From Candidatus Limnocylindria bacterium (GTDB lineage: Bacteria > Chloroflexota > Limnocylindria > QHBO01), in contig DASSPJ010000006.1 of assembly GCA_035699665.1 (NCBI GenBank), forward strand, positions 1 through 60,790: a stretch of 60,790 nucleotides of DNA, written 5' to 3'. Each line of letters starts with the position of its first letter. The stretch's first letter is position 1. Shown here piece by piece: positions 1 to 60,790 of this stretch. The notes beneath the pieces are model-generated. The model made no database searches, had not been told where the DNA came from, and was given only the letters and a program-made list of their open reading frames with translations. The translations under genes were made by a program, and so were the position numbers.

Positions 1-1815
1 TTCTTGCAGCTCACGATAGATGCGTGCCCGCTCGCGTTGGTCGTACGTGCCGATCCCCTGGTCGAGCAGCTCGTCCACGAGCGGATTCGAGAAGCCCATG
101 AAGTTGGCATTGCGCGGCTGCTGCTCCGACGTGATGGATCGGGAATGCCACAGCTCGCTGTGCGGGTCGGGGTTGTGCGACCAGCCCAGGAAGATCGCCT
201 CGAACGGCTCGCTGTAGCCGCCCGGGATGTGGGGAAATTCATTGATCGGCCCGAGCACGGTCCGAGCATCGGCCGGGATTACGGTGAGCTCGATTCCACA
301 GTCGCGCACCTGCTCGGCGACGAGGTCCATGAACCGGGTCCGCTGGGCATCGTCTCCGCGGGTGAACACGTCGGTTGCAAGGCGCCGACCGTTCAGCGCA
401 TAGATGCCGTCGTCGCCCAGCGTCCAGCCTGACGCCTCGATCAGCTCCCGTGCGGCATCGACGTCGCGTTCGGGTCGGGGGAGATCGGGGTGATGCGCCC
501 ACGAGACCGGGTCGATGGGTGAGTACAGCACGTCACCCGTCTGCCCGGTCGCCGCGTCAACCGTCGCCGGCTTGTCGATGCACAGCTCCACCGCCGTGCG
601 GAGATTGCGATCGGCGAAGAGCCGTCCTTCGCGCAGGTTGTAGGCGAGCATGAAGAACGTCGAATCCGGGAATGTCGCGAACTGGAGATCCGCCTGGTCG
701 CGCAGCTCCTCATGCATCTCCGGGGCGATGATGGGGATGGTGAGCCAGTGCAGCTCTCCGTTCCGCATCGCGTCCGCGGCAGTCGCCCAGTCCCGAATCA
801 CCCGGATCTCGATGCCGCGCGTGGCCGGCGGCCCGCGGTGATATCCGTCGAACGCCTCGAAGGTGGCGCGCGTGCCGTCCTCCACGCCCACGAACTTCCA
901 TGGGCCGGTGCCGATCGGAGCGCGGTTGAACGACAGCGCCTGGTAGGCCAGGGCGATCGCGTCGAGGCCGGTGGCCTCCAGGCTCCACGCGATGTCGTCC
1001 AGCAGGACCGCGCTCCACTCCGCATACATGCACGCGTCGAAGGCACCATCCGCCTGGATGAACTGGTCGCGGGGCAGCGGTGCCACGCCGGCGGCCTGGA
1101 GCAACGCCTCGGCATCGGCGATCGGGGTTTCGCAATCGGGGGCGTCGGACTCGAACTGCGCGAAGATCGCGTCGGCGGCCTGGTGGTAGTCGACGGCATC
1201 CAGCGTCGGCGCGCGCTCGGCGAGGGGCGCATACGCCGCTTCGATCACCGCCCGGGAGTCGATCATCACACTGGGAAGCACGAGTGTCAGGAAGGTCGCG
1301 TCCGGCGCGCTGAGTCTGAACTCGACCGTTCGCGCGTCCACGGCACTGACCGATTCAAGGACGTCGCCATAGCACTCGCTGAACGCCCAGAGGCACTCGG
1401 GGTGGCGACGCCCGAGTTCGAACGTGTAGGCCACGTCGTCCGCGGTCAGCGGCGTGCCGTCGTGGAACGTGGTTTCGACGAGGCGGCAGGTGATCGTCAG
1501 CTGGTCGGCCGACACGTCACACGGCTCGGCGGCGAGCTCGGGAACGGGGGCGAGGGTGTCGTCATACCGGTACAGCGACCCGTAGACCAGCTGCGTTGCA
1601 AGTTCCGGTCGCCCGCCCGGCGGTCGAAACCCGGCCGCCGTGGTGTTGGAGATGGTGAAGAACGGCGATGGAGCGAAGGGTGGAACGGTCAGGCCGATGA
1701 CGATCTCGTCGGCGGTCTGCGTCGGCGCTGCCCGCGAAGGGGAAGGCTGCGGGGCGGTGGTGCATGCGACCAGGCCGACGGTCAGGAGCGCCGCAGCCAG
1801 ACTCCGGTTGCGCAT
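1..1815 (-). CDS. ABC transporter substrate-binding lipoprotein, family 5 (peptide/nickel, DppA/OppA-like); C-terminus truncated by window edge
   Basis: Missing from the ORF track because it runs off the left edge. A reverse-strand ATG at 1815 (GGAG 5 nt upstream) opens a stop-free frame of 605 codons down to base 1. The translation begins MRNRSLAAALLTVGLVACTT (signal peptide with lipobox Cys). It continues with typical family-5 SBP stretches (GTGPWKFVGVEDG, FFMLAYNLREG, ELWHSRS..NFMGFSNP). Confidence 0.8.
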   Translation of the reverse strand, partial: MRNRSLAAALLTVGLVACTTAPQPSPSRAAPTQTADEIVIGLTVPPFAPSPFFTISNTTAAGFRPPGGRPELATQLVYGSLYRYDDTLAPVPELAAEPCDVSADQLTITCRLVETTFHDGTPLTADDVAYTFELGRRHPECLWAFSECYGDVLESVSAVDARTVEFRLSAPDATFLTLVLPSVMIDSRAVIEAAYAPLAERAPTLDAVDYHQAADAIFAQFESDAPDCETPIADAEALLQAAGVAPLPRDQFIQADGAFDACMYAEWSAVLLDDIAWSLEATGLDAIALAYQALSFNRAPIGTGPWKFVGVEDGTRATFEAFDGYHRGPPATRGIEIRVIRDWATAADAMRNGELHWLTIPIIAPEMHEELRDQADLQFATFPDSTFFMLAYNLREGRLFADRNLRTAVELCIDKPATVDAATGQTGDVLYSPIDPVSWAHHPDLPRPERDVDAARELIEASGWTLGDDGIYALNGRRLATDVFTRGDDAQRTRFMDLVAEQVRDCGIELTVIPADARTVLGPINEFPHIPGGYSEPFEAIFLGWSHNPDPHSELWHSRSITSEQQPRNANFMGFSNPLVDELLDQGIGTYDQRERARIYRELQE

Positions 1816-1915
1816 GCCGACTCCGATTCCCCTGCTGGTCCGCCAAGATTGCCGTACGCGCGGACGGGCGCGCAAGAGCCTCCGACGCTGACTTCGCGGG
1901 GGATCGGGGCGTGGG

Positions 1916-1992
1916 TGGCGGGCCCGACCGGATTCGAACCGGCGATCTCCAGCGTGACAGGCTGGCATGTTGGGCCACTACACCACGGGCCC
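1916..1992 (-). tRNA. tRNA-Asp (anticodon GTC)
   Basis: The reverse complement reads GGGCCCGTGGTGTAGTGGCCCAACATGCCAGCCTGTCACGCTGGAGATCGCCGGTTCGAATCCGGTCGGGCCCGCCA. It has a 7-bp acceptor stem, D and T arms (GGTTCGAATCC), anticodon loop CT-GTC-AC, discriminator G and an encoded CCA. Confidence 0.95.
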
Positions 1993-2011
1993 GCGGGAGT
2001 GACGGTGGCGG

Positions 2012-2017
2012 AGTATA
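2012..2017 (-). promoter_or_regulatory. -10 element (TATACT on the minus strand) for tRNA-Asp
   Basis: GCTATACTCCGCC lies 19 nt upstream of the mature tRNA 5' end. The same extended motif recurs at 40132-40137. Confidence 0.5.
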
Positions 2018-2036
2018 GCAGAGGGTCCCGGACCCT

Positions 2037-2480
2037 TCAGCCCGGCCCTTTCGGCCCTGCCAGGAGGTCGCGCAGCACGATCGCGAAGGCCACCAGCGCC
2101 AGCCCGATGCCACCCGCCGCGAGGCCGTACTGGACCGCGCCGCCCGGCTCGCGGGCCAGTGTCGCCAGCGCGGCGGCCAGTGCGCCGACCAGCGCCGCGA
2201 CGATCGCCGCCACGACCATCGCGCCGGCAGGGCGCGCCCACGCCGTCCCGGCGCGGAGGGCCAGCACCAGGCCGCCCAGGCCGGCCCCGACGATGATCGC
2301 GGCCCACCCGAGCGCCGCTGCCGCGCCGCCGACGGCCGCCGCGTCGGCGACGATCCCGGTGCCGCTGAGGCGGTCGAGGATCCAGCCGGAGGCGAAGGTG
2401 CCCATCAGCACGCCGCCGATGCCCGTCGCCACGGCCACGGCGGCCGCCAGGGCGAGCAGGAAGAGCGAGCGGCGCGGCAA
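2037..2480 (-). CDS. hypothetical polytopic membrane protein (Ala/Gly/Leu-rich)
   Basis: This frame is the ORF 2037..2642. I trimmed the start to the TTG at 2480 because the ATG at 2642 would overlap the upstream gene by 140 nt. The hydrophobic segments begin right after PRRSLFLLALAAAVAVATGIGG. Confidence 0.45.
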   Translation of the reverse strand: MPRRSLFLLALAAAVAVATGIGGVLMGTFASGWILDRLSGTGIVADAAAVGGAAAALGWAAIIVGAGLGGLVLALRAGTAWARPAGAMVVAAIVAALVGALAAALATLAREPGGAVQYGLAAGGIGLALVAFAIVLRDLLAGPKGPG

Positions 2481-2500
2481 TGCGCTGCCGGCGCGGCGCG

Positions 2501-3028
2501 TCAGGCGGCGGGCGCCGGGCGGCCGGTGCGGAGCAGGATGGCGCTCGACGCGCCGAACGTCACCGCTGCCACCAGCAGCGCCGTGGCGAGGAGCCGATCG
2601 CCCCCGCCGATGGTCATCACCACGACCACGCCCGCGGCGCACAGGGCCGCGGTGAGGGCGGCCAGCGCGATGGTCGTGCGCCGCGCGCCACGCAGATCCA
2701 TGAGGAGGGCCGCGGCTGCCCCCGAGATCGCCATCGCCAGGAGCAGGAGCGCCGCGCCGCCGATCACCTGGGGGACGCCGAGGCCCGCGATGTTGGGAGG
2801 TGGCGTGCCCACGTAGCGCGACGAGAGGGTGAGGCCGCTGACGATCATCGCAACGGAGGTGATGAGCAGCGCAACCCCGCCGATGCCGACCGCCAGGGTG
2901 GCGATGCTGGCCCGCTCGCCGAGGTGCTCGGGGGCAAGGGTGTGCGGGCGGTGGCGGGTGGCGATCGACCGAGAGGCGCCGCGGATGACGCGCGGGGCCG
3001 GCTTGGTGACCTTCTTGGTGGTGACCAT
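2501..3028 (-). CDS. hypothetical membrane protein (basic N-terminus, 4 predicted TM segments)
   Basis: This is the C-terminal part of track ORF 2501..4021, starting from the ATG at 3028 (MVTTKKVTKPAPR...). It has strong TM stretches. A TACAAT -10 box lies 9 nt upstream of the ATG. Confidence 0.55.
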   Translation of the reverse strand: MVTTKKVTKPAPRVIRGASRSIATRHRPHTLAPEHLGERASIATLAVGIGGVALLITSVAMIVSGLTLSSRYVGTPPPNIAGLGVPQVIGGAALLLLAMAISGAAAALLMDLRGARRTTIALAALTAALCAAGVVVVMTIGGGDRLLATALLVAAVTFGASSAILLRTGRPAPAA

Positions 3029-3037
3029 GGGTGGCGG

Positions 3038-3053
3038 ATTGTAGCCGTATACT
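3038..3053. promoter_or_regulatory. back-to-back -10 boxes in a 33-bp divergent intergenic region
   Basis: TACAAT (minus strand, 3043-3038) lies 9 nt from the ATG at 3028. TATACT (plus strand, 3048-3053) lies 8 nt from the ATG at 3062. Neither gene has room for a Shine-Dalgarno sequence. Confidence 0.5.
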
Positions 3054-3061
3054 CGCGCCGC

Positions 3062-4099
3062 ATGCCGTGGGAGCCGCCCGCCACCCCGCAGACCCGCCGC
3101 GCGCGCATCGGCGGTTGGATCACCTTCGCCTTCGCCGCCGTGCTGGTCGCGCTGCTCGCGTACCTCTCGTACGTCGGGTTCGTCGGCTCGGACCAGCTGA
3201 CCGCCGCGCCGAGCCCGTCGCGCGCCTGCGGTACACCCGCCGATCTCGGCCTCGCCTACGAGGCGCTCAACTACGACCCGGCCGGCGACGCCGTGCTGGT
3301 CGCCTATCCCGACCACGACGCATGCCCGTCCCAGGGTCCACCCGCGGGAGACGACCTGCGCACCACCGACGGGACGCGCATCGCCGGCTGGTACGTGCCC
3401 ACCACGGGCGCCGGAGGGCCGACCGGCCCGACCGTCGTCCTGGTCCATGGCTGGGGGGCCAACAAGAGCGACATGCTCGGCCGCATCGCGCAGCTCGCCC
3501 CCCGCTACAACACCCTTGCCCTCGACCTGCGGCACCACGGCCAGAGCAGTGCCGACCTCCCGACGACGCAGGGGGTCACCGAGCAGCGGGACGTGGCGGC
3601 CGTGCTGGACTGGCTCGAGGCGCACAAGGGTCCCAGCCGCGTCGTCCTGCTCGGCGTGTCGATGGGCGGCGCCACCGCGGTGAACGTCGCGGTCGCCGAC
3701 GATCGCGTCGCGGCGCTGATCCTGGACTCGACGCACGCCACGCTCCAGGCGGCCGTCCAGGCGCGCTTCGAGCAGGCCGGCTACCCGCTCTCGCTGCCCG
3801 CCTCGTGGGCGATCCTGATGGGCGGCCTGCTGCGCACCGGCGTGGACATGACGAGCGCCGATCCCGAGCGAGCCATCGCGCGGCTGGGGGATACGCCGGT
3901 GCTGGTCCTCGTCGGCGGTGCTGATCGGTCCGTCGGTCCCGACGCGGGCGCCCGGCTGCTGGCGGCGGCGGAGGCGGCGGGGGTCACGGCCACCCTGGAG
4001 ACCTGTTCGCCGGCGGGGCACTCCGAGCTCGTCGGGGCCTGCCCGGATGACTACCGCGCCTGGGTGCTAGGCTTCCTGGACTCCGTGCTCGGGGGATAG
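3062..4099 (+). CDS. alpha/beta hydrolase with N-terminal membrane anchor
   Basis: The ATG at 3062 lies inside track ORF 2480..4099. It has a TM helix (IGGWITFAFAAVLVALLAYLSYV), HGWG, the nucleophile elbow GVSMGG, and a C-terminal AGH catalytic-His context. Confidence 0.8.
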   Translation: MPWEPPATPQTRRARIGGWITFAFAAVLVALLAYLSYVGFVGSDQLTAAPSPSRACGTPADLGLAYEALNYDPAGDAVLVAYPDHDACPSQGPPAGDDLRTTDGTRIAGWYVPTTGAGGPTGPTVVLVHGWGANKSDMLGRIAQLAPRYNTLALDLRHHGQSSADLPTTQGVTEQRDVAAVLDWLEAHKGPSRVVLLGVSMGGATAVNVAVADDRVAALILDSTHATLQAAVQARFEQAGYPLSLPASWAILMGGLLRTGVDMTSADPERAIARLGDTPVLVLVGGADRSVGPDAGARLLAAAEAAGVTATLETCSPAGHSELVGACPDDYRAWVLGFLDSVLGG

Positions 4100-4182
4100 G
4101 GCACCGGACCACCGCCCAGCCCTCGACGTGTAGATGCGCTCCCGCGTGCCCGCGGGGCGCCCGGCCATTCGCAGGAGTCCGC

Positions 4183-5820
4183 ATGACCGATCACCAGACC
4201 GACGCCGACGCGCGCTTCGAGCGCACCATCGAGCGCTGGTTCCGTGACCGCCTGGCCCTCGAGCCGGTCACGGCCACCTACCTGGGGGTGCACGAGTACG
4301 ACCACCAGCTGCCCCCGTCGTCGCGCGAGCACGTGGAGGCGATGATCGCCTTCCATCGCGCCGGCATCGCCGAGATGGAGCGCTTCGACCGCTCCGAGCT
4401 GTCGGAGGCCCACGCGCTGGACCGGGACCTGGCGATCCACCAGTCGCGGCTCGTGCTCCACGAGCTCACCGAGCGACGCACCTGGCGGGGCCGCGCCGGG
4501 GCGGCCGAGGAGATCGGCGAGTCACTCTTCCCGCTCTTCACGCGCGACTTCGCCCCGCTGCCGGAGCGGCTCGACGCCATCGCGTCGCGCCTCGAGGCTG
4601 CACCGCAGCTCCTCGCCGAGTCGCAGGAGCGCGTCACCGACCCGGTCAGGCTGTGGGCCGAGATCGACATCGAGAGCGTCGACGCGCTGCCCGGGTTCCT
4701 CGACACGATCGTCGCCGCCGCGGCGACCGACGGCGGCGACCCGGCGCTCACCGATCGGCTGCGTGCGGCGGCGACCGCCACCAACCGGGCGCTGGAGTCC
4801 CACGCCGCGTGGCTGCGCGACGAGGCGCTGCCCCGCGCCTCCGCGGACTGGGTGGCCGGCCCCGAGCAGTTCGAGGAGATCGTCCGCCTGCGCGAGCTGG
4901 ATGCCACCGGCGACGAGATCCTCGCCGTCGGGGAGCGGATGCTCGCCGAGACGACGGCGGCGCGCGACGCGGTGTGCGCCGAGATCGACCCCACCCTCAC
5001 CCCCGCGGAGGTCGCGGACCTCGTCAAGAACGACCACGCCGAGACGTTCCTCGAGTCGCTCGACGAGTACCGCACCACGATGGACGCGGCCCGCGCCTTC
5101 GTGGTCGAGCACGACCTGGCGACGCTGCCCGACGAGGACCACCTCAATGTCATCGAGACGCCGTCGTTCATCCGGCACCTCATCCCCTTCGCGGCCTACT
5201 ACGAGCCGGCCAAGTTCGATCCGGTGCCGACCGGCACCTACATCGTCACGCCGCCGCAGCGGCCCGAGATGATGCGCGAGCACAACCGCAGCGGCATCGG
5301 GAACACCAGCGTCCACGAGGCCTACCCCGGGCACCACCTCCAGCTCTCGGCGGCGATCACCAACCCCAGCCTGGTGCGCCTCTTCTCGGGGGCCCCCGAG
5401 TTCGCCGAGGGGTGGGCCTTCTACAGCGAGCGGATGATGAAGGAGCACGGCTTCGACGCCACCCCGAAGGGGTGGTACGTCGTGCACACCGATGCGATCT
5501 GGCGCGCCTGCCGGATCCTGCTCGACATCCGGCTCCACCGTGGCGAGATCGGCTTCGACGAGGCGGTCGACTTCCTCCAGGAGCGCACCGGCTTCGAGCG
5601 CCCCGCGGCGCTGGCCGAGGTGAAGCGCTACACCTCCACCCCCACCTACCAGCTCTCGTACCTCTATGGGCGGCACATGATCGAGCGGCTCCGCGACGAG
5701 GTGCAGCGCCGGGAGGGCTCGGCCTTCGAGCTGAAGCGGTTCCACGACACGCTCCTCTACGGCGGCACCATGCCGGTCAGCTACGCGCGGCGCCTCTTCG
5801 ACGGCGTCGCGGTGCGATGA
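4183..5820 (+). CDS. DUF885 family protein (putative metallopeptidase-like)
   Basis: 545-aa ORF with AGGAG 5 nt upstream. It carries the HEAYPGHHLQ motif and a C-terminal YQLSYLYG stretch characteristic of DUF885. Confidence 0.8.
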   Translation: MTDHQTDADARFERTIERWFRDRLALEPVTATYLGVHEYDHQLPPSSREHVEAMIAFHRAGIAEMERFDRSELSEAHALDRDLAIHQSRLVLHELTERRTWRGRAGAAEEIGESLFPLFTRDFAPLPERLDAIASRLEAAPQLLAESQERVTDPVRLWAEIDIESVDALPGFLDTIVAAAATDGGDPALTDRLRAAATATNRALESHAAWLRDEALPRASADWVAGPEQFEEIVRLRELDATGDEILAVGERMLAETTAARDAVCAEIDPTLTPAEVADLVKNDHAETFLESLDEYRTTMDAARAFVVEHDLATLPDEDHLNVIETPSFIRHLIPFAAYYEPAKFDPVPTGTYIVTPPQRPEMMREHNRSGIGNTSVHEAYPGHHLQLSAAITNPSLVRLFSGAPEFAEGWAFYSERMMKEHGFDATPKGWYVVHTDAIWRACRILLDIRLHRGEIGFDEAVDFLQERTGFERPAALAEVKRYTSTPTYQLSYLYGRHMIERLRDEVQRREGSAFELKRFHDTLLYGGTMPVSYARRLFDGVAVR

Positions 5821-6527
5821 GGCTCCCCGTACGGGGGGCGTGGGCCGGGGTCGTCGGGATCGCGGTTGCGCTCGCCGCCTGCGGTGGCGACCCGCTGCCG
5901 TCGCGGCCGCCGTGCCCCACGGCGCCGCCGACCGCCGACGAGGCGCCGGGGGTCCTCGCCGATGCGCGCTCGGCGGTGGTGCGCACCAACAAGGGCGAAT
6001 TCACCATCGCCCTCGACCCGTCGAGCGCGCCGATCGCGACCGCCAACTTCGTGCGCCTCGCCCGCTGCGGCTTTTACGACGGGCTGACCTTTCACCGCGT
6101 CCTGGCCGGCTTCGTCATCCAGGCCGGCGACCCGCAGACCCGGGATCGGCGCGACGACTTCGAGGGGCTAGGAAGCGGCGGGCCAGGGTTTCGCTTCACG
6201 GTCGAGTTCCCCGACGCCGGACAGTCCTACGCGCCGTACACCGTGGCGATGGCCAACGCGATCGAGTACGACGCCACGGGGCAGATCATCAGCGGCCGGG
6301 ATACCAACGGCAGCCAGTTCTTCATCGCGCTGGCCGACCTGGGGCACCTGCTCCCCTACTACTCGATCTTCGGCACCGTGACCGGCGGCCTCGACGTGGT
6401 GAATGCGATCGCCGCGCTGCCGGTCAACCACCCGCGACTCGGCGTGCCGCTCGACCCGGCGATCATCGAATCGATCTCCATCAGCGCCGAATCCGGCGTT
6501 CCGGCAGCCTCGGGGGAGGGCGGCTGA
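5817..6527 (+). CDS. peptidyl-prolyl cis-trans isomerase, cyclophilin type, lipoprotein
   Basis: The ATG at 5817 overlaps the upstream stop (ATGA). It has a signal/lipobox (VALAACGG) and cyclophilin motifs (FHRVLAGFVIQAGDP, GSQFFI, FGTVTGGLDVV). Confidence 0.85.
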   Translation: MRLPVRGAWAGVVGIAVALAACGGDPLPSRPPCPTAPPTADEAPGVLADARSAVVRTNKGEFTIALDPSSAPIATANFVRLARCGFYDGLTFHRVLAGFVIQAGDPQTRDRRDDFEGLGSGGPGFRFTVEFPDAGQSYAPYTVAMANAIEYDATGQIISGRDTNGSQFFIALADLGHLLPYYSIFGTVTGGLDVVNAIAALPVNHPRLGVPLDPAIIESISISAESGVPAASGEGG

Positions 6528-6565
6528 CGGCACGCCGGATAAAGGAATCTTCACGCTGGCAACTA

Positions 6566-6595
6566 TTGACCCCAAGTGAACGGATGGTCTATCCT
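6566..6595 (+). promoter_or_regulatory. sigma-70-like promoter (TTGACC - 18 nt - TATCCT)
   Basis: The -35 TTGACC is at 6566-6571 and the -10 TATCCT at 6590-6595. The promoter sits in a locally GC-poor stretch with no downstream CDS. Confidence 0.5.
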
Positions 6596-6601
6596 CACGG
6601 G

Positions 6602-6743
6602 GCTGTTCGCACAGCGATTCACAACTGGTCGCAAGGCCATGGGTAGGTTTGGGTAAGGGTAGTGCGGGAAACCGTGCGTGAAAGATGCCCTTGCGATTGG
6701 CGAATCCGGCAGCACCTGAAGGCCCCGCTTCGGCGGGGCCTTC
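6602..6743 (+). ncRNA. candidate small non-coding RNA (unclassified), about 140 nt
   Basis: The unit is bounded by the promoter at 6566-6595 and an 11-bp UUCG-capped hairpin at 6718-6743. The only ORF inside is the 5-codon MGRFG. There is a GAAA-capped hairpin at 6662-6677, and GC is clearly below the window average. Confidence 0.35.
6718..6743 (+). terminator. stem-loop terminator candidate (GAAGGCCCCGC-TTCG-GCGGGGCCTTC)
   Basis: Perfect 11-bp stem with a UUCG tetraloop. There is no U-tract. Confidence 0.5.
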
Positions 6744-6795
6744 GCTCGTCCCGGCGCCTCGCGCGGGCTCTGCTAGACTCGCTCCTCCCGATCGC

Positions 6796-6871
6796 GCGCC
6801 GGTAGCTCAGTGGATAGAGCGTCGGCCTCCGGAGCCGAAGGTCGCAGGTTCGAATCCTGTCCGGCGCGCCA
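6796..6871 (+). tRNA. tRNA-Arg (anticodon CCG)
   Basis: Sequence GCGCCGGTAGCTCAGTGGATAGAGCGTCGGCCTCCGGAGCCGAAGGTCGCAGGTTCGAATCCTGTCCGGCGCGCCA. It folds into a canonical cloverleaf with anticodon loop CT-CCG-GA and an encoded CCA. Confidence 0.95.
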
Positions 6872-6907
6872 ATCTCAGGATCGGGGCATGACGCTTGCTG
6901 GCTTGGC

Positions 6908-8731
6908 GTGACCGTGCCAGGCGAGATGCTCCCCGGTCAGCGGGAACCGGCGGCGCCACCCGTCCGCGACCCCGACGAGGGACAGCGCGCCGCACCCGGC
7001 ACGCCCCGCTCGACCTCGGACCTGCTCGCCCGGATCTCACAGGCGGGCTCGATGCTGGTGTACGTCATGGACATCGAGGCCGACGGCACCTACCGCTGTC
7101 TCGAGTTCGCGGGCCTCGAGGGAATCCTGGGCACGGTCCCGCAGGACGTCACCCCCGAGGCCGCATTCGAGGCGGCCGTTCACCCCGATGATCGCGCGGC
7201 CTACGACGAGGCGTACCGAGCGGTGGTCGCGGGGCAACCGTCCGAGCTCGAATACCGCCTCATCGGGTACGACGGTCGCGTTCGCTGGGTGCTGGACCGG
7301 ATGCGACCGCACGTCACCCCGCACGGACGGCTGCTGGTGGACGGCGTGGTCACCGACATCTCCGAGAGTCGCAACGTGTCGCTGGCCCTGGCGAAGGCAC
7401 AGCAGCACGCGTACGCCGCCCGTACCGATGCGCTGACCGGCCTGCCTACGCGGCTGGCCTTTCATGAGCACCTCCAGGTGGCGTTGACGCGCGCCGCCGG
7501 GGGCGCCGGCTGCGCCGTCCTGTTCGTCGACCTGGACAACTTCAAGCTGGTCAACGACAGCTTCGGGCACGCGGCGGGTGACGAGCTGCTGGCCGCGGTG
7601 GCGCGCCGGTTCCGCAGTGCCGCCCGGATCGGGGATCTCATCGCCCGTCAGGGTGGCGACGAGTTCCTGGTGCTGCTGGTCCCGGACGCGCCGGCGGCGG
7701 CGCCAGTCGGGTCGTTCGACGTGGCGCATGCCGCGGTGGAGCTCGCCCGCCGCCTGCGCTCCTCCCTCCGCGAGCCGATCCGGGTGGATGGCCACGAGGT
7801 GTACGTCACCGCCAGCATCGGCATCAGCCTCTATCCCCACGATGCGGACGACGCGGAGTCACTGCTCAAGCACGCCGACATCGCGATGTATGCGGCCAAG
7901 GACAGCGGGCGGGACGCGATCCGGAAGTACACCGCGACCGACGACACGGCACTGGCGGAGCTGTCGATGACCGGCCGGCTGCGGCGGGCGGTCGAGCAGG
8001 GCACCGGTCTGGTGCTGCACTATCAGCCGCTGGTCATGCTCGAGACGGGCGAGGCAGAGGGTCTCGAGGCGCTCCTGCGCTGGCAGGATGGCGATCGGGG
8101 GCTGGTGCCTCCCGCGAAGTTCCTCCCGCTGGCGGAGCGGGTCGGGCTGATGGGCCGGATCAGTGACTGGGTCGTCACGGAGGCGTGCGGCCAGGCGGCC
8201 ACCTGGCGGGCCGCAGGCCTGGGGCTCTACGTGTCCGTGAACCTGCCCCCGACGCACTTCGACGCTCGCGGAATGCGCCGGCTGCTGACGACCCTGGACG
8301 ACTGCGAGCTGCCCTCGGATCGGCTCGTCATCGAGATCACCGAGGCGGTGGTGGTCGACCACGGATGGAATCGGATCCTGCCCGGCCTGACGGCGCTTCG
8401 CCGGCGCGGGGTGCGGCTTGCCATCGACGACTTCGGCAGCGGTCACTCCTCGCTCGGGCGCCTCAGCGACGACTGGGTGAGCATGATCAAGATCGATCGG
8501 TCCTTCATCGCCGGCTTGACCCGCAGCCGGCATTCCCGCGCGCTGGTCACGTCGATCCTCCAGCTCGCCCGCAATCTCGGCATCGAGCCGGTGGCGGAAG
8601 GCATCGAGACCGAGGACCAGCGGCGCCTGCTGCTGGAGCTCGGGTGTCGCCGCGGCCAGGGGTTCCTCTTCAGCCGCCCGGTGGCCGCCGAGGCCATCCC
8701 GGCGCTGGTCGCATCCCAGGGTCCGGCCTGA
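6908..8731 (+). CDS. PAS-GGDEF-EAL signalling protein (diguanylate cyclase/phosphodiesterase)
   Basis: It has a PAS-like N-terminal region, a GGDEF motif (RQGGDEFLVLL), an EAL domain (EALLRW, DDFGSGHSSL, KIDRSF) and EGIET. The start is a GTG at 6908; the ATG at 6926 is also possible. Confidence 0.85.
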   Translation: MTVPGEMLPGQREPAAPPVRDPDEGQRAAPGTPRSTSDLLARISQAGSMLVYVMDIEADGTYRCLEFAGLEGILGTVPQDVTPEAAFEAAVHPDDRAAYDEAYRAVVAGQPSELEYRLIGYDGRVRWVLDRMRPHVTPHGRLLVDGVVTDISESRNVSLALAKAQQHAYAARTDALTGLPTRLAFHEHLQVALTRAAGGAGCAVLFVDLDNFKLVNDSFGHAAGDELLAAVARRFRSAARIGDLIARQGGDEFLVLLVPDAPAAAPVGSFDVAHAAVELARRLRSSLREPIRVDGHEVYVTASIGISLYPHDADDAESLLKHADIAMYAAKDSGRDAIRKYTATDDTALAELSMTGRLRRAVEQGTGLVLHYQPLVMLETGEAEGLEALLRWQDGDRGLVPPAKFLPLAERVGLMGRISDWVVTEACGQAATWRAAGLGLYVSVNLPPTHFDARGMRRLLTTLDDCELPSDRLVIEITEAVVVDHGWNRILPGLTALRRRGVRLAIDDFGSGHSSLGRLSDDWVSMIKIDRSFIAGLTRSRHSRALVTSILQLARNLGIEPVAEGIETEDQRRLLLELGCRRGQGFLFSRPVAAEAIPALVASQGPA

Positions 8732-8748
8732 CGGCCGCGCATCGGTAG

Positions 8749-8779
8749 CGCGGCACCGGAGGGCGTGCGTGGTGCCGCG
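8749..8779 (+). terminator. hairpin downstream of the GGDEF-EAL gene
   Basis: CGCGGCACC / GGTGCCGCG forms a 9-bp stem with a 13-nt loop. Confidence 0.3.
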
Positions 8780-8814
8780 GCCCGCGTGTGCGGCGCGTCC
8801 GGCATCATCGGTCC

Positions 8815-9849
8815 ATGCAGGACGACCCGCTGATGCTGAAGCGCCGCGACCGGGTAGCCCGCGAGACTGCCGAGGCCGCCCTCTCGCCGATCGCCACGCG
8901 TTCGCGGGAGACGCGTGGGCGGGAGCGCCCCGAGGAGCCCGACGCGTTCCGCACCGCCTTCGAGCGTGATCGCGACCGGATCATCCATGCCAAGGCGTTT
9001 CGCCGCCTGAAGCACAAGACGCAGGTCTTCCTGAACCCGGAGGGCGACCATTTCGTCACGCGCCTCACCCACACCCAGCACGTCGCCCAGATCGCCCGCG
9101 CGCTGGCTGCGGCGCTCGGCCTCAACGAGCCCCTGGCCGAGGCGATCGCGCTCGGCCACGACGTCGGCCACACGCCGTTCGGCCACACCGGCGAGGAGGC
9201 GCTGGACCCGTACTTCCCGCCCGATGGCTGGCACCACGCGGCGCAGAGCGTCCGCATCTTCGAGGTGCTCGAGGACCTCAACCTGACCTGGGAGGTGCGC
9301 GACGGCATCCGCGCCCACTCATGGAAGATCGATCCGCCTCCGGCGACCCCGGAGGCGCTCACCGTCCGCTATGCCGATCGGATCGCCTACCTGTCGCACG
9401 ACGCCCTCGATGCGATCCGCGCCGGGGTGCTCACCGCTGCCGAGCTGCCGGCCGGGGTGGTGGACCGGTTCGGCGAGCCGGGGCGTGCCTGGATCGGGCG
9501 CATGATCGAGGCGGTGGTGGACACGTCGCTCCGCGTCGGCCGGGTGGAGATGGACCCGGCGACGCTGGCGGTGATGCACGAGCTGCGCGGATTCATGTTC
9601 GAGCGCGTCTACCAGTCGCCGGGCCAGCGGGCGCAGCAGGCGGCGGCGGTGCGCGTCCTGCGCGACCTGGTCGACTGGCATCTCGAGCGCCCGGACCAGA
9701 TCCCCGACACCTACCGGCAGCACGAGGCCCCGCCGATCGTGCAGGTCACCGACTACGTGGCCGGCATGACCGACCGCTACGCGCTGCGCGTGCACGCCGA
9801 GCGCATCGGCGGCGTGGATCTACCGGTCGGGCTCGCCTCCCCCGACTGA
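8815..9849 (+). CDS. dgt: dGTP triphosphohydrolase-like HD-domain protein
   Basis: Motifs present: FERDRDRIIHAKAFRRLKHKTQVF, HDVGHTPFGH, YADRIAY. I chose the ATG at 8815 over the GTG at 8788. Confidence 0.8.
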   Translation: MQDDPLMLKRRDRVARETAEAALSPIATRSRETRGRERPEEPDAFRTAFERDRDRIIHAKAFRRLKHKTQVFLNPEGDHFVTRLTHTQHVAQIARALAAALGLNEPLAEAIALGHDVGHTPFGHTGEEALDPYFPPDGWHHAAQSVRIFEVLEDLNLTWEVRDGIRAHSWKIDPPPATPEALTVRYADRIAYLSHDALDAIRAGVLTAAELPAGVVDRFGEPGRAWIGRMIEAVVDTSLRVGRVEMDPATLAVMHELRGFMFERVYQSPGQRAQQAAAVRVLRDLVDWHLERPDQIPDTYRQHEAPPIVQVTDYVAGMTDRYALRVHAERIGGVDLPVGLASPD

Positions 9850-10770
9850 TGCCGCGGGCCGGAACAGGCGCAGCGCGCCGGGATCGACGCGGAAGGTGGC
9901 CGGCGTGCTGCCCACCGAACGCCCGTCCACGTGCACCGGGTGCTGTCGTCGCGGGCCCTCCACCCGGACCTCGGTGGCGCGCCGCCTGATCATCCGCGGC
10001 TCGCGAACCGGGCGGTGGCGGGCGACGCGCACGAAGTGGACCAGCACGTCGATCCGCCGCATGCCGGCGAAGATGGCCACGTCGAGGAGCCCGTCCTGCG
10101 GGTCCGCCTCCGGGGCCAGCGCGAAGCCGAACCCGTGGTAGGGCCCGTTGCTGATGGTCACCGCCGGCGCACCGGTGTGGTACGTGCGGCCGTCGAGGCT
10201 GATGCGCATCGGCGAGCGCCGCCGGCGCAGGGCGCGCCAGGCCCGCACGACCATCGCCAGGGCGTTTGTCCGCTCGCCCGCCTCCACCGCTCCGAATCCC
10301 TCGGCGTCGAGCCCCACGCCGGCCGCCTCGAAGAACCGCTCCTCCCGGTCCCCGACCCGCGCGATCCCGGCGTCGATGCGGGCGGCGTGACCCGCACCGA
10401 TGGCGTCGAGCGCCGGGTCGAGCTCCAGCGGCACGCCCGCGCCCCGCGCGACGTTGTTGAAGCTGCCGCGGGCCAGGATCCCGAGCGTGGCGTCGCGGCC
10501 ACACAGGGCGGCGGCGACGGCCCCCACCGTCCCGTCGCCTCCGGCGACCACCACGTCCATGTCGCGATCGTCCGCGGCCACCGCCAGGTCGGCGGCGTCG
10601 TCGTCCTCCGCCAGCTCGTGCAGCTCGACCTCGAGGCCCCGCTCCCGCAGCGCGGCGGCCAGCGCCTCCGGGGTAAGCAGCTCCGGGTCGTCGGCAAGGT
10701 CCGGGCCGGACCCGAGCTTGCCGCCGGCGACCGGGTTGACGAGGAGCAGGACCGGGCGGCGCTCGCTCAC
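9820..10770 (-). CDS. diacylglycerol-kinase-family lipid kinase (YegS/BmrU-like)
   Basis: This is the C-terminal part of track ORF 9820..11121. The GTG at 10770 overlaps the upstream stop (GTGA). Motifs: VLLLVNPVAGG, AGGDGTVGAV, GSFNNVAR. The 3' end overlaps the convergent dgt gene by 30 nt. Confidence 0.8.
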   Translation of the reverse strand: MSERRPVLLLVNPVAGGKLGSGPDLADDPELLTPEALAAALRERGLEVELHELAEDDDAADLAVAADDRDMDVVVAGGDGTVGAVAAALCGRDATLGILARGSFNNVARGAGVPLELDPALDAIGAGHAARIDAGIARVGDREERFFEAAGVGLDAEGFGAVEAGERTNALAMVVRAWRALRRRRSPMRISLDGRTYHTGAPAVTISNGPYHGFGFALAPEADPQDGLLDVAIFAGMRRIDVLVHFVRVARHRPVREPRMIRRRATEVRVEGPRRQHPVHVDGRSVGSTPATFRVDPGALRLFRPAASVGGGEPDR

Positions 10771-11141
10771 GGGCTGCCGTTCGGCGGCGCGCCGCGGCTG
10801 ACCGTGGCCCGGTAGCTCTGGAACGTCCCGTCGCCGCACTCGACGGCCAGCTGGGCCGGCAGGTCGTTGGCGGTCCCGGTCACCGGGGCGCTCCCCGCCG
10901 GTCCGTAGACGCGCCGCGTGGCCAGGCCGATCAATGCGGCGCCGATCTCCACCGGCTCGGCCGTGCTGGACCCGATCCGCGGCTGGGCGGTGGGGGACCC
11001 GTCCGGCTCCCACGCCTCGTCCTGCCAGACGAGCCGCGCCGGACAGCCCACCCGCGTGGTGGCCAGATTGAGGCCGACGACACCGATCGCCACGAACAGG
11101 AGCAGACCGACCCCCAGGCATCCGATGGCGCGCCAGTTCAC
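10767..11141 (-). CDS. hypothetical small membrane-anchored protein
   Basis: The GTG at 11141 overlaps the acyP stop (GTGA). It has one N-terminal TM helix (IGCLGVGLLLFVAIGVVGL). GC3 is typical of the host. Confidence 0.5.
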   Translation of the reverse strand: MNWRAIGCLGVGLLLFVAIGVVGLNLATTRVGCPARLVWQDEAWEPDGSPTAQPRIGSSTAEPVEIGAALIGLATRRVYGPAGSAPVTGTANDLPAQLAVECGDGTFQSYRATVSRGAPPNGSP

Positions 11142-11422
11142 GGGCGGTGGATCTCGAATCGCTCGTGCTGCCCGCTGGCCGGCGAGCGCACGGCCTCGAC
11201 CGCCTCCACGCGAGCGCCCGCGGGGCCCTGCCGCAGGTGGGACTCCAGGAGGTCCAGGCGCTCGGGAGGTCCTTCGGCCACCACGCGCACCGATCGCTCG
11301 TCGTCCTCGTTCATGACCCACCCGGTCAGCCCGAGCTCCTCGGCGCGGCGCCGCACCCACCAGCGGAAGCCGACCCCCTGGACGTGCCCCCGGATGCGCG
11401 CCTCGAGGCGGGTGCCGCTCAC
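11138..11422 (-). CDS. acyP: acylphosphatase
   Basis: 94 aa from the GTG at 11422, which overlaps the holB stop (GTGA). It carries the signature RIRGHVQGVGFRWWV and a family-typical length. Confidence 0.75.
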   Translation of the reverse strand: MSGTRLEARIRGHVQGVGFRWWVRRRAEELGLTGWVMNEDDERSVRVVAEGPPERLDLLESHLRQGPAGARVEAVEAVRSPASGQHERFEIHRP

Positions 11423-12531
11423 CGCGACGGCTCCAGGACCGGCCATGCCAGCATCGCGACGGACATCGCCAGCCGCGGGGCCGCGTTCGTCGCCACCGAC
11501 TCGCGGACCCGCTCCAGGACCCGCACGGCGTTCGCCGCGTGGACCGGGGAGATGCGGCCGCCGGCGGCCTCGATGCCCTCGACCAGCTCGATTCCCGGGG
11601 CCAGTCCCGGGCGGCCGGCGGCCACGACGGCGAGATCTCGGGCCAGCCCGATCCACGCCTCGAGCACCAGCAGCGCGCCGGCGCGCTGCTGCGCGGTCGC
11701 CGGGGCCGCCGGCTGGCCGTCCGTCGTCGCCGGCTCCTCCTCGCTCGGCAGCGCCATGCGCGACGCCTCGGCGACCAGCTCGCGGGCCGCGGCGAAGCGG
11801 TCGGCGCGGCCGCGCTCCAAGAGCCCGAGCAGCTCGCCCTGGACCCGCCGTCGCCACTCCAGGAGGCCCGGCTGGCGGGCGTAGCCGATCGCCGTGCCGG
11901 CCATCCCATTCGCGATGCGGGCGACCGCCCGCGCCTGGTCATCGGTCAGGTGCTCGCGCTCGACCAGCCAGACGACCAGCTCGTTGCGCGGCACCGGTCC
12001 GAGGCGCAGCACCTGCGCCCGCGAGCGGATGGTGGGCAGGAGGCGCGCCGGGTCGGTGGCGGTCAGGACGAACAGCTGGCGCCGGTTCGGCTCCTCGAGC
12101 GCCTTGAGCAGGGCGTTCTGGGTCGCCTCGCCGGCAAGGTCGGCGGCCTCGATCAGCACGACGCGGTGCCGTGCCACGATCGGCGCACCCGAAGTCTCGA
12201 GGAGCCAGCGGCGTGCGGCCGCGACGATCGACTCGCCACCGCTGCGGGCGTCGCGCCAGGCGGCGGCGGAGCCGACCACCAGGTCGGGGTGCGCGCGGGC
12301 GCGCGCCTCACGGCAGCCGCGGCACGCGTTGCACGGGCGCTGTGCCGGATCCGCGTCCGCGCACAGCAGGAGGGCCAGCAGGTCGTCCACGAACCCGTCC
12401 AGGCCGGCGCCGGCAGGCCCGTGCACGAGCAGCGTTCGGCCCAGCCGATCGCGCTGCGCGGCGCCCATCACGATGCCGCGCGCGGTCGCCTGGCCGAGCC
12501 CGAGGAAGCCGGGAACGATGGCCGTGTCCAC
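11419..12531 (-). CDS. holB: DNA polymerase III subunit delta-prime
   Basis: Motifs: LLVHGPAGAG, the zinc module CNACRGCR, VVLIEAADL..NALLKALEEP, TIRSRAQ. I chose the GTG at 12531 because a TATACT -10 box (12543-12538) ends 6 nt upstream, implying a leaderless transcript. Confidence 0.75.
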   Translation of the reverse strand: MDTAIVPGFLGLGQATARGIVMGAAQRDRLGRTLLVHGPAGAGLDGFVDDLLALLLCADADPAQRPCNACRGCREARARAHPDLVVGSAAAWRDARSGGESIVAAARRWLLETSGAPIVARHRVVLIEAADLAGEATQNALLKALEEPNRRQLFVLTATDPARLLPTIRSRAQVLRLGPVPRNELVVWLVEREHLTDDQARAVARIANGMAGTAIGYARQPGLLEWRRRVQGELLGLLERGRADRFAAARELVAEASRMALPSEEEPATTDGQPAAPATAQQRAGALLVLEAWIGLARDLAVVAAGRPGLAPGIELVEGIEAAGGRISPVHAANAVRVLERVRESVATNAAPRLAMSVAMLAWPVLEPSR

Positions 12532-12537
12532 CGGCCG

Positions 12538-12543
12538 AGTATA
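12538..12543 (-). promoter_or_regulatory. -10 element TATACT for leaderless holB
   Basis: On the minus strand CCTATACTCGGCCG-GTG; the gap to the start codon is 6 nt. Confidence 0.5.
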
Positions 12544-12792
12544 GGTGCGCGGGTCGCTCCGGCCCGGCGCTAAGCCGGCCCTAAGCGGCCGGTACGCGGC
12601 GGGCACCCATGCTGTGACAACCCCCGCGGGACCGTCACGGGCACGGCCGCTGGCGGCCGGCCGGCAACCGGATCCGCCCCCGAGCGACGGGACCGCGGGG
12701 CGTGCGCCTCGCCCGACCTGCCCAATCGTCAGATCGAGCCCCGGGTGGCATACTTCGTGCACCCCAGCACGCCCGAGGCAACAGGAGGTTCC

Positions 12793-13635
12793 ATGCGCAT
12801 CGGCAGCCGGCCGGCCCCTACGGCCGACGACATCTCGACCAACGTCAAGGCGCTGGTCGATCGCGTCCTCGAGGCGGACATCACCGACACCATCGCGCAG
12901 CGCGGCCGCGAGCTGGCGGCAGCCGTCGGCGAAGCGACCGACGCCGCGGTGGATCGCGCCGGTGACACGTGGCGCGAGACCGCGCCCGCGCGCCGCGAGG
13001 CGATCAAGAACATCAGCCGCGCCAGCAGCGACGCGACGAAGTGGGGCAATCGCGCGTGGCGCAAGGATCTGCAGCCCCGCCTGCGCGATCTATGGAAGCG
13101 CCGCGCGGTGGCCCTGGGCGCCGCGGGTGCCGCCATCCCGGCCAGCCGCGAGCTGGCCGAGACGGCCGCGGTGCGACTCGGGCTGAAGCAGCGTGAGGAG
13201 CGGCGCTGGGGCGCCTTCTTCCTCGGTCTGCTGCTCGGCGCCGCGGGGGGTGTCATCGTCGCCCTGCTGACCGCACCGAAGCGTGGCAGCGAGCTGCGCG
13301 AGGAGCTCGTCGAGCGCGCCCAGGAGGCCAAGGAGGTCGTGACCGAGAAGGCGGCGGCCGTGGCCGAGAACGCCGGCGACTGGGTCCCGCTCTTCCAGCG
13401 CGACGAGCCGGGCGCCGCGGACGCCTACGCCGCTGCGGGCAGTGACGCGGAGCCGACCGCGTACCAGGCCGACGCATCGCTTCCCGCGGCTGCCGAGACG
13501 GCTCCCGACACCTACGACAGCGGGATGCACGCCAACGCGGAGGCGGTCTCCGACGTCGCCCTCGACGCCGGCGAGCCGGGCGACGAGATGACCGACGCGG
13601 TTGCCCAGGAGGTCGACGAGCGCGAGGGCGCCTGA
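12793..13635 (+). CDS. YtxH-like membrane-anchored protein with acidic C-terminal tail
   Basis: The ATG at 12793 is preceded by AGGAGG at a spacing of 5 nt. It has a central TM helix followed by LLTAPKRGSELREEL (YtxH motif) and a low-complexity acidic tail. Confidence 0.65.
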   Translation: MRIGSRPAPTADDISTNVKALVDRVLEADITDTIAQRGRELAAAVGEATDAAVDRAGDTWRETAPARREAIKNISRASSDATKWGNRAWRKDLQPRLRDLWKRRAVALGAAGAAIPASRELAETAAVRLGLKQREERRWGAFFLGLLLGAAGGVIVALLTAPKRGSELREELVERAQEAKEVVTEKAAAVAENAGDWVPLFQRDEPGAADAYAAAGSDAEPTAYQADASLPAAAETAPDTYDSGMHANAEAVSDVALDAGEPGDEMTDAVAQEVDEREGA

Positions 13636-13659
13636 CCGCCGAACTCCCCCACACATGAC

Positions 13660-13687
13660 AACGGCCGGCCCGTCAGGGCCGGCCGTT
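13660..13687. terminator. bidirectional hairpin between convergent genes
   Basis: AACGGCCGGCCC-GTCA-GGGCCGGCCGTT forms a perfect 12-bp stem. Confidence 0.6.
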
Positions 13688-13704
13688 GGTCGTCAGCGCG
13701 CGGG

Positions 13705-14850
13705 TCAGCGCGTGGTGCGCCCGGAGCGGAACCGCTCCCAGATGCCCTGCGTGCCGTCGCCGTCGGTCGCGGCCTCGGCCGGCGCCGCTTCCGCATCGGC
13801 CTTGCGGCTGCGGCTGCGGGTGGCCCGCTTGGGCTTCTCCTCGGTCGCGGCCTCGGCCGGCGCGAGGGGTGCGGGCATCTCGATGCCGAGCTCGGCCAGG
13901 GTGGCCTCGTCGACCTCCTCGAAGCCGATCTCGCTGTCGGGGTCGCCGAGCGCGAGGGTCTCGATGGCGCCGTCGACCTGCGACAGGTCGTCCAGCTCCT
14001 CCCAGCCGATCTCCGCACCCGGGTCGACGGTGGCTGGCTCGCCCTCCGGCGCCGTGCCCTCGTCGCGCCGCCGCCCGCGGCCGCGGCCGCCGCGCCGCCT
14101 CCGGCGCCGCCGGCCCTCGTCGCCGTTCGAGCGGTCGAGGACTGCGGCCGCCGACTCCTCGGGCGCGATCTCCACGGGCCCACCCATCTCGGCGGTCGGG
14201 ATCGGCGCGGTGCGCGCTCGGCGGGTGCGGGTGGCCCCGGCCGGCGACTCGCCGGTGCGCAGCGCCGCCAGGGCCGCCGCCGCGACGGATCGCGACGCCT
14301 CGCGGAAGCCGAACTCGGGGTTGACCTCCTTGGCCGGCATCTCCGGGGCGGCCATCGTCCGACTGGCCTTGCCGCGCTCGATGGAGGCGACCTTCATGAT
14401 GTCCAGGAACTCGTCGGCGACCGCGATGAGGTCGCTCGAGGTGTTGGGACGGAAGCTGATCACCTCGCAGCGCACGCCCCGGTCCTGGAGCGCGCGGATG
14501 GCGGAGGCGAAGTCGCCGTCGCCGGAGACGATCACGGCGATGTCCATCCGGTCGGCGAGGCGGAACAGGTCGACGACGAGCTCGATGTCGAGGTTCGCCT
14601 TGACCCGGCCGTCGCCGAACTTGCGGATGTCCTTGCTGACGACCTTGTAGCCGTTCTTGGTGAGGAAGTCGAGGAACTTCCGCTGGTTCTCGTTCTCCGG
14701 GTCGAGCCCGGAGTAGGCGTAGGCGCGAATGAGGTCGCGCCCCTTGGTGGCGTGCTTGAGCAGAGCGACGTAGTCGACGTCGACATCCTGCCCGCGCGCG
14801 GCGTAATACATGTTGGCGACGTCAACGAACATCGCCACGTTCTTGCTCAC
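13705..14850 (-). CDS. NYN-domain (LabA/DUF88-like) protein with long disordered Arg-rich/acidic C-terminal region
   Basis: The N-terminal ~165 aa form an NYN fold (VAMFVDVANMYY, IVSGDGDFASAIRALQDRG). The remainder is low complexity and includes RRRRRRRGGRGRGRRRDEG. The start is a GTG at 14850. Confidence 0.8.
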   Translation of the reverse strand: MSKNVAMFVDVANMYYAARGQDVDVDYVALLKHATKGRDLIRAYAYSGLDPENENQRKFLDFLTKNGYKVVSKDIRKFGDGRVKANLDIELVVDLFRLADRMDIAVIVSGDGDFASAIRALQDRGVRCEVISFRPNTSSDLIAVADEFLDIMKVASIERGKASRTMAAPEMPAKEVNPEFGFREASRSVAAAALAALRTGESPAGATRTRRARTAPIPTAEMGGPVEIAPEESAAAVLDRSNGDEGRRRRRRRGGRGRGRRRDEGTAPEGEPATVDPGAEIGWEELDDLSQVDGAIETLALGDPDSEIGFEEVDEATLAELGIEMPAPLAPAEAATEEKPKRATRSRSRKADAEAAPAEAATDGDGTQGIWERFRSGRTTR

Positions 14851-14926
14851 GGTCGAGCTGTACTCCTAGAGAGTTTGAATGACCGATGCGCCCGCGTGGC
14901 GTCCCGGCCCCGGCGCGCCGCCGGTG

Positions 14927-15343
14927 TCATCCGGTGGCGCGGCTCAGGAGCGTCCCCTGGCCCGCGAAGCCGGCCGCATTCAGCAGCGGCGCCTCTGCGC
15001 TTGCCAGGGGGTCGGTGACCTCCACGCGCGTGCATCCCTTGTTGCGCGCCGAGGCGACGAGGTGCTCGATGATCGAGCGACCGATCGTCTCCCGGAGCGA
15101 GTCGTCAGGCTCGCCGCCGCGCGCCGTCTCCGTGTCGAGCGCCAGGCCGAGCTCATCGATACAGCCGATGAACGGGCCCGAGCGCACCGAGGGTCGCATG
15201 GACAGGACTCCCACGCCGACGATGCGGTGCTCCACCTCGGCAACCACGACGGTCGCGGCGGGGACGTAGAGCAGGCTCCGCAGCAGATCGGCGTCCTCGC
15301 GTCCACCCGTCGTCGAGCCGTGGCGGCGTGCGAGCACGCGCAC
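14927..15343 (-). CDS. GNAT-family N-acetyltransferase (start uncertain)
   Basis: The core reads VVVAEVEHRIVGVGVLSM ... GRSIIEHLVASARNKGCTRVEV. The frame stays open upstream to 15409 with a GNAT-like N-terminus (RSARLTDIDAAV), but no ATG/GTG/TTG occurs there. Confidence 0.6.
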   Translation of the reverse strand: MRVLARRHGSTTGGREDADLLRSLLYVPAATVVVAEVEHRIVGVGVLSMRPSVRSGPFIGCIDELGLALDTETARGGEPDDSLRETIGRSIIEHLVASARNKGCTRVEVTDPLASAEAPLLNAAGFAGQGTLLSRATG

Positions 15344-15543
15344 CGCGGCGTCGATATCGGTCAGGCGGGCGCTTCGGACGTGGAACTCCAGAGCGTGGTC
15401 CCTTTGGTCTCAGACGGCAGCGCGCGTGGGCGGCTGCGTGACGTACCGCGGAGAAGGATACCAGACGTGGACCTGAGCGCCCGGAGGAGTCCGGTGCCAC
15501 TGAACCCGGTGGCGTCGAGGGGGATACTCACCCTCAGAGGCGC

Positions 15544-15581
15544 GGAACACCCTTGCACCCCAGGAACACCCTTGCACCCCA
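15544..15581 (+). repeat. perfect tandem duplication, 2 x 19 nt (GGAACACCCTTGCACCCCA)
   Basis: The copies are at 15544-15562 and 15563-15581, in the liv operon upstream region. Each copy carries the -35-like hexamer TTGCAC. Confidence 0.9.
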
Positions 15582-15601
15582 CCGGAGCGCACGGCTATGA
15601 T
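15572..15601 (+). promoter_or_regulatory. candidate liv operon promoter (TTGCAC - 18 nt - TATGAT)
   Basis: The -35 lies in the second repeat copy and the -10 TATGAT is at 15596-15601. GGAGGAAGG lies upstream of the ATG at 15665. Confidence 0.4.
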
Positions 15602-15664
15602 GCGCGCCACTCTTGACGAAGTGCGCATGCTCGCGCCGTTCCGAGCAACTGGAGGAAGGACTGG

Positions 15665-16957
15665 ATGACATATTACCGTTGGACCGCGATCCTCGCGGTC
15701 CTCTTGCTCGCCCTTGCGGCGTGCTCGCCCACCCCGAGCGGGTCGGTCAGCGGCTCAGGTGCCGCATCCGCATCGGCCAGCGGTGGCGCCACCGGCGACC
15801 CGGAGACCGTGTGTGCCGAGGATGAGTTCGGCTGCGTCGAGGTTGGGGATGGCGAGGCCATCCGCATCGCGACCGCCCTGGTCATCAACGGCCCCGACTC
15901 GAACCTCGGCCTCGATGCCCAGTACGGTGTCGAAGTCGCCAACGAGGAGCGCCCGGAGATCGCCGGCCACGAGGTCGAGCTCGACTTCAACGACGACGGC
16001 TGCTCGGCCGAGGGTGGCACCACCGTTGCGCAGAACCTCGCCTCCGACACCACCATCGCGGCGGTGATCGGGACGAGCTGCTCGAGCGCCGGCGTGCCGG
16101 CCTCCGAGATCCTGAGCGACGCTGGCGTCGTGCTCCTCTCCCCGTCGGCCACCGCGCCGGGGCTCACGCTCCCGGACGCGCGCCAGCCGTTCTTCTTCCG
16201 CACCGCGCATAACGACGAGATCCAGGGCGCGGCAATGGCGGACTTCGCCTACAACGTGCTGGGCGTCAAGACCGCGGCCACCATCCATGACGGCGGCCCG
16301 TACACCGAGCAGCTCCAGCAGGTCTTCGCCGACTCGTTCGTCGAGCTCGGTGGCGAGATCACCGGCACCGAGGCGGTCGATCCCAAGGCGACCGACGTCA
16401 GCGGTCAGCTGACCTCGCTCGCGGCGGGCACGCCCGAGTTCCTCTTCTTCCCGATCTTCACGCAGGCCGGTGGGCAGGTCGCCCGCCAGGCGCATCAGAC
16501 CGAGGGCCTCGAGGACACGATCCTCGCCGGCGCCGATGGCCTGCTGAGCCCCGCCTTCATCGAGGCGGCCGGTGCGGAGAACGCGGAGGGGATGTACCTC
16601 TCCGGTCCGCAGGCCGACTTCGGCGATCGCTACCAGGACGAGTTCCTGCCGGCGTACACCGATGTCTCGGGCGAGGAGGAGCCGATCTCGGCCTTCCACG
16701 CGCATGCCTACGACGCCTACAACATCATCGCGGACGCCATCGAGGCGGTCGCGCTGGAGGGCGACGACGGCACGCTGTACATCCCGCGCACGGCGCTCAA
16801 GGACCAGATTGCCGGCCTGAGCAACTATCCCGGCCTCACCGGCGACCTGACCTGCAACGAGAACGGCGACTGCGCCAACTCGACGATCACGGTCCGCGAG
16901 GTCCGCGAGGGCGAGTTCGTGCCGATCTGGAACTCCGTCGAAGGCGACCTCGAGTAG
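15665..16957 (+). CDS. branched-chain amino acid ABC transporter substrate-binding lipoprotein (LivJ/K family)
   Basis: It has a signal/lipobox (LLALAACS) and periplasmic binding protein type-I features. It is followed by the livHMGF genes. Confidence 0.85.
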   Translation: MTYYRWTAILAVLLLALAACSPTPSGSVSGSGAASASASGGATGDPETVCAEDEFGCVEVGDGEAIRIATALVINGPDSNLGLDAQYGVEVANEERPEIAGHEVELDFNDDGCSAEGGTTVAQNLASDTTIAAVIGTSCSSAGVPASEILSDAGVVLLSPSATAPGLTLPDARQPFFFRTAHNDEIQGAAMADFAYNVLGVKTAATIHDGGPYTEQLQQVFADSFVELGGEITGTEAVDPKATDVSGQLTSLAAGTPEFLFFPIFTQAGGQVARQAHQTEGLEDTILAGADGLLSPAFIEAAGAENAEGMYLSGPQADFGDRYQDEFLPAYTDVSGEEEPISAFHAHAYDAYNIIADAIEAVALEGDDGTLYIPRTALKDQIAGLSNYPGLTGDLTCNENGDCANSTITVREVREGEFVPIWNSVEGDLE

Positions 16958-16983
16958 GGTCCGCCGAACGACCATGCAGAACC

Positions 16984-17013
16984 GACGGGGTGGGGCTGCT
17001 GCCCCACCCCGTC
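16984..17013 (+). terminator. intercistronic hairpin between the SBP and permease genes
   Basis: GACGGGGTGGGGC-TGCT-GCCCCACCCCGTC forms a perfect 13-bp stem. It is probably an attenuating or stabilising stem that uncouples SBP expression from the permease genes. Confidence 0.55.
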
Positions 17014-17057
17014 CGCTATCCACACCCCCGTATCGGTAGGGAGCCCCGGACGAGCCC

Positions 17058-18095
17058 ATGATCCGTCGCCTCTCCCTCGTCACCGTCACCCTGTGGCTGG
17101 TCGCCGCGATCATCCTCGGGGCGATGATCTGGGGGTCGATCCTCACCCTCTCCAAGGGCGCCTTCACCGTCACGCAGTGGCGTGACCTCATCATCAACGG
17201 CGTCGCCCTGGGCGCCGTGTACGCCCTCATCGCGCTGGGCTACACCCTGGTCTACGGCATCCTGTTCATGATCAACTTCGCCCACGGCGAGGTGTTCATG
17301 GCCGGAGCCTTCACCGCCTACTTCGCGGCCGCCGCCCTTGCCGACGCGGGCATGATCGACAGCCAGCCGGTCGTGGCGCTGGCGATCGTCTTCGCCGTCG
17401 CGATGGTCACCTCGATGGTCGTCGCCGTGCTGCTGGAGCGCATCGCCTACCGCAAGCTGCGCAACGCGCCACGCCTGGTGCCGCTCATCACCGCCATCGG
17501 GGCATCGCTCTTCCTGCAGTACGCGTTCCGCGGCCTGTACGGCAGCAGCGTGCGGTCGTACCCCAACGTGCCGGCGCTGGACGGGACGATCACCATCGCC
17601 GGCATCCCGCTGCGCGCCACGCAACTGATGGTCATCGTCAGCGCCATCGTGCTGATGGCCGCGCTGTGGTACCTGGTCAACCGCACCCGCACCGGCCGAG
17701 CGATGCGCGCCGTCTCCGAGGACAAGGAGACCGCTGCGCTGATGGGCATCAACGTCGACCAGACCATCGTGCGCACGTTCGCCATCGGCGGCCTGCTCGC
17801 CGGCGCGGCGGGCGTCCTGTACGCGCTGATCTTCAGCCACGTCACCTTCGCCATGGGCTTCCTCCCGGGCATCAAGGCCTTCACCGCGGCGGTCCTCGGC
17901 GGCATCGGCAACATTGCCGGTGCCATGATCGGCGGCTTCTCGCTGGGCGTGCTCGAACAGGTCGGGCCGAACCTGTTCCTCTCCGGGTTCGGCGTCCCCG
18001 GCGCCAACCAGCTGCGTGATGGCATCGCCTTCACGGTGCTGGTGATCGTCCTCATCATCCGGCCCACCGGCATCCTGGGGAGGAAGGAGTCATGA
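17058..18095 (+). CDS. livH: branched-chain amino acid ABC transporter permease
   Basis: 345 aa and polytopic, with typical LivH stretches (NFAHGEVFMAGAF, GINVD, GGIGNIAGAMIGG). Confidence 0.9.
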   Translation: MIRRLSLVTVTLWLVAAIILGAMIWGSILTLSKGAFTVTQWRDLIINGVALGAVYALIALGYTLVYGILFMINFAHGEVFMAGAFTAYFAAAALADAGMIDSQPVVALAIVFAVAMVTSMVVAVLLERIAYRKLRNAPRLVPLITAIGASLFLQYAFRGLYGSSVRSYPNVPALDGTITIAGIPLRATQLMVIVSAIVLMAALWYLVNRTRTGRAMRAVSEDKETAALMGINVDQTIVRTFAIGGLLAGAAGVLYALIFSHVTFAMGFLPGIKAFTAAVLGGIGNIAGAMIGGFSLGVLEQVGPNLFLSGFGVPGANQLRDGIAFTVLVIVLIIRPTGILGRKES

Positions 18096-19822
18096 GGGCG
18101 ACGCGGCTCGTGCCGGCCATGCGCATCGGGCTCATCGCCGGCCTGGCGCTGGTCTTCATCGTCACCATCGGGTTCGTCGAGACCGTCGCCCGCCGCGAGG
18201 TGCTGACCGATCTCCTCTCCCTGTCGACCACCATGATCGGGATGGTGGCCGTGCTGACCGGCGTGGTGGCGGCGCGCCCCACCGCCGATGCGGGCGAGCC
18301 GCTCCCCGGGACCGCCGCGCTGCGCGGGGCCGTGGCCGGACTCGTGGCGGCCGTGGTGGTGACCCTCTTTGCTGCCTTCTCCAGCGCGGTCGACCTGAGC
18401 CACATGTTCCCGAACCTGCGCGGCCACGCGTTCGACACTGTGACGTTCGGGCTCGACCTGCCGGTCGCGGCCGTCGTCCTGGCAGCGACGGGCGCGATCC
18501 TCGGTGCGCTCGGCGGGATCCTGCGCGCCCTCCCACCGCTCCCGACCCGCATGGTCGTCACCGCCGGCATCGTGGTCGTGGTGCTGAGCATCATGGAGCA
18601 GGTCTTCCGGGTGATGCTCACCGAGCTCGGGCTTCGCGACGTGGCGCGCTTCTTCTACGCGAGCGGTGCGCTCACCGTCCCCGGTGCGGTGGTGGTCGCC
18701 ATCCTCGCCGCGCTCGGCACGTGGCTCGCGCGCGCCCCGCAGTCGCCGGTCCGCGCCCAGGTGCAGCGGGTGCGGGCGCGTACCGACCGCCGCACGAGCG
18801 TGATCCTGTACGTGCTGGTCGGTCTGGCGCTGCTGATCCTGCCGCAGCTCATCGGACGCTTCCCGAGCGACGTGGTCGGCAACGCCGGCCTCTACCTGCT
18901 GCTGGGGCTGGGCCTGAACATCGTGGTCGGCTACGCCGGGCTCCTCGACCTGGGCTACGTGGCCTTCTTCGCCATCGGTGCCTACTCGGTGGCCCTCATG
19001 ACCTCGCCGCAGTCGTTCCTCGACCTCCAGTGGAACTTCTGGCTGATTCTGCCGCTGGTCATGGTCCTCGCCGCCACCGCCGGCATCGTGATCGGTGCGC
19101 CGGTGCTGCGCCTGCGCGGCGACTACCTCGCCATCGTGACGCTGGGCTTCGGCGAGATCGTGCGGCTCCTGTTCCTCTCCGACTGGCTGAAGCCGTGGAC
19201 CGGCGCCGGGCAGGGCGTCCTGGGCATCCCGGGCCCCACGCTCCCGGCCCTCGAGGTGCCGAGCAAGGATCCCGAGAGCATCTACTACCCGATCCTCTTC
19301 TTCTGCGTGCTGGGCGCGATCGTCGCCTACCGCCTCGCCAACTCGCGGGTCGGACGGGCGTGGAACGCAATGCGCGAGGACGAGTCGGTGGCCGAGGCGA
19401 CCGGCATCAACACCACCAACTACAAGCTGCTGGCGTTCGCCCTCGGGGCAGTGTTCGGGTGCCTGTCGGGCGCCCTCTTCGCCGCCAAGATCGGGGTCGT
19501 CTTCCCGCACAGCTTCGAGATCATCGTCTCGATCACCGCCCTGGCGGTCATCATCCTCGGCGGCATGGGCTCGATTCCCGGCGTGGTCGTCGGGGCGCTG
19601 GTGCTGGTGGGGCTTCCCGAGCTGCTGCGCGAGTTCGACGAGTACCGCCTCCTGGTCTACGGCGCCGTGCTCGTCGCGATGATGCTGCTCCGTCCGGAGG
19701 GCCTCGTGCCGAGCGCCATGCGCCAGCGCGAGCTGCACGAGTCCGATGAGCCGGAGGACCAGTACGACGAGGAGGCGGGGGTCGACACCGGTCGCCCCGC
19801 GGTGAGCGGAGGTGCGGCATGA
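18092..19822 (+). CDS. livM: branched-chain amino acid ABC transporter permease with ~230-aa N-terminal membrane extension
   Basis: It has an ATGA overlap with livH. The LivM core starts near residue 235 (LGLNIVVGYAGLLDLGYVAFFAIGAY). The N-terminal extension has extra TM helices. Confidence 0.85.
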   Translation: MRATRLVPAMRIGLIAGLALVFIVTIGFVETVARREVLTDLLSLSTTMIGMVAVLTGVVAARPTADAGEPLPGTAALRGAVAGLVAAVVVTLFAAFSSAVDLSHMFPNLRGHAFDTVTFGLDLPVAAVVLAATGAILGALGGILRALPPLPTRMVVTAGIVVVVLSIMEQVFRVMLTELGLRDVARFFYASGALTVPGAVVVAILAALGTWLARAPQSPVRAQVQRVRARTDRRTSVILYVLVGLALLILPQLIGRFPSDVVGNAGLYLLLGLGLNIVVGYAGLLDLGYVAFFAIGAYSVALMTSPQSFLDLQWNFWLILPLVMVLAATAGIVIGAPVLRLRGDYLAIVTLGFGEIVRLLFLSDWLKPWTGAGQGVLGIPGPTLPALEVPSKDPESIYYPILFFCVLGAIVAYRLANSRVGRAWNAMREDESVAEATGINTTNYKLLAFALGAVFGCLSGALFAAKIGVVFPHSFEIIVSITALAVIILGGMGSIPGVVVGALVLVGLPELLREFDEYRLLVYGAVLVAMMLLRPEGLVPSAMRQRELHESDEPEDQYDEEAGVDTGRPAVSGGAA

Positions 19823-20640
19823 CCGTCGAGCAGCGCGAGCCGGCGGCAACGTCCGCGGCCCCCGACCAGATCGTGGTGGTCGAGCGTCTCACCAAGACGT
19901 TCGGCGGCCTGATCGCCAACAAGGACATCGACTTCACCATCCCGCGCCGCGCGATCGTCTCGGTCATCGGACCCAACGGCGCCGGCAAGACCACGCTCTT
20001 CAACCAGATCAGCGGCTACTACCAGCCCACCCACGGCTCGATCGTGTTCGACGGGGTGAACATCGTCGGCCTCGCGCCGAACGACGTGGCCGAGCTGGGC
20101 ATCGGGCGGACGTACCAGAACATCCGCCTCTTCGCCGACATGACGGTGCTCGCCAACGTGATGGTCGGCGCCCACGCCCGCCTCAAGAGCCAGTGGTACC
20201 AGATCATCCTCGGCCTCGGCAGCGTGAAGCAGGAGGAGGAGGCGACCCGCCAGCGAGCGCGCGAGCTGCTCGACCTGGTCGGCCTGCCGCGGCGCTATGA
20301 GCGCGAGCTGGCGAAGAACCTGCCGTACGGCGAGCAGCGGCGCCTGGAGGTGGCGCGGGCACTGGCGGGCGATCCCAAGCTGCTCCTCCTCGACGAGCCG
20401 ACCGCCGGGATGAACCCCGGGGAGACGGCGCGCATGACCCAGTTCATCGGCCGGCTGCGCGACGAGCTGGGCCTCACCATCCTCCTCATCGAGCACGACA
20501 TGAAGGTGGTGATGGGCGTCAGCGAGCGGATCACGGTGCTCGACTACGGTGAGAAGATCGCCGAGGGGTCGCCCGAGGAGATCCGCTCCAACCCGCGGGT
20601 CATCGAGGCCTACCTGGGCAAGGGTGCGGCGAACGCATGA
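19819..20640 (+). CDS. livG: branched-chain amino acid ABC transporter ATP-binding protein
   Basis: It has an ATGA overlap with livM. Walker A is GPNGAGKTT, the signature is LPYGEQRRLEVA, and Walker B is LLLLDEP. Confidence 0.9.
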   Translation: MTVEQREPAATSAAPDQIVVVERLTKTFGGLIANKDIDFTIPRRAIVSVIGPNGAGKTTLFNQISGYYQPTHGSIVFDGVNIVGLAPNDVAELGIGRTYQNIRLFADMTVLANVMVGAHARLKSQWYQIILGLGSVKQEEEATRQRARELLDLVGLPRRYERELAKNLPYGEQRRLEVARALAGDPKLLLLDEPTAGMNPGETARMTQFIGRLRDELGLTILLIEHDMKVVMGVSERITVLDYGEKIAEGSPEEIRSNPRVIEAYLGKGAANA

Positions 20641-21416
20641 CCGATACCGATCCGACTCCCACCGCGACCGCGGCACCCGCGGCGGCTCCGGCAGCGCCGC
20701 GCGACGGCACGCTCCTGGAGCTCGACGCGATCCACGTCTTCTACGGCGCCATCGAGGCGCTCAAGGGCCTGTCGATGACCGTCGGAGAGGGCGAGATCGT
20801 GACCCTCATCGGCTCGAACGGGGCCGGCAAGTCGACGACCCTGCGCGCGATCAGCGGCACGCACAAGCCGCGTGGCGGATCGATCCGGCTGCACGGCAAG
20901 CGCATCGACCACCTGCCGGCCCACGAGGTCGTGAAGCTCGGGATCGGCCACTCCCCCGAGGGGCGCCGGGTCTTCAGCCGCATGACCGTCTACGAGAACC
21001 TGCAGATGGGCGCCTTCAGCCGTGGCCGTGAGGCCATCGACGACGACGTGGCGCGCGTCTTCGACCTCTTCCCGCGCCTCAAGGAGCGTCGCGCCCAGAA
21101 GGCCGGCACGATGTCCGGAGGCGAGCAGCAGATGCTGGCGATGGGTCGCGCGCTCATGGCGCGGCCGACGATCCTCCTGCTCGACGAGCCGTCGATGGGC
21201 CTGTCGCCGATCCTGACCGAGCAGATCTTCCAGATCATCACCGAGATCAACGGCCAGGGCACCACCATCCTGCTGGTCGAGCAGAACGCGCTCATGGCAC
21301 TCAACGTCGCCACGCGGGGCTACGTCCTGCAGACCGGTCGCATCATCCTCGCCGACACCGCCGCCAACCTCGCCGCCAACGAGCAGGTCCGACAGGCGTA
21401 CCTCGGCGAGATCTGA
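20637..21416 (+). CDS. livF: branched-chain amino acid ABC transporter ATP-binding protein
   Basis: It has an ATGA overlap with livG. Walker A is GSNGAGKST, the signature is MSGGEQQMLAMG, and Walker B is ILLLDEP. Confidence 0.9.
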   Translation: MTDTDPTPTATAAPAAAPAAPRDGTLLELDAIHVFYGAIEALKGLSMTVGEGEIVTLIGSNGAGKSTTLRAISGTHKPRGGSIRLHGKRIDHLPAHEVVKLGIGHSPEGRRVFSRMTVYENLQMGAFSRGREAIDDDVARVFDLFPRLKERRAQKAGTMSGGEQQMLAMGRALMARPTILLLDEPSMGLSPILTEQIFQIITEINGQGTTILLVEQNALMALNVATRGYVLQTGRIILADTAANLAANEQVRQAYLGEI

Positions 21417-21422
21417 TTCCCG

Positions 21423-22013
21423 GTGGCCGCCCCCGATCCGGCGCCCCGGCGTCCGCGCGCCCCGTCCGACTACCGGCCTGACGTGCGGCCGCTGCTCCTC
21501 CTCGCCGCGCTGCTGGTGGTGGTCGTCCTCGGGTGGGTCTGGCTCGGGCCGCGCATCCTGCCCGACGTGGCACCGGCGGAATCGCCGGGCGCCCTCGACG
21601 GCCGCTGGACGCTGACCCCCGACGCGCCGCTGGCCACGACCCTGGACCTCCGCGCCGGCGCGTACCGTCTCGACGGCGAGCTCCCCCTCACCGGCGCCGG
21701 CCTCGCGACGGTCGAGGACCGAACGCTCACCGTTGCCGGCCACGCCGGCTGCGAGGGCACCGGTCGCTACGCGGTCATGCTGGGGGACGTGGAACGCTTC
21801 GGCCTGCTGCCGCAGTTCCGCGCCCAGTCGCTCGACCTCGAGCCCATCGCCGACCCCTGCTCCGCCCGGGTCGCAACGCTGAGCGGCGGCACGTGGATCC
21901 TGCGCGCCAGCCTGCGCGCCGGAGTCCACGGCATCTGCGACCCGCCAAACACCGAGGCGGCCGTCACCGGCCACTGGCCCGAGCCACCAGGCTGCGCGAC
22001 CGGCGGTCAGTAG
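21423..22013 (+). CDS. hypothetical membrane-anchored protein
   Basis: The GTG start is 7 nt after the livF stop. It has one TM helix (LLLLAALLVVVVLGWVWL). The codon bias matches the host, and I recognised no motif. Confidence 0.45.
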   Translation: MAAPDPAPRRPRAPSDYRPDVRPLLLLAALLVVVVLGWVWLGPRILPDVAPAESPGALDGRWTLTPDAPLATTLDLRAGAYRLDGELPLTGAGLATVEDRTLTVAGHAGCEGTGRYAVMLGDVERFGLLPQFRAQSLDLEPIADPCSARVATLSGGTWILRASLRAGVHGICDPPNTEAAVTGHWPEPPGCATGGQ

Positions 22014-22438
22014 CGGCGGCGCACCCCGAAGCCGGTCCCTGCGCCGTACAGCACCAGCGCGACGCCCACCGCGGCGACGGCCAGGCCGGGGGACTGCTGG
22101 GGGAGCGGCAGGAACCCGACCCGCCACAGCTCCCAGCCGCGCAGCACGAGCGCCGCCGCCGCCGCCAGTCCGAGCACCAGGTAGACCGGCGGCGCGTCCA
22201 GCACGAAGCCCCATCGGCCGCGCATGTAGCCGATGTCGAGCAGCACGAGGCCGACGACCGCGGCGGCGTAGATCACCAGCCCCGGCCCCTCGAGCCCGAT
22301 GCCGCTCAGCGGCGGGATCTCGACCCCCTCGACGGACACCCCGCCGGCGTGCCACCACGGCAGGAACCCCGAAGCCACCATCGCCAGGCAGCCCAGCAGG
22401 ATGAGGAGCCGGAACCGGCGACCGGAGCCGTCGCCCAT
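22007..22438 (-). CDS. hypothetical polytopic membrane protein
   Basis: 143 aa with 4 hydrophobic segments. It overlaps the convergent upstream gene by 7 nt. Confidence 0.5.
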   Translation of the reverse strand: MGDGSGRRFRLLILLGCLAMVASGFLPWWHAGGVSVEGVEIPPLSGIGLEGPGLVIYAAAVVGLVLLDIGYMRGRWGFVLDAPPVYLVLGLAAAAALVLRGWELWRVGFLPLPQQSPGLAVAAVGVALVLYGAGTGFGVRRRY

Positions 22439-22453
22439 GGACGCCGCGAGCGC

Positions 22454-23032
22454 CTAGGCGCCCGGCTCGCTGCCGCCGTAGACGGACGGCTTCAGGACGC
22501 CGATGTACGGCAGGTTGCGGTAGCGCTCGTCGTAGTCGAGCCCGAAGCCGATGACGAAGCGATCCGGGATCGTGAACCCTCGGTAGTCGATCTCCAGGTC
22601 GACCAGGCGACGCGCCGGCTTGTCGAGGAGGCACACCACGCGCAGCGAGGCGGGAGCGCGGTCGGCGAGGTAGCGGAGCAGGTAGTTGAGGGTGAGCCCG
22701 GTGTCGATGATGTCCTCCACGACCAGCACGTGCCGTCCCTCGATCGAGCCGGCAAGGTCCTTGAGAATGCGGACCTGGCCGCTCGACTCGGTGCCCGAGC
22801 CATACGAGCTGACCTCCATCAGGTCGAGCGACAGCGGCACCTGCATGGCGCGCACGAGATCGGCCAGGAAGACGACCGAGCCCTTCAGGACCCCGATCAG
22901 GACCGGGTCGCGGTCGGCGTAGTCGGCAGCCAGCTCGCGGCCGAGCTCGACGATCCGGTCGCGGATCTGTCCCTCGGTCAGCAGGATCTCGCTGACGTCG
23001 CTGTGGACCGATGGAGACGCGGCGGCGGTCAT
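22454..23032 (-). CDS. hpt: hypoxanthine phosphoribosyltransferase
   Basis: Motifs: LIGVLKGSVVFLADL and the PRPP-binding loop VLVVEDIIDTGLTL. It has an ATGA overlap with the upstream gene. Confidence 0.9.
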   Translation of the reverse strand: MTAAASPSVHSDVSEILLTEGQIRDRIVELGRELAADYADRDPVLIGVLKGSVVFLADLVRAMQVPLSLDLMEVSSYGSGTESSGQVRILKDLAGSIEGRHVLVVEDIIDTGLTLNYLLRYLADRAPASLRVVCLLDKPARRLVDLEIDYRGFTIPDRFVIGFGLDYDERYRNLPYIGVLKPSVYGGSEPGA

Positions 23033-23451
23033 GCGGCTCCCTCGGCGCGCACGCCAGCATCGGTCGCGTAGGTGCGCGCGCCGTTCGGAGCGCCGTTCAC
23101 CTCGGCGACCTCCGACAGGAACGACAGGCGGCCGTACTTCAGCATCAGCGCCTTGAAGTCACGGGCGTAGAACAGCTTCACGCGCACCTCGGGATAGAGC
23201 TGCCGCATCCACCGCAGCTTGCGGTTCTTCTTGCGCACCAGCGACTGCTTCAGCGTCGTCAGCTCGAGGTAGAGGTCGATCTCCGGCAGGTAGAAATCCG
23301 GCGCGAAGCACTCGGCGACGGAACCATCGGCGGTCCAGGAGATGGGGAAGACGTCGGGTTCGTACTGCCATGCGATCCCGTAGAAGTCGAGGATCCTTGC
23401 CAGCTCGGCCTCGCTCGCGTGGGCGAAGCGGGGCGGCTGGGCGACGGTCAT
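23029..23451 (-). CDS. hypothetical protein (possible endonuclease-like fold)
   Basis: The ATG is at 23451 (a GTG at 23463 is also possible). The stretch APDFYLPEIDLYLELT..K is reminiscent of PD-(D/E)xK/DUF559-like cores, but the match is weak. Confidence 0.5.
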   Translation of the reverse strand: MTVAQPPRFAHASEAELARILDFYGIAWQYEPDVFPISWTADGSVAECFAPDFYLPEIDLYLELTTLKQSLVRKKNRKLRWMRQLYPEVRVKLFYARDFKALMLKYGRLSFLSEVAEVNGAPNGARTYATDAGVRAEGAA

Positions 23452-23529
23452 GCTCGCAACCACCGCGCCTCGATCGTACGCGCTGCTGGCGCCTCCGGGG
23501 TCATCGAATGCGAGTATAGCCTCGCGGAG

Positions 23530-23587
23530 TTATCCACATTTCGCGGTCGTCGCGCGCGATTGTGGACAATATGCCTTGTTCTCCACG
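23530..23587. promoter_or_regulatory. cluster of three DnaA-box-like 9-mers
   Basis: TTATCCACA (23530-23538, plus strand) is a perfect match to the E. coli consensus. TTGTCCACA lies on the minus strand at 23561-23569. TTCTCCACG (23579-23587) matches 7 of 9. All three sit in the GC-poor divergent region between the hpt operon and rsmG. Confidence 0.5.
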
Positions 23588-23735
23588 GACGGCCTGGAGT
23601 ACGGTCGGGCTCCTGCTTCTGGATGGCCGCGCAAGTACGGTAACCGGAGCCGCTGCGGGACCGATGCGAGAGCCGGTCGCCACCAACCGCACGGCGTCGG
23701 GAAGACCGAACGCCGACCACCCCGGAGCATTTCTC

Positions 23736-24488
23736 TTGTCCTCGACCGATGCGGCCGCCGCCGCGATCGCCGCCCTCCAGCCGCTGCTGGCCGCCGCTCC
23801 GCTGCTGGCTGGCGGACTTCCCCCCGGCTGGACCGATGGCGCCCGCCGCTACGTCGCCCTCCTGCTCGAGGCCAACCAGCGCCTCAACCTGACGCGCGTG
23901 GTGTCGCCCGAGGCGGTGGCGCGCGACCACCTCCTCGACGCAGTGGCGGCGTTGCCGCTCCTCGATGCGGCGGCACCGGCGCGGGTGATCGACCTCGGCT
24001 CGGGCGGCGGCGTGCCGGCGATTCCGCTCGCCCTGGCACGGCCGGACATCGCATGGACCCTGGTCGACGCGGTCGGTAAGAAGGCCGACGCGCTCCGGGG
24101 CTTCGTCGCCGAGCTGGGGCTGCGCAACGTGACCGTCGTCGCCGAGCGGCTCGAGGCGCTCGGGCGCGACAAGGCGCACCGGGAGCGGCACGACCTCGCC
24201 ACCGCCCGTGCCTGCGCCCCGCTGCCGGTCCTCTGCGAGCTGGCGCTGCCGCTCCTGCGTCGCGGCGGCCGGCTGGTGGCCTGGAAGGGGCCGCTCGACG
24301 CCGCTGCCGAGGAGCTGCGCCGAGCGAATGCCGCGGCGTCACAGCTCGGCGGGGACGACCCGGTGGTCATGCCGACCGGCGTGGCCGGGCTCGGCGGCCG
24401 CACCTTCGTGCTCGTCGAGAAGCGTGGCACGACCCCCCGGCGGTTCCCGCGCCGCCCCGGTGAGCCGGGGCGCCGGCCGCTCGGCTGA
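23736..24488 (+). CDS. rsmG: 16S rRNA (guanine527-N7)-methyltransferase
   Basis: Motifs: LLEANQRLNLT and the SAM motif VIDLGSGGGVPAIPLA. I chose the TTG at 23736 for family-typical N-terminal length; the ATG at 23664 is an in-frame alternative. Confidence 0.8.
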   Translation: MSSTDAAAAAIAALQPLLAAAPLLAGGLPPGWTDGARRYVALLLEANQRLNLTRVVSPEAVARDHLLDAVAALPLLDAAAPARVIDLGSGGGVPAIPLALARPDIAWTLVDAVGKKADALRGFVAELGLRNVTVVAERLEALGRDKAHRERHDLATARACAPLPVLCELALPLLRRGGRLVAWKGPLDAAAEELRRANAAASQLGGDDPVVMPTGVAGLGGRTFVLVEKRGTTPRRFPRRPGEPGRRPLG

Positions 24489-24521
24489 GTGGCGCGGGTC
24501 GAGGCCCGGCCGCTGCATCGG

Positions 24522-24527
24522 TATACT
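24522..24527 (+). promoter_or_regulatory. -10 element TATACT, 9 nt upstream of the ATG at 24537
   Basis: GGTATACTCGGGGGCCC-ATG with no Shine-Dalgarno sequence, indicating a leaderless or near-leaderless mRNA. Confidence 0.5.
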
Positions 24528-24536
24528 CGGGGGCCC

Positions 24537-25262
24537 ATGCGCCTTGCCGTCCTGTCGGACATCCATGCCAATCTCGCTGCCCTGGAGGCCGTGCGGGCCG
24601 ACCTGCCCGCCGTGGACGAGGTGTGGGCGCTCGGTGACATCGTCGGCTACGGGCCACGCCCCAACGAGGTGATCGCGGCGCTCCAGGAGCTCGGCGCGCG
24701 GAGCGTGCTCGGCAACCACGACGGCGCCGCGATCGGCACGGTCGATCCGGGCGACTTCAACCCTGACGCGCGCGCCGCCGTCACGTGGACCGGCGAGGTG
24801 CTCGACGACAACGCCCGCGCGTACCTCGCCGCCCTGCCGGAGGTCCGCCGCGACGGCGAGCTGACCGCCGTCCACGGCTCACCGCGCGACCCGATCTGGG
24901 AGTACATCGTCAGCGCCGCCGTGGCGGCGGCCAACCTCGAGTCGTTCGACACGCGCATCTGCCTGTTCGGGCACACGCACCTGCCGATCGTCTTCCGCGC
25001 CACCGATGGCGGGGCGATGGCCGCTGAGCCCGGCCTCCCCGGCGAGCCGGTGCCGGTCGGCGAGGGTCGGCTGCTGATCAATCCGGGCAGCGTCGGCCAG
25101 CCACGCGACGGCAACCCGCTGGCGGCCTACCTCATCCTGGACCTCGAGGCGGGCACCGCCGAATTCCGGCGCGTGGGCTACGACATCGAGGCGACGCAGC
25201 GCCAGATCCTCGACCTCGGCCTGCCGCCACGTCTCGCCGAGCGGCTGGGCTACGGGCGATGA
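24537..25262 (+). CDS. metallophosphoesterase (YfcE/MJ0936-like)
   Basis: Motifs: MRLAVLSDIHAN, GDIVGYG, GNHD, GHTH, NPGSVGQPRDG. Confidence 0.8.
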   Translation: MRLAVLSDIHANLAALEAVRADLPAVDEVWALGDIVGYGPRPNEVIAALQELGARSVLGNHDGAAIGTVDPGDFNPDARAAVTWTGEVLDDNARAYLAALPEVRRDGELTAVHGSPRDPIWEYIVSAAVAAANLESFDTRICLFGHTHLPIVFRATDGGAMAAEPGLPGEPVPVGEGRLLINPGSVGQPRDGNPLAAYLILDLEAGTAEFRRVGYDIEATQRQILDLGLPPRLAERLGYGR

Positions 25263-25810
25263 CCCGCCGCCCGCTGGCCATGCTGCTCGTCGCCGCCGTC
25301 TGCGTCGCCTGTGGCGGTCCCATCGCCAGCTCCGGTGCCGCGCGCCCGACGAGCACCGGCCCGAGCGTCAGCGCCACTCCGTCCCCCACGCCCGGCGGCG
25401 TGGGCGACGTGCCGTTCGTGCGGATCACCGACCGGGTCCCCGTCGCGACGGAGGCGGCCGCGATCCGCATGGCCTTCGACGCCGGCGCGGCGGCGAGCCT
25501 CGTCAGCGAGCCCCCGCCGATCGACTACGCGACGCAGGCGGTCCTGTGCGTTTCGCTCGGCGAGCGCTCGACCGGCGGCTGGAGCATCACGATCCAGTCG
25601 ATCACCATCGAGGGGGCCGAGATGCGCATCCTGGCGCGCGAGGGGCGGCCACGCCCCGGCGAGGCGGTCACCCAGGCGTTCACCTACCCGAGCGACTGCG
25701 CGGTCGTGGACCGCACCGTCCTGCCGGTCGGCGAGCTGGCGGTGCGCGCCGACGACACGATCAGCGACGAGTTCATCGTCGACGCCGTCATCGAGGTGCC
25801 CGCCCGCTAG
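25259..25810 (+). CDS. lipoprotein with PrcB-like C-terminal domain
   Basis: It has an ATGA overlap with the upstream gene and a lipobox (AAVCVACGG). GERSTGGWSITIQSI resembles the PrcB_C motif. Confidence 0.55.
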   Translation: MTRRPLAMLLVAAVCVACGGPIASSGAARPTSTGPSVSATPSPTPGGVGDVPFVRITDRVPVATEAAAIRMAFDAGAAASLVSEPPPIDYATQAVLCVSLGERSTGGWSITIQSITIEGAEMRILAREGRPRPGEAVTQAFTYPSDCAVVDRTVLPVGELAVRADDTISDEFIVDAVIEVPAR

Positions 25811-25834
25811 GGGCGGCGTACCATATCGGGCGCC

Positions 25835-26320
25835 ATGAGCTTCCTCCGCTCCAAGAAGGAGCGCCCCACGCTCCTGCGATTCGAGCGGATCCTGGTCCCG
25901 CTGCTCGGGTCGGAGGCGGACGAGCCCGCGCTGCGCCTGGCCGCGATCCTGCTCGCCGGTGGCACCGGGGAGGTGATCCTGATCCACGTCATCGAGGTTC
26001 CCTTCGAGCGCAACCTGGATGCCGAGGACGAGAAGGCGGTGGCGTTCGCCGACGAGGTGACGAGCCGAGGCGAGGCGTTCCTGGAGGAACAGGGCATCAG
26101 TGCTCGCAGCGGCGTGGTGCAGGCCCGATCCGCGGGACCGGCGATCGTCGATGACGCGGTGGAGCAGGGCGCCGACCTGATCGTGATGGGGCTACGCTAC
26201 AAGAAGCGGTTCGGCGGGCAGTGGGATGCCGGACGGACCGTGCCGTACGTGATGCGCAACTCGACCGCCCCGGTCTGGTGCCTGCGCGTCGAGACCGAGG
26301 AGCTGGCAAGGACGCCATGA
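25835..26320 (+). CDS. universal stress protein (UspA family)
   Basis: Motifs: ILVPLLGSE ... GADLIVMGLRYKKR ... GRTVPYVMRNSTAPVWCL. Confidence 0.8.
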   Translation: MSFLRSKKERPTLLRFERILVPLLGSEADEPALRLAAILLAGGTGEVILIHVIEVPFERNLDAEDEKAVAFADEVTSRGEAFLEEQGISARSGVVQARSAGPAIVDDAVEQGADLIVMGLRYKKRFGGQWDAGRTVPYVMRNSTAPVWCLRVETEELARTP

Positions 26321-26886
26321 GGGTGATCATCATCGGCTGCGGGCGCGTCGGCGCACTGACCGCGGCGCAACTCGACGAGCGCGGCGACCACGTGACGGTC
26401 ATCGACCAGGACCAGCGCGCGTTCAATCGGCTGCCCCAGACCTTTGCCGGAGCCACCGTGCGCGGCAACGGCACGGCCGAGGACATCCAGCGCGGCGCCG
26501 GCGCGGAGATGGCGGACCTGGTGATCGCGCTCACCGAGGGCGACAACCGCAATGCGCTGGCTGCCCAGATGGCGAAGCACACCTTCGGCGTGCCACGGGT
26601 CATCGCCAAGATCAACGACCCTCTGCGCGCGGAGGCCTTCCGGTCGCTCGGGCTCGAGACGATCTGCCGCACGGTGATCCTGTCGAGCGCGCTGGTCACC
26701 GCAGCGCACGAGGGGGCGGACGCGACGGCCGGCGCGGTCCTGCCGGCCACCGCCGAGCCGCTGCGCGGCGCGCCCACCTCGCGCCGCGACCGTCACGACC
26801 ATCGCGAGACGGTCGCCGACGATGCAGGCGGGACCACGACCGTCGCGCCGGCCGACGTGCAGACCCACAGCGAGGCGGAGGCGTAG
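26317..26886 (+). CDS. TrkA-N (RCK N-terminal, NAD-binding) domain protein with disordered tail, no RCK_C domain
   Basis: It has an ATGA overlap with the usp gene. The Rossmann motif is MRVIIIGCGRVG. The last ~55 aa are low complexity rather than a TrkA-C domain. Confidence 0.75.
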   Translation: MRVIIIGCGRVGALTAAQLDERGDHVTVIDQDQRAFNRLPQTFAGATVRGNGTAEDIQRGAGAEMADLVIALTEGDNRNALAAQMAKHTFGVPRVIAKINDPLRAEAFRSLGLETICRTVILSSALVTAAHEGADATAGAVLPATAEPLRGAPTSRRDRHDHRETVADDAGGTTTVAPADVQTHSEAEA

Positions 26887-26888
26887 CC

Positions 26889-27548
26889 ATGTACGTGGTC
26901 GTGATCGGCGGTGGCAACGTCGGCTACCACCTCACCAAGGAGCTCCTCGCCGCGGGGCACGAGGTGGTGATGATCGAGAAGGACCCGTCGCGGGCGCGAA
27001 CGATCGCCGACGAGCTCGGCAGCATCGTGGTGCCCAACGACGGCTGCGAGGGTCGCTACCAGGCCGAGGCCGGCATGGGACGCGCGGACGTGATGGCGGC
27101 GGTGACCGGCGACGACGAGGACAACCTGGTGGCGTGCCAGGTGGCCAAGATGAAGTTCAACGTCCCGCGAGCCATCGCGCGGGTCAACGACCCGAAGAAC
27201 GAGAAGCTCTTCCGGCAGCTGGCCATCGACGACACCGTGAGCCCCACCAAGGCGATCCTCGGGGTCATCGAGCATGAGATCCCGATCCACGACCTGCTCC
27301 ACCTCGCCGAGCTCGAGGGCGGCGAGCTGCAGATCGTCGAGGCCCAGCTGGACGGCGAGTCCCCGGCGGTGGGCCGCGAGCTGCGCGACCTGTCGCTCCC
27401 CGAGGGGAGCACGATCGCGGTGCTGGTGCGTGACGGGCGGGCCATCTTCACGCGGCCGGAAACGCGCCTCATGGCCGGCGACAAGCTGCTGGCGGTGACC
27501 TCGGCCGACGGCGAGGCGGAGCTGCGCAGCCTCCTCATCGGCGAGTGA
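26889..27548 (+). CDS. trkA: potassium transporter gating subunit TrkA/KtrA (RCK_N + RCK_C)
   Basis: The Rossmann motif is MYVVVIGGGNVG. A C-terminal RCK_C-like segment is present (LQIVEAQLDGESPAVGRELRDLSLPEGSTIAVLVRDG). Confidence 0.85.
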   Translation: MYVVVIGGGNVGYHLTKELLAAGHEVVMIEKDPSRARTIADELGSIVVPNDGCEGRYQAEAGMGRADVMAAVTGDDEDNLVACQVAKMKFNVPRAIARVNDPKNEKLFRQLAIDDTVSPTKAILGVIEHEIPIHDLLHLAELEGGELQIVEAQLDGESPAVGRELRDLSLPEGSTIAVLVRDGRAIFTRPETRLMAGDKLLAVTSADGEAELRSLLIGE

Positions 27549-28351
27549 CCGCCGCGCGCGTCGCGGACCCCGGACGGGTCCTGCGGCGGGCGGTGATCGG
27601 GTGGGGGCTCGGGCACGCGCTCCTCGGGCGCCCGCGGGTCGCGGCCGCGCTGCTCGCCGCGGAGCTGCTCGGCGTCGCGGCCGTCGGCGCGCTGGTCGCC
27701 ACCCTGGTCGACTCCACCTGGTACCTCGTCCCGTTCGTGGCGGGCTCCGCCTTCCTCGTGGCCTGGGCCGCACAGGCCGTCCTCGCGTACCGTGCCGCAC
27801 GACGGCTCCCCGCGGTGACGCCGCCCGCCGGTGCGGGGTCGCCCGCGATCGCCGCGGCGTGGCTCACCGTGCCGCTCCTTGCCTGGGGAACCCTCTTCTG
27901 GCTGGTGGCGGCGACCGCGGCAACGCCGGCCGCGGTGCTCGACCGCTTCGTGAGCACCTGGCCGGTGGCCGCGGAGCCCGCGGCGTGGACGGGAATCGCG
28001 GAGCACCCGGCGCTCATCGGCCGGCAGGCGTCGACGGCGCTCGACCGGCTCCGCGACCGGTGCGCCTCCGGTGAGCTCGCCGCCGACTGCGGTGACTCGA
28101 CCGCCTCGCTGCTGCGCGACGTCCGGGTGCGCGTGGTCGACGAGGACGCCACCCACGCCACCGCAGTGGCCGAGCTGGTGCGCTACGAGCGCCGTGCCGC
28201 CCGCATCTTCGGCGTCCAGGCGGGCACCGAGCTGGTCCCGGTCCCGGTCGTCGAGCTGCTGAGGTTCGAGCTCGCGGCGCGGCCGGCACCGGTCGGCGGG
28301 ATCGAGATCGGGGCCCGCCGCTGGACGATCGTGAACGCGCGGGCCAGGTGA
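27545..28351 (+). CDS. hypothetical polytopic membrane protein
   Basis: It has a GTGA overlap with trkA. The N-terminal half has 4-5 TM helices and the C-terminal half is soluble. It is the first gene of the MoxR string. Confidence 0.5.
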   Translation: MTAARVADPGRVLRRAVIGWGLGHALLGRPRVAAALLAAELLGVAAVGALVATLVDSTWYLVPFVAGSAFLVAWAAQAVLAYRAARRLPAVTPPAGAGSPAIAAAWLTVPLLAWGTLFWLVAATAATPAAVLDRFVSTWPVAAEPAAWTGIAEHPALIGRQASTALDRLRDRCASGELAADCGDSTASLLRDVRVRVVDEDATHATAVAELVRYERRAARIFGVQAGTELVPVPVVELLRFELAARPAPVGGIEIGARRWTIVNARAR

Positions 28352-28368
28352 CGGGTAGGAGTCAGCAG

Positions 28369-29349
28369 ATGACCGATGGGGCCGCCGCCCGCGGCCAGCG
28401 ATTCCTTGCCGACCTGGAGTCCGCCACCGGGCGCGCCGTGGTGGGCGCCGAGGCGCCCCTCCGCCTGCTGGTGACCACGCTGGTCGCCGGCGGCCACGCG
28501 CTGCTCGAGGACGTCCCCGGCGTCGGCAAGACGCTCCTCGCCCGCGCCGTGTCGATGGCGCTCGGCCTGTCGTTCGCGCGGGTGCAGGGCACGCCCGACC
28601 TGCTCCCGACCGATGTCACCGGCTCGTCGATCCTGGAGCGTGGCGAGTTCCGGTTCGTGCCGGGACCGATCTTCGCCAACATCGTGCTGGTCGACGAGAT
28701 CAACCGCGCCACGCCGCGCACGCAGTCGTCGCTGCTCGAGGCGATGCAGGAGCGACAGGTCACCGTCGAGGGCGTCACGCGCGACCTCCCCGAGCCGTTC
28801 ATCGTCCTCGCCACGCAGAACCCGGTGGAGCTGGAAGGCACCTTCGCGCTGCCGGAGGCGCAACTGGATCGCTTCCTCGTCCGGATTCGCCTCGGCTACC
28901 CTGACGAGGACGGCGAGCGGCGCATCTCGCGGCGCCACCAGGCCGCCGCCGAACCGCTCGACGAGGTGCCGACCGTCGCGGATGCAGCGCGACTGCTCGC
29001 GCTGCGGGAGGCGGCGCGCACGGTTCGCGTCGCTTCCGAGGTCGAGTCGTACATCGTGGCCCTGGTGCGGGCGACGCGGGAGCATCGCGACGTGCGGCTC
29101 GGTGCCTCGCCCCGGGCGAGCGTGTCGCTGTACCGCACCGCGCAGGCCGCGGCGCTCCTGGCGGGTCGTGACTTCGTGCTCCCCGACGACGTGCGCGGCG
29201 TGGCCGCCGCCGTGCTCGAGCACCGGCTCCTGCTTGACATCGACCGCGAGCTGCGCGGGGCGACGGCGGAGGGGGTTGTGGCCGAGGTCCTCGACGCGGT
29301 GGAGCTGGCCGTCGAACCGGCCGAGGAGCCGGCGCCCATCCGCCCATGA
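28369..29349 (+). CDS. MoxR-family AAA+ ATPase
   Basis: AGGAG lies 8 nt upstream of the ATG at 28369. Walker A is GVPGVGKTLLARA and Walker B is VLVDEINRA. LATQNP is also present. Confidence 0.9.
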   Translation: MTDGAAARGQRFLADLESATGRAVVGAEAPLRLLVTTLVAGGHALLEDVPGVGKTLLARAVSMALGLSFARVQGTPDLLPTDVTGSSILERGEFRFVPGPIFANIVLVDEINRATPRTQSSLLEAMQERQVTVEGVTRDLPEPFIVLATQNPVELEGTFALPEAQLDRFLVRIRLGYPDEDGERRISRRHQAAAEPLDEVPTVADAARLLALREAARTVRVASEVESYIVALVRATREHRDVRLGASPRASVSLYRTAQAAALLAGRDFVLPDDVRGVAAAVLEHRLLLDIDRELRGATAEGVVAEVLDAVELAVEPAEEPAPIRP

Positions 29350-30569
29350 CCGGCTGGCTGGCGCTCGCAGCGGCCCTGGTGGCCACTGGCGCGGCCGCCA
29401 ATGCCCCCGGCCTCGTGGTGGTGGCCGCCATCGCGGCCGGCTATGCCACGCTGACGCGCCTCTGGACCCGCTTCGGCGCGCGCAACGTGTCGTACGAGCG
29501 CCGCCTCGGCGCGTCGCGCGCGGTCGCCGGCGACAGCGTCGCCCTCGACATCACCGTCTGGAACCGCAAGCCGCTGCCGCTCCCCTGGATCGCGGTCGAC
29601 GACCTGCTCACCGAGGGACTGACCGTCCGCGAGCGCCCGGACCTTGATCACGCTGACGAGCGCCAGCACCGGCGGCTGCTGCGCAACACCTGGGCGCTCA
29701 CCTGGTTCGAGCGCGTCATCCGCCACTTCCACCTGGACGACGTGCGCCGCGGCGCCTATGAGCTCGGGCCAGCGCGCCTCCGGATCCGCGATCTCTTCGG
29801 GCGCGACGCGGCGGACGACGAGGTGGAGGGTCGCACGACGCTGACGGTCGTGCCCCGCAGCGTCCCCGTCACCCAGGTGCCCACCGACCGCGCTCCGCTC
29901 GGCGAGCGCCGCGCGCCGAGCAGCCTGGTGGCCGATCCCGCGCTCTTCAGCGGCGTTCGCCCGTTCCAGGCCGGCGACGGGCTGCGGCGCGTCCACTGGC
30001 GCGCGACCGCCCGCCTGGGGGCGCCGGTGAGCCGCCGCTACGAGCCGGCGCGCGGGCGGACGGTGGTGATCGCGGTCGACGTCCAGACGCTCGATGACGT
30101 GGCCCACTGGGAGATGGCCTACGACGACGATGCCTTCGAGACCCTGTGCGTGGTCGCGGCCTCGCTGGCGCGTCGCTACCTGGACGACGGCGCCTCGGTC
30201 GGCATCGCGGCGGCCAGCTTCACCGGCACGCCGCAGCGGATCGCTTGGCTTGCGCCGCGGGCCGGCATGGGGCAGGTCGCGCGCGTCGGCGAGCTGCTGG
30301 CTCGCATCGGGCCGGTGAGCAGCATGCCGTTCGGTGCCCTGCTCGCCTGGCTGGCGCGCCGGCTCCCGTCGGGCGCCACCGTCGTCGCGCTCTCCGCCCG
30401 CGACGCGCGGGTGGTGGCACCGGTGCTGCGCCGCCTGGGCCGCAGCGGCTTCGCGGTGGAGGCGATCGGCGTGGCCTCCACGTGGTCCGGTGACGCGCTC
30501 GGCTTCCCGGTCCACGCCGCCCACCTCACCCCCGATTGGCAGCACCCCGATGGTCTTCGGCTTTCCTGA
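29346..30569 (+). CDS. DUF58 domain protein (vWA-like partner of MoxR)
   Basis: It has an ATGA overlap with the MoxR gene, N-terminal TM helices, and the DUF58 hallmark GDGLRRVHWRATARLG. Confidence 0.85.
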   Translation: MTGWLALAAALVATGAAANAPGLVVVAAIAAGYATLTRLWTRFGARNVSYERRLGASRAVAGDSVALDITVWNRKPLPLPWIAVDDLLTEGLTVRERPDLDHADERQHRRLLRNTWALTWFERVIRHFHLDDVRRGAYELGPARLRIRDLFGRDAADDEVEGRTTLTVVPRSVPVTQVPTDRAPLGERRAPSSLVADPALFSGVRPFQAGDGLRRVHWRATARLGAPVSRRYEPARGRTVVIAVDVQTLDDVAHWEMAYDDDAFETLCVVAASLARRYLDDGASVGIAAASFTGTPQRIAWLAPRAGMGQVARVGELLARIGPVSSMPFGALLAWLARRLPSGATVVALSARDARVVAPVLRRLGRSGFAVEAIGVASTWSGDALGFPVHAAHLTPDWQHPDGLRLS

Positions 30570-31956
30570 CCCCGAGGCGGTCGCCCGGCGCGTCGAGCGC
30601 GACCCGCCGCCGATCCGGAAGGGCGCCCGTGATGGGCACAGCCGGCTGCTGCCGGTACTGCAGGCCATCGCCGACGGCTCGCTCCTGGCCGTCTGCTACG
30701 CGGCGCTCCAGGCGGCGCTGGGCGAGGCGCCGCTGGTCGGACCGATCGAGCTGTCGCTCTTCGCGGGTGCCGGCATCGCCTGGGCGCGGCGGCGTCGCTG
30801 GACGGGCCCGATGGCCGACATGGTCGGATCGATCGCGCTCGCCGTCCTCGGCGGGGCGCTGGCCTGGTTCCTCGACCCTGCGGTGCGCGTCGCGCTCGTC
30901 GGCGGGCACACCGAAGCCGCGTTGGGGCTCCACCTGCCCGGATGGGTTGGCGCGGTGGCCGTCCTGCGCGGGCGAACGCACGCGGCGCGCGAGGACGACG
31001 AGGACCAGCAGGACCGCATGCTGCGCTTCGGGATCCCGCTGCTCGCCCTTCCGTGGCTGGTCGGGCACCTTGCGTCCGAGGGTGGCGCGGAGCGCGCCTT
31101 CATCGGGACGGCCTACATCTCGACGCTCATGTTCGCGGCGAGCGCCTTCACCGCGCTCGGCCTGGCGCGTCTGGAGCTCGTGCGCCGCACCTCGGGGGAG
31201 GCGGCCGGATCACGACGCTCGTGGCTGCTGCTGGTCGGCGGCGTGGCGCTCGGCGTCACCCTGCTCGGCATCCCCGCGGCGGCCCTCCTCGGGGTGCCGG
31301 TCGCCTCCCTCACCGCGGCGCTGGTGGGCCCGCTGCGCACCCTGCTGCTCGTCCTGCTCCTCCTGTCGACGCCGCTGATCGTCGCGGTGGCCGCCCTCAC
31401 CGAGCTCCTCGGTCCGCTCCTGCCGCGCGGGATCACCATCCCCCGCATCTCGCTGCCCCGGCTGGACACCGTGCCGGCGGACATCTCGTCGACACCGACC
31501 ATCGTGTTCTTCGCCGTGCTGGCCCTCCTGCTCGTCGCCGAGCTGCTGCTGGTCGGCCTCTACCTCTGGTACCGCATGCAGGAGCGGCGTCGCGCGGCGG
31601 CTGCCGAGGTGGCCGGCTTCGAGGAGCGCGCCATCGTCCGGCCGCCGGACGAGGCGTCCCTCCCGCCCGCCCCGCCGGCGTCGCCGCGGCGCCGTTTCGA
31701 TCCGGCCTCGCCGGTGGGCGCCTACCTCGCCGCGCTGGAGGAGCTCGCCGCGCGCGCCCACCTCGCGCGACGTGCCAGCGAGACGCCCGCGGCGCACGCG
31801 CGGCGGGTGGGCGCCAGCATCGGCGGTCCTTCGCTCGGCCGCCTCGCCGCCGCGTACCAGCTCGTCCGTTACGCCGGTGCACCCCTCGCCACGCGAGAGA
31901 CGCGGCGCGCGCCACGGCGGGTGGAGGAGCTGCGCCGCCGAATCCAGCATGGCTGA
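30550..31956 (+). CDS. polytopic membrane protein with DUF4129-like C-terminal domain
   Basis: The ATG at 30550 lies inside track ORF 30334..31956. It has multiple TM helices and a C-terminal segment (ETPAAHARRV...LAAAYQLVRYAG) typical of DUF4129. Confidence 0.65.
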   Translation: MVFGFPDPEAVARRVERDPPPIRKGARDGHSRLLPVLQAIADGSLLAVCYAALQAALGEAPLVGPIELSLFAGAGIAWARRRRWTGPMADMVGSIALAVLGGALAWFLDPAVRVALVGGHTEAALGLHLPGWVGAVAVLRGRTHAAREDDEDQQDRMLRFGIPLLALPWLVGHLASEGGAERAFIGTAYISTLMFAASAFTALGLARLELVRRTSGEAAGSRRSWLLLVGGVALGVTLLGIPAAALLGVPVASLTAALVGPLRTLLLVLLLLSTPLIVAVAALTELLGPLLPRGITIPRISLPRLDTVPADISSTPTIVFFAVLALLLVAELLLVGLYLWYRMQERRRAAAAEVAGFEERAIVRPPDEASLPPAPPASPRRRFDPASPVGAYLAALEELAARAHLARRASETPAAHARRVGASIGGPSLGRLAAAYQLVRYAGAPLATRETRRAPRRVEELRRRIQHG

Positions 31957-31963
31957 CAAAAGG

Positions 31964-31993
31964 CTTGACAACACCATTGTCAGAGGTTATGGT
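31964..31993 (+). promoter_or_regulatory. consensus promoter (TTGACA - 17 nt - TATGGT) overlapped by a HAIR-like inverted repeat
   Basis: The -35 TTGACA is at 31965-31970 and the -10 at 31988-31993. CTTGACA-N7-TGTCAGA spans 31964-31984, with a perfect inner palindrome TGACAA-N5-TTGTCA at 31966-31982. Confidence 0.6.
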
Positions 31994-32038
31994 GTCGCCA
32001 CGTTCCACCCTAGCGAGGTAGGTTCGAGGAGATCAACC

Positions 32039-32527
32039 ATGGCCAACCTGACGAGATTCGACCCCTTCACGGACATGCTCAGCCTGCGCGACACGATGGA
32101 TCGCCTGTTCGATGACCGGCTCTACCGGCCGCTGACCTGGCGCGCCTTCGACGGCGAGGGGATCGCTCCCGCCATCGACGTGCACCAGAACGCGGACGAG
32201 ATCGTCGTCGAGGCTGCCCTCCCCGGCGTGAAGCCGGAGGAGGTCGACATCACCATCACCGGCCAGACGCTCACCCTGCGTGGCGAGATGAAGGCCGACG
32301 AGCAGGTCGAGCGGGACCAGTACCTGTACCGCGAGCGCCGCTTCGGCTCGTTCCACCGCCAGCTCCAGCTGCCGGTGCGGGTCGAGGGCGACCGTGCCGA
32401 GGCGACCTTCGAGCACGGCATCCTGACCCTGCGCATCCCGAAGGCGGAGGAGGTCAAGCCGCGCCAGATCCAGGTCAAGGCGGCCCCCCGCCAGGTGGGA
32501 CCCGCCGCCGATGGCTCGTCGACGTGA
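32039..32527 (+). CDS. small heat-shock protein (Hsp20/alpha-crystallin family)
   Basis: GAGGAG lies 7 nt upstream of the start. The alpha-crystallin domain is present (AIDVHQNADEIVVEAALPGV ... GILTLRIPK). Confidence 0.9.
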   Translation: MANLTRFDPFTDMLSLRDTMDRLFDDRLYRPLTWRAFDGEGIAPAIDVHQNADEIVVEAALPGVKPEEVDITITGQTLTLRGEMKADEQVERDQYLYRERRFGSFHRQLQLPVRVEGDRAEATFEHGILTLRIPKAEEVKPRQIQVKAAPRQVGPAADGSST

Positions 32528-32939
32528 TCTCCGCTCCGCGCGGAACGGTACTCCCGGGGACGGCGCACGGCGCCGTCCCCATCGGTCTGTGAGCAGTCTT
32601 CGCGACCCGCAGCGGCCGCGGTACTTCATCAGCATCGCCGCCGAGCTGGCGAGCGTGCACCCGCGCACGCTGCGCATCTACGAGGAGGAGGGACTCGTAT
32701 GTCCGCAGCGGCGCAACAACCTGCGCCTCTACTCTGAGGCGGATATCCGGCGGGTGCGCGTCATCCGCTTCCTCACCCGACGCCAGGGAGTGAACCTGGC
32801 CGGCGTCAAGGTCATCCTTCAGCTCGAGGAGCTCGGCAAGATCCGGGTGTTCGACCTGTTCGATGAGGCCGATGTCGAACGTTTCGTCGAGAGCGAGCCG
32901 GAACCGGTGGCTCCCGACGAGGAACCTGCAAGGACGTGA
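32511..32939 (+). CDS. hspR: MerR-family heat-shock regulator (HspR-like)
   Basis: The HTH reads [30 protein letters not shown] ... [16 protein letters not shown]. The start is uncertain: the ATG at 32511 overlaps hsp20, and the GTG at 32589 is an alternative. Confidence 0.8.
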
Positions 32940-35512
32940 ACACCGTGGATCCCGAGATTCGGAACGACAACCCTGACGAGCCGCAGCCGGGCGAGCAGCC
33001 CGCCGCGGAGGCCGTCGAGCCGCCGGCCGGTGCCGCCGAGGGCGGCCAGGTCCTGCCGTTGGTGGCGCTGCGCGACACCGTCATCTTCCCGGAGATGATC
33101 GTGCCCCTGAACGTCGGCCGCGACCGCAGCGTCAAGGCGCTCGACCGCGCCGTGCGCTCCGGCTCGAGCATCGCGCTCGTCACCCAGCGCAGCTCCGACA
33201 CGGAGGAGGTGGACACGGCCGAGGAGCTGTACGCCATCGGCACGCTGGCCAAGATCGCCCAGGTGATCCGCTCCCAGGACGGGTCGCTGCGCGCCATCGT
33301 CCAGGGGCAGCGCCGCATCCGCCTGCTGGCCCTGACCCAGACCGAGCCGTACCTCGAGGCGCGCGTGGAGGTGGTCGAGGACGCGCACCCCAAGACCCTC
33401 GAGGTCGAGGCCCTGATGGCATCGGTCCAGGCGCAGATCGAGACGTACGTCAGCTCGGGCGCCTCGGTGCCGCCGGAGGTGGCGGTCGCCGCGCGCAACA
33501 TCGGCGAGGGCGGGCTGCTGGCCGACATGGTCGCCTACAGCCCCGACATGGACACCGATCTGCGGCAGGAGCTGCTCGAGACGATCGACGTCCCGGAGCG
33601 CCTGCGCAAGGTGGGCGCCTTCCTGGCCAAGCAGATCGAGGTGCTCGAGCTGAAGGGCCGCATCCAGTCCGAGGTCAAGTCCGAGATGGACAAGACCCAG
33701 CGCGAGTACATCCTGCGCGAGCAGATGAAGGCGATCCAGAAGGAGCTCGGCGAGGACGATCCCGCGGTCGCCGAGGCCGGAGAGCTGCGCACCCGGGTCG
33801 AGGAGTCGGCGATGCCCGACGCGGTGAAGGAGAAGGCGCTCAAGGAGGTGGACCGCATGGCCCGCATCCCGTCCGCCTCCCCCGAGCAGGGCGTCATTCG
33901 CACCTACGTCGACTGGCTGGTGAGCCTGCCGTGGGGCGTCGAGACCGATGACAACCTCGACCTGGCCGATGCGGAGCGCATCCTCAACGAGGACCACTAC
34001 GGGCTGGAGAAGCCCAAGGAGCGCATCGTCGAGTACATGGCTGTGCGCAAGCTGGCCGACAAGATCCGCTCGCCGATCCTCCTCTTCGTCGGCCCGCCGG
34101 GCGTCGGCAAGACGAGCCTCGGCAAGAGCATCGCCAAGGCGATGGGCCGCAAGTTCGTGCGCATGAGCCTCGGCGGCATCCACGACGAGGCCGAGATCCG
34201 CGGGCACCGACGCACCTACATCGGCGCGCTCCCCGGCCGCGTCATCCAGAGCATCAAGACCGCCGAGTCGGCGAACCCGGTGTTCATGCTCGACGAGATC
34301 GACAAGGTCGGCATGGACTTTCGCGGCGACCCCTCGAGCGCCCTCCTCGAGGTCCTCGACCCCGAGCAGAACAACACGTTCCAGGACAACTACCTGGAGG
34401 TGCCGTTCGACCTGTCGAAGGTGCTCTTCATCGCCACCGCCAACATGCTCGACACCATCCCGCCGGCCCTCCGCGACCGGATGGAGGTGATCCAGCTGCC
34501 CGGCTACACGCAGCTCGAGAAGCTCGGCATCGCGCAGCGCTTCCTGGTGCCCAAGCAGCTCGAGGCGCACGGCCTGACGGACGCCAACCTCGTCATCGAC
34601 GAGGCCGCCCTGGTGCGCCTCATCCAGGCCTTCACCAAGGAGGCCGGGGTCCGCAACCTGGAGCGCGAGATCGCCAACATCAGCCGCAAGGTGGCGCGTC
34701 GCGTGGCCGACGACCGGAAGGTCACCGTGACCGTGACCCCGGACGACCTCGAGGAGTACCTCGGACCGGCTCGCTTCGAGTACGGCGAGCTGGAGACGGA
34801 GGACACGGTCGGCATGGTGACCGGCCTCGTGGTCAGCGATGCGGGCGGCGACATCGTGCAGGTCGAGGCGACCAAGATGGACGGCAAGGACGACTTCATC
34901 CTCACCGGCCAGCTGGGCAGCGTGATGCAGGAGTCGGCGCGTGCCGGCCTCAGCTACGTCCGCGCCCGGTCGCGCGACCTGGGGATCGACCCCGCCGCGT
35001 TCGAGAAGCAGACGATCCACATCCACGTCCCGGCCGGGGCGACCCCCAAGGACGGCCCCAGCGCCGGCGTGACGATGGCCACCGCCATGGCGAGCCTCCT
35101 CTCCGGCAAGCCGGTGCGCCGTGACCTGGCCATGACCGGCGAGATCACCCTCCGCGGCCGCGTCCTGCCGATCGGCGGGCTGAAGTCCAAGCTGCTCGCC
35201 GCGCACCTCGCCGGCGTGAAGACGGTCCTCATCCCGCAGCGCAACGAGAAGGACCTGGTCGACGTGCCCGAGGAGGTGCGCACCCAGCTCCGCATCGTGC
35301 CGGTCGAGACGATGGACCAGGTGCTGGCCGAGGCGCTCATCGACGCGCCGCGGCCCGCGGCCCGCATCAAGGCCGAGCGCGACCAGCGCCAGCGACGCGC
35401 CGCGGCCCGACCGCGCCGGACCCGCAAGCCGGCGGACGAGGAGGCGCCGGTCGCCGCCAAGCCGGCGGCGCCGAAGCGTCCACAGCCCCAGCCGCCGGCG
35501 GGCAGTGCCTGA
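32936..35512 (+). CDS. lon: ATP-dependent Lon protease
   Basis: It has a Lon N-domain ([19 protein letters not shown]), Walker [10 protein letters not shown], and the catalytic Ser context [11 protein letters not shown]. It shares a GTGA overlap with hspR. Confidence 0.95.
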
Positions 35513-35724
35513 GGCGACCGATGGATCGGCCGATGCATCGATGGGATGACGCCTGGCCGCCCGATTCGGGCGTCGCTTCATCGACGCATCGATGGAACCG
35601 TGGCCCGAGACGGTCATTCGGCGCCGTCCCGGCGCCAGGCGGACCGATCAATCGTCGGTGCGTGGCCCGGAGCCCGGCGTGGGGCGATACGCCGGCGGTC
35701 CATCGGTAAGGGGGTCGGCGAGCC

Positions 35725-36702
35725 ATGGACTACAAGGACTACTACGCCATCCTCGGCGTGCCGAAGACCGCGTCACAGGCCGAGATCAAGAAGGCCTACC
35801 GCCGGCTGGCGCGTGAGCTCCACCCGGACACCAACGCAGATCCGGCCGCCGAGCGGCGCTTCAAGGAGGCCAACGAGGCGCACGCCGTCCTCTCCGACCC
35901 GGAGAAGCGGAAGCGCTACGACGAGCTGGGGTCGAACTGGCAGGCTTACGAGCAGGCCGGCTTCGATCCAGGCCAGGCATCATCCTGGGCCGGATTCGGC
36001 GGCGCGCCGGGCGGCACGCGCTGGACGTACCGCACCGTCTCGCCCGACGAGATGGGTGGCTTCAGCGACTTCTTCCGCACCTTCTTCGGAGCCGATGCCG
36101 GTGGCTTTGCCACCGGGCGCGCCGGTTCCCCCGGCGGGTTCGACACCCTCTATGACTTCGGCGGCGCCTCCGCGCCGCGCCAGGTCCGCGCCCCGCAGGC
36201 CACCGCCGAGGCCCAGATCAGCCTGGCCGAGGCGATGCGTGGCGCGAAGCGGATGGTGAACGTCGACGGCCGGCGCCTGGAGGTGACGATCCCCCCGGGC
36301 GTTGCCGACGGGGCCAGGATCAAGCTCCGCGGCGGAGGCCTGCGCTCCAACGGCGGGGGCGCCGGCGACCTGCTGATCACCGTGCGCATCGCGCCCGATC
36401 CACGCTTCGAGCGGCGTGGCGCCGACCTGCACACCGAGCTGCCGCTCACCCTCGCCGAGGCCCTGCTGGGTGCCGAGGTGCCGGTGCGGACGCCCACCGG
36501 GAGCGTGAAGCTGCGCATCCGCCCCAACACGCAGAACGGGCAGCAGATCCACGTCCCCGGACGCGGCATGCCGAAGAAGAACGGTGAGAAGGGCGACCTG
36601 GTCGTCACGGTGCGGGTCGTGCTGCCACGGCTGGACGAGGCGGGGCGCGCCGACTTCGGCGCGTTCGCCGCCGCGCACCCGCAGCCGGAGCCACCGAGGT
36701 AG
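35725..36702 (+). CDS. J-domain co-chaperone (DnaJ/CbpA type, no zinc-finger region)
   Basis: The J domain reads [34 protein letters not shown]-rich linker and DnaJ C-terminal domains are present, but no CxxCxGxG repeats. Confidence 0.85.
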
Positions 36703-36707
36703 CGACG

Positions 36708-39374
<2,667 letters not shown>

Positions 39375-39494
39375 GAGACCCAGGCCCTCAGACGAGGACG
39401 GTGGCGGCCCCGGGAGGCGCCTCGTCCGTCAACTAGGACCGCTGTCCGAGGATCGCGCGCCGTCTGCCGTTCCATTCGATTGATCGGTACGTTT

Positions 39495-39657
39495 GGCGCC
39501 TGGCAGCGGTCCTGGGCTACGTACATGCGCTTCATCGGTGCGTCTGACGCCTGGGGAGGTCAGCACCGGCCGTCTGGGCTACAGGCACACCGATTCAATG
39601 GTTGAGGTGACGCCTGGACGGGGTGCCCAGGCGACAAGCCGCCGCTTCATCGGTGCG
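39495..39657 (+). repeat. three degenerate tandem units sharing G(A/G)CGCCTGG, CTGGGCTAC and GCTTCATCGGTGCG blocks
   Basis: G(A/G)CGCCTGG occurs at 39495, 39546 and 39609. CTGGGCTAC occurs at 39512 and 39574. GCTTCATCGGTGCG occurs at 39529 and 39644. A related copy lies at 35548-35587. Confidence 0.7.
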
Positions 39658-39703
39658 GGAGGCCCGTGCTGCCGCCGCCGGGAGGCGGGGCGCGGGAAGC
39701 CTC

Positions 39704-40120
39704 TCAGCGGTGCTTGCGGCGGCGTCCGGCCGGAGTCGGGCGTGCCCGCTCGCGCGCCTCGCGGCGCGGCGGCGGCACGTAGCGCTGGCGGCGCAGCCCG
39801 TCGTTGGCCTCGGCGATGAGCGGTGGGAACTTCACGAACGCGGCCCACGCGGCCACGGCCATGCCCGGGATGACGAGCAGCAGGACGAGCAGCAGCGGCA
39901 CGTGGATGATGACCAGCAGCGGCACGATCCCCCACGTGGCCACGATCGACCAGAAGACCCACTCGTGGAGGGCCAGAATGACCGGATAGCGCCGGTAGCG
40001 GCGCAGCGCCAGGTTGTAGACCACGATCGCGCCGACGGTGATGACCAGCGCCCCGACCCACAGCAGGGTGAAGAGGTCGGGGAAGTTGAACGTGTCGAGC
40101 GAGCTGAACAGGATTCCCAT
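39704..40120 (-). CDS. hypothetical small membrane protein with basic C-terminal tail
   Basis: 138 aa with 3 TM helices. A TATACT -10 box (40137-40132) lies 11 nt upstream of the ATG at 40120. Confidence 0.55.
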   Translation of the reverse strand: MGILFSSLDTFNFPDLFTLLWVGALVITVGAIVVYNLALRRYRRYPVILALHEWVFWSIVATWGIVPLLVIIHVPLLLVLLLVIPGMAVAAWAAFVKFPPLIAEANDGLRRQRYVPPPRREARERARPTPAGRRRKHR

Positions 40121-40131
40121 GGGCTCGGCGG

Positions 40132-40137
40132 AGTATA
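40132..40137 (-). promoter_or_regulatory. -10 element TATACT (GCTATACTCCGCC)
   Basis: It lies 11 nt upstream of the ATG at 40120 on the minus strand. The extended motif matches the one at the tRNA-Asp promoter. Confidence 0.45.
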
Positions 40138-40245
40138 GCGGCTCGTCCGGCGCGCCTCGCCGAGGGCCGGCGCGTGCCTATAATCGGGCCCCGACGCCGT
40201 CACGCACCGCCCCGCCCACGCCCCCCACCGCACCGAGGTTGTCGA

Positions 40246-41793
<1,548 letters not shown>

Positions 41794-41813
41794 GTCGATG
41801 GAGCGCTGAACCG

Positions 41814-42791
41814 ATGGAGAAGCTGATCAGCGTCGAGGCGGTCGCCGCCACCGAGGCGGGTGCCATCGCTGCCGCCCGGCTCATGGGACGCGGGGATCGC
41901 GACGGGGCGGACCAGGCTGCGGTCGAGGCGATGCGCCGCGCCATGGAGGAGTCGGACATCAGCGGCACGATCGTCATCGGCGAGGGCGAGCGGGACGAGG
42001 CGCCGATGCTGTACATCGGCGAGAAGGTCGGCAACCGCGAGGCCGCGCTGCAGGTCGACATCGCCGTCGACCCGCTCGAGGGCACCAACCTGGTCGCCAC
42101 CGGATCCCCGAACGCGACCGCGGTCCTTGCCGCCTCCGAGCCGGGGGGTCTGATGCATGCCCCGGACACCTACCTGCGCAAGCTGGTGGTCGGCGCCGCG
42201 GCGGCCGGCAAGGTCCACATCGACGATCCGGTGGCCACGACGGTCAAGGCGATCGCCGACGCGCTGGGGCGCAACGTGTGGGACATCACCATCGTCATCC
42301 TCGACCGGCCGCGCCACGAATCGCTCATCGCCGAGGTCCGCGCCGCCGGGGCGCGCATCAAGCTCATCAGCGACGGGGATCTCACCGCCGGCATCAACGC
42401 CTCGGTGTCGGGGACGGGCATCCATGCCGTGATGGGCATCGGCGGGGCCCCGGAGGGCGTCCTCGCCGCGGCCGCCCTCAAGTGTCTCGGCGGCGAGATC
42501 CAGGCGAAGTTCGCGTGGCGCTCCGAGGAGGAGAAGGAGCGCGCGCGGAAGATGGGCGTCGACGTCGACGACACCGAGCGCGTGTACATGACCGATGACC
42601 TCGCGCCGGGCGAGAACGTGGTCTTCTGCGCCACCGGCGTCACCGATGGTGAGCTGCTCCGCGGCGTCCGCTTCTTCGGCGGCGGCGCGCGCACCCATTC
42701 GGTGGTGATGAGTCACCGCCGCGGCCTGGTCCGCTTCCTGGACACCGTCCACATGTGGGACCACCACAACCCGCCCAAGGTGCGCCTCTAG
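41814..42791 (+). CDS. glpX: class II fructose-1,6-bisphosphatase (GlpX type)
   Basis: The ATG at 41814 lies inside track ORF 41049..42791. Motifs: [34 protein letters not shown]. Confidence 0.9.
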
Positions 42792-42800
42792 GCGTCCGGG

Positions 42801-43319
42801 TCAGTCGGCCCAGTCCGGCCCGGCGATCCGCCGCACCTCCTGCTCGGCGACCGTGGCGAGCAGGTCGGCCACCGTCACGTCGCGCCGCACGTCGGCACAG
42901 CCGCGCCACGGCCGCAGCGCCGGGTCCAGCTCGGCCAGCGGCTCGAGGGCGAAGCGCCGCTCGTGGAGGCGCGGGTGCGGGACGATCAGCGGCAGCTCGG
43001 CATCTTCGACGCAGCGTCCGTCGAGGCTGAGGATGTCGAGGTCGATCGTGCGCGGTCCGAAGCGGACGCCCTGCGGGTCGCGCCCCAGCGACAGCTCCAG
43101 CTGCTTGAGCGCGAGCAGGAGGCTCGGCGCGTCGGTGTCGATCTGCAGCTCGACCGCCGCGTTGGTGAACTCGGGCTGGCCGTAGCGGTCCCGTGGCGCG
43201 CTCGCGTAGAGGCTCGAGGCGTGGACCAGGGTGCCGAGCGCGCGCAGGCCGGCGGCGGCCGACACGAAGGCGGCTCGCACGTCGCCCACGTTCCCACCCA
43301 GACCGATGAAGGCGCGCAT
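42801..43319 (-). CDS. folK: 2-amino-4-hydroxy-6-hydroxymethyldihydropteridine diphosphokinase
   Basis: The ATG at 43319 lies inside track ORF 42801..43688. Motifs: MRAFIGLGGNVGD, PRTIDLDIL, PHPRLHERRFAL. Confidence 0.85.
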   Translation of the reverse strand: MRAFIGLGGNVGDVRAAFVSAAAGLRALGTLVHASSLYASAPRDRYGQPEFTNAAVELQIDTDAPSLLLALKQLELSLGRDPQGVRFGPRTIDLDILSLDGRCVEDAELPLIVPHPRLHERRFALEPLAELDPALRPWRGCADVRRDVTVADLLATVAEQEVRRIAGPDWAD

Positions 43320-43467
43320 TCTCGTCCGCATGCTAGCCGACGGCGGAGTCGCACCCATCGCCCGACGCGCATCGGTCGCCACGTGTCGGTCGACGGATGG
43401 TCGTGCGCCGGGGCCGTGGCTCGGTCGCTTGCGCCGAGGTCGCGCGGGTGGGAGCATCGCCGGACCG

Positions 43468-44184
43468 ATGCGCCTGCCGTACTTCCCGCTCCACTCGGTC
43501 GTCTTCCCGCATCTGCCGCTCCCGCTGCACATCTTCGAGGAGCGGTACCGGGCGATGACACGCGACATCCTGGCCGACGGCTCGCCGTACGCCGGGCGCT
43601 TCGTGGTGGCGATGCTGGTGGAGGGGCAGGAGTCCGGAGATGATCGGGCGATCGGCCGCTCGGTCGGGACGATCTGCGAGGTGCGCACCGCCGAGCAGTT
43701 CCCCGATGGGCGGTGGGTCCTGCTGGCGGCGGGCGTCGCCCGGGCCGCGCTCGGCGCGGTCGACCGCGAGGGTCCCTACGCGCTGGTCGAGGCGGAGGAG
43801 CTGCCCGAGCTGGGCGGCGCGGTCGATCCGACCCTGCTGCCCGAGGTGCAGAGCGCGCTCGACGGCTACATGGCCACCGTGAAACGGTTCGTGGCTGCCG
43901 CTGCGTCCATAGGCCACGCAGACGCTGAGGTGCAACAGGTGGCCCGCTCGCTCGACGAAGTGCTCAAGCCGATCTCCCTCCCGGACGACCCGCTCGCGGC
44001 GAGCTACGCGGTGGGCGGCGTCCTGCAGATCGAGCTGACCCGCAAGCAGGAGCTGCTCGAGCTCCCCGATGCAGCGACCCGGCTCCGTGCGGAGCTCGCC
44101 CTGCTGCGGCGGGAGTCGCGGCTGCTCGCCGACGGCGCGCTGCCGCCGATCAGCACCGGCGACCTCGGCTACAACCCGAACTGA
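43468..44184 (+). CDS. LON N-terminal (substrate-binding) domain protein
   Basis: From the ATG at 43468 it reads MRLPYFPLHSVVFPHLPLPLHIFEERYRAM. It has no AAA or protease domains. Confidence 0.75.
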   Translation: MRLPYFPLHSVVFPHLPLPLHIFEERYRAMTRDILADGSPYAGRFVVAMLVEGQESGDDRAIGRSVGTICEVRTAEQFPDGRWVLLAAGVARAALGAVDREGPYALVEAEELPELGGAVDPTLLPEVQSALDGYMATVKRFVAAAASIGHADAEVQQVARSLDEVLKPISLPDDPLAASYAVGGVLQIELTRKQELLELPDAATRLRAELALLRRESRLLADGALPPISTGDLGYNPN

Positions 44185-44192
44185 GCCGGACC

Positions 44193-45329
44193 GTGAGGGC
44201 ATACCGCGTGCGCCACGTCGGCGCGCCCCTGCTCGCCGTGGTGCTGACGGCCTGTGCGCCGGCCTCGGCCACGCCCTCGCCGAGCCTCGTGCCGTCCGTC
44301 CCGTCGCCGCGACCGACGGCCAGCCTGCTGCCCACCATCAGCCCGTCGGCGAGCGCCACGCCGGCAGGCGTGACGACCTACATCGTGCGGGGCGGCGACA
44401 CCCTCTTCGGCATCGCCAGCCGCTTCGGCACGACCGTCGTCCAGCTCCAGGCCTGGAACGCCGACCGCTACCCCGCCCTGGCCGAGGATGCCGGCCGGCT
44501 GGAGGCGGGATGGGAGCTGGTCGTGGCCGAAGAGCCCGGCGTCACGCCTGCGCCGACGCCCGGGGTGACGCCGCCGGCCAGCCCGGTGCCCTCGATCCCG
44601 CCGCCGTTCGGAGGGCTCGAATGCCGCGCCGGGACGCGCAGCGGCGGGGGCGTCGCCACCTACGCCCGCATCCCGAACGCCGGCAACGAGGTCGCGCTGA
44701 CCTTCGACATGGGAGGTCGCATGGACCCGGCGGTCCAGATCATGGAGTTCCTCGTCGCCAACGAGGTGTGCGCCACCATCTTCGCCACCGGCGCGATGAG
44801 CGACACGACGCAGGGGCGAGCCGTGATGGTCATCATCCGCGACCACCCCGAGCTGTTCGAGATCGCGAACCACACGATGCACCACTGCGACCTGGTGCGG
44901 GGTGGCTCCGGCTCGCCGGCGACCGCGCCGTGCCAGACCGGCGGCCCACCGACCGCCCAGTTCATCCGCGACGAGCTGACCGCCGCCGAGGCGCTGCTGC
45001 GGGCCGGCACGGGGCAGAACCCGCAGCCGTACTGGCGCCCGCCGTACGGATCGGTCAACGACGCCGTCCGGGCGGCGGCGGCCGAGGTGGGGTACACGAA
45101 GACGTTCATGTGGGACGTCGACACGGTCGACTGGAAGCCGGTCAGCGACGGCGGGCCGACCGCTGAGCAGATCGCGTCGAAGGTGATCACCGATGCGCAG
45201 AGCGGGTCGAACGTGCTGTTCCACCTGGGTGGCTACAACACGCTTGCCGCCCTGCGCATCGTGGTGCCTGGCCTGCGCGAGCGAGGACTCGTGGTGACGA
45301 GCCTCTCGGACCTGCTCGACGGCCGCTGA
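44193..45329 (+). CDS. LysM-domain polysaccharide deacetylase (NodB homology) lipoprotein
   Basis: It has a lipobox (AVVLTACAP), a LysM domain (YIVRGGDTLFGIASRFGTTVVQLQAWN), and a NodB domain (VALTFDMGG, HTMHH, PPYG). Confidence 0.8.
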   Translation: MRAYRVRHVGAPLLAVVLTACAPASATPSPSLVPSVPSPRPTASLLPTISPSASATPAGVTTYIVRGGDTLFGIASRFGTTVVQLQAWNADRYPALAEDAGRLEAGWELVVAEEPGVTPAPTPGVTPPASPVPSIPPPFGGLECRAGTRSGGGVATYARIPNAGNEVALTFDMGGRMDPAVQIMEFLVANEVCATIFATGAMSDTTQGRAVMVIIRDHPELFEIANHTMHHCDLVRGGSGSPATAPCQTGGPPTAQFIRDELTAAEALLRAGTGQNPQPYWRPPYGSVNDAVRAAAAEVGYTKTFMWDVDTVDWKPVSDGGPTAEQIASKVITDAQSGSNVLFHLGGYNTLAALRIVVPGLRERGLVVTSLSDLLDGR

Positions 45330-45333
45330 GGAG

Positions 45334-46707
45334 CTAGCCGCCGACCTCCGCGACCCCCCGCTCGGGACGGTGCGCCGCCGCGACGGCCTCCCCGAAGAGG
45401 CGAACCGCGATGTCCACCTCCTCCGCGGTGACGATGAGCGGCGGGGAGAAGCGCAGCGACGCCTCGCCGCACTCGAGGACCAGCAGGCCGCGTTCGAACG
45501 CCTCCTGCTGCACGGCCTCGGCTGCCTCGTGCGAGGCGAACTCGACGCCGAGCATGAGGCCGATGCCGCGGATGTCGCGGACGACGTCGGTCGATTCCGC
45601 GACGCGCTCCAGCCCGGTCCGCAGCCGCTCGCCCATCGCGGCGGCGTTGGCGAGCAGCTCCTTCTCGATCAGCTCGAGCGTGGCGAGGCCCGCCGCGGCG
45701 CACACCGGGTTGCCGGCGAACGTGGAGCCGTGCGCGCCGGGCGGCCACGTCCAGACCGACTCGCGGGCGATGAACGCACCGATCGGCATGCCCGAGGCGA
45801 TGCCCTTGGCGGTGGCGACGATGTCCGGCTCGACGCCGGCGTGCTGCATGGCCCACCAGCGCCCGGTGCGGCCCATCCCCGACTGGATCTCGTCGGCGAC
45901 GAGCAGGATGCCGTGCTCGTCGCAGATCTCGCGCAGGGCGCGCAGGAAGGGCGCGGGCGCGGGAAAGTAGCCGCCCTCGCCCTGCACCGGCTCGATCACG
46001 ATGGCGGCCACGTCGGACGGCGCGATCTGGCGCCCGAAGAGAGTCCTGCGCAGGTACTCGACCTCGGCCGTGCCGTCGCCTCCCGATCCCTCGCGCCACG
46101 CGCGGACGCGCGGGAACGGAGCATGGTGGACCATCGGCAGCAGCGGCCCGAAGCCGGCGCGCTGCTTGACCTTCGAGTTGGTGAGCGACAGCGCGCCCAT
46201 GGTGCGGCCGTGGAAGGCGCCCTCGAAGGCGATGATGCCGGCCCGATGGGTGTGGTAGCGCGCCAGCTTGATGGCGCCCTCGATCGCCTCGGTGCCGGAG
46301 TTGGTGAGGAAGACGCGGGCCGGCTCCTCGAACGGGGCGATGGCCGCCAGCCGCTCCATGAACTCCAGGTAGCGCGGCTCGTAGAAGTCGGTCGCGGCGA
46401 TGTGGATCAGCCGGTCGGCCTGCTCCTTGATGGCCGCCACCACCTTCGGGTGCGAGTGGCCGGTGGAGCAGACCGCGATCCCGGCGGCGAAGTCGAGGAA
46501 GGTGTTGCCGTCGACATCGGTGACCAGCAGTCCGCTGCCCGACTCGGCAACCAGCGGGTAGGCCCGCGTCAGCGAGGGGGAGGCGACGGCCTCGTCGCGG
46601 GCGATGATGGCTCGGGCACGCGGGCCCGGCAGCTCGGTGACGATCCGCGGGCCCGCCGCGCGCGGGGCAGCGGCAGCCGGGGTCGTCGTCTCGGTGGTCA
46701 TGACCAT
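45334..46707 (-). CDS. gabT: class-III aminotransferase (4-aminobutyrate aminotransferase-like)
   Basis: From the ATG at 46707: LPGPRARAI..., DVDGNTFLDFAAGIAVCSTGHSHPKVV, ADEIQSGMGRTG, ATAKGIASG. Confidence 0.75.
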   Translation of the reverse strand: MVMTTETTTPAAAAPRAAGPRIVTELPGPRARAIIARDEAVASPSLTRAYPLVAESGSGLLVTDVDGNTFLDFAAGIAVCSTGHSHPKVVAAIKEQADRLIHIAATDFYEPRYLEFMERLAAIAPFEEPARVFLTNSGTEAIEGAIKLARYHTHRAGIIAFEGAFHGRTMGALSLTNSKVKQRAGFGPLLPMVHHAPFPRVRAWREGSGGDGTAEVEYLRRTLFGRQIAPSDVAAIVIEPVQGEGGYFPAPAPFLRALREICDEHGILLVADEIQSGMGRTGRWWAMQHAGVEPDIVATAKGIASGMPIGAFIARESVWTWPPGAHGSTFAGNPVCAAAGLATLELIEKELLANAAAMGERLRTGLERVAESTDVVRDIRGIGLMLGVEFASHEAAEAVQQEAFERGLLVLECGEASLRFSPPLIVTAEEVDIAVRLFGEAVAAAHRPERGVAEVGG

Positions 46708-46806
46708 GCACTCCGAATCGGAGCGGCGCGTCCTGCCCGCGCCCCTGGCTAGTTCGACGCATGGTACCAGCGTCCGTGGGGCACGCCGCAACCCCCTGGC
46801 GGTCGG

Positions 46807-47862
46807 TCAGGCCGTTGCCCGCACCGCCTCGCCGACGAGCCCGGGGCCGCGGTACACCAGCCCGGTCCACAGCTGGACCAGGTCCGCTCCCGCCGCGACC
46901 GCCGCCGCCGCGCGTTCGGCGCTGCCGATGCCGCCCGAGGCAATGATCACCAGGCGCGCCTGGACGATCTCCCGCGCCCGCTCGACCGCCTCCAGCGTGC
47001 TCCGCCACAGTGGGTCGCCGGACAGGCCGCCCGGCTCGGCGGCAAGGGGCGCGCGGGTGCGCAGCCCGTCGCGCGCCACGGTCGTGTTGGAGAGGATGAC
47101 CCCGTCGGCCGGCGTATCGCACAGCATGCGCAGCATGGCGTCCCGTCGCCCAATGGCGAGGTCGGGGGCGAGCTTCACCAGGAGCGGCCGGCGGAACCCA
47201 GACGCCTCGCCGGCGCGCGCCAGGGCCTCGAGCAGCGCGGCCAGCGCGGCCGGCTCCTGGAGGTCGCGGAGGCCGGGGGTGTTGGGGCTGGACACGTTGA
47301 TCGCCAGGTAGTCGGCCACCGGCGCGACGAGCCGATGGCAGGCGAGGTAATCGTCGAGGGCCTGCGCCGCATCGGTCTCCTTGGCGCGGCCGATGTTGAC
47401 CCCGATGACGAAGCCGTCGGGCAGGTGGCGGCGCGCCAGCATGACGCGCCGCGCGAGCGCCGCCGCCCCCTCGTTGTTGAAGCCCATCCGGTTGATCAGC
47501 GCCGCATCGGCCGGGAGGCGGAAGAGCCGTGGCCGCGGGTTCCCCGGCTGCGGCTCAGGCGTGACCGTGCCGACCTCCATGAAGCCGAGCCCGAGCGCCT
47601 CCCAGCCGCGGAGCGCCACCGCGTCCTTGTCGAAGCCGGCACCGACACCCACCCGGTTGCGGAAGGTGAGCCCCATCAGCCGAACCGGCGTGACACCCTG
47701 GGGCGCGGGTCCGGCGAGCCAGCCCGCGAGCCGGCGCCCGATGCGGCCCTCGCCGGCGCCGGCCAGGGCACGCAGGGTCAGGTGATGGATGCGCTCCGGA
47801 TCGAAGCCGAAGAGGACGGGGCGCGCGACGCGATAGAGCAGCGCGCGCCAGTCGGTGAGCAT
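46807..47862 (-). CDS. pyrD: dihydroorotate dehydrogenase (quinone), class 2
   Basis: From the ATG at 47862: MLTDWRALLYRVARPVLF. Motifs: GAGFDKD, GFMEVGTVTP, NISSPNTPGLR. Confidence 0.9.
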   Translation of the reverse strand: MLTDWRALLYRVARPVLFGFDPERIHHLTLRALAGAGEGRIGRRLAGWLAGPAPQGVTPVRLMGLTFRNRVGVGAGFDKDAVALRGWEALGLGFMEVGTVTPEPQPGNPRPRLFRLPADAALINRMGFNNEGAAALARRVMLARRHLPDGFVIGVNIGRAKETDAAQALDDYLACHRLVAPVADYLAINVSSPNTPGLRDLQEPAALAALLEALARAGEASGFRRPLLVKLAPDLAIGRRDAMLRMLCDTPADGVILSNTTVARDGLRTRAPLAAEPGGLSGDPLWRSTLEAVERAREIVQARLVIIASGGIGSAERAAAAVAAGADLVQLWTGLVYRGPGLVGEAVRATA

Positions 47863-47878
47863 CGACGCGGCGGCGGGG

Positions 47879-48334
47879 TCAGTCGTCGTGCGCGCGGGGG
47901 AAGGCCAGGTCGACCGGGCGCAGGGCGGGGAGCGCCTCCCCGTCGTCGCCGATCGCGGTCTCGACGCCCGGGGGCGACATGAACTCGTGCCAGACCTCGG
48001 TGCCGGCGCCCGGCGGGTCGTCAAGCTCCTTGAGGGCCACGATCCCTTCGAACCGGATCTCGCCGGCCGCCCCGTCCTCGGTCTCGAACGCATCCTCGTA
48101 CTCGGGGGCCATCTCGACCGCGCGACCGAGGGCCGTCTCCTCGTCGTCGCCGTCCACGAGCACCACCCGGTCCTCGACCAGGTAGGGGGTCTCCTCGGCC
48201 CCGAGCAGGTACGCGTAGCGCAGCTGGACCGCGAACCAGCCGGACGGGTCGACCGCCACGGCCTCCTCGTCGAGGTGCAGCGGCTCGAGGACCGGGTCGC
48301 GTGGGTCGGCGACGGCGTGGCCGTTGGTGGTCAT
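47879..48334 (-). CDS. hypothetical acidic protein (possibly DUF4288-like)
   Basis: 151 aa and very acidic, reading WFAVQLRYAYLL...RVVLVDGDDEETALGRAVE. It lies 3 nt downstream of pruA, and the codon bias matches the host. Confidence 0.5.
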   Translation of the reverse strand: MTTNGHAVADPRDPVLEPLHLDEEAVAVDPSGWFAVQLRYAYLLGAEETPYLVEDRVVLVDGDDEETALGRAVEMAPEYEDAFETEDGAAGEIRFEGIVALKELDDPPGAGTEVWHEFMSPPGVETAIGDDGEALPALRPVDLAFPRAHDD

Positions 48335-48337
48335 CGG

Positions 48338-49933
48338 TCAGGCCTCCGGTGGCTCGTGGCCCATCACCGTCTGTGATTGCTCGCGCAGGAACTGCTGCAC
48401 GTAGTACGGGCCGAGGCCGTTCTTGCCGGAGCTGCCCGAGCCCTTCCAGCCGCCGAAGCTCTGGATTCCCGGCCACGCCCCGGTGGTCGCCCCGGCGCGC
48501 CGGTTGACGTACACCACGCCGGCCTGGATGCCCTTCAGGAAGCGCGCCTGCTCGTCGGGGTCGTCGCTGAAGATGCCCGCGGTGAGCCCGTACGGCGTGC
48601 CGTTCGCCTCCTCGAGCGCCTGGTCGAGCGAATCGACCACGCCGACCACCACGAAGGGCACGAACAGCTCGTCGCGGAACAGGCGATGCTCCAGCGGCAG
48701 GCCGGTCACCACCGTCGGGGTCGGGAAGTAGCCGCGCTCGGCGTCGCCGTCCCGCAGCACCTCGCCGCCGACGATCACCTCGCCGCCGTCCTGGCGGGCA
48801 TCCGCCACGGCCCGTGTGAAGGTGTCGAGCGCTCGCTGGTTGATGACCGGCCCCATCCAGTTCTCGCGGCGCGTCGGGTCGCCGACGCGGATGGTGCGGG
48901 CCCGCTCGGCGAGCCTGGCCACGAACTGGTCGGCGACCTCGCGGTCGACGTAGACGCGCGAGGTGGCGCTGCACTTCTGCCCGTCGAAGCCGAAGGCCGA
49001 GCGCATCACCCCCTCGGCCGCCATGTCCAGGTCCGCGTGACGGGTGACGATCGCCGGGTTCTTGCCGCCCATCTCGGTGATGATCGGCCGCGGATAGTCG
49101 CGCGTGAAGCCCTTGTAGAGCCGCATCCCGACCTCGTACGAGCCGGTGAAGACCATGCCGTCGATGCCCGGGTTCTCCTCCAGCTCGGCGCCGACCGTGT
49201 CGCCGGGCCCGGTGACGACGTTGACGACCCCGGCCGGGACGCCCGCCTCGCGCAGGACCGATGCGAAGAGGTGGCCCATCAGTGGCGCGTCGGACGAGGG
49301 CTTGATGACCACCGTGTTGCCGGCCAGCAGCGCACCCGCCGCAGGCCCGCCGGAGAGGGCCATCGGGAAGTTGAACGGGCTGATCACCGCCCACACGCCG
49401 TGCGGCTTGAGGACCGAGCGGGTGTGCTCCTCCGGCGAGAGCGAGCCCATCGGCTGCACGAAGCCGTCGTGACGCTCCATCGTGTCGCCGTAGTAGCGGA
49501 TCAGGTCCGCCGTCTCCTCGACATCGCCGAGCGCCTCGAGGCGGTTCTTGCCGACCTCGAAGCTCATCAGCGCGGCGTAGAGGAACTGCCGCTCGCTGAT
49601 CAGGTCGGCGGCGCGACGCAGGATCTCGAGGCGCTCGCGCCAGCCGAGGTCGCGCCACGCGGGAAACGCGGCACGGGCCGCGGCGATGGCGTCCCGCACG
49701 TCCTGTCGCGTGCCACTCGGGAAGCGGCTGACGACGATCCCGGTGTCGATCGGAGACCGATCGTCGAACAGCTCGGTCGACGTGCGCTCCTCGTCGCCGA
49801 TGAGCATCGGGTAGGAGCGGCCGAGCATGGCGCGCGCCTCCTCGACCGCGGCGTCATAGGCGGCCTGGAGCTCCTCGTTGTCGGCCGACAGCGTGGCGTA
49901 GGTGATCTTCATGCGTGGCGTGGTGGTGGCCAT
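48338..49933 (-). CDS. pruA: L-glutamate gamma-semialdehyde (1-pyrroline-5-carboxylate) dehydrogenase
   Basis: It is an aldehyde dehydrogenase fold (EVGKNRLEALGDVEE, EMGGKNP, catalytic Cys in GQKCSA). The N-terminus resembles short P5C dehydrogenases. GGAGG lies upstream of the ATG at 49933. Confidence 0.8.
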   Translation of the reverse strand: MATTTPRMKITYATLSADNEELQAAYDAAVEEARAMLGRSYPMLIGDEERTSTELFDDRSPIDTGIVVSRFPSGTRQDVRDAIAAARAAFPAWRDLGWRERLEILRRAADLISERQFLYAALMSFEVGKNRLEALGDVEETADLIRYYGDTMERHDGFVQPMGSLSPEEHTRSVLKPHGVWAVISPFNFPMALSGGPAAGALLAGNTVVIKPSSDAPLMGHLFASVLREAGVPAGVVNVVTGPGDTVGAELEENPGIDGMVFTGSYEVGMRLYKGFTRDYPRPIITEMGGKNPAIVTRHADLDMAAEGVMRSAFGFDGQKCSATSRVYVDREVADQFVARLAERARTIRVGDPTRRENWMGPVINQRALDTFTRAVADARQDGGEVIVGGEVLRDGDAERGYFPTPTVVTGLPLEHRLFRDELFVPFVVVGVVDSLDQALEEANGTPYGLTAGIFSDDPDEQARFLKGIQAGVVYVNRRAGATTGAWPGIQSFGGWKGSGSSGKNGLGPYYVQQFLREQSQTVMGHEPPEA

Positions 49934-50044
49934 CGCTCAGGTGTCGCCTCCAGTGGGTGGGGCGCTCGCGAGCGGAGGGCGCGAGCGGGCGCATCGGTAT
50001 GCGGTGGAGGCCATTATCGCACCCGGCCCTCAGGCGGACATGCC

Positions 50045-50081
50045 GAAGGCCAGGCTCCGGGGGGAGAAGAGCCTGGCCTTC
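50045..50081. terminator. 13-bp hairpin (GAAGGCCAGGCTC ... GAGCCTGGCCTTC)
   Basis: It lies between the methyltransferase stop (50141) and the pruA start (49933) on the minus strand. It has an 11-nt loop and no U-tract. Confidence 0.5.
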
Positions 50082-50140
50082 GACGCGACGATGATATGCC
50101 GAGGTTGGACGCAATGCAAGACCGAAATCGGCAGATGCGC

Positions 50141-50839
50141 CTAGCGGGACCGGTGGAACAGGCCGAGCTTCAGCTCGAGCATCGGCCGATGCGGCTGCAT
50201 GAGGTACGCGCGACCGCGATCGCCGTAGAGGCGCGGCAGGAGCTCGTGCGCGGTGGCGTCGTCGCGCAGGTCCAGCCGGGTGTGGACGACCTTGATCTTG
50301 AACCCGTGGCGCAGCCACCAGCCGGTGCGCCGCTGCGTCGCGTCGAGGGCGTGCCGAACCACCTCCGGCTCGAGCAGGTTGGCCACGTCGTCGCGGCCGT
50401 AGTAGCCGATCGCGATGAGCCGCCCCCCTGGGCGCAGCACGCGCAGCGCCTCGTCGACCAGCGCCAGGGAGGCATCCTCGGGGTCGATGAGCCCGGTGAG
50501 CACCACGTCCACCGCGCCGTCGCGCAGCGGCAGCCCTGCCAGCGACCCTTCGACCACGCGCAGGTTCGGCTGGTGCGCCTTGCCGGCCAGGCGGCGGGCC
50601 TCGTCCAGCAGCGCAGGGTCGGACTCGACACCGTAGGTGCGCGCCGTGCGCCGGGCGAGGAGGCGCGGGTAGTGGCCGATCCCCGTTCCGACGTCGGCGA
50701 TCCGCTTCCCGGAGAGCGGCACGATCCGCTCGATGGCGGCCAGGATCCGCCGCTCCGGGTCGATGGCGTCGCTCAGGCGAGCGTGGAGCTCGACGTCCAG
50801 GTCGCTCCACGGCGGGAGGATGGCGTGCGGGGTGCTCAC
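50141..50839 (-). CDS. class I SAM-dependent methyltransferase
   Basis: The GTG at 50839 overlaps the upstream stop (GTGA). Motif I is IADVGTGIGHY and the post-I region is RVLRPGGRLI. Confidence 0.75.
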   Translation of the reverse strand: MSTPHAILPPWSDLDVELHARLSDAIDPERRILAAIERIVPLSGKRIADVGTGIGHYPRLLARRTARTYGVESDPALLDEARRLAGKAHQPNLRVVEGSLAGLPLRDGAVDVVLTGLIDPEDASLALVDEALRVLRPGGRLIAIGYYGRDDVANLLEPEVVRHALDATQRRTGWWLRHGFKIKVVHTRLDLRDDATAHELLPRLYGDRGRAYLMQPHRPMLELKLGLFHRSR

Positions 50840-51522
50840 GGGGTGCTGACCCGCAGCTCGGCGGGCGCACCATCCTCGAGGGTCAGCAGCGCCTCGTTGT
50901 CGAGCACCTGCAGGTCGAACGCGACCGGCCCGTCGGCGCGCCGCGTCACGTAGAGCGTGATCTCGAGCGTCATCCCCGGGTCCATCGGCCCGTAGCCGAG
51001 CGACGTCGTGCCGGCCGGCTCGCCCTCCTCGCCGGGCCCTTCGACCCACTTCGTCCAATCGGTCACGGTGGTGAGCGGCGGTCCGAACTCCGCGACCCGC
51101 GCCGCGCTCGGGACGAACGGGGCGAGGAACAGCTCGTCGGCAAGGTCGGTGGCCCAGCGCAGCACGATCTCGTCGATGCGGGTCTCCGACAGGTTGGTCA
51201 CCGTCACCGCGATCGTGCCGCCGTCGCCGGTGAGGGCGGGGGCGACGGCCACGCGCACCTCGCGCGGGTCGCGATCGGCGGGGAGGTCGAGCGAGTGGGC
51301 CGGCTCGGGGGTGGCCGTGGGCGAGGCGGTGCTGGTGGGTCGCTCGGTCGAGATCGGTGACGGTGTGACGCTCGCCGATGAGGTCTGGGTCGGCGTCGGC
51401 GAGGCCGTCAGGCAGCCGCCCAGGAGGAGCATGACCGCGAGCCCAGCCGCGAGGCGCGCGTTGGCGATGTCGATCCGCCGGTCGGTGGGGAGGGCGGCCG
51501 AGCCGCGGTGGGTGATGGTCAT
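50836..51522 (-). CDS. hypothetical lipoprotein with Ser/Thr/Pro-rich linker
   Basis: It has a lipobox (MLLLGGCL) and an STP-rich linker followed by a beta-rich domain. I recognised no family. Confidence 0.5.
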   Translation of the reverse strand: MTITHRGSAALPTDRRIDIANARLAAGLAVMLLLGGCLTASPTPTQTSSASVTPSPISTERPTSTASPTATPEPAHSLDLPADRDPREVRVAVAPALTGDGGTIAVTVTNLSETRIDEIVLRWATDLADELFLAPFVPSAARVAEFGPPLTTVTDWTKWVEGPGEEGEPAGTTSLGYGPMDPGMTLEITLYVTRRADGPVAFDLQVLDNEALLTLEDGAPAELRVSTP

Positions 51523-51638
51523 GATGCGCGGCGGACGGCCGCGACGGGCATGGTAAGCGAGAGGGCCGTGCCCCGCCCCGGCCGATCACGCCGGCGGAGC
51601 CACGTGTGGGCGCGCCGCGCTACGATGCCGGCCACGCC

Positions 51639-52058
51639 ATGTCGACACCGGAACGCACCTCTCGCACGCCGCTCGGCGTCCTCCTGTGGTTCGGCTGGGC
51701 GCTGGGCCTGCTGGCGGTGAGCGGCCTCCTGCTGCCGCGCATCGTGGCGTTCACCGACTTCAGCGAGCGCGCTCCCTTCAGCCTGCTCGGGGTCTTCATG
51801 ATGCTCGAGCTGGCGCTCGTGATCTTCGGGATCACCGTCGCCCTGCAACGCAAGCGGATCGCGCACCGCTTTGCCATCGGGATCAGCCTCCTGCCGGTAC
51901 CGATCCTGGCCGGCCTGCCGCCGGCGCTGCTCGAGATGCCGCCCGATGCCGCGGCGGGCTGGTACGCGCTCACCGTGCCGCTCGGCCTGGCGCTCAGCGC
52001 GATCCTGGTCGTCGGCCTGCTGCGCCGCGCGTCCCGCGACTACTTCAGCGAGCCGTAG
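51639..52058 (+). CDS. hypothetical membrane protein
   Basis: The ATG at 51639 is in frame with track ORF 51606..52058. It has 4 TM helices. A TACGAT box lies 12 nt upstream. Confidence 0.5.
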   Translation: MSTPERTSRTPLGVLLWFGWALGLLAVSGLLLPRIVAFTDFSERAPFSLLGVFMMLELALVIFGITVALQRKRIAHRFAIGISLLPVPILAGLPPALLEMPPDAAAGWYALTVPLGLALSAILVVGLLRRASRDYFSEP

Positions 52059-52126
52059 CGGCTCCCGCGCGGCGGCCTGCGGCGTCCCGCGGATGCCGGG
52101 GTGCCAACGCGCGCGAACCCGGTCCC

Positions 52127-52132
52127 TATACT
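52127..52132 (+). promoter_or_regulatory. -10 element TATACT, 7 nt upstream of the tdh ATG
   Basis: CCTATACTCGTGGCG-ATG with no Shine-Dalgarno sequence, so the predicted mRNA is leaderless. Confidence 0.55.
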
Positions 52133-52139
52133 CGTGGCG

Positions 52140-53189
52140 ATGACCGCGACCGCCCCGCCGCGCACCATGCGCGCGCTCGCCAAGACGCGTCCCGAGCCGG
52201 GCGCGGAGCTGGTCGAACGCCCGGTCCCGGTCCCGGGCCCGGGCGACGTGCTGCTGCGCATGGAGGCCGCCTCGATCTGCGGCACCGACCTGCACCTGTT
52301 CAGCTGGGACGCCTGGGCGCAGGACGTCATGCGGCCGCCGACGATCCTCGGCCACGAGCTGGCGGGGCGCGTGGTCGGCACCGGCAGCGGCGTCACGCGG
52401 GTCCGCGAGGGCGACCTGGTCGGCGTCGAGAGCCACCTCGTCGACTGGACCTGTTCGGTCTGCCGGCGGGGTGACCCGCACCTGTGCCGCAACCTGCGCG
52501 TGATCGGGGCGCACGTCGACGGCGGATTCGCCGAGTACGTCGTCGTTCCCGAGGAGAACGCCATCGAGAGCAACGGCCTCGACCCCGCGGTCGTCGCTCT
52601 CCAGGAGCCGATGGGCAACGCGGTGCACGCCGCCTTCGTCGAGCCGATCGAGGGGAGGAGCGTGCTCGTCACCGGATGCGGCCCGATCGGGCTGTGCTCG
52701 GTGGGGATCGCCCGCGCTGCCGGCGCATCGGTCGTGATCGCCACCGATACCGAGCCGTATCGCCTGGAGCTGGCCCGCACCATGGGGGCACACCTCGCGC
52801 TCGACGCCGCCGACCCCGCCACGCCGGGGCGCGTTCGCGAGGCGACCGGCGGGGACGGGGTCGAGGTGGTGCTCGAGATGAGCGGCGCGGCGCCGGCCCT
52901 TGCGCAGGCGCTCGACGTCATCGACCGCGGCGGGCGCATCAGCCTGCTCGGCATCTTCGGCGAACCGCCGACGGTCGACCTGTCCGACCTGGTGATCATG
53001 AAGGGCGTGCGTCTGCACGGGATCTTCGGCCGGCGCATGTACGAGACCTGGGAGCAGACCCAGGCGCTCCTTCGCGGCGGGCTCGACGTGAGCCCCATCA
53101 TCACCCATCGACTTCCACTCGAGCGCTGGCCCGAGGCGTTCGACCAGATCGCCTCGCGTCACGCCGGCAAGGTCGTGCTCCTGCCGTAG
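52140..53189 (+). CDS. tdh: L-threonine 3-dehydrogenase (zinc-dependent MDR family)
   Basis: Motifs: MEAASICGTDLHLF, GHELAGRVV, the structural-zinc Cys cluster CSVCRRGDPHLC, and GCGPIGL. kbl lies downstream. Confidence 0.85.
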   Translation: MTATAPPRTMRALAKTRPEPGAELVERPVPVPGPGDVLLRMEAASICGTDLHLFSWDAWAQDVMRPPTILGHELAGRVVGTGSGVTRVREGDLVGVESHLVDWTCSVCRRGDPHLCRNLRVIGAHVDGGFAEYVVVPEENAIESNGLDPAVVALQEPMGNAVHAAFVEPIEGRSVLVTGCGPIGLCSVGIARAAGASVVIATDTEPYRLELARTMGAHLALDAADPATPGRVREATGGDGVEVVLEMSGAAPALAQALDVIDRGGRISLLGIFGEPPTVDLSDLVIMKGVRLHGIFGRRMYETWEQTQALLRGGLDVSPIITHRLPLERWPEAFDQIASRHAGKVVLLP

Positions 53190-53218
53190 GGGTTCCGCCG
53201 TGCCGGGGTGAATCAACA

Positions 53219-53430
53219 CTCAGGTCGTGAGGCCTATCGGGGCGCGCCGGGCTCCTGCCGGCGGCCAAGTCTCACCAGCTGAGAGCTACACACGCGCCCG
53301 GTCCTTGTGAGCGCCTACCTCTCACCATCCGAGAGTTGCAAGACAGGGCGAGCCCCTCCGCTGGGATAAGCCTCACCAGCCGAGAGGTCGAGCACCCGGT
53401 GAAGCCGCCACGCCCTCGATAAGCGCCCGA
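53219..53430 (+). repeat. left array: four phased hairpin repeats, cores at 53219, 53271, 53321, 53372
   Basis: The cores are CTCAGGTCGTGAGG, CTCACCAGCTGAGAG, CTCACCATCCGAGAG and CTCACCAGCCGAGAG. Spacing is 52/50/51 nt, and every core has an A at -4. Confidence 0.8.
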
Positions 53431-53467
53431 TGAGTTGCCGGTAAGGCCCGCCGTCCATCATCGGAGC

Positions 53468-54274
53468 ATGAACTTCGTGCCGATGGGCCGTGTGTTGCGG
53501 ATGCTTCGCCTGCGGCGGAACTGGACGCAGGGTGCAGTGGCGGATCGTGCGCGCGTGTCGGCGGCCACGGTCGGTCGTCATGAAAACGGCCGCGTCGGAA
53601 GCTTCGATGCGCTCGAGCGTCACGCCGCCGTGTTCAGCCTGCGGGTGGAGGTGCGCCTGACCGGACGCGCTGGTGAGCTCGCGCGGATCGGTGACGAGGA
53701 GCACGCCGCCATCGTGGAGACCGTCGCAGCGACGCTCCGCGCCGCGGGGTTTGCGGTCGAGCCAGAGGTGAGCTTCAACCAGTGGGGCGAGCGTGGGCGA
53801 ATCGACCTGCTGGCCTACCACCCGGACACCGGCACGCTGGTCATCGTCGAGGTCAAGACGCTGCTCGTCGACCTGCAGGACCTCTTTGGCCGCCTCGACA
53901 CGAAGGTGCGACTCGCCGGAATGGTCGCGGAGCGTCTCGGTTGGACGGCTCGCCGCAGGGTGACGCTGCTGGTCGTGGCGGACACGTCGCACAACCGCCA
54001 CATCGTCCGCCGACACCCCGTCCTGTTCAGCGCGTTCGAGTCGCGCGATCTTCGTGGTGTTCCGCTGGCCGAGGACGGCGCCAGGCTGCTGAGATGGATC
54101 ACGCACGAGCGGGCCTCGCGGCCGCCCTGGCTCGCCGGGCGGCAGCGGATCCGACGCCGCCGAAGGGCCGCGGACGTACCACGCCCCTCCGAGCGGCGCC
54201 AGCTCTCACCTCGTGAGGCCAATCCCCCGGACCGACCGGCTGACCCGCAGCAACTCTCACCGGATGGGGGTTGA
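53468..54274 (+). CDS. XRE-type HTH fused to PD-(D/E)xK nuclease-like domain, Arg-rich tail
   Basis: The HTH reads LRMLRLRRNWTQGAVADRARVSAATVGRHENG. The nuclease-like core reads EEHAAIVE ... GERGRIDLLAY ... LVIVEVKT. The first 40 codons are about 25% A/T at the third position, against about 5% in tdh. The start could also be the TTG at 53435 or the ATG at 53483. Confidence 0.65.
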   Translation: MNFVPMGRVLRMLRLRRNWTQGAVADRARVSAATVGRHENGRVGSFDALERHAAVFSLRVEVRLTGRAGELARIGDEEHAAIVETVAATLRAAGFAVEPEVSFNQWGERGRIDLLAYHPDTGTLVIVEVKTLLVDLQDLFGRLDTKVRLAGMVAERLGWTARRRVTLLVVADTSHNRHIVRRHPVLFSAFESRDLRGVPLAEDGARLLRWITHERASRPPWLAGRQRIRRRRRAADVPRPSERRQLSPREANPPDRPADPQQLSPDGG

Positions 54275-54408
54275 CCAGCGCGCCGCGGGACGGCGAGCGG
54301 TCAGCGCTCACCTGCTGAGAGTTGACAACGCTCCGCTCATCGTGCGCCGCGATACGCCTCACCTGGTGAGCGGTGCGCGGACCAGGAGAACTCCGGCTGC
54401 TGCCCGCT
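54205..54408 (+). repeat. right array: four phased hairpin repeats, cores at 54205, 54256, 54307, 54358
   Basis: The cores are CTCACCTCGTGAGG, CTCACCGGATGGGGG, CTCACCTGCTGAGAG and CTCACCTGGTGAG. Spacing is exactly 51 nt. The first two units overlap the CDS tail. Confidence 0.8.
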
Positions 54409-54461
54409 ACGCCCCGGCCCTGGGCGCGCGACGGGCGGGCATTGCTACCCGGGGCCGCTCC

Positions 54462-54467
54462 TATACT
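54462..54467 (+). promoter_or_regulatory. -10 element TATACT, 7 nt upstream of the kbl ATG
   Basis: CCTATACTCGACCCG-ATG has the same geometry as the tdh promoter. Confidence 0.55.
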
Positions 54468-54474
54468 CGACCCG

Positions 54475-55689
54475 ATGACCGACGCCACCGCGCGTACGCG
54501 CAACCCGCTCGCCTTCCTGGACGCCACGCTCGACGACCTGCGGGCGCGCGGCCTCTACCGGCGGCTGCGCGTGGTCGAGAGCGAGCAGGCGAGCCGCTGC
54601 GTCATCGACGGCCGCGAGGTGATCACCCTCAGCTCGAACAACTACCTGGGGCTCACCACCCATCCACGCCTGAAGGCGGCGGCGATCGAGGCGGTTGAGC
54701 GATTCGGGGCCGGCAGCGGAGCCGTGCGCACCATCGCCGGCACGATGCGTCTCCACGAGCAGCTGGAAGCGCGGCTCGCCGGCTTCAAGCACGTCGAGGC
54801 GGTGCTCACCTTCCAGTCCGGGTTCACCTGCAACACCGGCGTGATCCCGATCCTGGCGCCCGGTGGTGCGGTGATCGTCTCCGACGCCCTGAACCACGCC
54901 AGCATCATCGACGGCATCCGCCTCACCAAGGCCGAGCGCAAGATCTTCCCGCACGCCGACATGGAGGCGCTGCGGAGCGCCCTGGCCGAGGTGCGCGCGG
55001 CGCCGGGCGGCGCGGAGCGGACCATCCTGGTGATCACCGACGGCGTCTTCAGCATGGACGGCGACATTGCCCGGCTTCCCGAGATCGTGGAGGCGGCCGA
55101 GGAGCACGACGCGATCGTCTACGTCGACGACGCCCACGCGTCCGGGGTGCTGGGTCGCAACGGGCGCGGGAGCGTCGACCATTTCGACCTTCACGGCCGC
55201 GTCCACGTGCAGGTCGGGACGCTGTCCAAGGCGATCGGCGTGCTGGGCGGCTACGTCGCCGGGCCGGCGAGCCTGCGCGCGGTGCTCGAGCACCAGGGAC
55301 GCCCCTTCCTCTTCTCGACCTCGCACCCGCCGGCCGTGGCCGCGGCCTGCCTCGCCGCGATCGACGTGCTCGAGCAAGAGCCGGAGCTGATCGAGCGGCT
55401 GTGGACCAACGCGCGCCACTTCAAGGCGGGGCTGGCACGGCTCGGGTTCGACACCGGCGCGTCCGAGACGCCGATCACGCCCGTCATCGTCGGCGCCGGC
55501 GCGCTGGCCCACAGGCTGAGCGACCGCCTCTTCGAAGAGGGCGTCTTCGCCATGGGGATCGGCTTCCCGACCGTCCCGGAGGAGAAGAGCCGGGTGCGCA
55601 CCATCGTGACCGCGGAGCACACCATCGCGGAGCTCGATGCCTGCCTGGCGGCGTTCGAGAAGGTCGGCCGCGAACTGGCCATCATCTGA
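54475..55689 (+). CDS. kbl: glycine C-acetyltransferase (2-amino-3-ketobutyrate CoA ligase)
   Basis: It is an alpha-oxoamine synthase fold ([20 protein letters not shown]-Lys context GTLSKA). It is paired with tdh. Confidence 0.85.
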
Positions 55690-55815
55690 GCCACGTGGGC
55701 GGTGCGCCAGGGCACCGCTGCATCTTCCCTCCGCGGTACCCGGGCAGTACGATGGGCGCCGCCTTCGGGCGTGACCGTTGCCCTCACGTGCCCAGCAGGA
55801 ACTCCCCAGAGACCG

Positions 55816-56451
55816 ATGCGCCCGCGATCGATGGACCTCCTCGCGCCCCCCGCCGCCGACCCGGCCCTCCTGCAGCCGCCCGACCTTCCGGCCCTGGCGA
55901 CCGCCCCGCTGGCGCGCGACGCGTCCATCGACGAGCTGGCTCTCGCCGCGCGGGACGGTGATGTCGCGGCGCTCGGCCGTCTCTACGACGAGCTGGTCAC
56001 CCCGATCTATCGGTACGTCGCGCTGCGCGTCCGGCGGCGCGAGGATGCCGAGGACCTGACGCAGCTCGTCTTCGAGCGCATCGTGGGCGCCCTGCCGCGC
56101 TACCGGCCGAATGGGAGCCCGTTCCAGGCATGGGCGTACCGCATCGCCCGCAATGCGGTGATCGACCATGCACGGCGCGAGCGGAACCATGAGCCGCTCG
56201 ACCCGCTCCACGAGCGCCCCGGCGACAGCGGTCCCGAGGAGATGAGCATGCTCGGGGAGGAGATCCGTGAGCTGCGTCGCGCGATCCGCGGCCTGACTCC
56301 GGACCAGCAGGAGGCGCTCACCCTGCGCTTCGCGGCCGGTCTGTCGGCCGAGGAGGCGGCGCTGGTGATGGGACGCCGCGCCGGCACCGTCCGCGGTCTG
56401 ACGTTCCGCGCCATCACGGCGCTCCGTCGCCGCCTGGGCGAGGAGCCGTAA
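55816..56451 (+). CDS. ECF-type RNA polymerase sigma factor
   Basis: Region 2 reads LYDELVTPIYRYVALRVRRREDAEDLTQLVFERI ... FQAWAYRIARNAVIDH. Region 4 reads LTPDQQEALTLRFAAGLSAEEAALVMGRRAGTVRGLTFRA. I chose the ATG at 55816 inside track ORF 55702..56451. Confidence 0.8.
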   Translation: MRPRSMDLLAPPAADPALLQPPDLPALATAPLARDASIDELALAARDGDVAALGRLYDELVTPIYRYVALRVRRREDAEDLTQLVFERIVGALPRYRPNGSPFQAWAYRIARNAVIDHARRERNHEPLDPLHERPGDSGPEEMSMLGEEIRELRRAIRGLTPDQQEALTLRFAAGLSAEEAALVMGRRAGTVRGLTFRAITALRRRLGEEP

Positions 56452-56453
56452 GC

Positions 56454-57281
56454 GTGGCGCGCACCCGTGACCGCGGCCGGCCGGCGGTCTTCCGCCGTGT
56501 CGAGCGCGATGCGACGCCGCACGATCGGACGTTGCGCGCCAGGCTGCGCCACGGGACGGAGCTCGAGCCGGACCCGCGGTTCGCGCGCCGCCTGCGCGGC
56601 ATCGTCCTCAGCCGGCACGTGGCCGTGCGCGAGGGCCACGTCGTGCCATCTGCCCGTCGTGCCATGACGCCCATCGGCCGTGGCGTGCTCGTCAGCAGCG
56701 TGCTGCTGGCGCTCGGGGTGACCGGCGTCGGCGCCTACTCGCAGTCCGCCCTGCCCGATGACGTCCTCTACCCGATCAAGCTGCGCCTCGAACAGCTGCG
56801 GATCGCCATCGCTCCGGCGGAGATGCGTGACGACCTCCTCGCGCTCGCGCTCGAGGAGCGGGCCGTCGAGCTCGCGCGGGCGGCCGATGCGGGTCGCTGG
56901 AACGCCGCCGAAGAGGCCGCCTGGCGGCTCGCGGTGACCGAGTCCGAGCTCGTCGCCCTGGACAGCCTCACGCCCGCGGTCGCGGCTCGTGTGGCGGCGC
57001 ACCTCCACGCCCTGGACCAGGTCCTGGCCCACGCGCCGGAGCACGCCGCGGCGACGGTCGCCGAGCGCCTCGACCCGGCCCGCGCAGACCTCCGTCGCCT
57101 GGCGCGGGGCGTGACCGGCGCGCCGACCGGTGTGCCCGCCCGCCGCGGGCCGGCCGCCGACCCGGCGAGCCCAGCCGGGGAGCGTCCACCAGCAGCGCCA
57201 GGCCGTTCGACTCGCCCCTCGCCCTCCCCGCGCGGCGCGGCGGGCGAGCCGGCGACGAACCGCGCGTCGGACAACGACTGA
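56454..57281 (+). CDS. putative anti-sigma factor (single TM, DUF5667-like extracytoplasmic domain)
   Basis: The GTG start is 3 nt after the sigma gene stop. It has a TM helix (VLVSSVLLALGVTGVGAY), then VLYPIKLRLEQLRIAIAP... and a helical repeat region. Confidence 0.55.
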   Translation: MARTRDRGRPAVFRRVERDATPHDRTLRARLRHGTELEPDPRFARRLRGIVLSRHVAVREGHVVPSARRAMTPIGRGVLVSSVLLALGVTGVGAYSQSALPDDVLYPIKLRLEQLRIAIAPAEMRDDLLALALEERAVELARAADAGRWNAAEEAAWRLAVTESELVALDSLTPAVAARVAAHLHALDQVLAHAPEHAAATVAERLDPARADLRRLARGVTGAPTGVPARRGPAADPASPAGERPPAAPGRSTRPSPSPRGAAGEPATNRASDND

Positions 57282-57348
57282 CCTCTCGGCGCTCGACGCC
57301 GAGGCGGTGATGCGCGGGCATGCCCTGCCACCTGCCCGGACACCAGAA

Positions 57349-57380
57349 GACGGGGTAGAGGCCAAGGCCTCTACCCCGTC
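57349..57380. terminator. perfect 15-bp hairpin (GACGGGGTAGAGGCC-AA-GGCCTCTACCCCGTC)
   Basis: It lies between the convergent anti-sigma gene and the surface protein gene. Confidence 0.65.
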
Positions 57381-57403
57381 CCTGCCAGGGGGGCTGGATC
57401 AAT

Positions 57404-57437
57404 CATCGGGGGCGAGCCTCGCGGCCCGCCCCCGATG
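57404..57437. terminator. 11-bp hairpin (CATCGGGGGCG ... CGCCCCCGATG)
   Basis: It lies immediately downstream of the surface protein stop on the minus strand. Confidence 0.5.
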
Positions 57438-57449
57438 GGTTGGATCGGT

Positions 57450-60400
57450 CTAGCGGCGCCGGACCGAGCGGATGTTGGCGGTGGCCAGCGTGCCGAGCGA
57501 TGCCAGGAAGAGCACCGCCAGCAGCTCGATCGGGATGGTCACCGGCTGGCCGTGCGGGCCGTTCACGGAGGCCGTGTTCGGGACCGAGGGCTTCGGGGTG
57601 CCGGTGCTTCCCTGCTCCTGCTGCTCCGAGACCGTGATCGAGTCACGGCCGTCGTCGGGCGCCGTCTCGTTCGAGTCGATGACCGCGACATTCTCGATCG
57701 GGGTGCCGATGGCGGCATCCGCATCCGTCGTGGTCTGGAAGGTGACACTGCCGATCGACTCGGTCAGGGTCCCCAGGTTCCACGTCAGGGTGCTGGTGGC
57801 CGCATCGAACGTCCCGCCGTTGCTGGCGCTGCCGGCGACGTAGGTCAGTCCGTCCGGGATCACGTCGGTGATCACGGCATTCGTGACCGGGCCGCTGGTC
57901 ATCGACCACGTCAGGGTCCAGGTGACCGGGTTCGGCGTGACCGACTTGAGGTTGCCGGCGACGTCGAACAGCAGCAGGACGGTCTCGGTGCTCGCCGACT
58001 TGCTGATGACGAGGGTGGGCACGCGCACCTCGACCGAGGTCTGGTCGCAGATGAGCGCATCCGTCTCGTCGGCATCGACGCAGCCGAGGTTCGGCAGCTC
58101 GCCGGTCGCGTCGCTGTCGACGGTCGCCGAGTACGTGAACTCGTACGTGCCGCTCGCCAGCGTGCCGACGGTCCACGTCAGGTCCTGGCCATCGGCATCG
58201 AAGCCGGTGGCCGGGTCCGCCGACCCGTCGACATAGGTGAGGCCGTCCGGCAGCTCGTCGGTGACGACCGCGTTGTGGATCGGCCCATCAGTCACGGTGA
58301 CGGTGAGCGTGTAGTCGATCGTGTCGCCACGAAGGACGAACTCGCCGTCATGGTTGCTCGACTTGTCGAAGTCGATCGTCGAAGGCTTGACCTCGATCTC
58401 CGAGTCGTCGCAGATCAGGCCGTCCTCGGCGTCGTCCTCGCTCGTCACGCAGCCGGTGTTCACGAGCGTCGCCCCGATGGGCGCGTCGTCATCGACGATC
58501 GCGTCGTAGGTGAACTCGTGGGTGCCGGTGCTGAGGCTGGCGACCGTCCAGGTGAGCTCCTGGCCGGTGACGGAGAAGCCCGTCGCCGGGTCGGCCGAGC
58601 CGACCACGTAGGTCAGGCCGGCAGGCAGCGTGTCGCTGACTTCGGCGTCGTTGATCGGTCCATCCGAGACCGTCACGGTCAGCGTGTAGCTGACGATCGA
58701 GCCGCGGGCCACCGGAGCCTCGGCATTGTTGACCTTGTCGATGAGCATCGAGGGCGACGTGACCTCGACGCTGCTGTCGTCGCACAGCTCGGCATCCAGC
58801 TCGTCGGCATCGATGCAGGCGAGATTGGTGAGCGTGCCACTGGCGTCGCTGTCGACGGTCGCGTCGTACTCGAAGGTGTACGAGCCGATCGCCAGGTCAC
58901 CGGCGTCCCAGGTGAGCTCCTGACCAGAGATCGAGAAGCCGGCCGAGGGATCCGCCGAGCCGGCCACGTAGGTCAGCCCGTCGGGAAGCGTATCGGTGAC
59001 GATGACGTTGTTGGCGTCGTTGTTGGTGATCTCGACGTCGATGGTGAAGTGGACGGTGTCACCGCGGGACACGGGCCCGGGCTGTCCCTCCACCTCGGCG
59101 TCGTTGCTCTTGTCGATGGTGATGCCGGTCTGGGCCACGTTGACGAACGTGCAGATGACGTCCTCACCGGGATCCAGGTCGACCGATACGCTGGCCGTGC
59201 CCGTCTCGCCGCTGTCGCAGCTGACGCTCACGGCGTAGCCGTCCTTGGTCGTCTCGGCGATGTTGTACGTCCCCGAGTCGAGCTCGCTGAAGGTGGTCTG
59301 GCCGCCGGCCGCCGGGAGCGTGAACGCCCCGAGGTCGCCGGTGTAGCCCCAGGCCGCGTCCGGCGCGACGCCGTCGAGCGACTTGATGACCGTGATCGAG
59401 CCCGGCTGGGCCACGTTGTAGAAGGTGCAGGTGACGTCGTCACCCGGATCGAGGTCGACCGTGACCGCGGCCGTGCCGCTGTCGCCGTTGTCGCAGCTCA
59501 CGCTGACGTCGTAGCCGTCCTTGGTCGTCTCGGTGACGGTGTAGGAGCCCGCCTGGAGCTCGTAGGCGCTGGTCGAGCCGCCGGCCGCCGGGAGCGTGAA
59601 GCTGCCCAGGTCGCCGGTGTACGCCCATGCCGTGGCCGGAATCTCGCCGGTCAGGTCCTTGACGATCGTCAGGTGGGCGGGCGGAAGGGTGTTGACGAAG
59701 GTGTGGCTCTGCTGCTGGCCGCTGGTGACGGTCAGCGTCTCGCTGAGGTCGTTCGGGTCGGCCTGGTAGCCGGCCGGGGGACTGGTCTCGGTGAAGGTGC
59801 AGACGGTGCCAACGGGCGCAGCCACGGCGATCGTGCCGCCGCTGCCGGTCTCCGCCGAGACGCTCAGGCTGCCGCCGGACGTCGACGTGAAGCTCTCGCT
59901 GGGGTCGTCGGTGGTATTGGCATCATTCCCGTCTGACACCCACCCGTCGGGCTGGGCGCTGATGACGGTGTTCGCCAGCGTGGCGGTGCTGGTCGGCCAG
60001 TCGCAGTCGACGTCGAACGACGCGCCCGCGAGCGGGTTGCCGCTGCCGTCGACCTTGTTGATCAACAGGTCGCCGCCGATGAGGAAGCAGGCGGGTCCGG
60101 CCTTGCGGTTGCTGGCCTGCGACTCCGATGGGGCAGCCGTCGTCTTGGCGTAGTTGCAGTACTCATCGCCGACCGGCGCGTCCGACGGGATGCTCAGGGT
60201 GAAGGTCAGGATGAAGTTCTCGGTGTTCGGCACGAAGTGGATGAAGTACTTCGCGACGGCCTCGTCGCCGATGAACACGCAGTCAGTGATCTCGAACTGC
60301 TCGCGACCGGCGACGTCGTCGGGATCGACCGGGTAGGTGATCTCGAAGGTGGCGGTGCCGCCCGGTTCGAGCGATCCGGCGATCAGTCGCTTGTCGGTGT

Positions 60401-60617
60401 TCTCGCTGCCCGGCGTGGTTACGACGCCGTTACAGCCGTTGGTGTTGTCGTCCTGGGTGATGACCACGTCGTCGGCGCGGACGACCGAGGTCATCGGGCT
60501 GACGAGCGGGGCCAGCGGCCCTACCACGACGTTGAAGATGAGCGCCACCGCTACGGGGAACGCTCGGAGTGGGGTCCGTGTGCCTGAGAGTGTCATGTTC
60601 GGATGCCCCCTTGGCAT
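57450..60617 (-). CDS. large secreted surface protein: 2 prealbumin/SpaA-like tandem domains, 4 DUF11-type repeats, C-terminal sorting-signal-like anchor
   Basis: The signal peptide reads RAFPVAVALIFNVVVGPLAPLV...VRA-DD. The ATG at 60596, with AGGGGG upstream, is a likely alternative start. Two ~95-aa repeats share (I/V)(V/I)K.L.G..P.AAW.YTGDLG.FTLPAAGG. Four repeats share the motif (L/I)P(D/A)GLTYV.GSA. The C-terminus reads VPNTAS-15 aa-IELLAVLFLASLGTLA-TANIRSVRRR. Confidence 0.8.
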   Translation of the reverse strand: MPRGHPNMTLSGTRTPLRAFPVAVALIFNVVVGPLAPLVSPMTSVVRADDVVITQDDNTNGCNGVVTTPGSENTDKRLIAGSLEPGGTATFEITYPVDPDDVAGREQFEITDCVFIGDEAVAKYFIHFVPNTENFILTFTLSIPSDAPVGDEYCNYAKTTAAPSESQASNRKAGPACFLIGGDLLINKVDGSGNPLAGASFDVDCDWPTSTATLANTVISAQPDGWVSDGNDANTTDDPSESFTSTSGGSLSVSAETGSGGTIAVAAPVGTVCTFTETSPPAGYQADPNDLSETLTVTSGQQQSHTFVNTLPPAHLTIVKDLTGEIPATAWAYTGDLGSFTLPAAGGSTSAYELQAGSYTVTETTKDGYDVSVSCDNGDSGTAAVTVDLDPGDDVTCTFYNVAQPGSITVIKSLDGVAPDAAWGYTGDLGAFTLPAAGGQTTFSELDSGTYNIAETTKDGYAVSVSCDSGETGTASVSVDLDPGEDVICTFVNVAQTGITIDKSNDAEVEGQPGPVSRGDTVHFTIDVEITNNDANNVIVTDTLPDGLTYVAGSADPSAGFSISGQELTWDAGDLAIGSYTFEYDATVDSDASGTLTNLACIDADELDAELCDDSSVEVTSPSMLIDKVNNAEAPVARGSIVSYTLTVTVSDGPINDAEVSDTLPAGLTYVVGSADPATGFSVTGQELTWTVASLSTGTHEFTYDAIVDDDAPIGATLVNTGCVTSEDDAEDGLICDDSEIEVKPSTIDFDKSSNHDGEFVLRGDTIDYTLTVTVTDGPIHNAVVTDELPDGLTYVDGSADPATGFDADGQDLTWTVGTLASGTYEFTYSATVDSDATGELPNLGCVDADETDALICDQTSVEVRVPTLVISKSASTETVLLLFDVAGNLKSVTPNPVTWTLTWSMTSGPVTNAVITDVIPDGLTYVAGSASNGGTFDAATSTLTWNLGTLTESIGSVTFQTTTDADAAIGTPIENVAVIDSNETAPDDGRDSITVSEQQEQGSTGTPKPSVPNTASVNGPHGQPVTIPIELLAVLFLASLGTLATANIRSVRRR

Positions 60618-60790
60618 CTAGGGCCGCCTGCCAATGCGGCCGGTGCTCAACCGATAGACGATTCCTTGACGAGTCCTGAGGCCATGGAGTCCTCCCCTGG
60701 GGTGGCGCCTCGCTCGGATGAGGCAGATTCATCGAGCTCGGGACCGATGACTCGCTGCTGCGGAGATGAAGGTGACTGCGGCACCGAGCG

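Follow-up and report, generated by a model that had tools for sequence, protein, structure and literature searches.

Results

One gene interrupts the tdh–kbl pair

The window analysed here is the whole stretch of 60,790 nucleotides from a genome of Candidatus Limnocylindria, an uncultivated class of soil and freshwater. In it tdh, whose product is L-threonine 3-dehydrogenase (NCBIfam, 401 bits, cut-off 380), ends at 53189, and kbl, which encodes glycine C-acetyltransferase (NCBIfam, 488 bits, cut-off 460), starts at 54475. The 1,285-bp gap between them holds one open reading frame (53468–54274, plus strand, 268 amino acids), as reported in the initial annotation, whose view that this gene splits an otherwise contiguous pair is borne out by relatives: tdh and kbl are joined through an ATGA stop/start overlap in seven genomes of the same genus and in G010, G011, G014 and G015. 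At the junction the relatives read ...CTCCTGCC followed directly by ATGACCGA..., and the window reads ...CTCCTGCC, then the insert (G TAG ... CCCG), then ATGACCGAC, the TAG stop codon of tdh (53187–53189) being part of the insert. Positions 53186–54474 of the window are an insertion into the ATGA overlap of tdh–kbl, and the features that define it are the following.

53186–54474, plus strand: inserted cassette, 1,289 bp, delimited by comparison with the ATGA-overlapped tdh–kbl junction of relatives
54462–54467, plus strand: -10 element TATACT, ending 7 nt short of the ATG of kbl at 54475; GCTCCTATACTCG is conserved in L103 and L104

The inserted gene, a predicted nuclease gene (see below), was found between tdh and kbl in none of 69 other sampled species genomes of the Ca. 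Limnocylindria (Chloroflexota) family, namely seven of the window's genus, G010, G011, G012, G014, G015 and 57 further family genomes; G012 has a tdh–kbl gap of about 60 bp without the gene. Relatives without it have its two neighbours side by side, which is the arrangement by which a free-standing homing endonuclease gene is recognized. The tdh–kbl gap is hypervariable in the family, where it also takes small inserts of other kinds and, in G008, an unrelated gene, so that part of the presence/absence pattern may reflect a recombination hot spot. No tRNA was found within 48000–60790, in agreement with the earlier statement that the locus has no tRNA attachment site.

That kbl has its own -10 element in the right flank, also proposed earlier, is supported by conservation: TATACTCG of the kbl -10 region is kept in the 75–77% relatives L103 and L104, and every filled locus has a TAnnnT-type element equally far from kbl, with TACACT, TATCCT or CATAAT in L040, L048, L049 and L050. 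The TATACT promoter would stand in for the tdh–kbl translational coupling lost through the insertion.

The inserted gene encodes a predicted HTH–nuclease fusion

The gene product, P0001, had been described as a helix–turn–helix (HTH) domain fused to a PD-(D/E)xK nuclease core, and the peptides cited in that description are all present (the HTH stretch LRMLRLRRNWTQ..., GERGRIDLLAY, TLVIVEVKT and EEHAAIVE).

53468–54274, plus strand: gene for P0001 (268 aa), XRE-HTH and PD-(D/E)xK fusion, studied by profiles, AlphaFold, Foldseek, conservation and dN/dS
53483–53635, plus strand: HTH of P0001, aa 6–56
53669–53983, plus strand: nuclease core of P0001, aa ~68–172
53804–53806, 53849–53851 and 53855–53857, plus strand: predicted catalytic residues D113, E128 and K130
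54163, plus strand: end of the conserved part of P0001 at WLAGRQRIRR, aa ~232

P0001 matches Pfam HTH_31 over amino acids 6–56 with 40.4 bits (cut-off 27; E=3.7e-10), and this match recurs in 50 of 50 aligned family members. A PDB profile search returned DdrO, HigA2, the 434 repressor and SinR; the domain also resembles the restriction–modification (R-M) controller proteins C.BclI and C.AhdI, and P0001 has weak matches to HipB- and HigA-type antitoxin HTHs. Among known defence and phage families only the HTH of P0001 was matched, PADLOC returning weak HTH matches.

The fold class of the protein is predicted to be PD-(D/E)xK from weak Pfam matches to members of that clan and from an alignment-based AlphaFold model (pLDDT 85.8), which was used in place of a single-sequence model (pLDDT 45) that was dropped. 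In the model a helix (aa 68–92) precedes three strands (96–105, 108–118 and 123–130), and Foldseek matched P0001 to the R2 restriction-like endonuclease domain (8iby_C, 2.9e-5), AF1548 (5.7e-3), XisH (9.4e-3) and 3ijm (2e-2), which agrees with the restriction-endonuclease-like core read earlier from the translation. No Pfam or NCBIfam nuclease model reached its cut-off for P0001. UPF0102/YraN is weakly matched by 25 of the 50 members (best E = 0.0039), P0001 scoring 13.7 bits against a gathering score of 23.6 (PF02021), and on these profile scores it is a clan relative of YraN/UPF0102, not a member. P0001 shares its core fold and D...ExK motif with YraN/UPF0102, MmcB-like proteins, Hjc and the R2 endonuclease domain, whereas the N-terminal XRE HTH and a C-terminal WLAGRQRVRR motif are specific to the P0001 family. 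The PD-(D/E)xK fold is used by a few homing enzymes, as in I-Ssp6803I, and no sequence relation was found between P0001 and characterised homing enzymes.

Residues D76, H79, E100, D113, E128 and K130 are invariant across 50 sequences with identity down to 33%, so the conservation of the predicted catalytic D, E and K assumed in the initial annotation holds. With a dN/dS of 0.13–0.37 and an intact D...ExK motif, the sequences indicate purifying selection on P0001. The C-terminal tail varies, its codons lying in units one and two of the right-hand array described below.

Phased palindrome arrays and probable promoter region

The nuclease gene is bracketed by four plus four copies of a 29-bp palindrome (core CTCACCnGGTGAG) spaced 50–52 bp. 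The two arrays, both in direct orientation, fill most of the non-coding flanks.

53211–53392, plus strand: left array, four 29-bp units at 53211, 53263, 53313 and 53364 (motif and PWM)
54197–54378, plus strand: right array, four 29-bp units at 54197, 54248, 54299 and 54350 (motif and PWM)
53417–53445, plus strand: three direct repeats with an 11-bp period, CGATAAG (53417), CGATGAG (53428) and CGGTAAG (53439)
53456–53461, plus strand: CATCAT, candidate -10 element read from the sequence, 6 nt before the ATG, for a leaderless-type start

The left-array cores are CTCAGGTCGTGAG, CTCACCAGCTGAG, CTCACCATCCGAG and CTCACCAGCCGAG, with unit spacings of 52, 50 and 51 bp and PWM scores of 23–30 bits; those of the right array are CTCACCTCGTGAG, CTCACCGGATGGG, CTCACCTGCTGAG and CTCACCTGGTGAG, with an exact 51-bp period. 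Motif matches near the nuclease gene number eight out of eight, against 1.2 expected in the whole window. In seven loci the spacings are 50–52 bp (27 times) or 60–62 bp (8 times), and no others. The array cores are conserved in L103 and L104 and the spacers between them are not; the right array of L104 has six units, three of them near-identical, so the number of units varies in 51-bp steps. In the family, periodic arrays occur at 31% of 244 flanks versus 5% in controls, periodicity having been assessed by PWM and lag scans (an exact 6-mer chain search was discarded as noise). Helical phasing is not universal across the whole family, since a cluster of 36–37-bp periods exists. The two phased arrays did not figure in the initial annotation.

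Several familiar kinds of element were considered for the arrays and rejected. An RNA element was rejected because Rfam gave no match and because changes in the units preserve sequence, not base pairing. A CRISPR array does not fit repeats that are degenerate (~13–20 nt conserved) and palindromic, present in about four units and with spacing quantised at 51 or 61 bp, for which Rfam again returned nothing. An IS or MITE is not indicated either, as there are no terminal inverted repeats, no target-site duplication at the junction and no near-identical copies. A short-word BLAST of paralogue flanks against the genome returned short palindrome cores and no long matches.

GATAAG-type repeats lie just 5' of the start in all seven paralogues of the genome and in homologues elsewhere, and are kept in a three-way alignment of the window, L103 and L104; this region is probably the operator/promoter of the nuclease gene. 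At the candidate -10 element, CAT-AT is kept in L103 and L104, and a canonical sigma-70 scan found nothing.

The cassette arrived with the 3' end of a donor tdh

Six further lineages have homologues of 54–77% identity at this site (L040, L048, L049, L050, L103 and L104), which makes the cassette an old tenant of the site. Within the clade formed by the window, L103 and L104, the dS of the nuclease gene (0.32–0.53) is close to that of the flanks (0.34–0.37), which argues for vertical inheritance there. The initial annotation had held that finding the same gene at this site across a broad clade would speak against a foreign origin; six lineages do share it, but it is missing from the 69 family genomes, including seven of seven from the genus.

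52940–53185, plus strand: co-conversion tract, the part of tdh that came in with the cassette at its 3' end (from recombination tests), left limit approximate

The last ~250 nt of tdh are 64–69% identical to the window's own genus and 80–89% identical to L040/L050 in a sliding window. A maximum chi-square test places a breakpoint at alignment column ~799, with 6 of 57 donor-like sites on its left and 26 of 30 on its right (permutation p=0/5000, i.e. p<1/5000). Over its first 800 nt, tdh falls with the genus of the window, and a tree of the final 250 nt places the window with the cassette-bearing L040 and L050 (97/95). For these 250 nt a placement inside that genus is rejected (p-AU 0.0012), the AU tests on the partition trees giving p=0.0004 and p=0.0012. 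On the kbl side there is no co-conversion tract (p=0.49). These comparisons show that the cassette entered the lineage by homologous recombination together with ~250 nt of donor tdh, in a one-sided co-conversion. Import of an insert through recombination between relatives could occur without the help of the nuclease. The mobility mechanism, which the initial annotation left open, is narrowed by these results to entry via homologous recombination in a flanking gene, by an insert whose structured ends are the two four-unit arrays.

The foreign origin proposed earlier from base composition therefore stands on other grounds, namely the empty sites and the tdh recombination tract. The GC3 of the nuclease gene is indeed 0.84, compared with 0.93 for tdh and 0.95 for kbl, but the genome coding mean is 0.90 (sd 0.044) and by codon-usage score the gene ranks at the 17th percentile of the ORFs in the genome. 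Both measures fall inside the host range, so that the composition is only mildly atypical and was rejected as proof of foreign origin.

Family distribution and gene-less arrays

The family comprises 634 clusters at 50% identity, annotated solely as 'XRE transcriptional regulator', and is restricted to Ca. Limnocylindria. Across 40 relatives the number of matches per genome runs from 0 to 9, in-frame stops interrupting some of them, and within one genus from 0 to 7. The window's own genome (G000, 2.2 Mb, whose sites are given C-numbers) carries seven divergent paralogues of only 34–42% identity. Within the genus, other copies of the cassette are cleanly either present or absent: five of five same-genus genomes lack the C44 cassette and have a 3–36 bp gap in its place, and the C37 cassette occurs in G007 but not in G006.

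G000 also contains about six arrays of the same motif without a gene (C4, C61, C63, C127, C162 and C168), most of them with four units. Its unit sites number 39 versus 7–11 in shuffles, with 51-bp spacing in 13 of 22 pairs, and four of the five gene-less arrays tested (C162, C63, C61 and C4) are missing at the orthologous sites in same-genus genomes. The phased-motif count is 30 in G000 versus 1–6, which is the control level, in the seven same-genus genomes without this nuclease subfamily; within the genus, gene-less arrays of the motif are found only in the genome that carries this nuclease. G017 has another palindrome, GGCTCCn5GGAGCC, in three plus three copies around a nuclease gene and in many gene-less arrays. 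The C162 units are 85% alike across the full 51 bp, which indicates recent tandem growth. Among 30 genomes none was found to have a nuclease homologue at the C162 site, and a former nuclease gene inside this array was rejected on that ground, the site being hypervariable for other reasons. A correspondence of one paralogue per palindrome family was likewise rejected, since the largest such families in the genome, GTGCGTn3ACGCAC (34 copies), TCAGCCn6GGCTGA and CGTATATACnGTATATACG, adjoin no paralogue. In a by-eye reading of translations, the neighbours of the gene-less arrays concern threonine, phenylacetate, homogentisate, a 2-oxoacid oxidoreductase and exonuclease III.

Discussion

A proposed homing-like nuclease cassette

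The reading that we favour, and to which we give about an even chance of being right, is that 53186–54474 is a self-contained intergenic nuclease cassette behaving as selfish, laterally spreading, homing-like DNA. Its order would be the tdh stop codon, four phased sites, the GATAAG promoter/operator, the nuclease gene, four further phased sites and the leaderless-type kbl promoter. P0001 would bind the 29-bp palindromes as dimers, and since all sites of an array share the same helical face, each array would take up four of them; these dimers may repress the expression of the nuclease gene itself and mark the cassette. The nuclease would cut DNA that lacks the cassette, within the 3' end of tdh or close to it, and repair from a cassette-bearing copy would then copy the cassette in, as with the free-standing homing genes of T4. 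A low cost to the host, and hence persistence, would follow because the cassette restores a stop codon and a downstream promoter. The array unit as homing target was rejected: empty tdh–kbl alleles contain no match to it, their best PWM score (at most 5.6 bits) being within background. If the protein homes, its target is therefore not simply its array site. The one-sided co-conversion of ~250 nt of tdh fits a cleavage site in the neighbouring gene and not at the insertion point.

Arrays of sites are, to our knowledge, not a feature of described homing endonuclease genes, and free-standing homing nucleases are, as far as we know, well studied in phages and hardly in bacterial chromosomes. The known analogue of the cassette is found in T4-like phages, whose seg and mob genes encode homing endonucleases and are free-standing (PMC2988022, PMC2790892). 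As with these, a single nuclease gene lies in a gap between genes conserved among relatives, is polymorphic for presence and absence, appears to be transferred along with flanking DNA (here on one side), and must handle the expression of its neighbours. The cassette differs in encoding a predicted PD-(D/E)xK nuclease with an XRE HTH where seg and mob are GIY-YIG or HNH enzymes, in residing in a bacterial chromosome and not a phage, in having its gene between two phased palindrome arrays and in having gene-less arrays elsewhere in the genome; cleavage of the empty allele is here a prediction.

More tentatively, and less likely than not in our view, the cassette may represent an undescribed class of bacterial selfish element, made up of the HTH–nuclease and phased four-unit arrays of its own binding sites, that homes into intergenic junctions such as ATGA overlaps, repairs the expression of its neighbours with a stop codon and a leaderless promoter, and seeds gene-less arrays. 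Such an element would join the behaviour of homing endonucleases to that of REP/RAYT systems, with a different chemistry. The cassette is a compact testable system: the protein has 268 aa, the 29-bp site is defined, and filled as well as empty alleles occur naturally. It could reveal how operon junctions are invaded by a nuclease gene without harm, and could explain the origin of the abundant phased intergenic repeats of Ca. Limnocylindria. A sequence-specific HTH–nuclease with its recognition sites legible in the flanking DNA would be useful, too, as a source of new specificities.

Alternative readings

The gene-less arrays suggest another explanation, which we consider somewhat unlikely. In systems of the REP/REPIN–RAYT type, repetitive extragenic palindromes are associated with a REP-associated tyrosine transposase, and we know of essentially no other repeat/enzyme partnership. 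In a partnership of this type the arrays would spread, not the gene, and the HTH–nuclease would be a single-copy helper acting in trans, whose nicking or cutting at or near palindromes seeds, duplicates (in 51-bp steps) and maintains arrays elsewhere. The roughly six gene-less arrays and the excess of unit sites in G000 point in this direction, as do the absence of the C162, C63, C61 and C4 arrays from all same-genus genomes tested, the control-level phased-motif counts in genus relatives without the nuclease subfamily, the repetition in G017 of the gene-flanking and gene-less pattern with another palindrome, the likeness of the C162 units and the extra units in L104. The resemblance to REP–RAYT extends to a single-copy gene with its own palindromic repeats on both sides and the same repeat dispersed in intergenic gaps, to several kinds of gene and repeat per genome and to largely vertical inheritance at fixed sites. 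However, loci share no spacer similarity, so the arrays are not copies of one master element; the hypervariable C162 site has no nuclease homologue in the 30 genomes; no partner gene lies near the largest palindrome families, and a genome holds only about eight arrays. The repeats, moreover, are not REP doublets but phased arrays in which unrelated spacers separate units, most often four, at 51-bp intervals; domain searches gave no HUH or Y1 match that would indicate a Y1/HUH transposase, and a PD-(D/E)xK nuclease is by itself unable to join DNA strands. The co-occurrence of arrays and nuclease is correlative and rests mainly on two genomes.

The nature of the HTH raises an alternative that we regard as unlikely, in which the gene is an ordinary accessory gene for an autoregulated XRE-type protein (a regulator, or a defence-type or repair nuclease) with its own operators. 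The arrays would then be multipartite operators that loop DNA and insulate tdh/kbl transcription, and the gene would be gained and lost passively at a recombination-prone gap. The closest sequence and fold matches of the HTH are to the 434/lambda cI repressors, C.AhdI and C.BclI, along with DdrO, HigA2 and SinR; as in the phage repressors and C proteins, palindromic sites of operator size lie helically phased on both sides of the gene, and sites phased at 51 or 61 bp are what repressors that bind cooperatively typically have. GATAAG repeats at the promoter of every paralogue, purifying selection, vertical inheritance in the window/L103/L104 clade and a tdh–kbl gap that varies in many lineages are also as expected of such a gene. 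Unlike those regulators, however, P0001 has its HTH fused to a conserved nuclease domain, and the cassette has eight sites over 2 x 180 bp and moves between genomes as a whole unit. Catalytic residues that are invariant across the 634-cluster family would be superfluous for a pure regulator, no known defence family was matched beyond the weak HTH matches of PADLOC, the neighbours of the gene-less arrays share no common function and so form no regulon, and seven divergent paralogues in 2.2 Mb, with 0 to 7 matches within a genus, also count against this reading.

It is very improbable that the gene is a remnant of an R-M or toxin–antitoxin system, a controller-like HTH fused to a restriction endonuclease whose partner gene was lost, as the likeness of the HTH to C.BclI and C.AhdI, its weak matches to HipB- and HigA-type antitoxins and the restriction-endonuclease-like fold might suggest: in all seven tdh–kbl cassettes there is a single open reading frame, with no toxin gene and, in contrast with type II R-M systems that have a C protein, no methyltransferase gene beside the nuclease; two-gene versions with a methyltransferase or toxin were not seen in 140 loci, in which neighbours were annotated unsystematically, and the single-gene layout has been kept over dS>1 with a dN/dS of about 0.2–0.3.

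Insertion of a putative nuclease cassette between tdh and kbl

The locus is organized as follows:

52140-53189, tdh: NCBIfam L-threonine 3-dehydrogenase, 401 bits (cut-off 380)
53468-54274, + strand, nuclease gene: encodes P0001 (268 aa), the sole convincing ORF in the 1,285 bp between tdh and kbl
54475-55689, kbl: NCBIfam glycine C-acetyltransferase, 488 bits (cut-off 460)

Both flanks and the single intervening gene are thus as described in the initial annotation. The window corresponds to contig C6 of a genome of 2.21 Mb (G000; 183 contigs, 72% G+C). An ATGA overlap (...CTCCTGCC|ATGACCGA...) joins the stop of tdh to the start of kbl in 7/7 same-genus genomes and in the relatives G010, G011, G014 and G015, and in G012 the gap is of ~60 bp. 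The window junction reads ...CTCCTGCC[G TAG...CCCG]ATGACCGAC; comparison with the ATGA-overlap relatives therefore defines the insert as 53186-54474. The insert supplies a TAG that leaves the length of tdh intact, and the TATACT already noticed in the right flank, seven nt before the kbl ATG, which is kept in loci L103 and L104 and has a TAnnnT counterpart at the same distance from kbl in the other filled loci.

Relatives of P0001 were found only in MAGs of the Chloroflexota class Ca. Limnocylindria. Homologues with 54-77% identity and the same architecture occupy the same site in L040, L048, L049, L050, L103 and L104, and those with 52% identity or less lie at other sites. The initial annotation suggested a foreign origin of the gene and not an ancient resident of this junction; its argument from composition is weak. 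The junction is filled in six other loci, so the cassette is a long-standing occupant of the site, but it is empty in same-genus genomes. Between the window and L103, dS is 0.53 for the nuclease gene and 0.34-0.37 for the flanks, values close to each other; within this clade the cassette is inherited vertically. L050 (DATHTR010000059.1) is labelled Candidatus Angelobacter sp. (Acidobacteriota), yet it has the cassette at the same site, and its tdh and kbl match those of the window at 82% and 85% identity; it is probably a contig from Limnocylindria that was assigned to the wrong MAG.

None of 57 further genomes of the family carries the nuclease gene at tdh-kbl; 51 have a gap of -1 to 104 bp, and five have inserts of 172-568 bp. 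The junction is a hot spot, hypervariable in the family, which calls for caution. Junctions of this kind include L230 (G008), L274 (G072), L247 (G046), L248 (G084) and L268 (G079). In G008 a different 1.5-kb gene fills the junction; the insert has a long ORF in antisense orientation with no relation to the nuclease. G072 has a 250-bp gene-less repeat whose TTCCCAGC...GCTGGGAA palindromes resemble those of the L040 cassette. Several others have inserts of 170-570 bp that end with a GATAAT-like -10 element before kbl.

The nuclease family is large (634 clusters at 50% identity match its profile at E<=1e-30) and unevenly distributed, with 0-9 matches per genome among 40 relatives, 0-7 within the genus, and in-frame stops in several copies. 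Two other paralogue cassettes of G000 are polymorphic as well: in place of the one on contig C44 (936 bp), 5/5 same-genus genomes have 3-36 bp, and the one on C37 is present in G007 and absent from G006 (25-bp gap). The paralogue at C139:2374-3051 (locus L006, C139:2266-3170) is probably a pseudogene, because it has an in-frame TGA; on both sides of it CTCACCnGGTGAG-type palindromes lie in pairs with 20-bp spacing, and such doublets are also seen at C143, C178, C56 and C68.

A predicted two-domain nuclease

The N-terminal XRE HTH proposed earlier is recognized by Pfam HTH_31 (aa 6-56, E=3.7e-10, exceeding the cut-off). Over residues 77-148 all Pfam matches are sub-threshold and all belong to the PD-(D/E)xK clan (MmcB-like, UPF0102/YraN, YhcG_C, HSDR_N_2, PDDEXK_4), UPF0102 being matched weakly by half of 50 family members. 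When 50 members with identities as low as 33% are aligned, residues D76, H79, E100, G107, R109, G110, D113, E128, K130, R148 and W159 are invariant, and D113...E128-x-K130 corresponds to the classical catalytic motif. The alignment-based AlphaFold model (pLDDT 85.8) has a five-helix HTH domain, after which come a long helix and a sheet of the kind found in restriction-like nucleases. Foldseek matched the HTH part to HipB, HigA2, C.BclI and C.AhdI, and the nuclease part to the restriction-like endonuclease domain of R2 retrotransposon proteins (2.9e-5), AF1548, XisH and 3ijm. The restriction-endonuclease-like core with its D...E-x-K arrangement, first read from the sequence, is thus corroborated by both the invariant residues and the predicted fold.

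No family of PADLOC, PHROG or NCBIfam covers the nuclease part, and a full-text literature search of limited coverage returned no description of this nuclease family or its architecture. Matches in a viral library include phage proteins of XRE and PD-(D/E)xK type; a 256-aa 'HTH_XRE domain' protein of an uncultured Caudovirales phage (BFVD A0A6J5P0W0), aligned to the P0001 model over 246 columns (E=5.6e-6), may share the two-domain architecture. Among seven orthologous gene copies dN/dS is 0.13-0.37, so the protein is kept by selection. A W-[LV]-AGRQR-[VI]-RR motif is conserved at aa ~221-232, and the tail beyond it, variable and of low model confidence, is simply what the first repeat units downstream encode (e.g. 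QLSPREA).

Import by recombination

The first 800 nt of the window tdh are mostly closest to its own genus (sliding-window identity about 72-94%), whereas over the last ~250 nt identity to the genus falls to 64-69% and is 80-89% to L040 and L050, both of which carry the cassette. In the tree of the 5' partition the window lies inside its own genus (100/99) and a clade of filled loci is rejected (p-AU 0.0004), whereas in that of the 3' partition it groups with L040 and L050 (97/95) and the own-genus grouping is rejected (p-AU 0.0012). As the breakpoint was first picked by eye, a maximum chi-square test with permutation was added: around column ~799, donor-like sites change from 6/57 on the left side to 26/30 on the right, and 0/5000 permutations scored as high. 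No such breakpoint was found in kbl (p=0.49). Because of the mosaic tdh, the discordant trees and the significant breakpoint, we conclude that the cassette was imported through homologous recombination, bringing along donor tdh on one side only. Double-strand-break repair leaves this signature with the free-standing homing endonucleases of T4, which cleave in the neighbouring gene (PMC2988022).

Phased palindrome arrays

The initial observation is extended by palindrome arrays that it had not mentioned. Eight copies with core CTCACCnGGTGAG flank the nuclease gene, which is also preceded by direct repeats:

53219, 53271, 53321, 53372: upstream palindrome cores
53417-53445: direct repeats CGATAAG, CGATGAG and CGGTAAG, 11-bp period, just upstream of the nuclease ATG
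54205, 54256, 54307, 54358: downstream palindrome cores

The looser pattern CTCACCn4GAG matches six of the eight cores and, elsewhere in the 60.8 kb, a single place (8 matches in all, one of them a matched core read on the reverse strand, vs 1.2 expected). Refined on seven orthologous loci, the position weight matrix describes a 29-bp near-palindrome, roughly GATAAC-TCTCACC-n3-GGTGAGA-GTTATC, present in 4+4 copies (left+right) in the window, L103, L048 and L049, 4+6 in L104 and 2-3+3 in L040. The 35 spacings fall into two classes one helical turn apart, 50-52 bp (27) and 60-62 bp (8). In a three-way DNA alignment of the window with its 75-77% relatives, cores and register are kept and the ~30-bp spacers are unalignable. 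Because cores and helical spacing are conserved, substitutions within units preserve sequence and not pairing, and Rfam gave no match for the arrays, the units are most likely protein-binding sites on one DNA face. The two extra units of L104 are near-identical to their neighbour, and the three near-identical 51-bp units of its right array suggest a very recent tandem duplication; at its left end (L104:137-210), GTCGCTCG-like units are repeated in tandem over a short stretch with no counterpart in the window.

GATAAG-type direct repeats precede all seven G000 paralogues and homologues elsewhere. Among 140 family loci, 31% of flanks have a periodic self-similarity that exceeds the 95th percentile of controls taken from inside genes, most commonly at 50-51 bp, with 36-37 and 61-62 bp also seen.

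Arrays without a nuclease gene

Scanning G000 with the matrix gave 39 sites (7-11 in shuffles), nearly all in eight arrays:

C6: two arrays
C4, C61, C63: four units each
C127: three or four units
C162: five units
C168: two units

Spacing is 51 bp in 13/22 pairs and 50, 52, 61-62, 40 or 102 bp in the rest. No same-genus genome tested has the C162, C63, C61 or C4 array at the orthologous site, and the C127 site is variable. The C63 array also lies in an ATGA overlap and gives the downstream gene a new TTG start. Two units at 51-bp spacing occur 30 times in G000 (control 4); counts in the seven same-genus genomes are 1-6, the same as in the control. Enrichment is seen anew in three genomes with related nucleases, G017, G013 and G011. 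G017 has GGCTCCn5GGAGCC units on both sides of its nuclease gene (3+3), and many of its gene-less arrays consist of them too.

This co-occurrence links the arrays to the nuclease, without settling which component moves which. The likeliest reading, to which we give an even chance, is a homing-like nuclease cassette spread by recombination, the arrays being the nuclease's own putative binding sites. Its main rival, which we consider rather unlikely, is a partnership of REP/RAYT type, with the arrays themselves as the spreading units. An ordinary autoregulated accessory gene is a little less probable still. Caution is advised by the lack of any array-like site in empty tdh-kbl alleles, by array spacers unrelated between G000 loci, by the hypervariability of the C162 gap in the family, and by other, larger palindrome families of G000 that have no partner gene.

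The C162 gap (C162:11398-11656 and L124-L146), upstream of a small phenylacetate-pathway-like gene, measures between about 0 and 365 bp in different members of the family, with a conserved GGTACGCT element immediately ahead of the start; in L140 a methyltransferase-like gene is inserted in the equivalent gap. GTGCGTn3ACGCAC is a second, larger repeat family of G000, with 34 perfect copies (0.8 expected), often followed by GAACnG and partly in arrays with 41-72 bp spacings (e.g. C160:11909-12700, C142:2181-2480, C111:8959-9190), and no HTH-nuclease paralogue lies near these sites. Finally, the AT-rich palindrome CGTATATACnGTATATACG, found at 14 sites of this 72% G+C genome (e.g. C5:2668, C5:3284, C63:532, C114:8228), looks like the operator of a regulon.

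Follow-up and report, generated by a model that had tools for sequence, protein, structure and literature searches.

In soil and freshwater, the Candidatus Limnocylindria form an abundant class of uncultured bacteria. The stretch of DNA analyzed here, 60,790 nucleotides from one of them and referred to as the window, contains a single gene, termed gene X, that is bracketed by two arrays of short, regularly spaced repeats. This arrangement raises the question of what the repeats are, and how they relate to the gene that they enclose. A sequence-only reading had described them as phased hairpin units, and favored a cooperative binding lattice for the helix-turn-helix (HTH) domain of the enclosed protein; elements of the REP/BIME type and a processed RNA array were named as alternatives.

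An inserted block between tdh and kbl

All features of the locus lie on the plus strand. The stop codon of tdh (52101 to 53189), which encodes a threonine 3-dehydrogenase-like ADH, forms the left limit of an inserted block. Its right limit is a −10-like hexamer, TATACT (54462 to 54467), located 7 nt before the ATG of the flanking host gene kbl (54475 to 55689), which encodes a 2-amino-3-ketobutyrate CoA ligase-like aminotransferase. The suggestion that this 1.28-kb block is an insertion was borne out in relatives, since X occupies the tdh-kbl interval in 2 of about 57 Candidatus Limnocylindria species. In the other species (about 55), X is absent from this position, and tdh and kbl overlap or are separated by short intergenic gaps. 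The nearest relative, as judged by kbl (90% identity), has an empty site, and in empty sites a TATACT-type element is also found 6–7 nt before the kbl ATG. The locus shows in this respect the presence/absence polymorphism at one conserved intergenic site by which free-standing homing endonucleases are recognized. An exact-sequence look-up with the Kbl protein of the window found no identical record. The immediate neighbors of X are tdh, kbl, and a gene for an ECF sigma factor, with no ParA-like partner among them.

Gene X (53468 to 54274) encodes a protein of 268 aa, and the letters upstream of it suggest a leaderless start. A −10-like hexamer, CATCAT (53456 to 53461), can be read 6 nt before the ATG, and CATCAT, CATGAT, or CATGCT occupies the same position in four related loci (L001, L009, L011, and L012). 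Further upstream there are promoter-proximal boxes (53418 to 53446), GATAAGC (53418 to 53424) and GGTAAGG (53440 to 53446). Direct-repeat boxes of this RTAAG/C type occur family-wide at about −55 to −25 from the X start codon; their density upstream of 111 distinct family loci is 16.4 per kb compared with a background of 0.20, an 83-fold difference. A scan for the sigma-70 consensus reported nothing, and no terminator-like site was found. The TTGAC or TTGCA letters of the repeat units were rejected as a −35 element because about 23 nt separate them from the next GATAAG box, and a sigma-54 reading of the units fails for want of GG at −24. The last repeat unit is set at variable distances from the promoter, about −44 to −111, with no conservation of phase.

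Anatomy of the eight sites

The eight units lie where they had been placed, with cores that start at 53219, 53271, 53321, and 53372 in the left array and at 54205, 54256, 54307, and 54358 in the right array, and the spacings of 52/50/51 nt on the left and 51/51/51 nt on the right are likewise correct. An A at −4 is present in 8/8 units of the window and in 61/66 units across the family. The conserved portion had been taken for a hairpin of 15–22 nt; it is instead a 27-bp dyad that extends from −7 to +19, and each site is a pseudo-palindrome of the pattern GNYA-N3-CTCRCC-N-GGYGAG-N3-TRNC. In the left array, the sites are L1 (53212 to 53238; ATCAacaCTCAGGtCGTGAGgccTATC), L2 (53264 to 53290; GCCAagtCTCACCaGCTGAGagcTACA), L3 (53314 to 53340; CCTAcctCTCACCaTCCGAGagtTGCA), and L4 (53365 to 53391; GATAagcCTCACCaGCCGAGaggTCGA). 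Site L1, whose right outer box (TATC) is strong, is of a unit-1 type, and this type is found again in relatives when they are compared unit by unit; in L4, of a unit-4 type, it is the left outer box (GATA) that is strong. In the right array, R1 (54198 to 54224; GCCAgctCTCACCtCGTGAGgccAATC) lies within the coding tail of X, and R2 (54249 to 54275; AGCAactCTCACCgGATGGGggtTGAC) is degenerate, with GGG for GAG, and has the TGA stop codon of X in its right outer box. Site R3 (54300 to 54326; GTCAgcgCTCACCtGCTGAGagtTGAC) matches the 27-bp pattern perfectly, and R4 (54351 to 54377; GATAcgcCTCACCtGGTGAGcggTGCG) is again of the unit-4 type. Both R1 and R2 are thus within the coding tail of X, with the stop codon in the GTTGAC of R2 as had been noted, and the stop codon also falls in the R2-equivalent box in L001 and L011. 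A coding repeat was discarded as an explanation, because no coding sequence runs through the left array and the tail shows no conservation at the protein level.

The two arrays had also been described as colinear, and this holds in part. At an offset of 986, left and right share 49% of their letters where the background is 28.6% ± 3.1%, and no other alignment in the window is better; however, the signal is confined to the sites, which are 59–74% identical, whereas the 24-nt spacers are 25–33% identical, as is the background. A matrix of unit-by-unit identities between left and right is only weakly diagonal. The further suggestion of a duplicated block of about 200 bp is a weak claim, as the spacers are unrelated. 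Tandem Repeats Finder reported nothing on the arrays because the spacers differ.

Duplex sites or hairpins

Inverted symmetry of this kind can be read in two ways. The units could be hairpins in RNA or single-stranded DNA, acting as intercistronic stabilizers or terminators, as a CRISPR- or ToxI-like processed array, or as REP-like elements. A stem of 4–7 bp is possible in every unit, several G-T combinations occur at position 4/10, and the right array folds better than shuffled sequences (z = −3.5), in a structure that pairs R2 to R3 immediately after the stop codon. However, the left array folds as its shuffles do (z = −0.39), and covariation does not go past what column composition yields. 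Of the cells at symmetric positions, 62.2% are paired, compared with 63.7% after shuffling; covariation scores 0.145 compared with 0.161, and 443/500 shuffles reach at least the observed value. Mismatched A-C combinations at position 4/10 are as frequent as expected. A search of Rfam at a permissive E-value gave no match, and a structured RNA was rejected on these grounds. The symmetry therefore consists of conserved letters, not of compensatory changes, and because of this the unit looks like a double-stranded protein-binding site. Spacing in steps of about 10.2 bp, described below, matters to duplex DNA and not to RNA.

The more specific forms of the hairpin reading fare no better. A CRISPR array was rejected because the repeats are only 59–74% identical, the unit types are position-specific and keep their order across species, and Tandem Repeats Finder was blank; the first two of these features also argue against a ToxI-like array. 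A type III toxin-antitoxin system of the ToxIN kind is at odds with the degenerate repeats, the lack of a terminator, and a protein that combines an HTH with a PD-(D/E)XK domain. REP/BIME elements with a RAYT were rejected since neither the window nor the remainder of the related loci has dispersed copies, and since X is an HTH and PD-(D/E)XK protein, not Y1 (HUH). The processed-RNA alternative is left without support, and we consider hairpins of any of these types to be very improbable. The pattern of conservation suggests that the eight units are sites in double-stranded DNA, for which X itself is most likely the ligand.

Enrichment and helical phasing

Scanning of the 60.8-kb window with the shorter motif CTCASS-N3-YGAG confined it to 53219–54370, with 12 strand-matches (in seven units) compared with 2.7 expected, a count that was reached in 0/100 shuffles. 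The 27-bp pattern with up to two mismatches recovers 8/8 units and only 2 other matches in the window, where the chance mean is 3.2. In relatives, 81 sites occur in 18.8 kb of orthologue flanks and 0 in 24.3 kb of gene bodies. Across loci L001–L218, the density of sites adjoining X is 1.36 per kb; elsewhere, in 819 kb from related loci, it is 0.049 per kb, no more than chance would give. Sites are thus enriched only beside genes of the X family, but some arrays stand without X (in L156, L255, and L259).

Spacings between sites in relatives fall into classes of 40, 50–52, and 60–63 bp, corresponding to 4, 5, and 6 helical turns, with 51 bp the most frequent (×24), followed by 60–63 (×15), 50 (×5), 52 (×4), and 40 (×1). 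At 10.2 bp per turn, the phase coherence of site spacing is R = 0.91. With five-turn spacing, the four sites of each array are on one face of the helix.

When the whole collection was searched for pairs of sites at a distance of 51 bp, most of the matches were unrelated. Those in Solirubrobacterales fell on a conserved coding motif of rmlB, and those in Cohnella, Flexivirga, and one MAG were unrelated 51-nt tandem repeats.

The protein encoded by gene X

A single-protein genome search for X returned no locus, and relatives were found with an alignment-based query. The protein is a fusion of an XRE-type HTH (residues 6–56) with a PD-(D/E)XK core (approximately residues 77–216). The HTH matches HTH_31 at E = 3.7e-10, with a score of 40.4 bits that exceeds the cut-off of 27; this domain was matched in 26/26 aligned family members, and X can be counted among the Cro/C1-type HTH regulators of the XRE family. 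Structure and profile searches indicate similarity of the HTH to C.BclI and C.AhdI. Past the HTH no curated family was matched, with the individual Pfam nuclease families all below cut-off. The AF2 model (pLDDT 80) has strands at 96–130 followed by a helix, and Foldseek with this model found restriction-like endonuclease folds (R2 RLE, AF1548, and XisH) along with HTHs of HipB and DdrO. The modeled alpha-beta-beta-beta-alpha-beta core, together with an E...D...E-x-K signature formed by E100, D113, E128, and K130, places X in the PD-(D/E)XK superfamily, and these four residues are invariant in the family alignment. The conserved core ends with W..AGRQRIRR at about residue 227 (nt 54148), and beyond it residues 228–268 are variable and disordered; this tail is encoded across R1-R2.

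An initiator or centromere-binding gene amid iterons could leave a locus of similar appearance if the block were the remnant of an iteron replicon or a partition centromere that is now chromosomal. The layout does resemble iteron replicons, with their handcuffing, titration, and autorepression, and also sopC. Against this, X matches no ParB or Rep family (only HTH_31 and HTH_3 pass or approach the cut-off), there is no ParA-like neighbor, and its nuclease active site is conserved. The block contains no AT-rich stretch (minimum GC 50% per 30 nt) and no DnaA box, and no plasmid relative was found. Such an origin appears highly unlikely.

Divergence of the sites with the protein

The core triplet of the dyad follows the protein clade; the architecture and the phasing are the same throughout. 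Cores of the CTC/GAG type occur in the clades of the window, L057, L058, L012, L013, L060, L063, and L068; CCC/GGG cores in L001 and L011; GCC/GGC cores in L078; and GTC/GAC cores in L014. The A at −4 and a spacing of 50–51 or 61–62 are kept in all of these clades. Comparison of sequences across the family thus indicates that sites and protein diverge together. The link between recognition helix (residues 31–36) and triplet is loose, as the helix has SAAT in the window and SPAA in L012, yet the cores of both are CTC/GAG.

These observations bear on whether the arrays could belong to the host, as cis-regulatory regions for X and for kbl in threonine catabolism that are bound by another host factor, with X as a passenger. 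Both arrays are upstream of leaderless-looking promoters, and the last sites of L156 and L012 stop 17–21 nt short of the kbl −10 element. The solo array of L255 precedes a leaderless-looking AraC-type gene, and there are other dyad repeat families in tdh-kbl gaps of other species and in another intergenic region of the window. However, the triplet tracks the X clade and differs among related hosts that share the tdh-kbl-ECF sigma neighborhood. The right array of L015, flanked by convergent genes, has no promoter to serve, the tdh-kbl interval is array-free in most species, and the sites are absent from the remaining sampled DNA. Regulation of this type by the host is therefore improbable.

Solo arrays and the question of mobility

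Relatives of X are found in another genomic context. In L015, L016, and L075 the gene lies between a divergent and a convergent gene and not between tdh and kbl; L015 has array units on both sides of it, and among the sites listed L016 and L075 have only single strict-pattern ones. Other loci have arrays and no gene: L156 keeps left-type units 1–3 and right-type units 3–4 in the absence of X, forming a solo array, and L255 and L259 have arrays without X within 8 kb. These three cases suggest that the arrays may work independently of a copy of X in cis. No empty sites for the solo arrays of L255 and L259 were found via the upstream methyltransferase-like gene, and the downstream context differs per species. 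Among more distant paralogues (<48% identity), promoter boxes are shared and there are no clear dyad arrays; a strict dyad search found arrays only in L071, L078, and L083, and k-mer repeats in these paralogues were dismissed as GC-rich noise. Local alignment of upstream with downstream flanks picked out three unusual paralogues, and is blind to direct versus inverted orientation because the sites are dyads.

The cassette could be, or could once have been, a mobile or homing element, with X as its nuclease and the arrays as ends with multiple subterminal sites. X would then cut at or near the arrays or empty targets, repair by the host would either duplicate the cassette or delete it, and solo arrays would be internally deleted, MITE-like non-autonomous derivatives. 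Presumptive binding sites of its own on both sides of a gene are the standard layout of a transposon, and the distribution is patchy, both in the 2 of about 57 species at tdh-kbl and in the empty site of the nearest kbl relative. In addition, the array-gene-array module recurs in a second genomic context, L156 retains both end-unit types without the gene, three-unit arrays lacking X exist elsewhere, and the catalytic residues are invariant. Perfect direct repeats of 37 nt (L106) and 126 nt (L051) flank some paralogues, and the GC3 of X is 0.85 compared with 0.93–0.95 in its neighbors.

Several features weigh against mobility. The array units are in direct and not inverted order, and neither target-site duplication nor sharp conserved termini were found at the cassette junctions. 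Near-identical copies in different contexts are absent; paralogues are at most 47% identical, many of them at conserved positions beside nei/fpg or an acyl-CoA dehydrogenase gene. There is one copy of X in 60.8 kb, no relatives were found in viral contigs or plasmid records, and a PD-(D/E)XK domain alone is unable to rejoin DNA. The divergence of X (55–62%) against that of kbl (84–85%) is compatible with vertical descent plus loss. We regard a mobile or homing element as rather unlikely, and the same degree of doubt attaches to the stronger proposal that the array-gene-array unit represents a novel type of selfish or mobile element, in which an HTH/PD-(D/E)XK nuclease would be the sole protein, phased arrays of its binding sites would be the ends, and nuclease-triggered host repair, with no transposase or recombinase, would bring about movement or loss.

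A proposed cooperative lattice of X

The comparative data best support a phased, cooperative lattice for the enclosed HTH protein, as the sequence-only reading had proposed with sopC in mind, because the sites are spaced by helical turns, occur only beside the X family, and diverge in their triplets with the protein clades. To the proposal that the arrays are such a lattice for X, within a cassette that is self-contained and may once have been mobile, we would give slightly better than even chances. In this model X would be the cognate binder, with dimers reading the core triplets via the HTH. The outer GNYA boxes, which recur as RTAAG direct repeats over the X promoter in every family member, would be read by a conserved part of X or by a second contact. 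Four phased dimers per array would assemble cooperatively, and protein-protein contacts would probably bridge the two arrays, with the 0.8-kb gene looped out. As a result, a nuclease that could be harmful would be tightly autoregulated, or titrated, and the bridged arrays might insulate X from tdh read-through. Recombination between its two arrays could cause loss of the cassette and leave a solo array.

Autoregulation alone leaves unexplained the second four-site array, which is downstream and in part within the coding tail, because autorepression calls for sites at the promoter alone, and the invariant catalytic residues imply a putative cutting function that the regulatory model leaves unused.

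If X binds these sites, the locus would be a compact natural case of a nuclease that is controlled or targeted by a lattice of eight phased sites surrounding its gene. The clade-diverged cores (CTC, CCC, GCC, and GTC) could provide a ready set of putative orthogonal protein-site pairs, and their divergence offers a tractable case of protein-DNA co-evolution. The sites also offer a first way into the function of a protein family that is confined to Candidatus Limnocylindria. If the cassette is mobile, a nuclease-only mechanism would join the known kinds of bacterial mobile DNA.

Comparison with known systems

Among the closest parallels is the F-plasmid centromere sopC, which has twelve 43-bp direct repeats, each with a 16-bp inverted repeat that is bound by SopB (PMC3177203). 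The locus presents repeats of this type, with 27-bp dyads at a period of 51 bp and four per array. Tandem direct repeats of about 4–5 turns are common to both systems, at 51 bp in this locus and 43 bp in sopC, as are an inverted-repeat site in each for an HTH protein (probably X here) and non-conserved DNA between sites; a cooperative nucleoprotein assembly is documented for sopC (PMC3177203) and would be expected here. In contrast, X is not of the ParB family, has no ParA partner, and carries a PD-(D/E)XK domain, and two four-site arrays bracket its gene in a chromosomal housekeeping interval, whereas sopC is one 12-site array downstream.

An initiator gene flanked by iteron arrays is known from incC-repA-incA of P1 and ori2-repE-incC of F. 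Vibrio RctB/ori2 is an iteron replicon with titration, handcuffing, and autorepression (PMC6090056). The likeness lies in the layout of a gene flanked by phased arrays with extra boxes over its own promoter, with binding putative here. Iterons are 19–22-bp direct repeats at 21–22 bp, compared with 27-bp dyads at 51 bp here, and the locus has no Rep fold, AT-rich unwinding element, or DnaA box and is not on a plasmid.

The homing endonuclease I-TevI doubles as an autorepressor. As in I-TevI and the controller (C) proteins of restriction-modification systems, an HTH is coupled here, within one polypeptide or by function, to a nuclease that would be held down via operators at its own promoter. 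The nuclease class differs, I-TevI being GIY-YIG, and there is no methyltransferase or intron context; those systems use one or two operators, compared with eight large phased sites on both sides of X.

Transposons with several subterminal sites for their transposase (Tn7, Mu) and the MITEs derived from them resemble the locus in a gene bracketed by multi-site arrays, in the gene-less L156 with both end types, and in the patchy distribution. Unlike Tn7 and Mu, the locus has direct unit order, no target duplication, and no recent copies, and X has no DDE, HUH, or recombinase domain; we know of no PD-(D/E)XK protein that acts alone as a transposase. Short palindromic units also flank a single-copy, chromosomally fixed nuclease-type gene in REP/BIME-RAYT systems, from which the locus differs in that dispersed copies are absent, X is not Y1/HUH, and the units form phased arrays with position-specific variants. 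The array-gene-array cassette is a layout not described before, and has so far been observed in one soil Chloroflexota group only.

The gene between tdh and kbl and its protein

The interval between tdh (52101-53189) and kbl (54475-55689) holds a single gene, X (53468-54274, + strand), and eight short units, all in one orientation. Four lie upstream of X (the left array) and four form the right array (R1-R4), with R1 and R2 inside the coding tail. The sequence-only reading had placed eight units here at spacings of 52/50/51 and 51/51/51 nt, and all were recovered exactly where it put them. Directly downstream of kbl (55702-57281) lie an ECF sigma factor gene and then an anti-sigma-like gene, a pair that is syntenic in all X-bearing relatives examined (L001, L009, L011).

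An XRE-type HTH domain in X scored above the cut-off (HTH_31, E = 3.7e-10), and similarity to PD-(D/E)XK families (MmcB-like, UPF0102/YraN, YhcG) was sub-threshold only. Residues E100, D113, E128, and K130 are invariant across 26 aligned relatives. An AlphaFold model (pLDDT 80) predicts the HTH, a long helix, a beta-beta-beta-alpha nuclease core, and a disordered tail. Foldseek matched the C-terminal half to the restriction-like endonuclease domain of R2 elements, AF1548, XisH, and Upx, and the N-terminal part to the HTHs of HipB, DdrO, and C-proteins; a profile search of solved structures returned HTH matches alone. The conserved core terminates at W..AGRQRVRR (residue ~227), beyond which a variable tail merely reads through the right array. 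In the closest relative (L057, 75% identity), a threefold 51-nt duplication of unit R1 extends this tail in frame by 34 residues. The same locus carries a run of short tandem repeats, GTCGCTCG(G/C), downstream of the tdh stop and ahead of the first array unit (140-200).

Anatomy of the repeat unit

Within the 60.8-kb window, the core pattern of the sequence-only reading is confined to the tdh-kbl region, with 12 strand-matches where 2.7 are expected, a count that no shuffle attains; a looser initial pattern gave 6 against 1.6. Tandem Repeats Finder reported nothing because conservation of the units is only partial, and Rfam gave no match at a permissive threshold. Relatives of X and their flanks were gathered from 45 genome loci and 79 metagenome loci, plus contigs encoding the exact protein. 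In 18.8 kb of flanks of relatives with at least 49% identity, CTC-N7-GAG occurs 69 times (~7 expected). Alignment of 66 distinct units shows conservation extending well beyond the original core, at G(-7), Y(-5), A(-4), CTC, R, C, and C, then G, Y, GAG, T(+16), R(+17), and C(+19). The unit is thus a 27-bp pseudo-palindrome, GNYA-N3-CTCRCC-N-GGYGAG-N3-TRNC, which with up to two mismatches recovers 8/8 window units and two other places in the window (chance mean 3.2). Similarity between the left and right arrays lies entirely within the sites, and the spacers are at background identity; recent duplication of a 200-bp block is therefore unsupported.

Duplex sites rather than hairpins

The units were initially described as hairpins, and this was not borne out. 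No covariation was found among the variable symmetric positions, a test limited by the selection of units through CTC-N7-GAG, which makes those three pairs invariant by construction. Watson-Crick pairing occurs in 25 units at pair (3,9), 23 at (-5,17), and 9 at (-6,18), against 29.8, 26.6, and 16 expected. Overall, 62.2% of cells are paired compared with 63.7% in shuffles, and the covariation score is 0.145 compared with 0.161 (443 of 500 shuffles at least equal it). The dyad therefore consists of letters conserved on each side, which looks like a symmetric protein site. Folded as RNA, the left array is no better than shuffles (z = -0.39). The right array is better (z = -3.5), an effect of pairing between R2 (left half) and R3 (right half) that adjacent dyads produce incidentally.

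The strongest argument for the units acting as duplex DNA comes from their spacing. Gaps between 51 neighbouring site pairs are 51 (24 cases), 50 (5), 52 (4), 60-63 (15), and 40 bp (1), corresponding to 4, 5, or 6 turns of 10.2 bp with a phase coherence of R = 0.91. Between sites, insertions of one full turn are tolerated, those of other lengths not. Together, these patterns favour duplex dyad sites, candidates for protein binding, over hairpins.

Association with the X family

Across loci L001-L218, site density is 1.36/kb in X flanks compared with 0.049/kb elsewhere, which is the chance rate. The only clusters outside X flanks in these loci are L146, an X locus reached via kbl, and L156, an array without X. 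Three relatives with 51-52% identity (L015, L016, L075) are flanked by a divergent gene upstream and a convergent dehydrogenase-like gene on the other side. Arrays bracket X on both sides in L015, so the right array is not tied to the kbl promoter; the sites listed for L016 and L075 are single strict-pattern ones only.

The core triplet varies with protein clade: CTC/GAG in most X clades, CCC/GGG in L001 and L011, GCC/GGC in L078, and GTC/GAC in L014. A(-4) and spacings of 50-51 or 61-62 are retained. Since L001 and L011 share the tdh, kbl, and ECF sigma neighbourhood with the window and have different cores, a conserved host factor seems unlikely as the binder. Every family member, down to paralogues with 36-47% identity, is preceded by two to four RTAAG/C boxes in direct repeat, located between about -55 and -25 relative to the start codon and ~11 bp apart where there are several (16.4/kb; background 0.20/kb). 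These boxes resemble the left outer box of a dyad unit (GATAagc, GGTAggc) standing alone.

The interval in relatives and arrays without X

A Kbl search returned 80 loci, and the comparison covered ~57 Limnocylindria species in which tdh and kbl occur together. X lies between the two genes in 2 of the ~57 (L146, the same locus as L012, and L161, the same as L014). In most, the tdh stop overlaps the kbl start (ATGA), or a gap of 18-60 nt contains only a -10-like hexamer, TATACT or TATCCT, placed 6-7 nt ahead of the ATG; the genome with the nearest Kbl (90% identity) has an empty site. The 1.28-kb block runs from the tdh stop to the kbl -10 element. The block is either an insertion, as was proposed, or an old feature lost many times.

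Both kbl and X are apparently leaderless: a TANNNT-like hexamer precedes the ATG by 6-7 nt, and there is no Shine-Dalgarno (54462-54477 and 53456-53470 in the window; kbl loci L144-L194). In other Limnocylindria species (L140, L186, L192), tdh-kbl gaps of 160-247 nt hold unrelated families of short dyad repeats (for example GCGATCAATCGC / GCGATTGATCGCGAC in L140), and the interval seems to gather repeat arrays.

Some arrays lack the gene. The 297-nt tdh-kbl gap of L156 has five units and no X: compared with L013, units 1-3 match its left units, unit 4 matches either its fourth left unit or its third right unit, and the last matches its R4. This arrangement is the leftover expected from recombination between the two arrays. 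L191 keeps one remnant unit. Searching the collection for pairs of sites at a 51-bp distance turned up an array of this kind, with three units, in two Chloroflexia MAGs (L255, L259), after a methyltransferase-like gene and with no X within 8 kb, and another in L246; the remaining matches were mostly unrelated. Arrays can therefore stand alone, whether they are relics or are served in trans.

The main rival to a regulatory role is a mobile cassette whose ends are the arrays and which is gained and lost through nuclease-triggered repair. It would account for an intact nuclease and a complete downstream array, but the usual marks of mobility (inverted ends, target duplication, recent copies) are absent, and we consider it improbable. 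Distant paralogues share the promoter boxes and lack clear dyad arrays. Several paralogue clades hold conserved positions, one adjoining a divergent nei/fpg-like gene and another preceding an acyl-CoA dehydrogenase-like gene, which is evidence against ongoing transposition. A search for relatives in viral contigs and plasmids found none.

Direct repeats occur around some paralogues. In L106, a perfect 37-nt repeat flanks the gene on both sides (354-391, 1376-1412); it comprises 7 nt upstream, the start codon, and the first ~10 codons of the divergent nei/fpg-like gene, and its downstream copy directly precedes the -10-like TACGCT of the next gene. In L051, the 3' end of the paralogue and the DNA beyond it recur upstream of that gene as a 126-nt near-identical direct repeat (580-706 and 1453-1578, period 873 nt), and in L031 the 3'-end motif is repeated 173 nt further downstream. 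Both could reflect the remnant of a tandem gene or an effect of assembly.

Other repeat families

Another family of dyads (GATGGATCG, GATGCATCGATGG, ATCGACGCATCGATGG), two copies of which are 51 nt apart, occupies the intergenic stretch 35512-35725 of the window, upstream of a DnaJ-like gene; GATCAATCG is also present there, as are GATACG...GGTAAG boxes immediately before the ATG. Tandem arrays with a 51-nt period also occur in unrelated genomes: Cohnella (L267, L282, L276, L270), Flexivirga caeni (L262), and one MAG, binchicken_co141_421 (L231, L235, L240, and others). Each unit combines a perfect palindrome of ~26 nt (in Cohnella, for example, TGAATGCTCATTTTTTGAGCATTCA) with a semi-conserved spacer; the period was preset by the search pattern, so only their existence is informative. 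In a Chloroflexia MAG (L268, 2700-2960), the intergenic region that follows a threonyl-tRNA-synthetase-like gene holds four copies of another palindrome, GCTCGCCCAGCGAGC, spaced by ~40-57 nt.

Proposed role and comparison with known systems

The reading we favour, by a modest degree, is a cognate binding lattice forming a regulatory cassette. The evidence leans towards the idea of a lattice for the HTH of X, with duplex dyad sites in place of hairpins. Dimers of X would occupy the 27-bp sites, and the four phased sites of each array would allow cooperative assembly on one helix face. The two arrays and the promoter boxes could then restrain X expression or titrate the protein, probably via array pairing. 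This model does not explain the need for a nuclease that appears catalytically intact, or a full second array downstream. Whatever weight the lattice and mobile readings leave is shared among a host regulator, an RNA structure, and the remnant of a replicon or centromere.

The separate parts (XRE HTH, PD-(D/E)XK nuclease, phased repeat arrays) are familiar. Together, they correspond to no curated family of the searched libraries, and a literature search on the element found nothing. We know of no described system in which two four-site arrays, built of 27-bp dyads spaced five turns apart, flank an HTH-nuclease gene, with clade-specific cores and gene-less solo arrays. The closest known kind is the autogenous binding-site array, with a real chance of something more unusual. 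The proposed logic matches the handcuffing, titration, and autorepression of iteron systems (PMC6090056), and the phased centromere repeats of sopC (PMC3177203).
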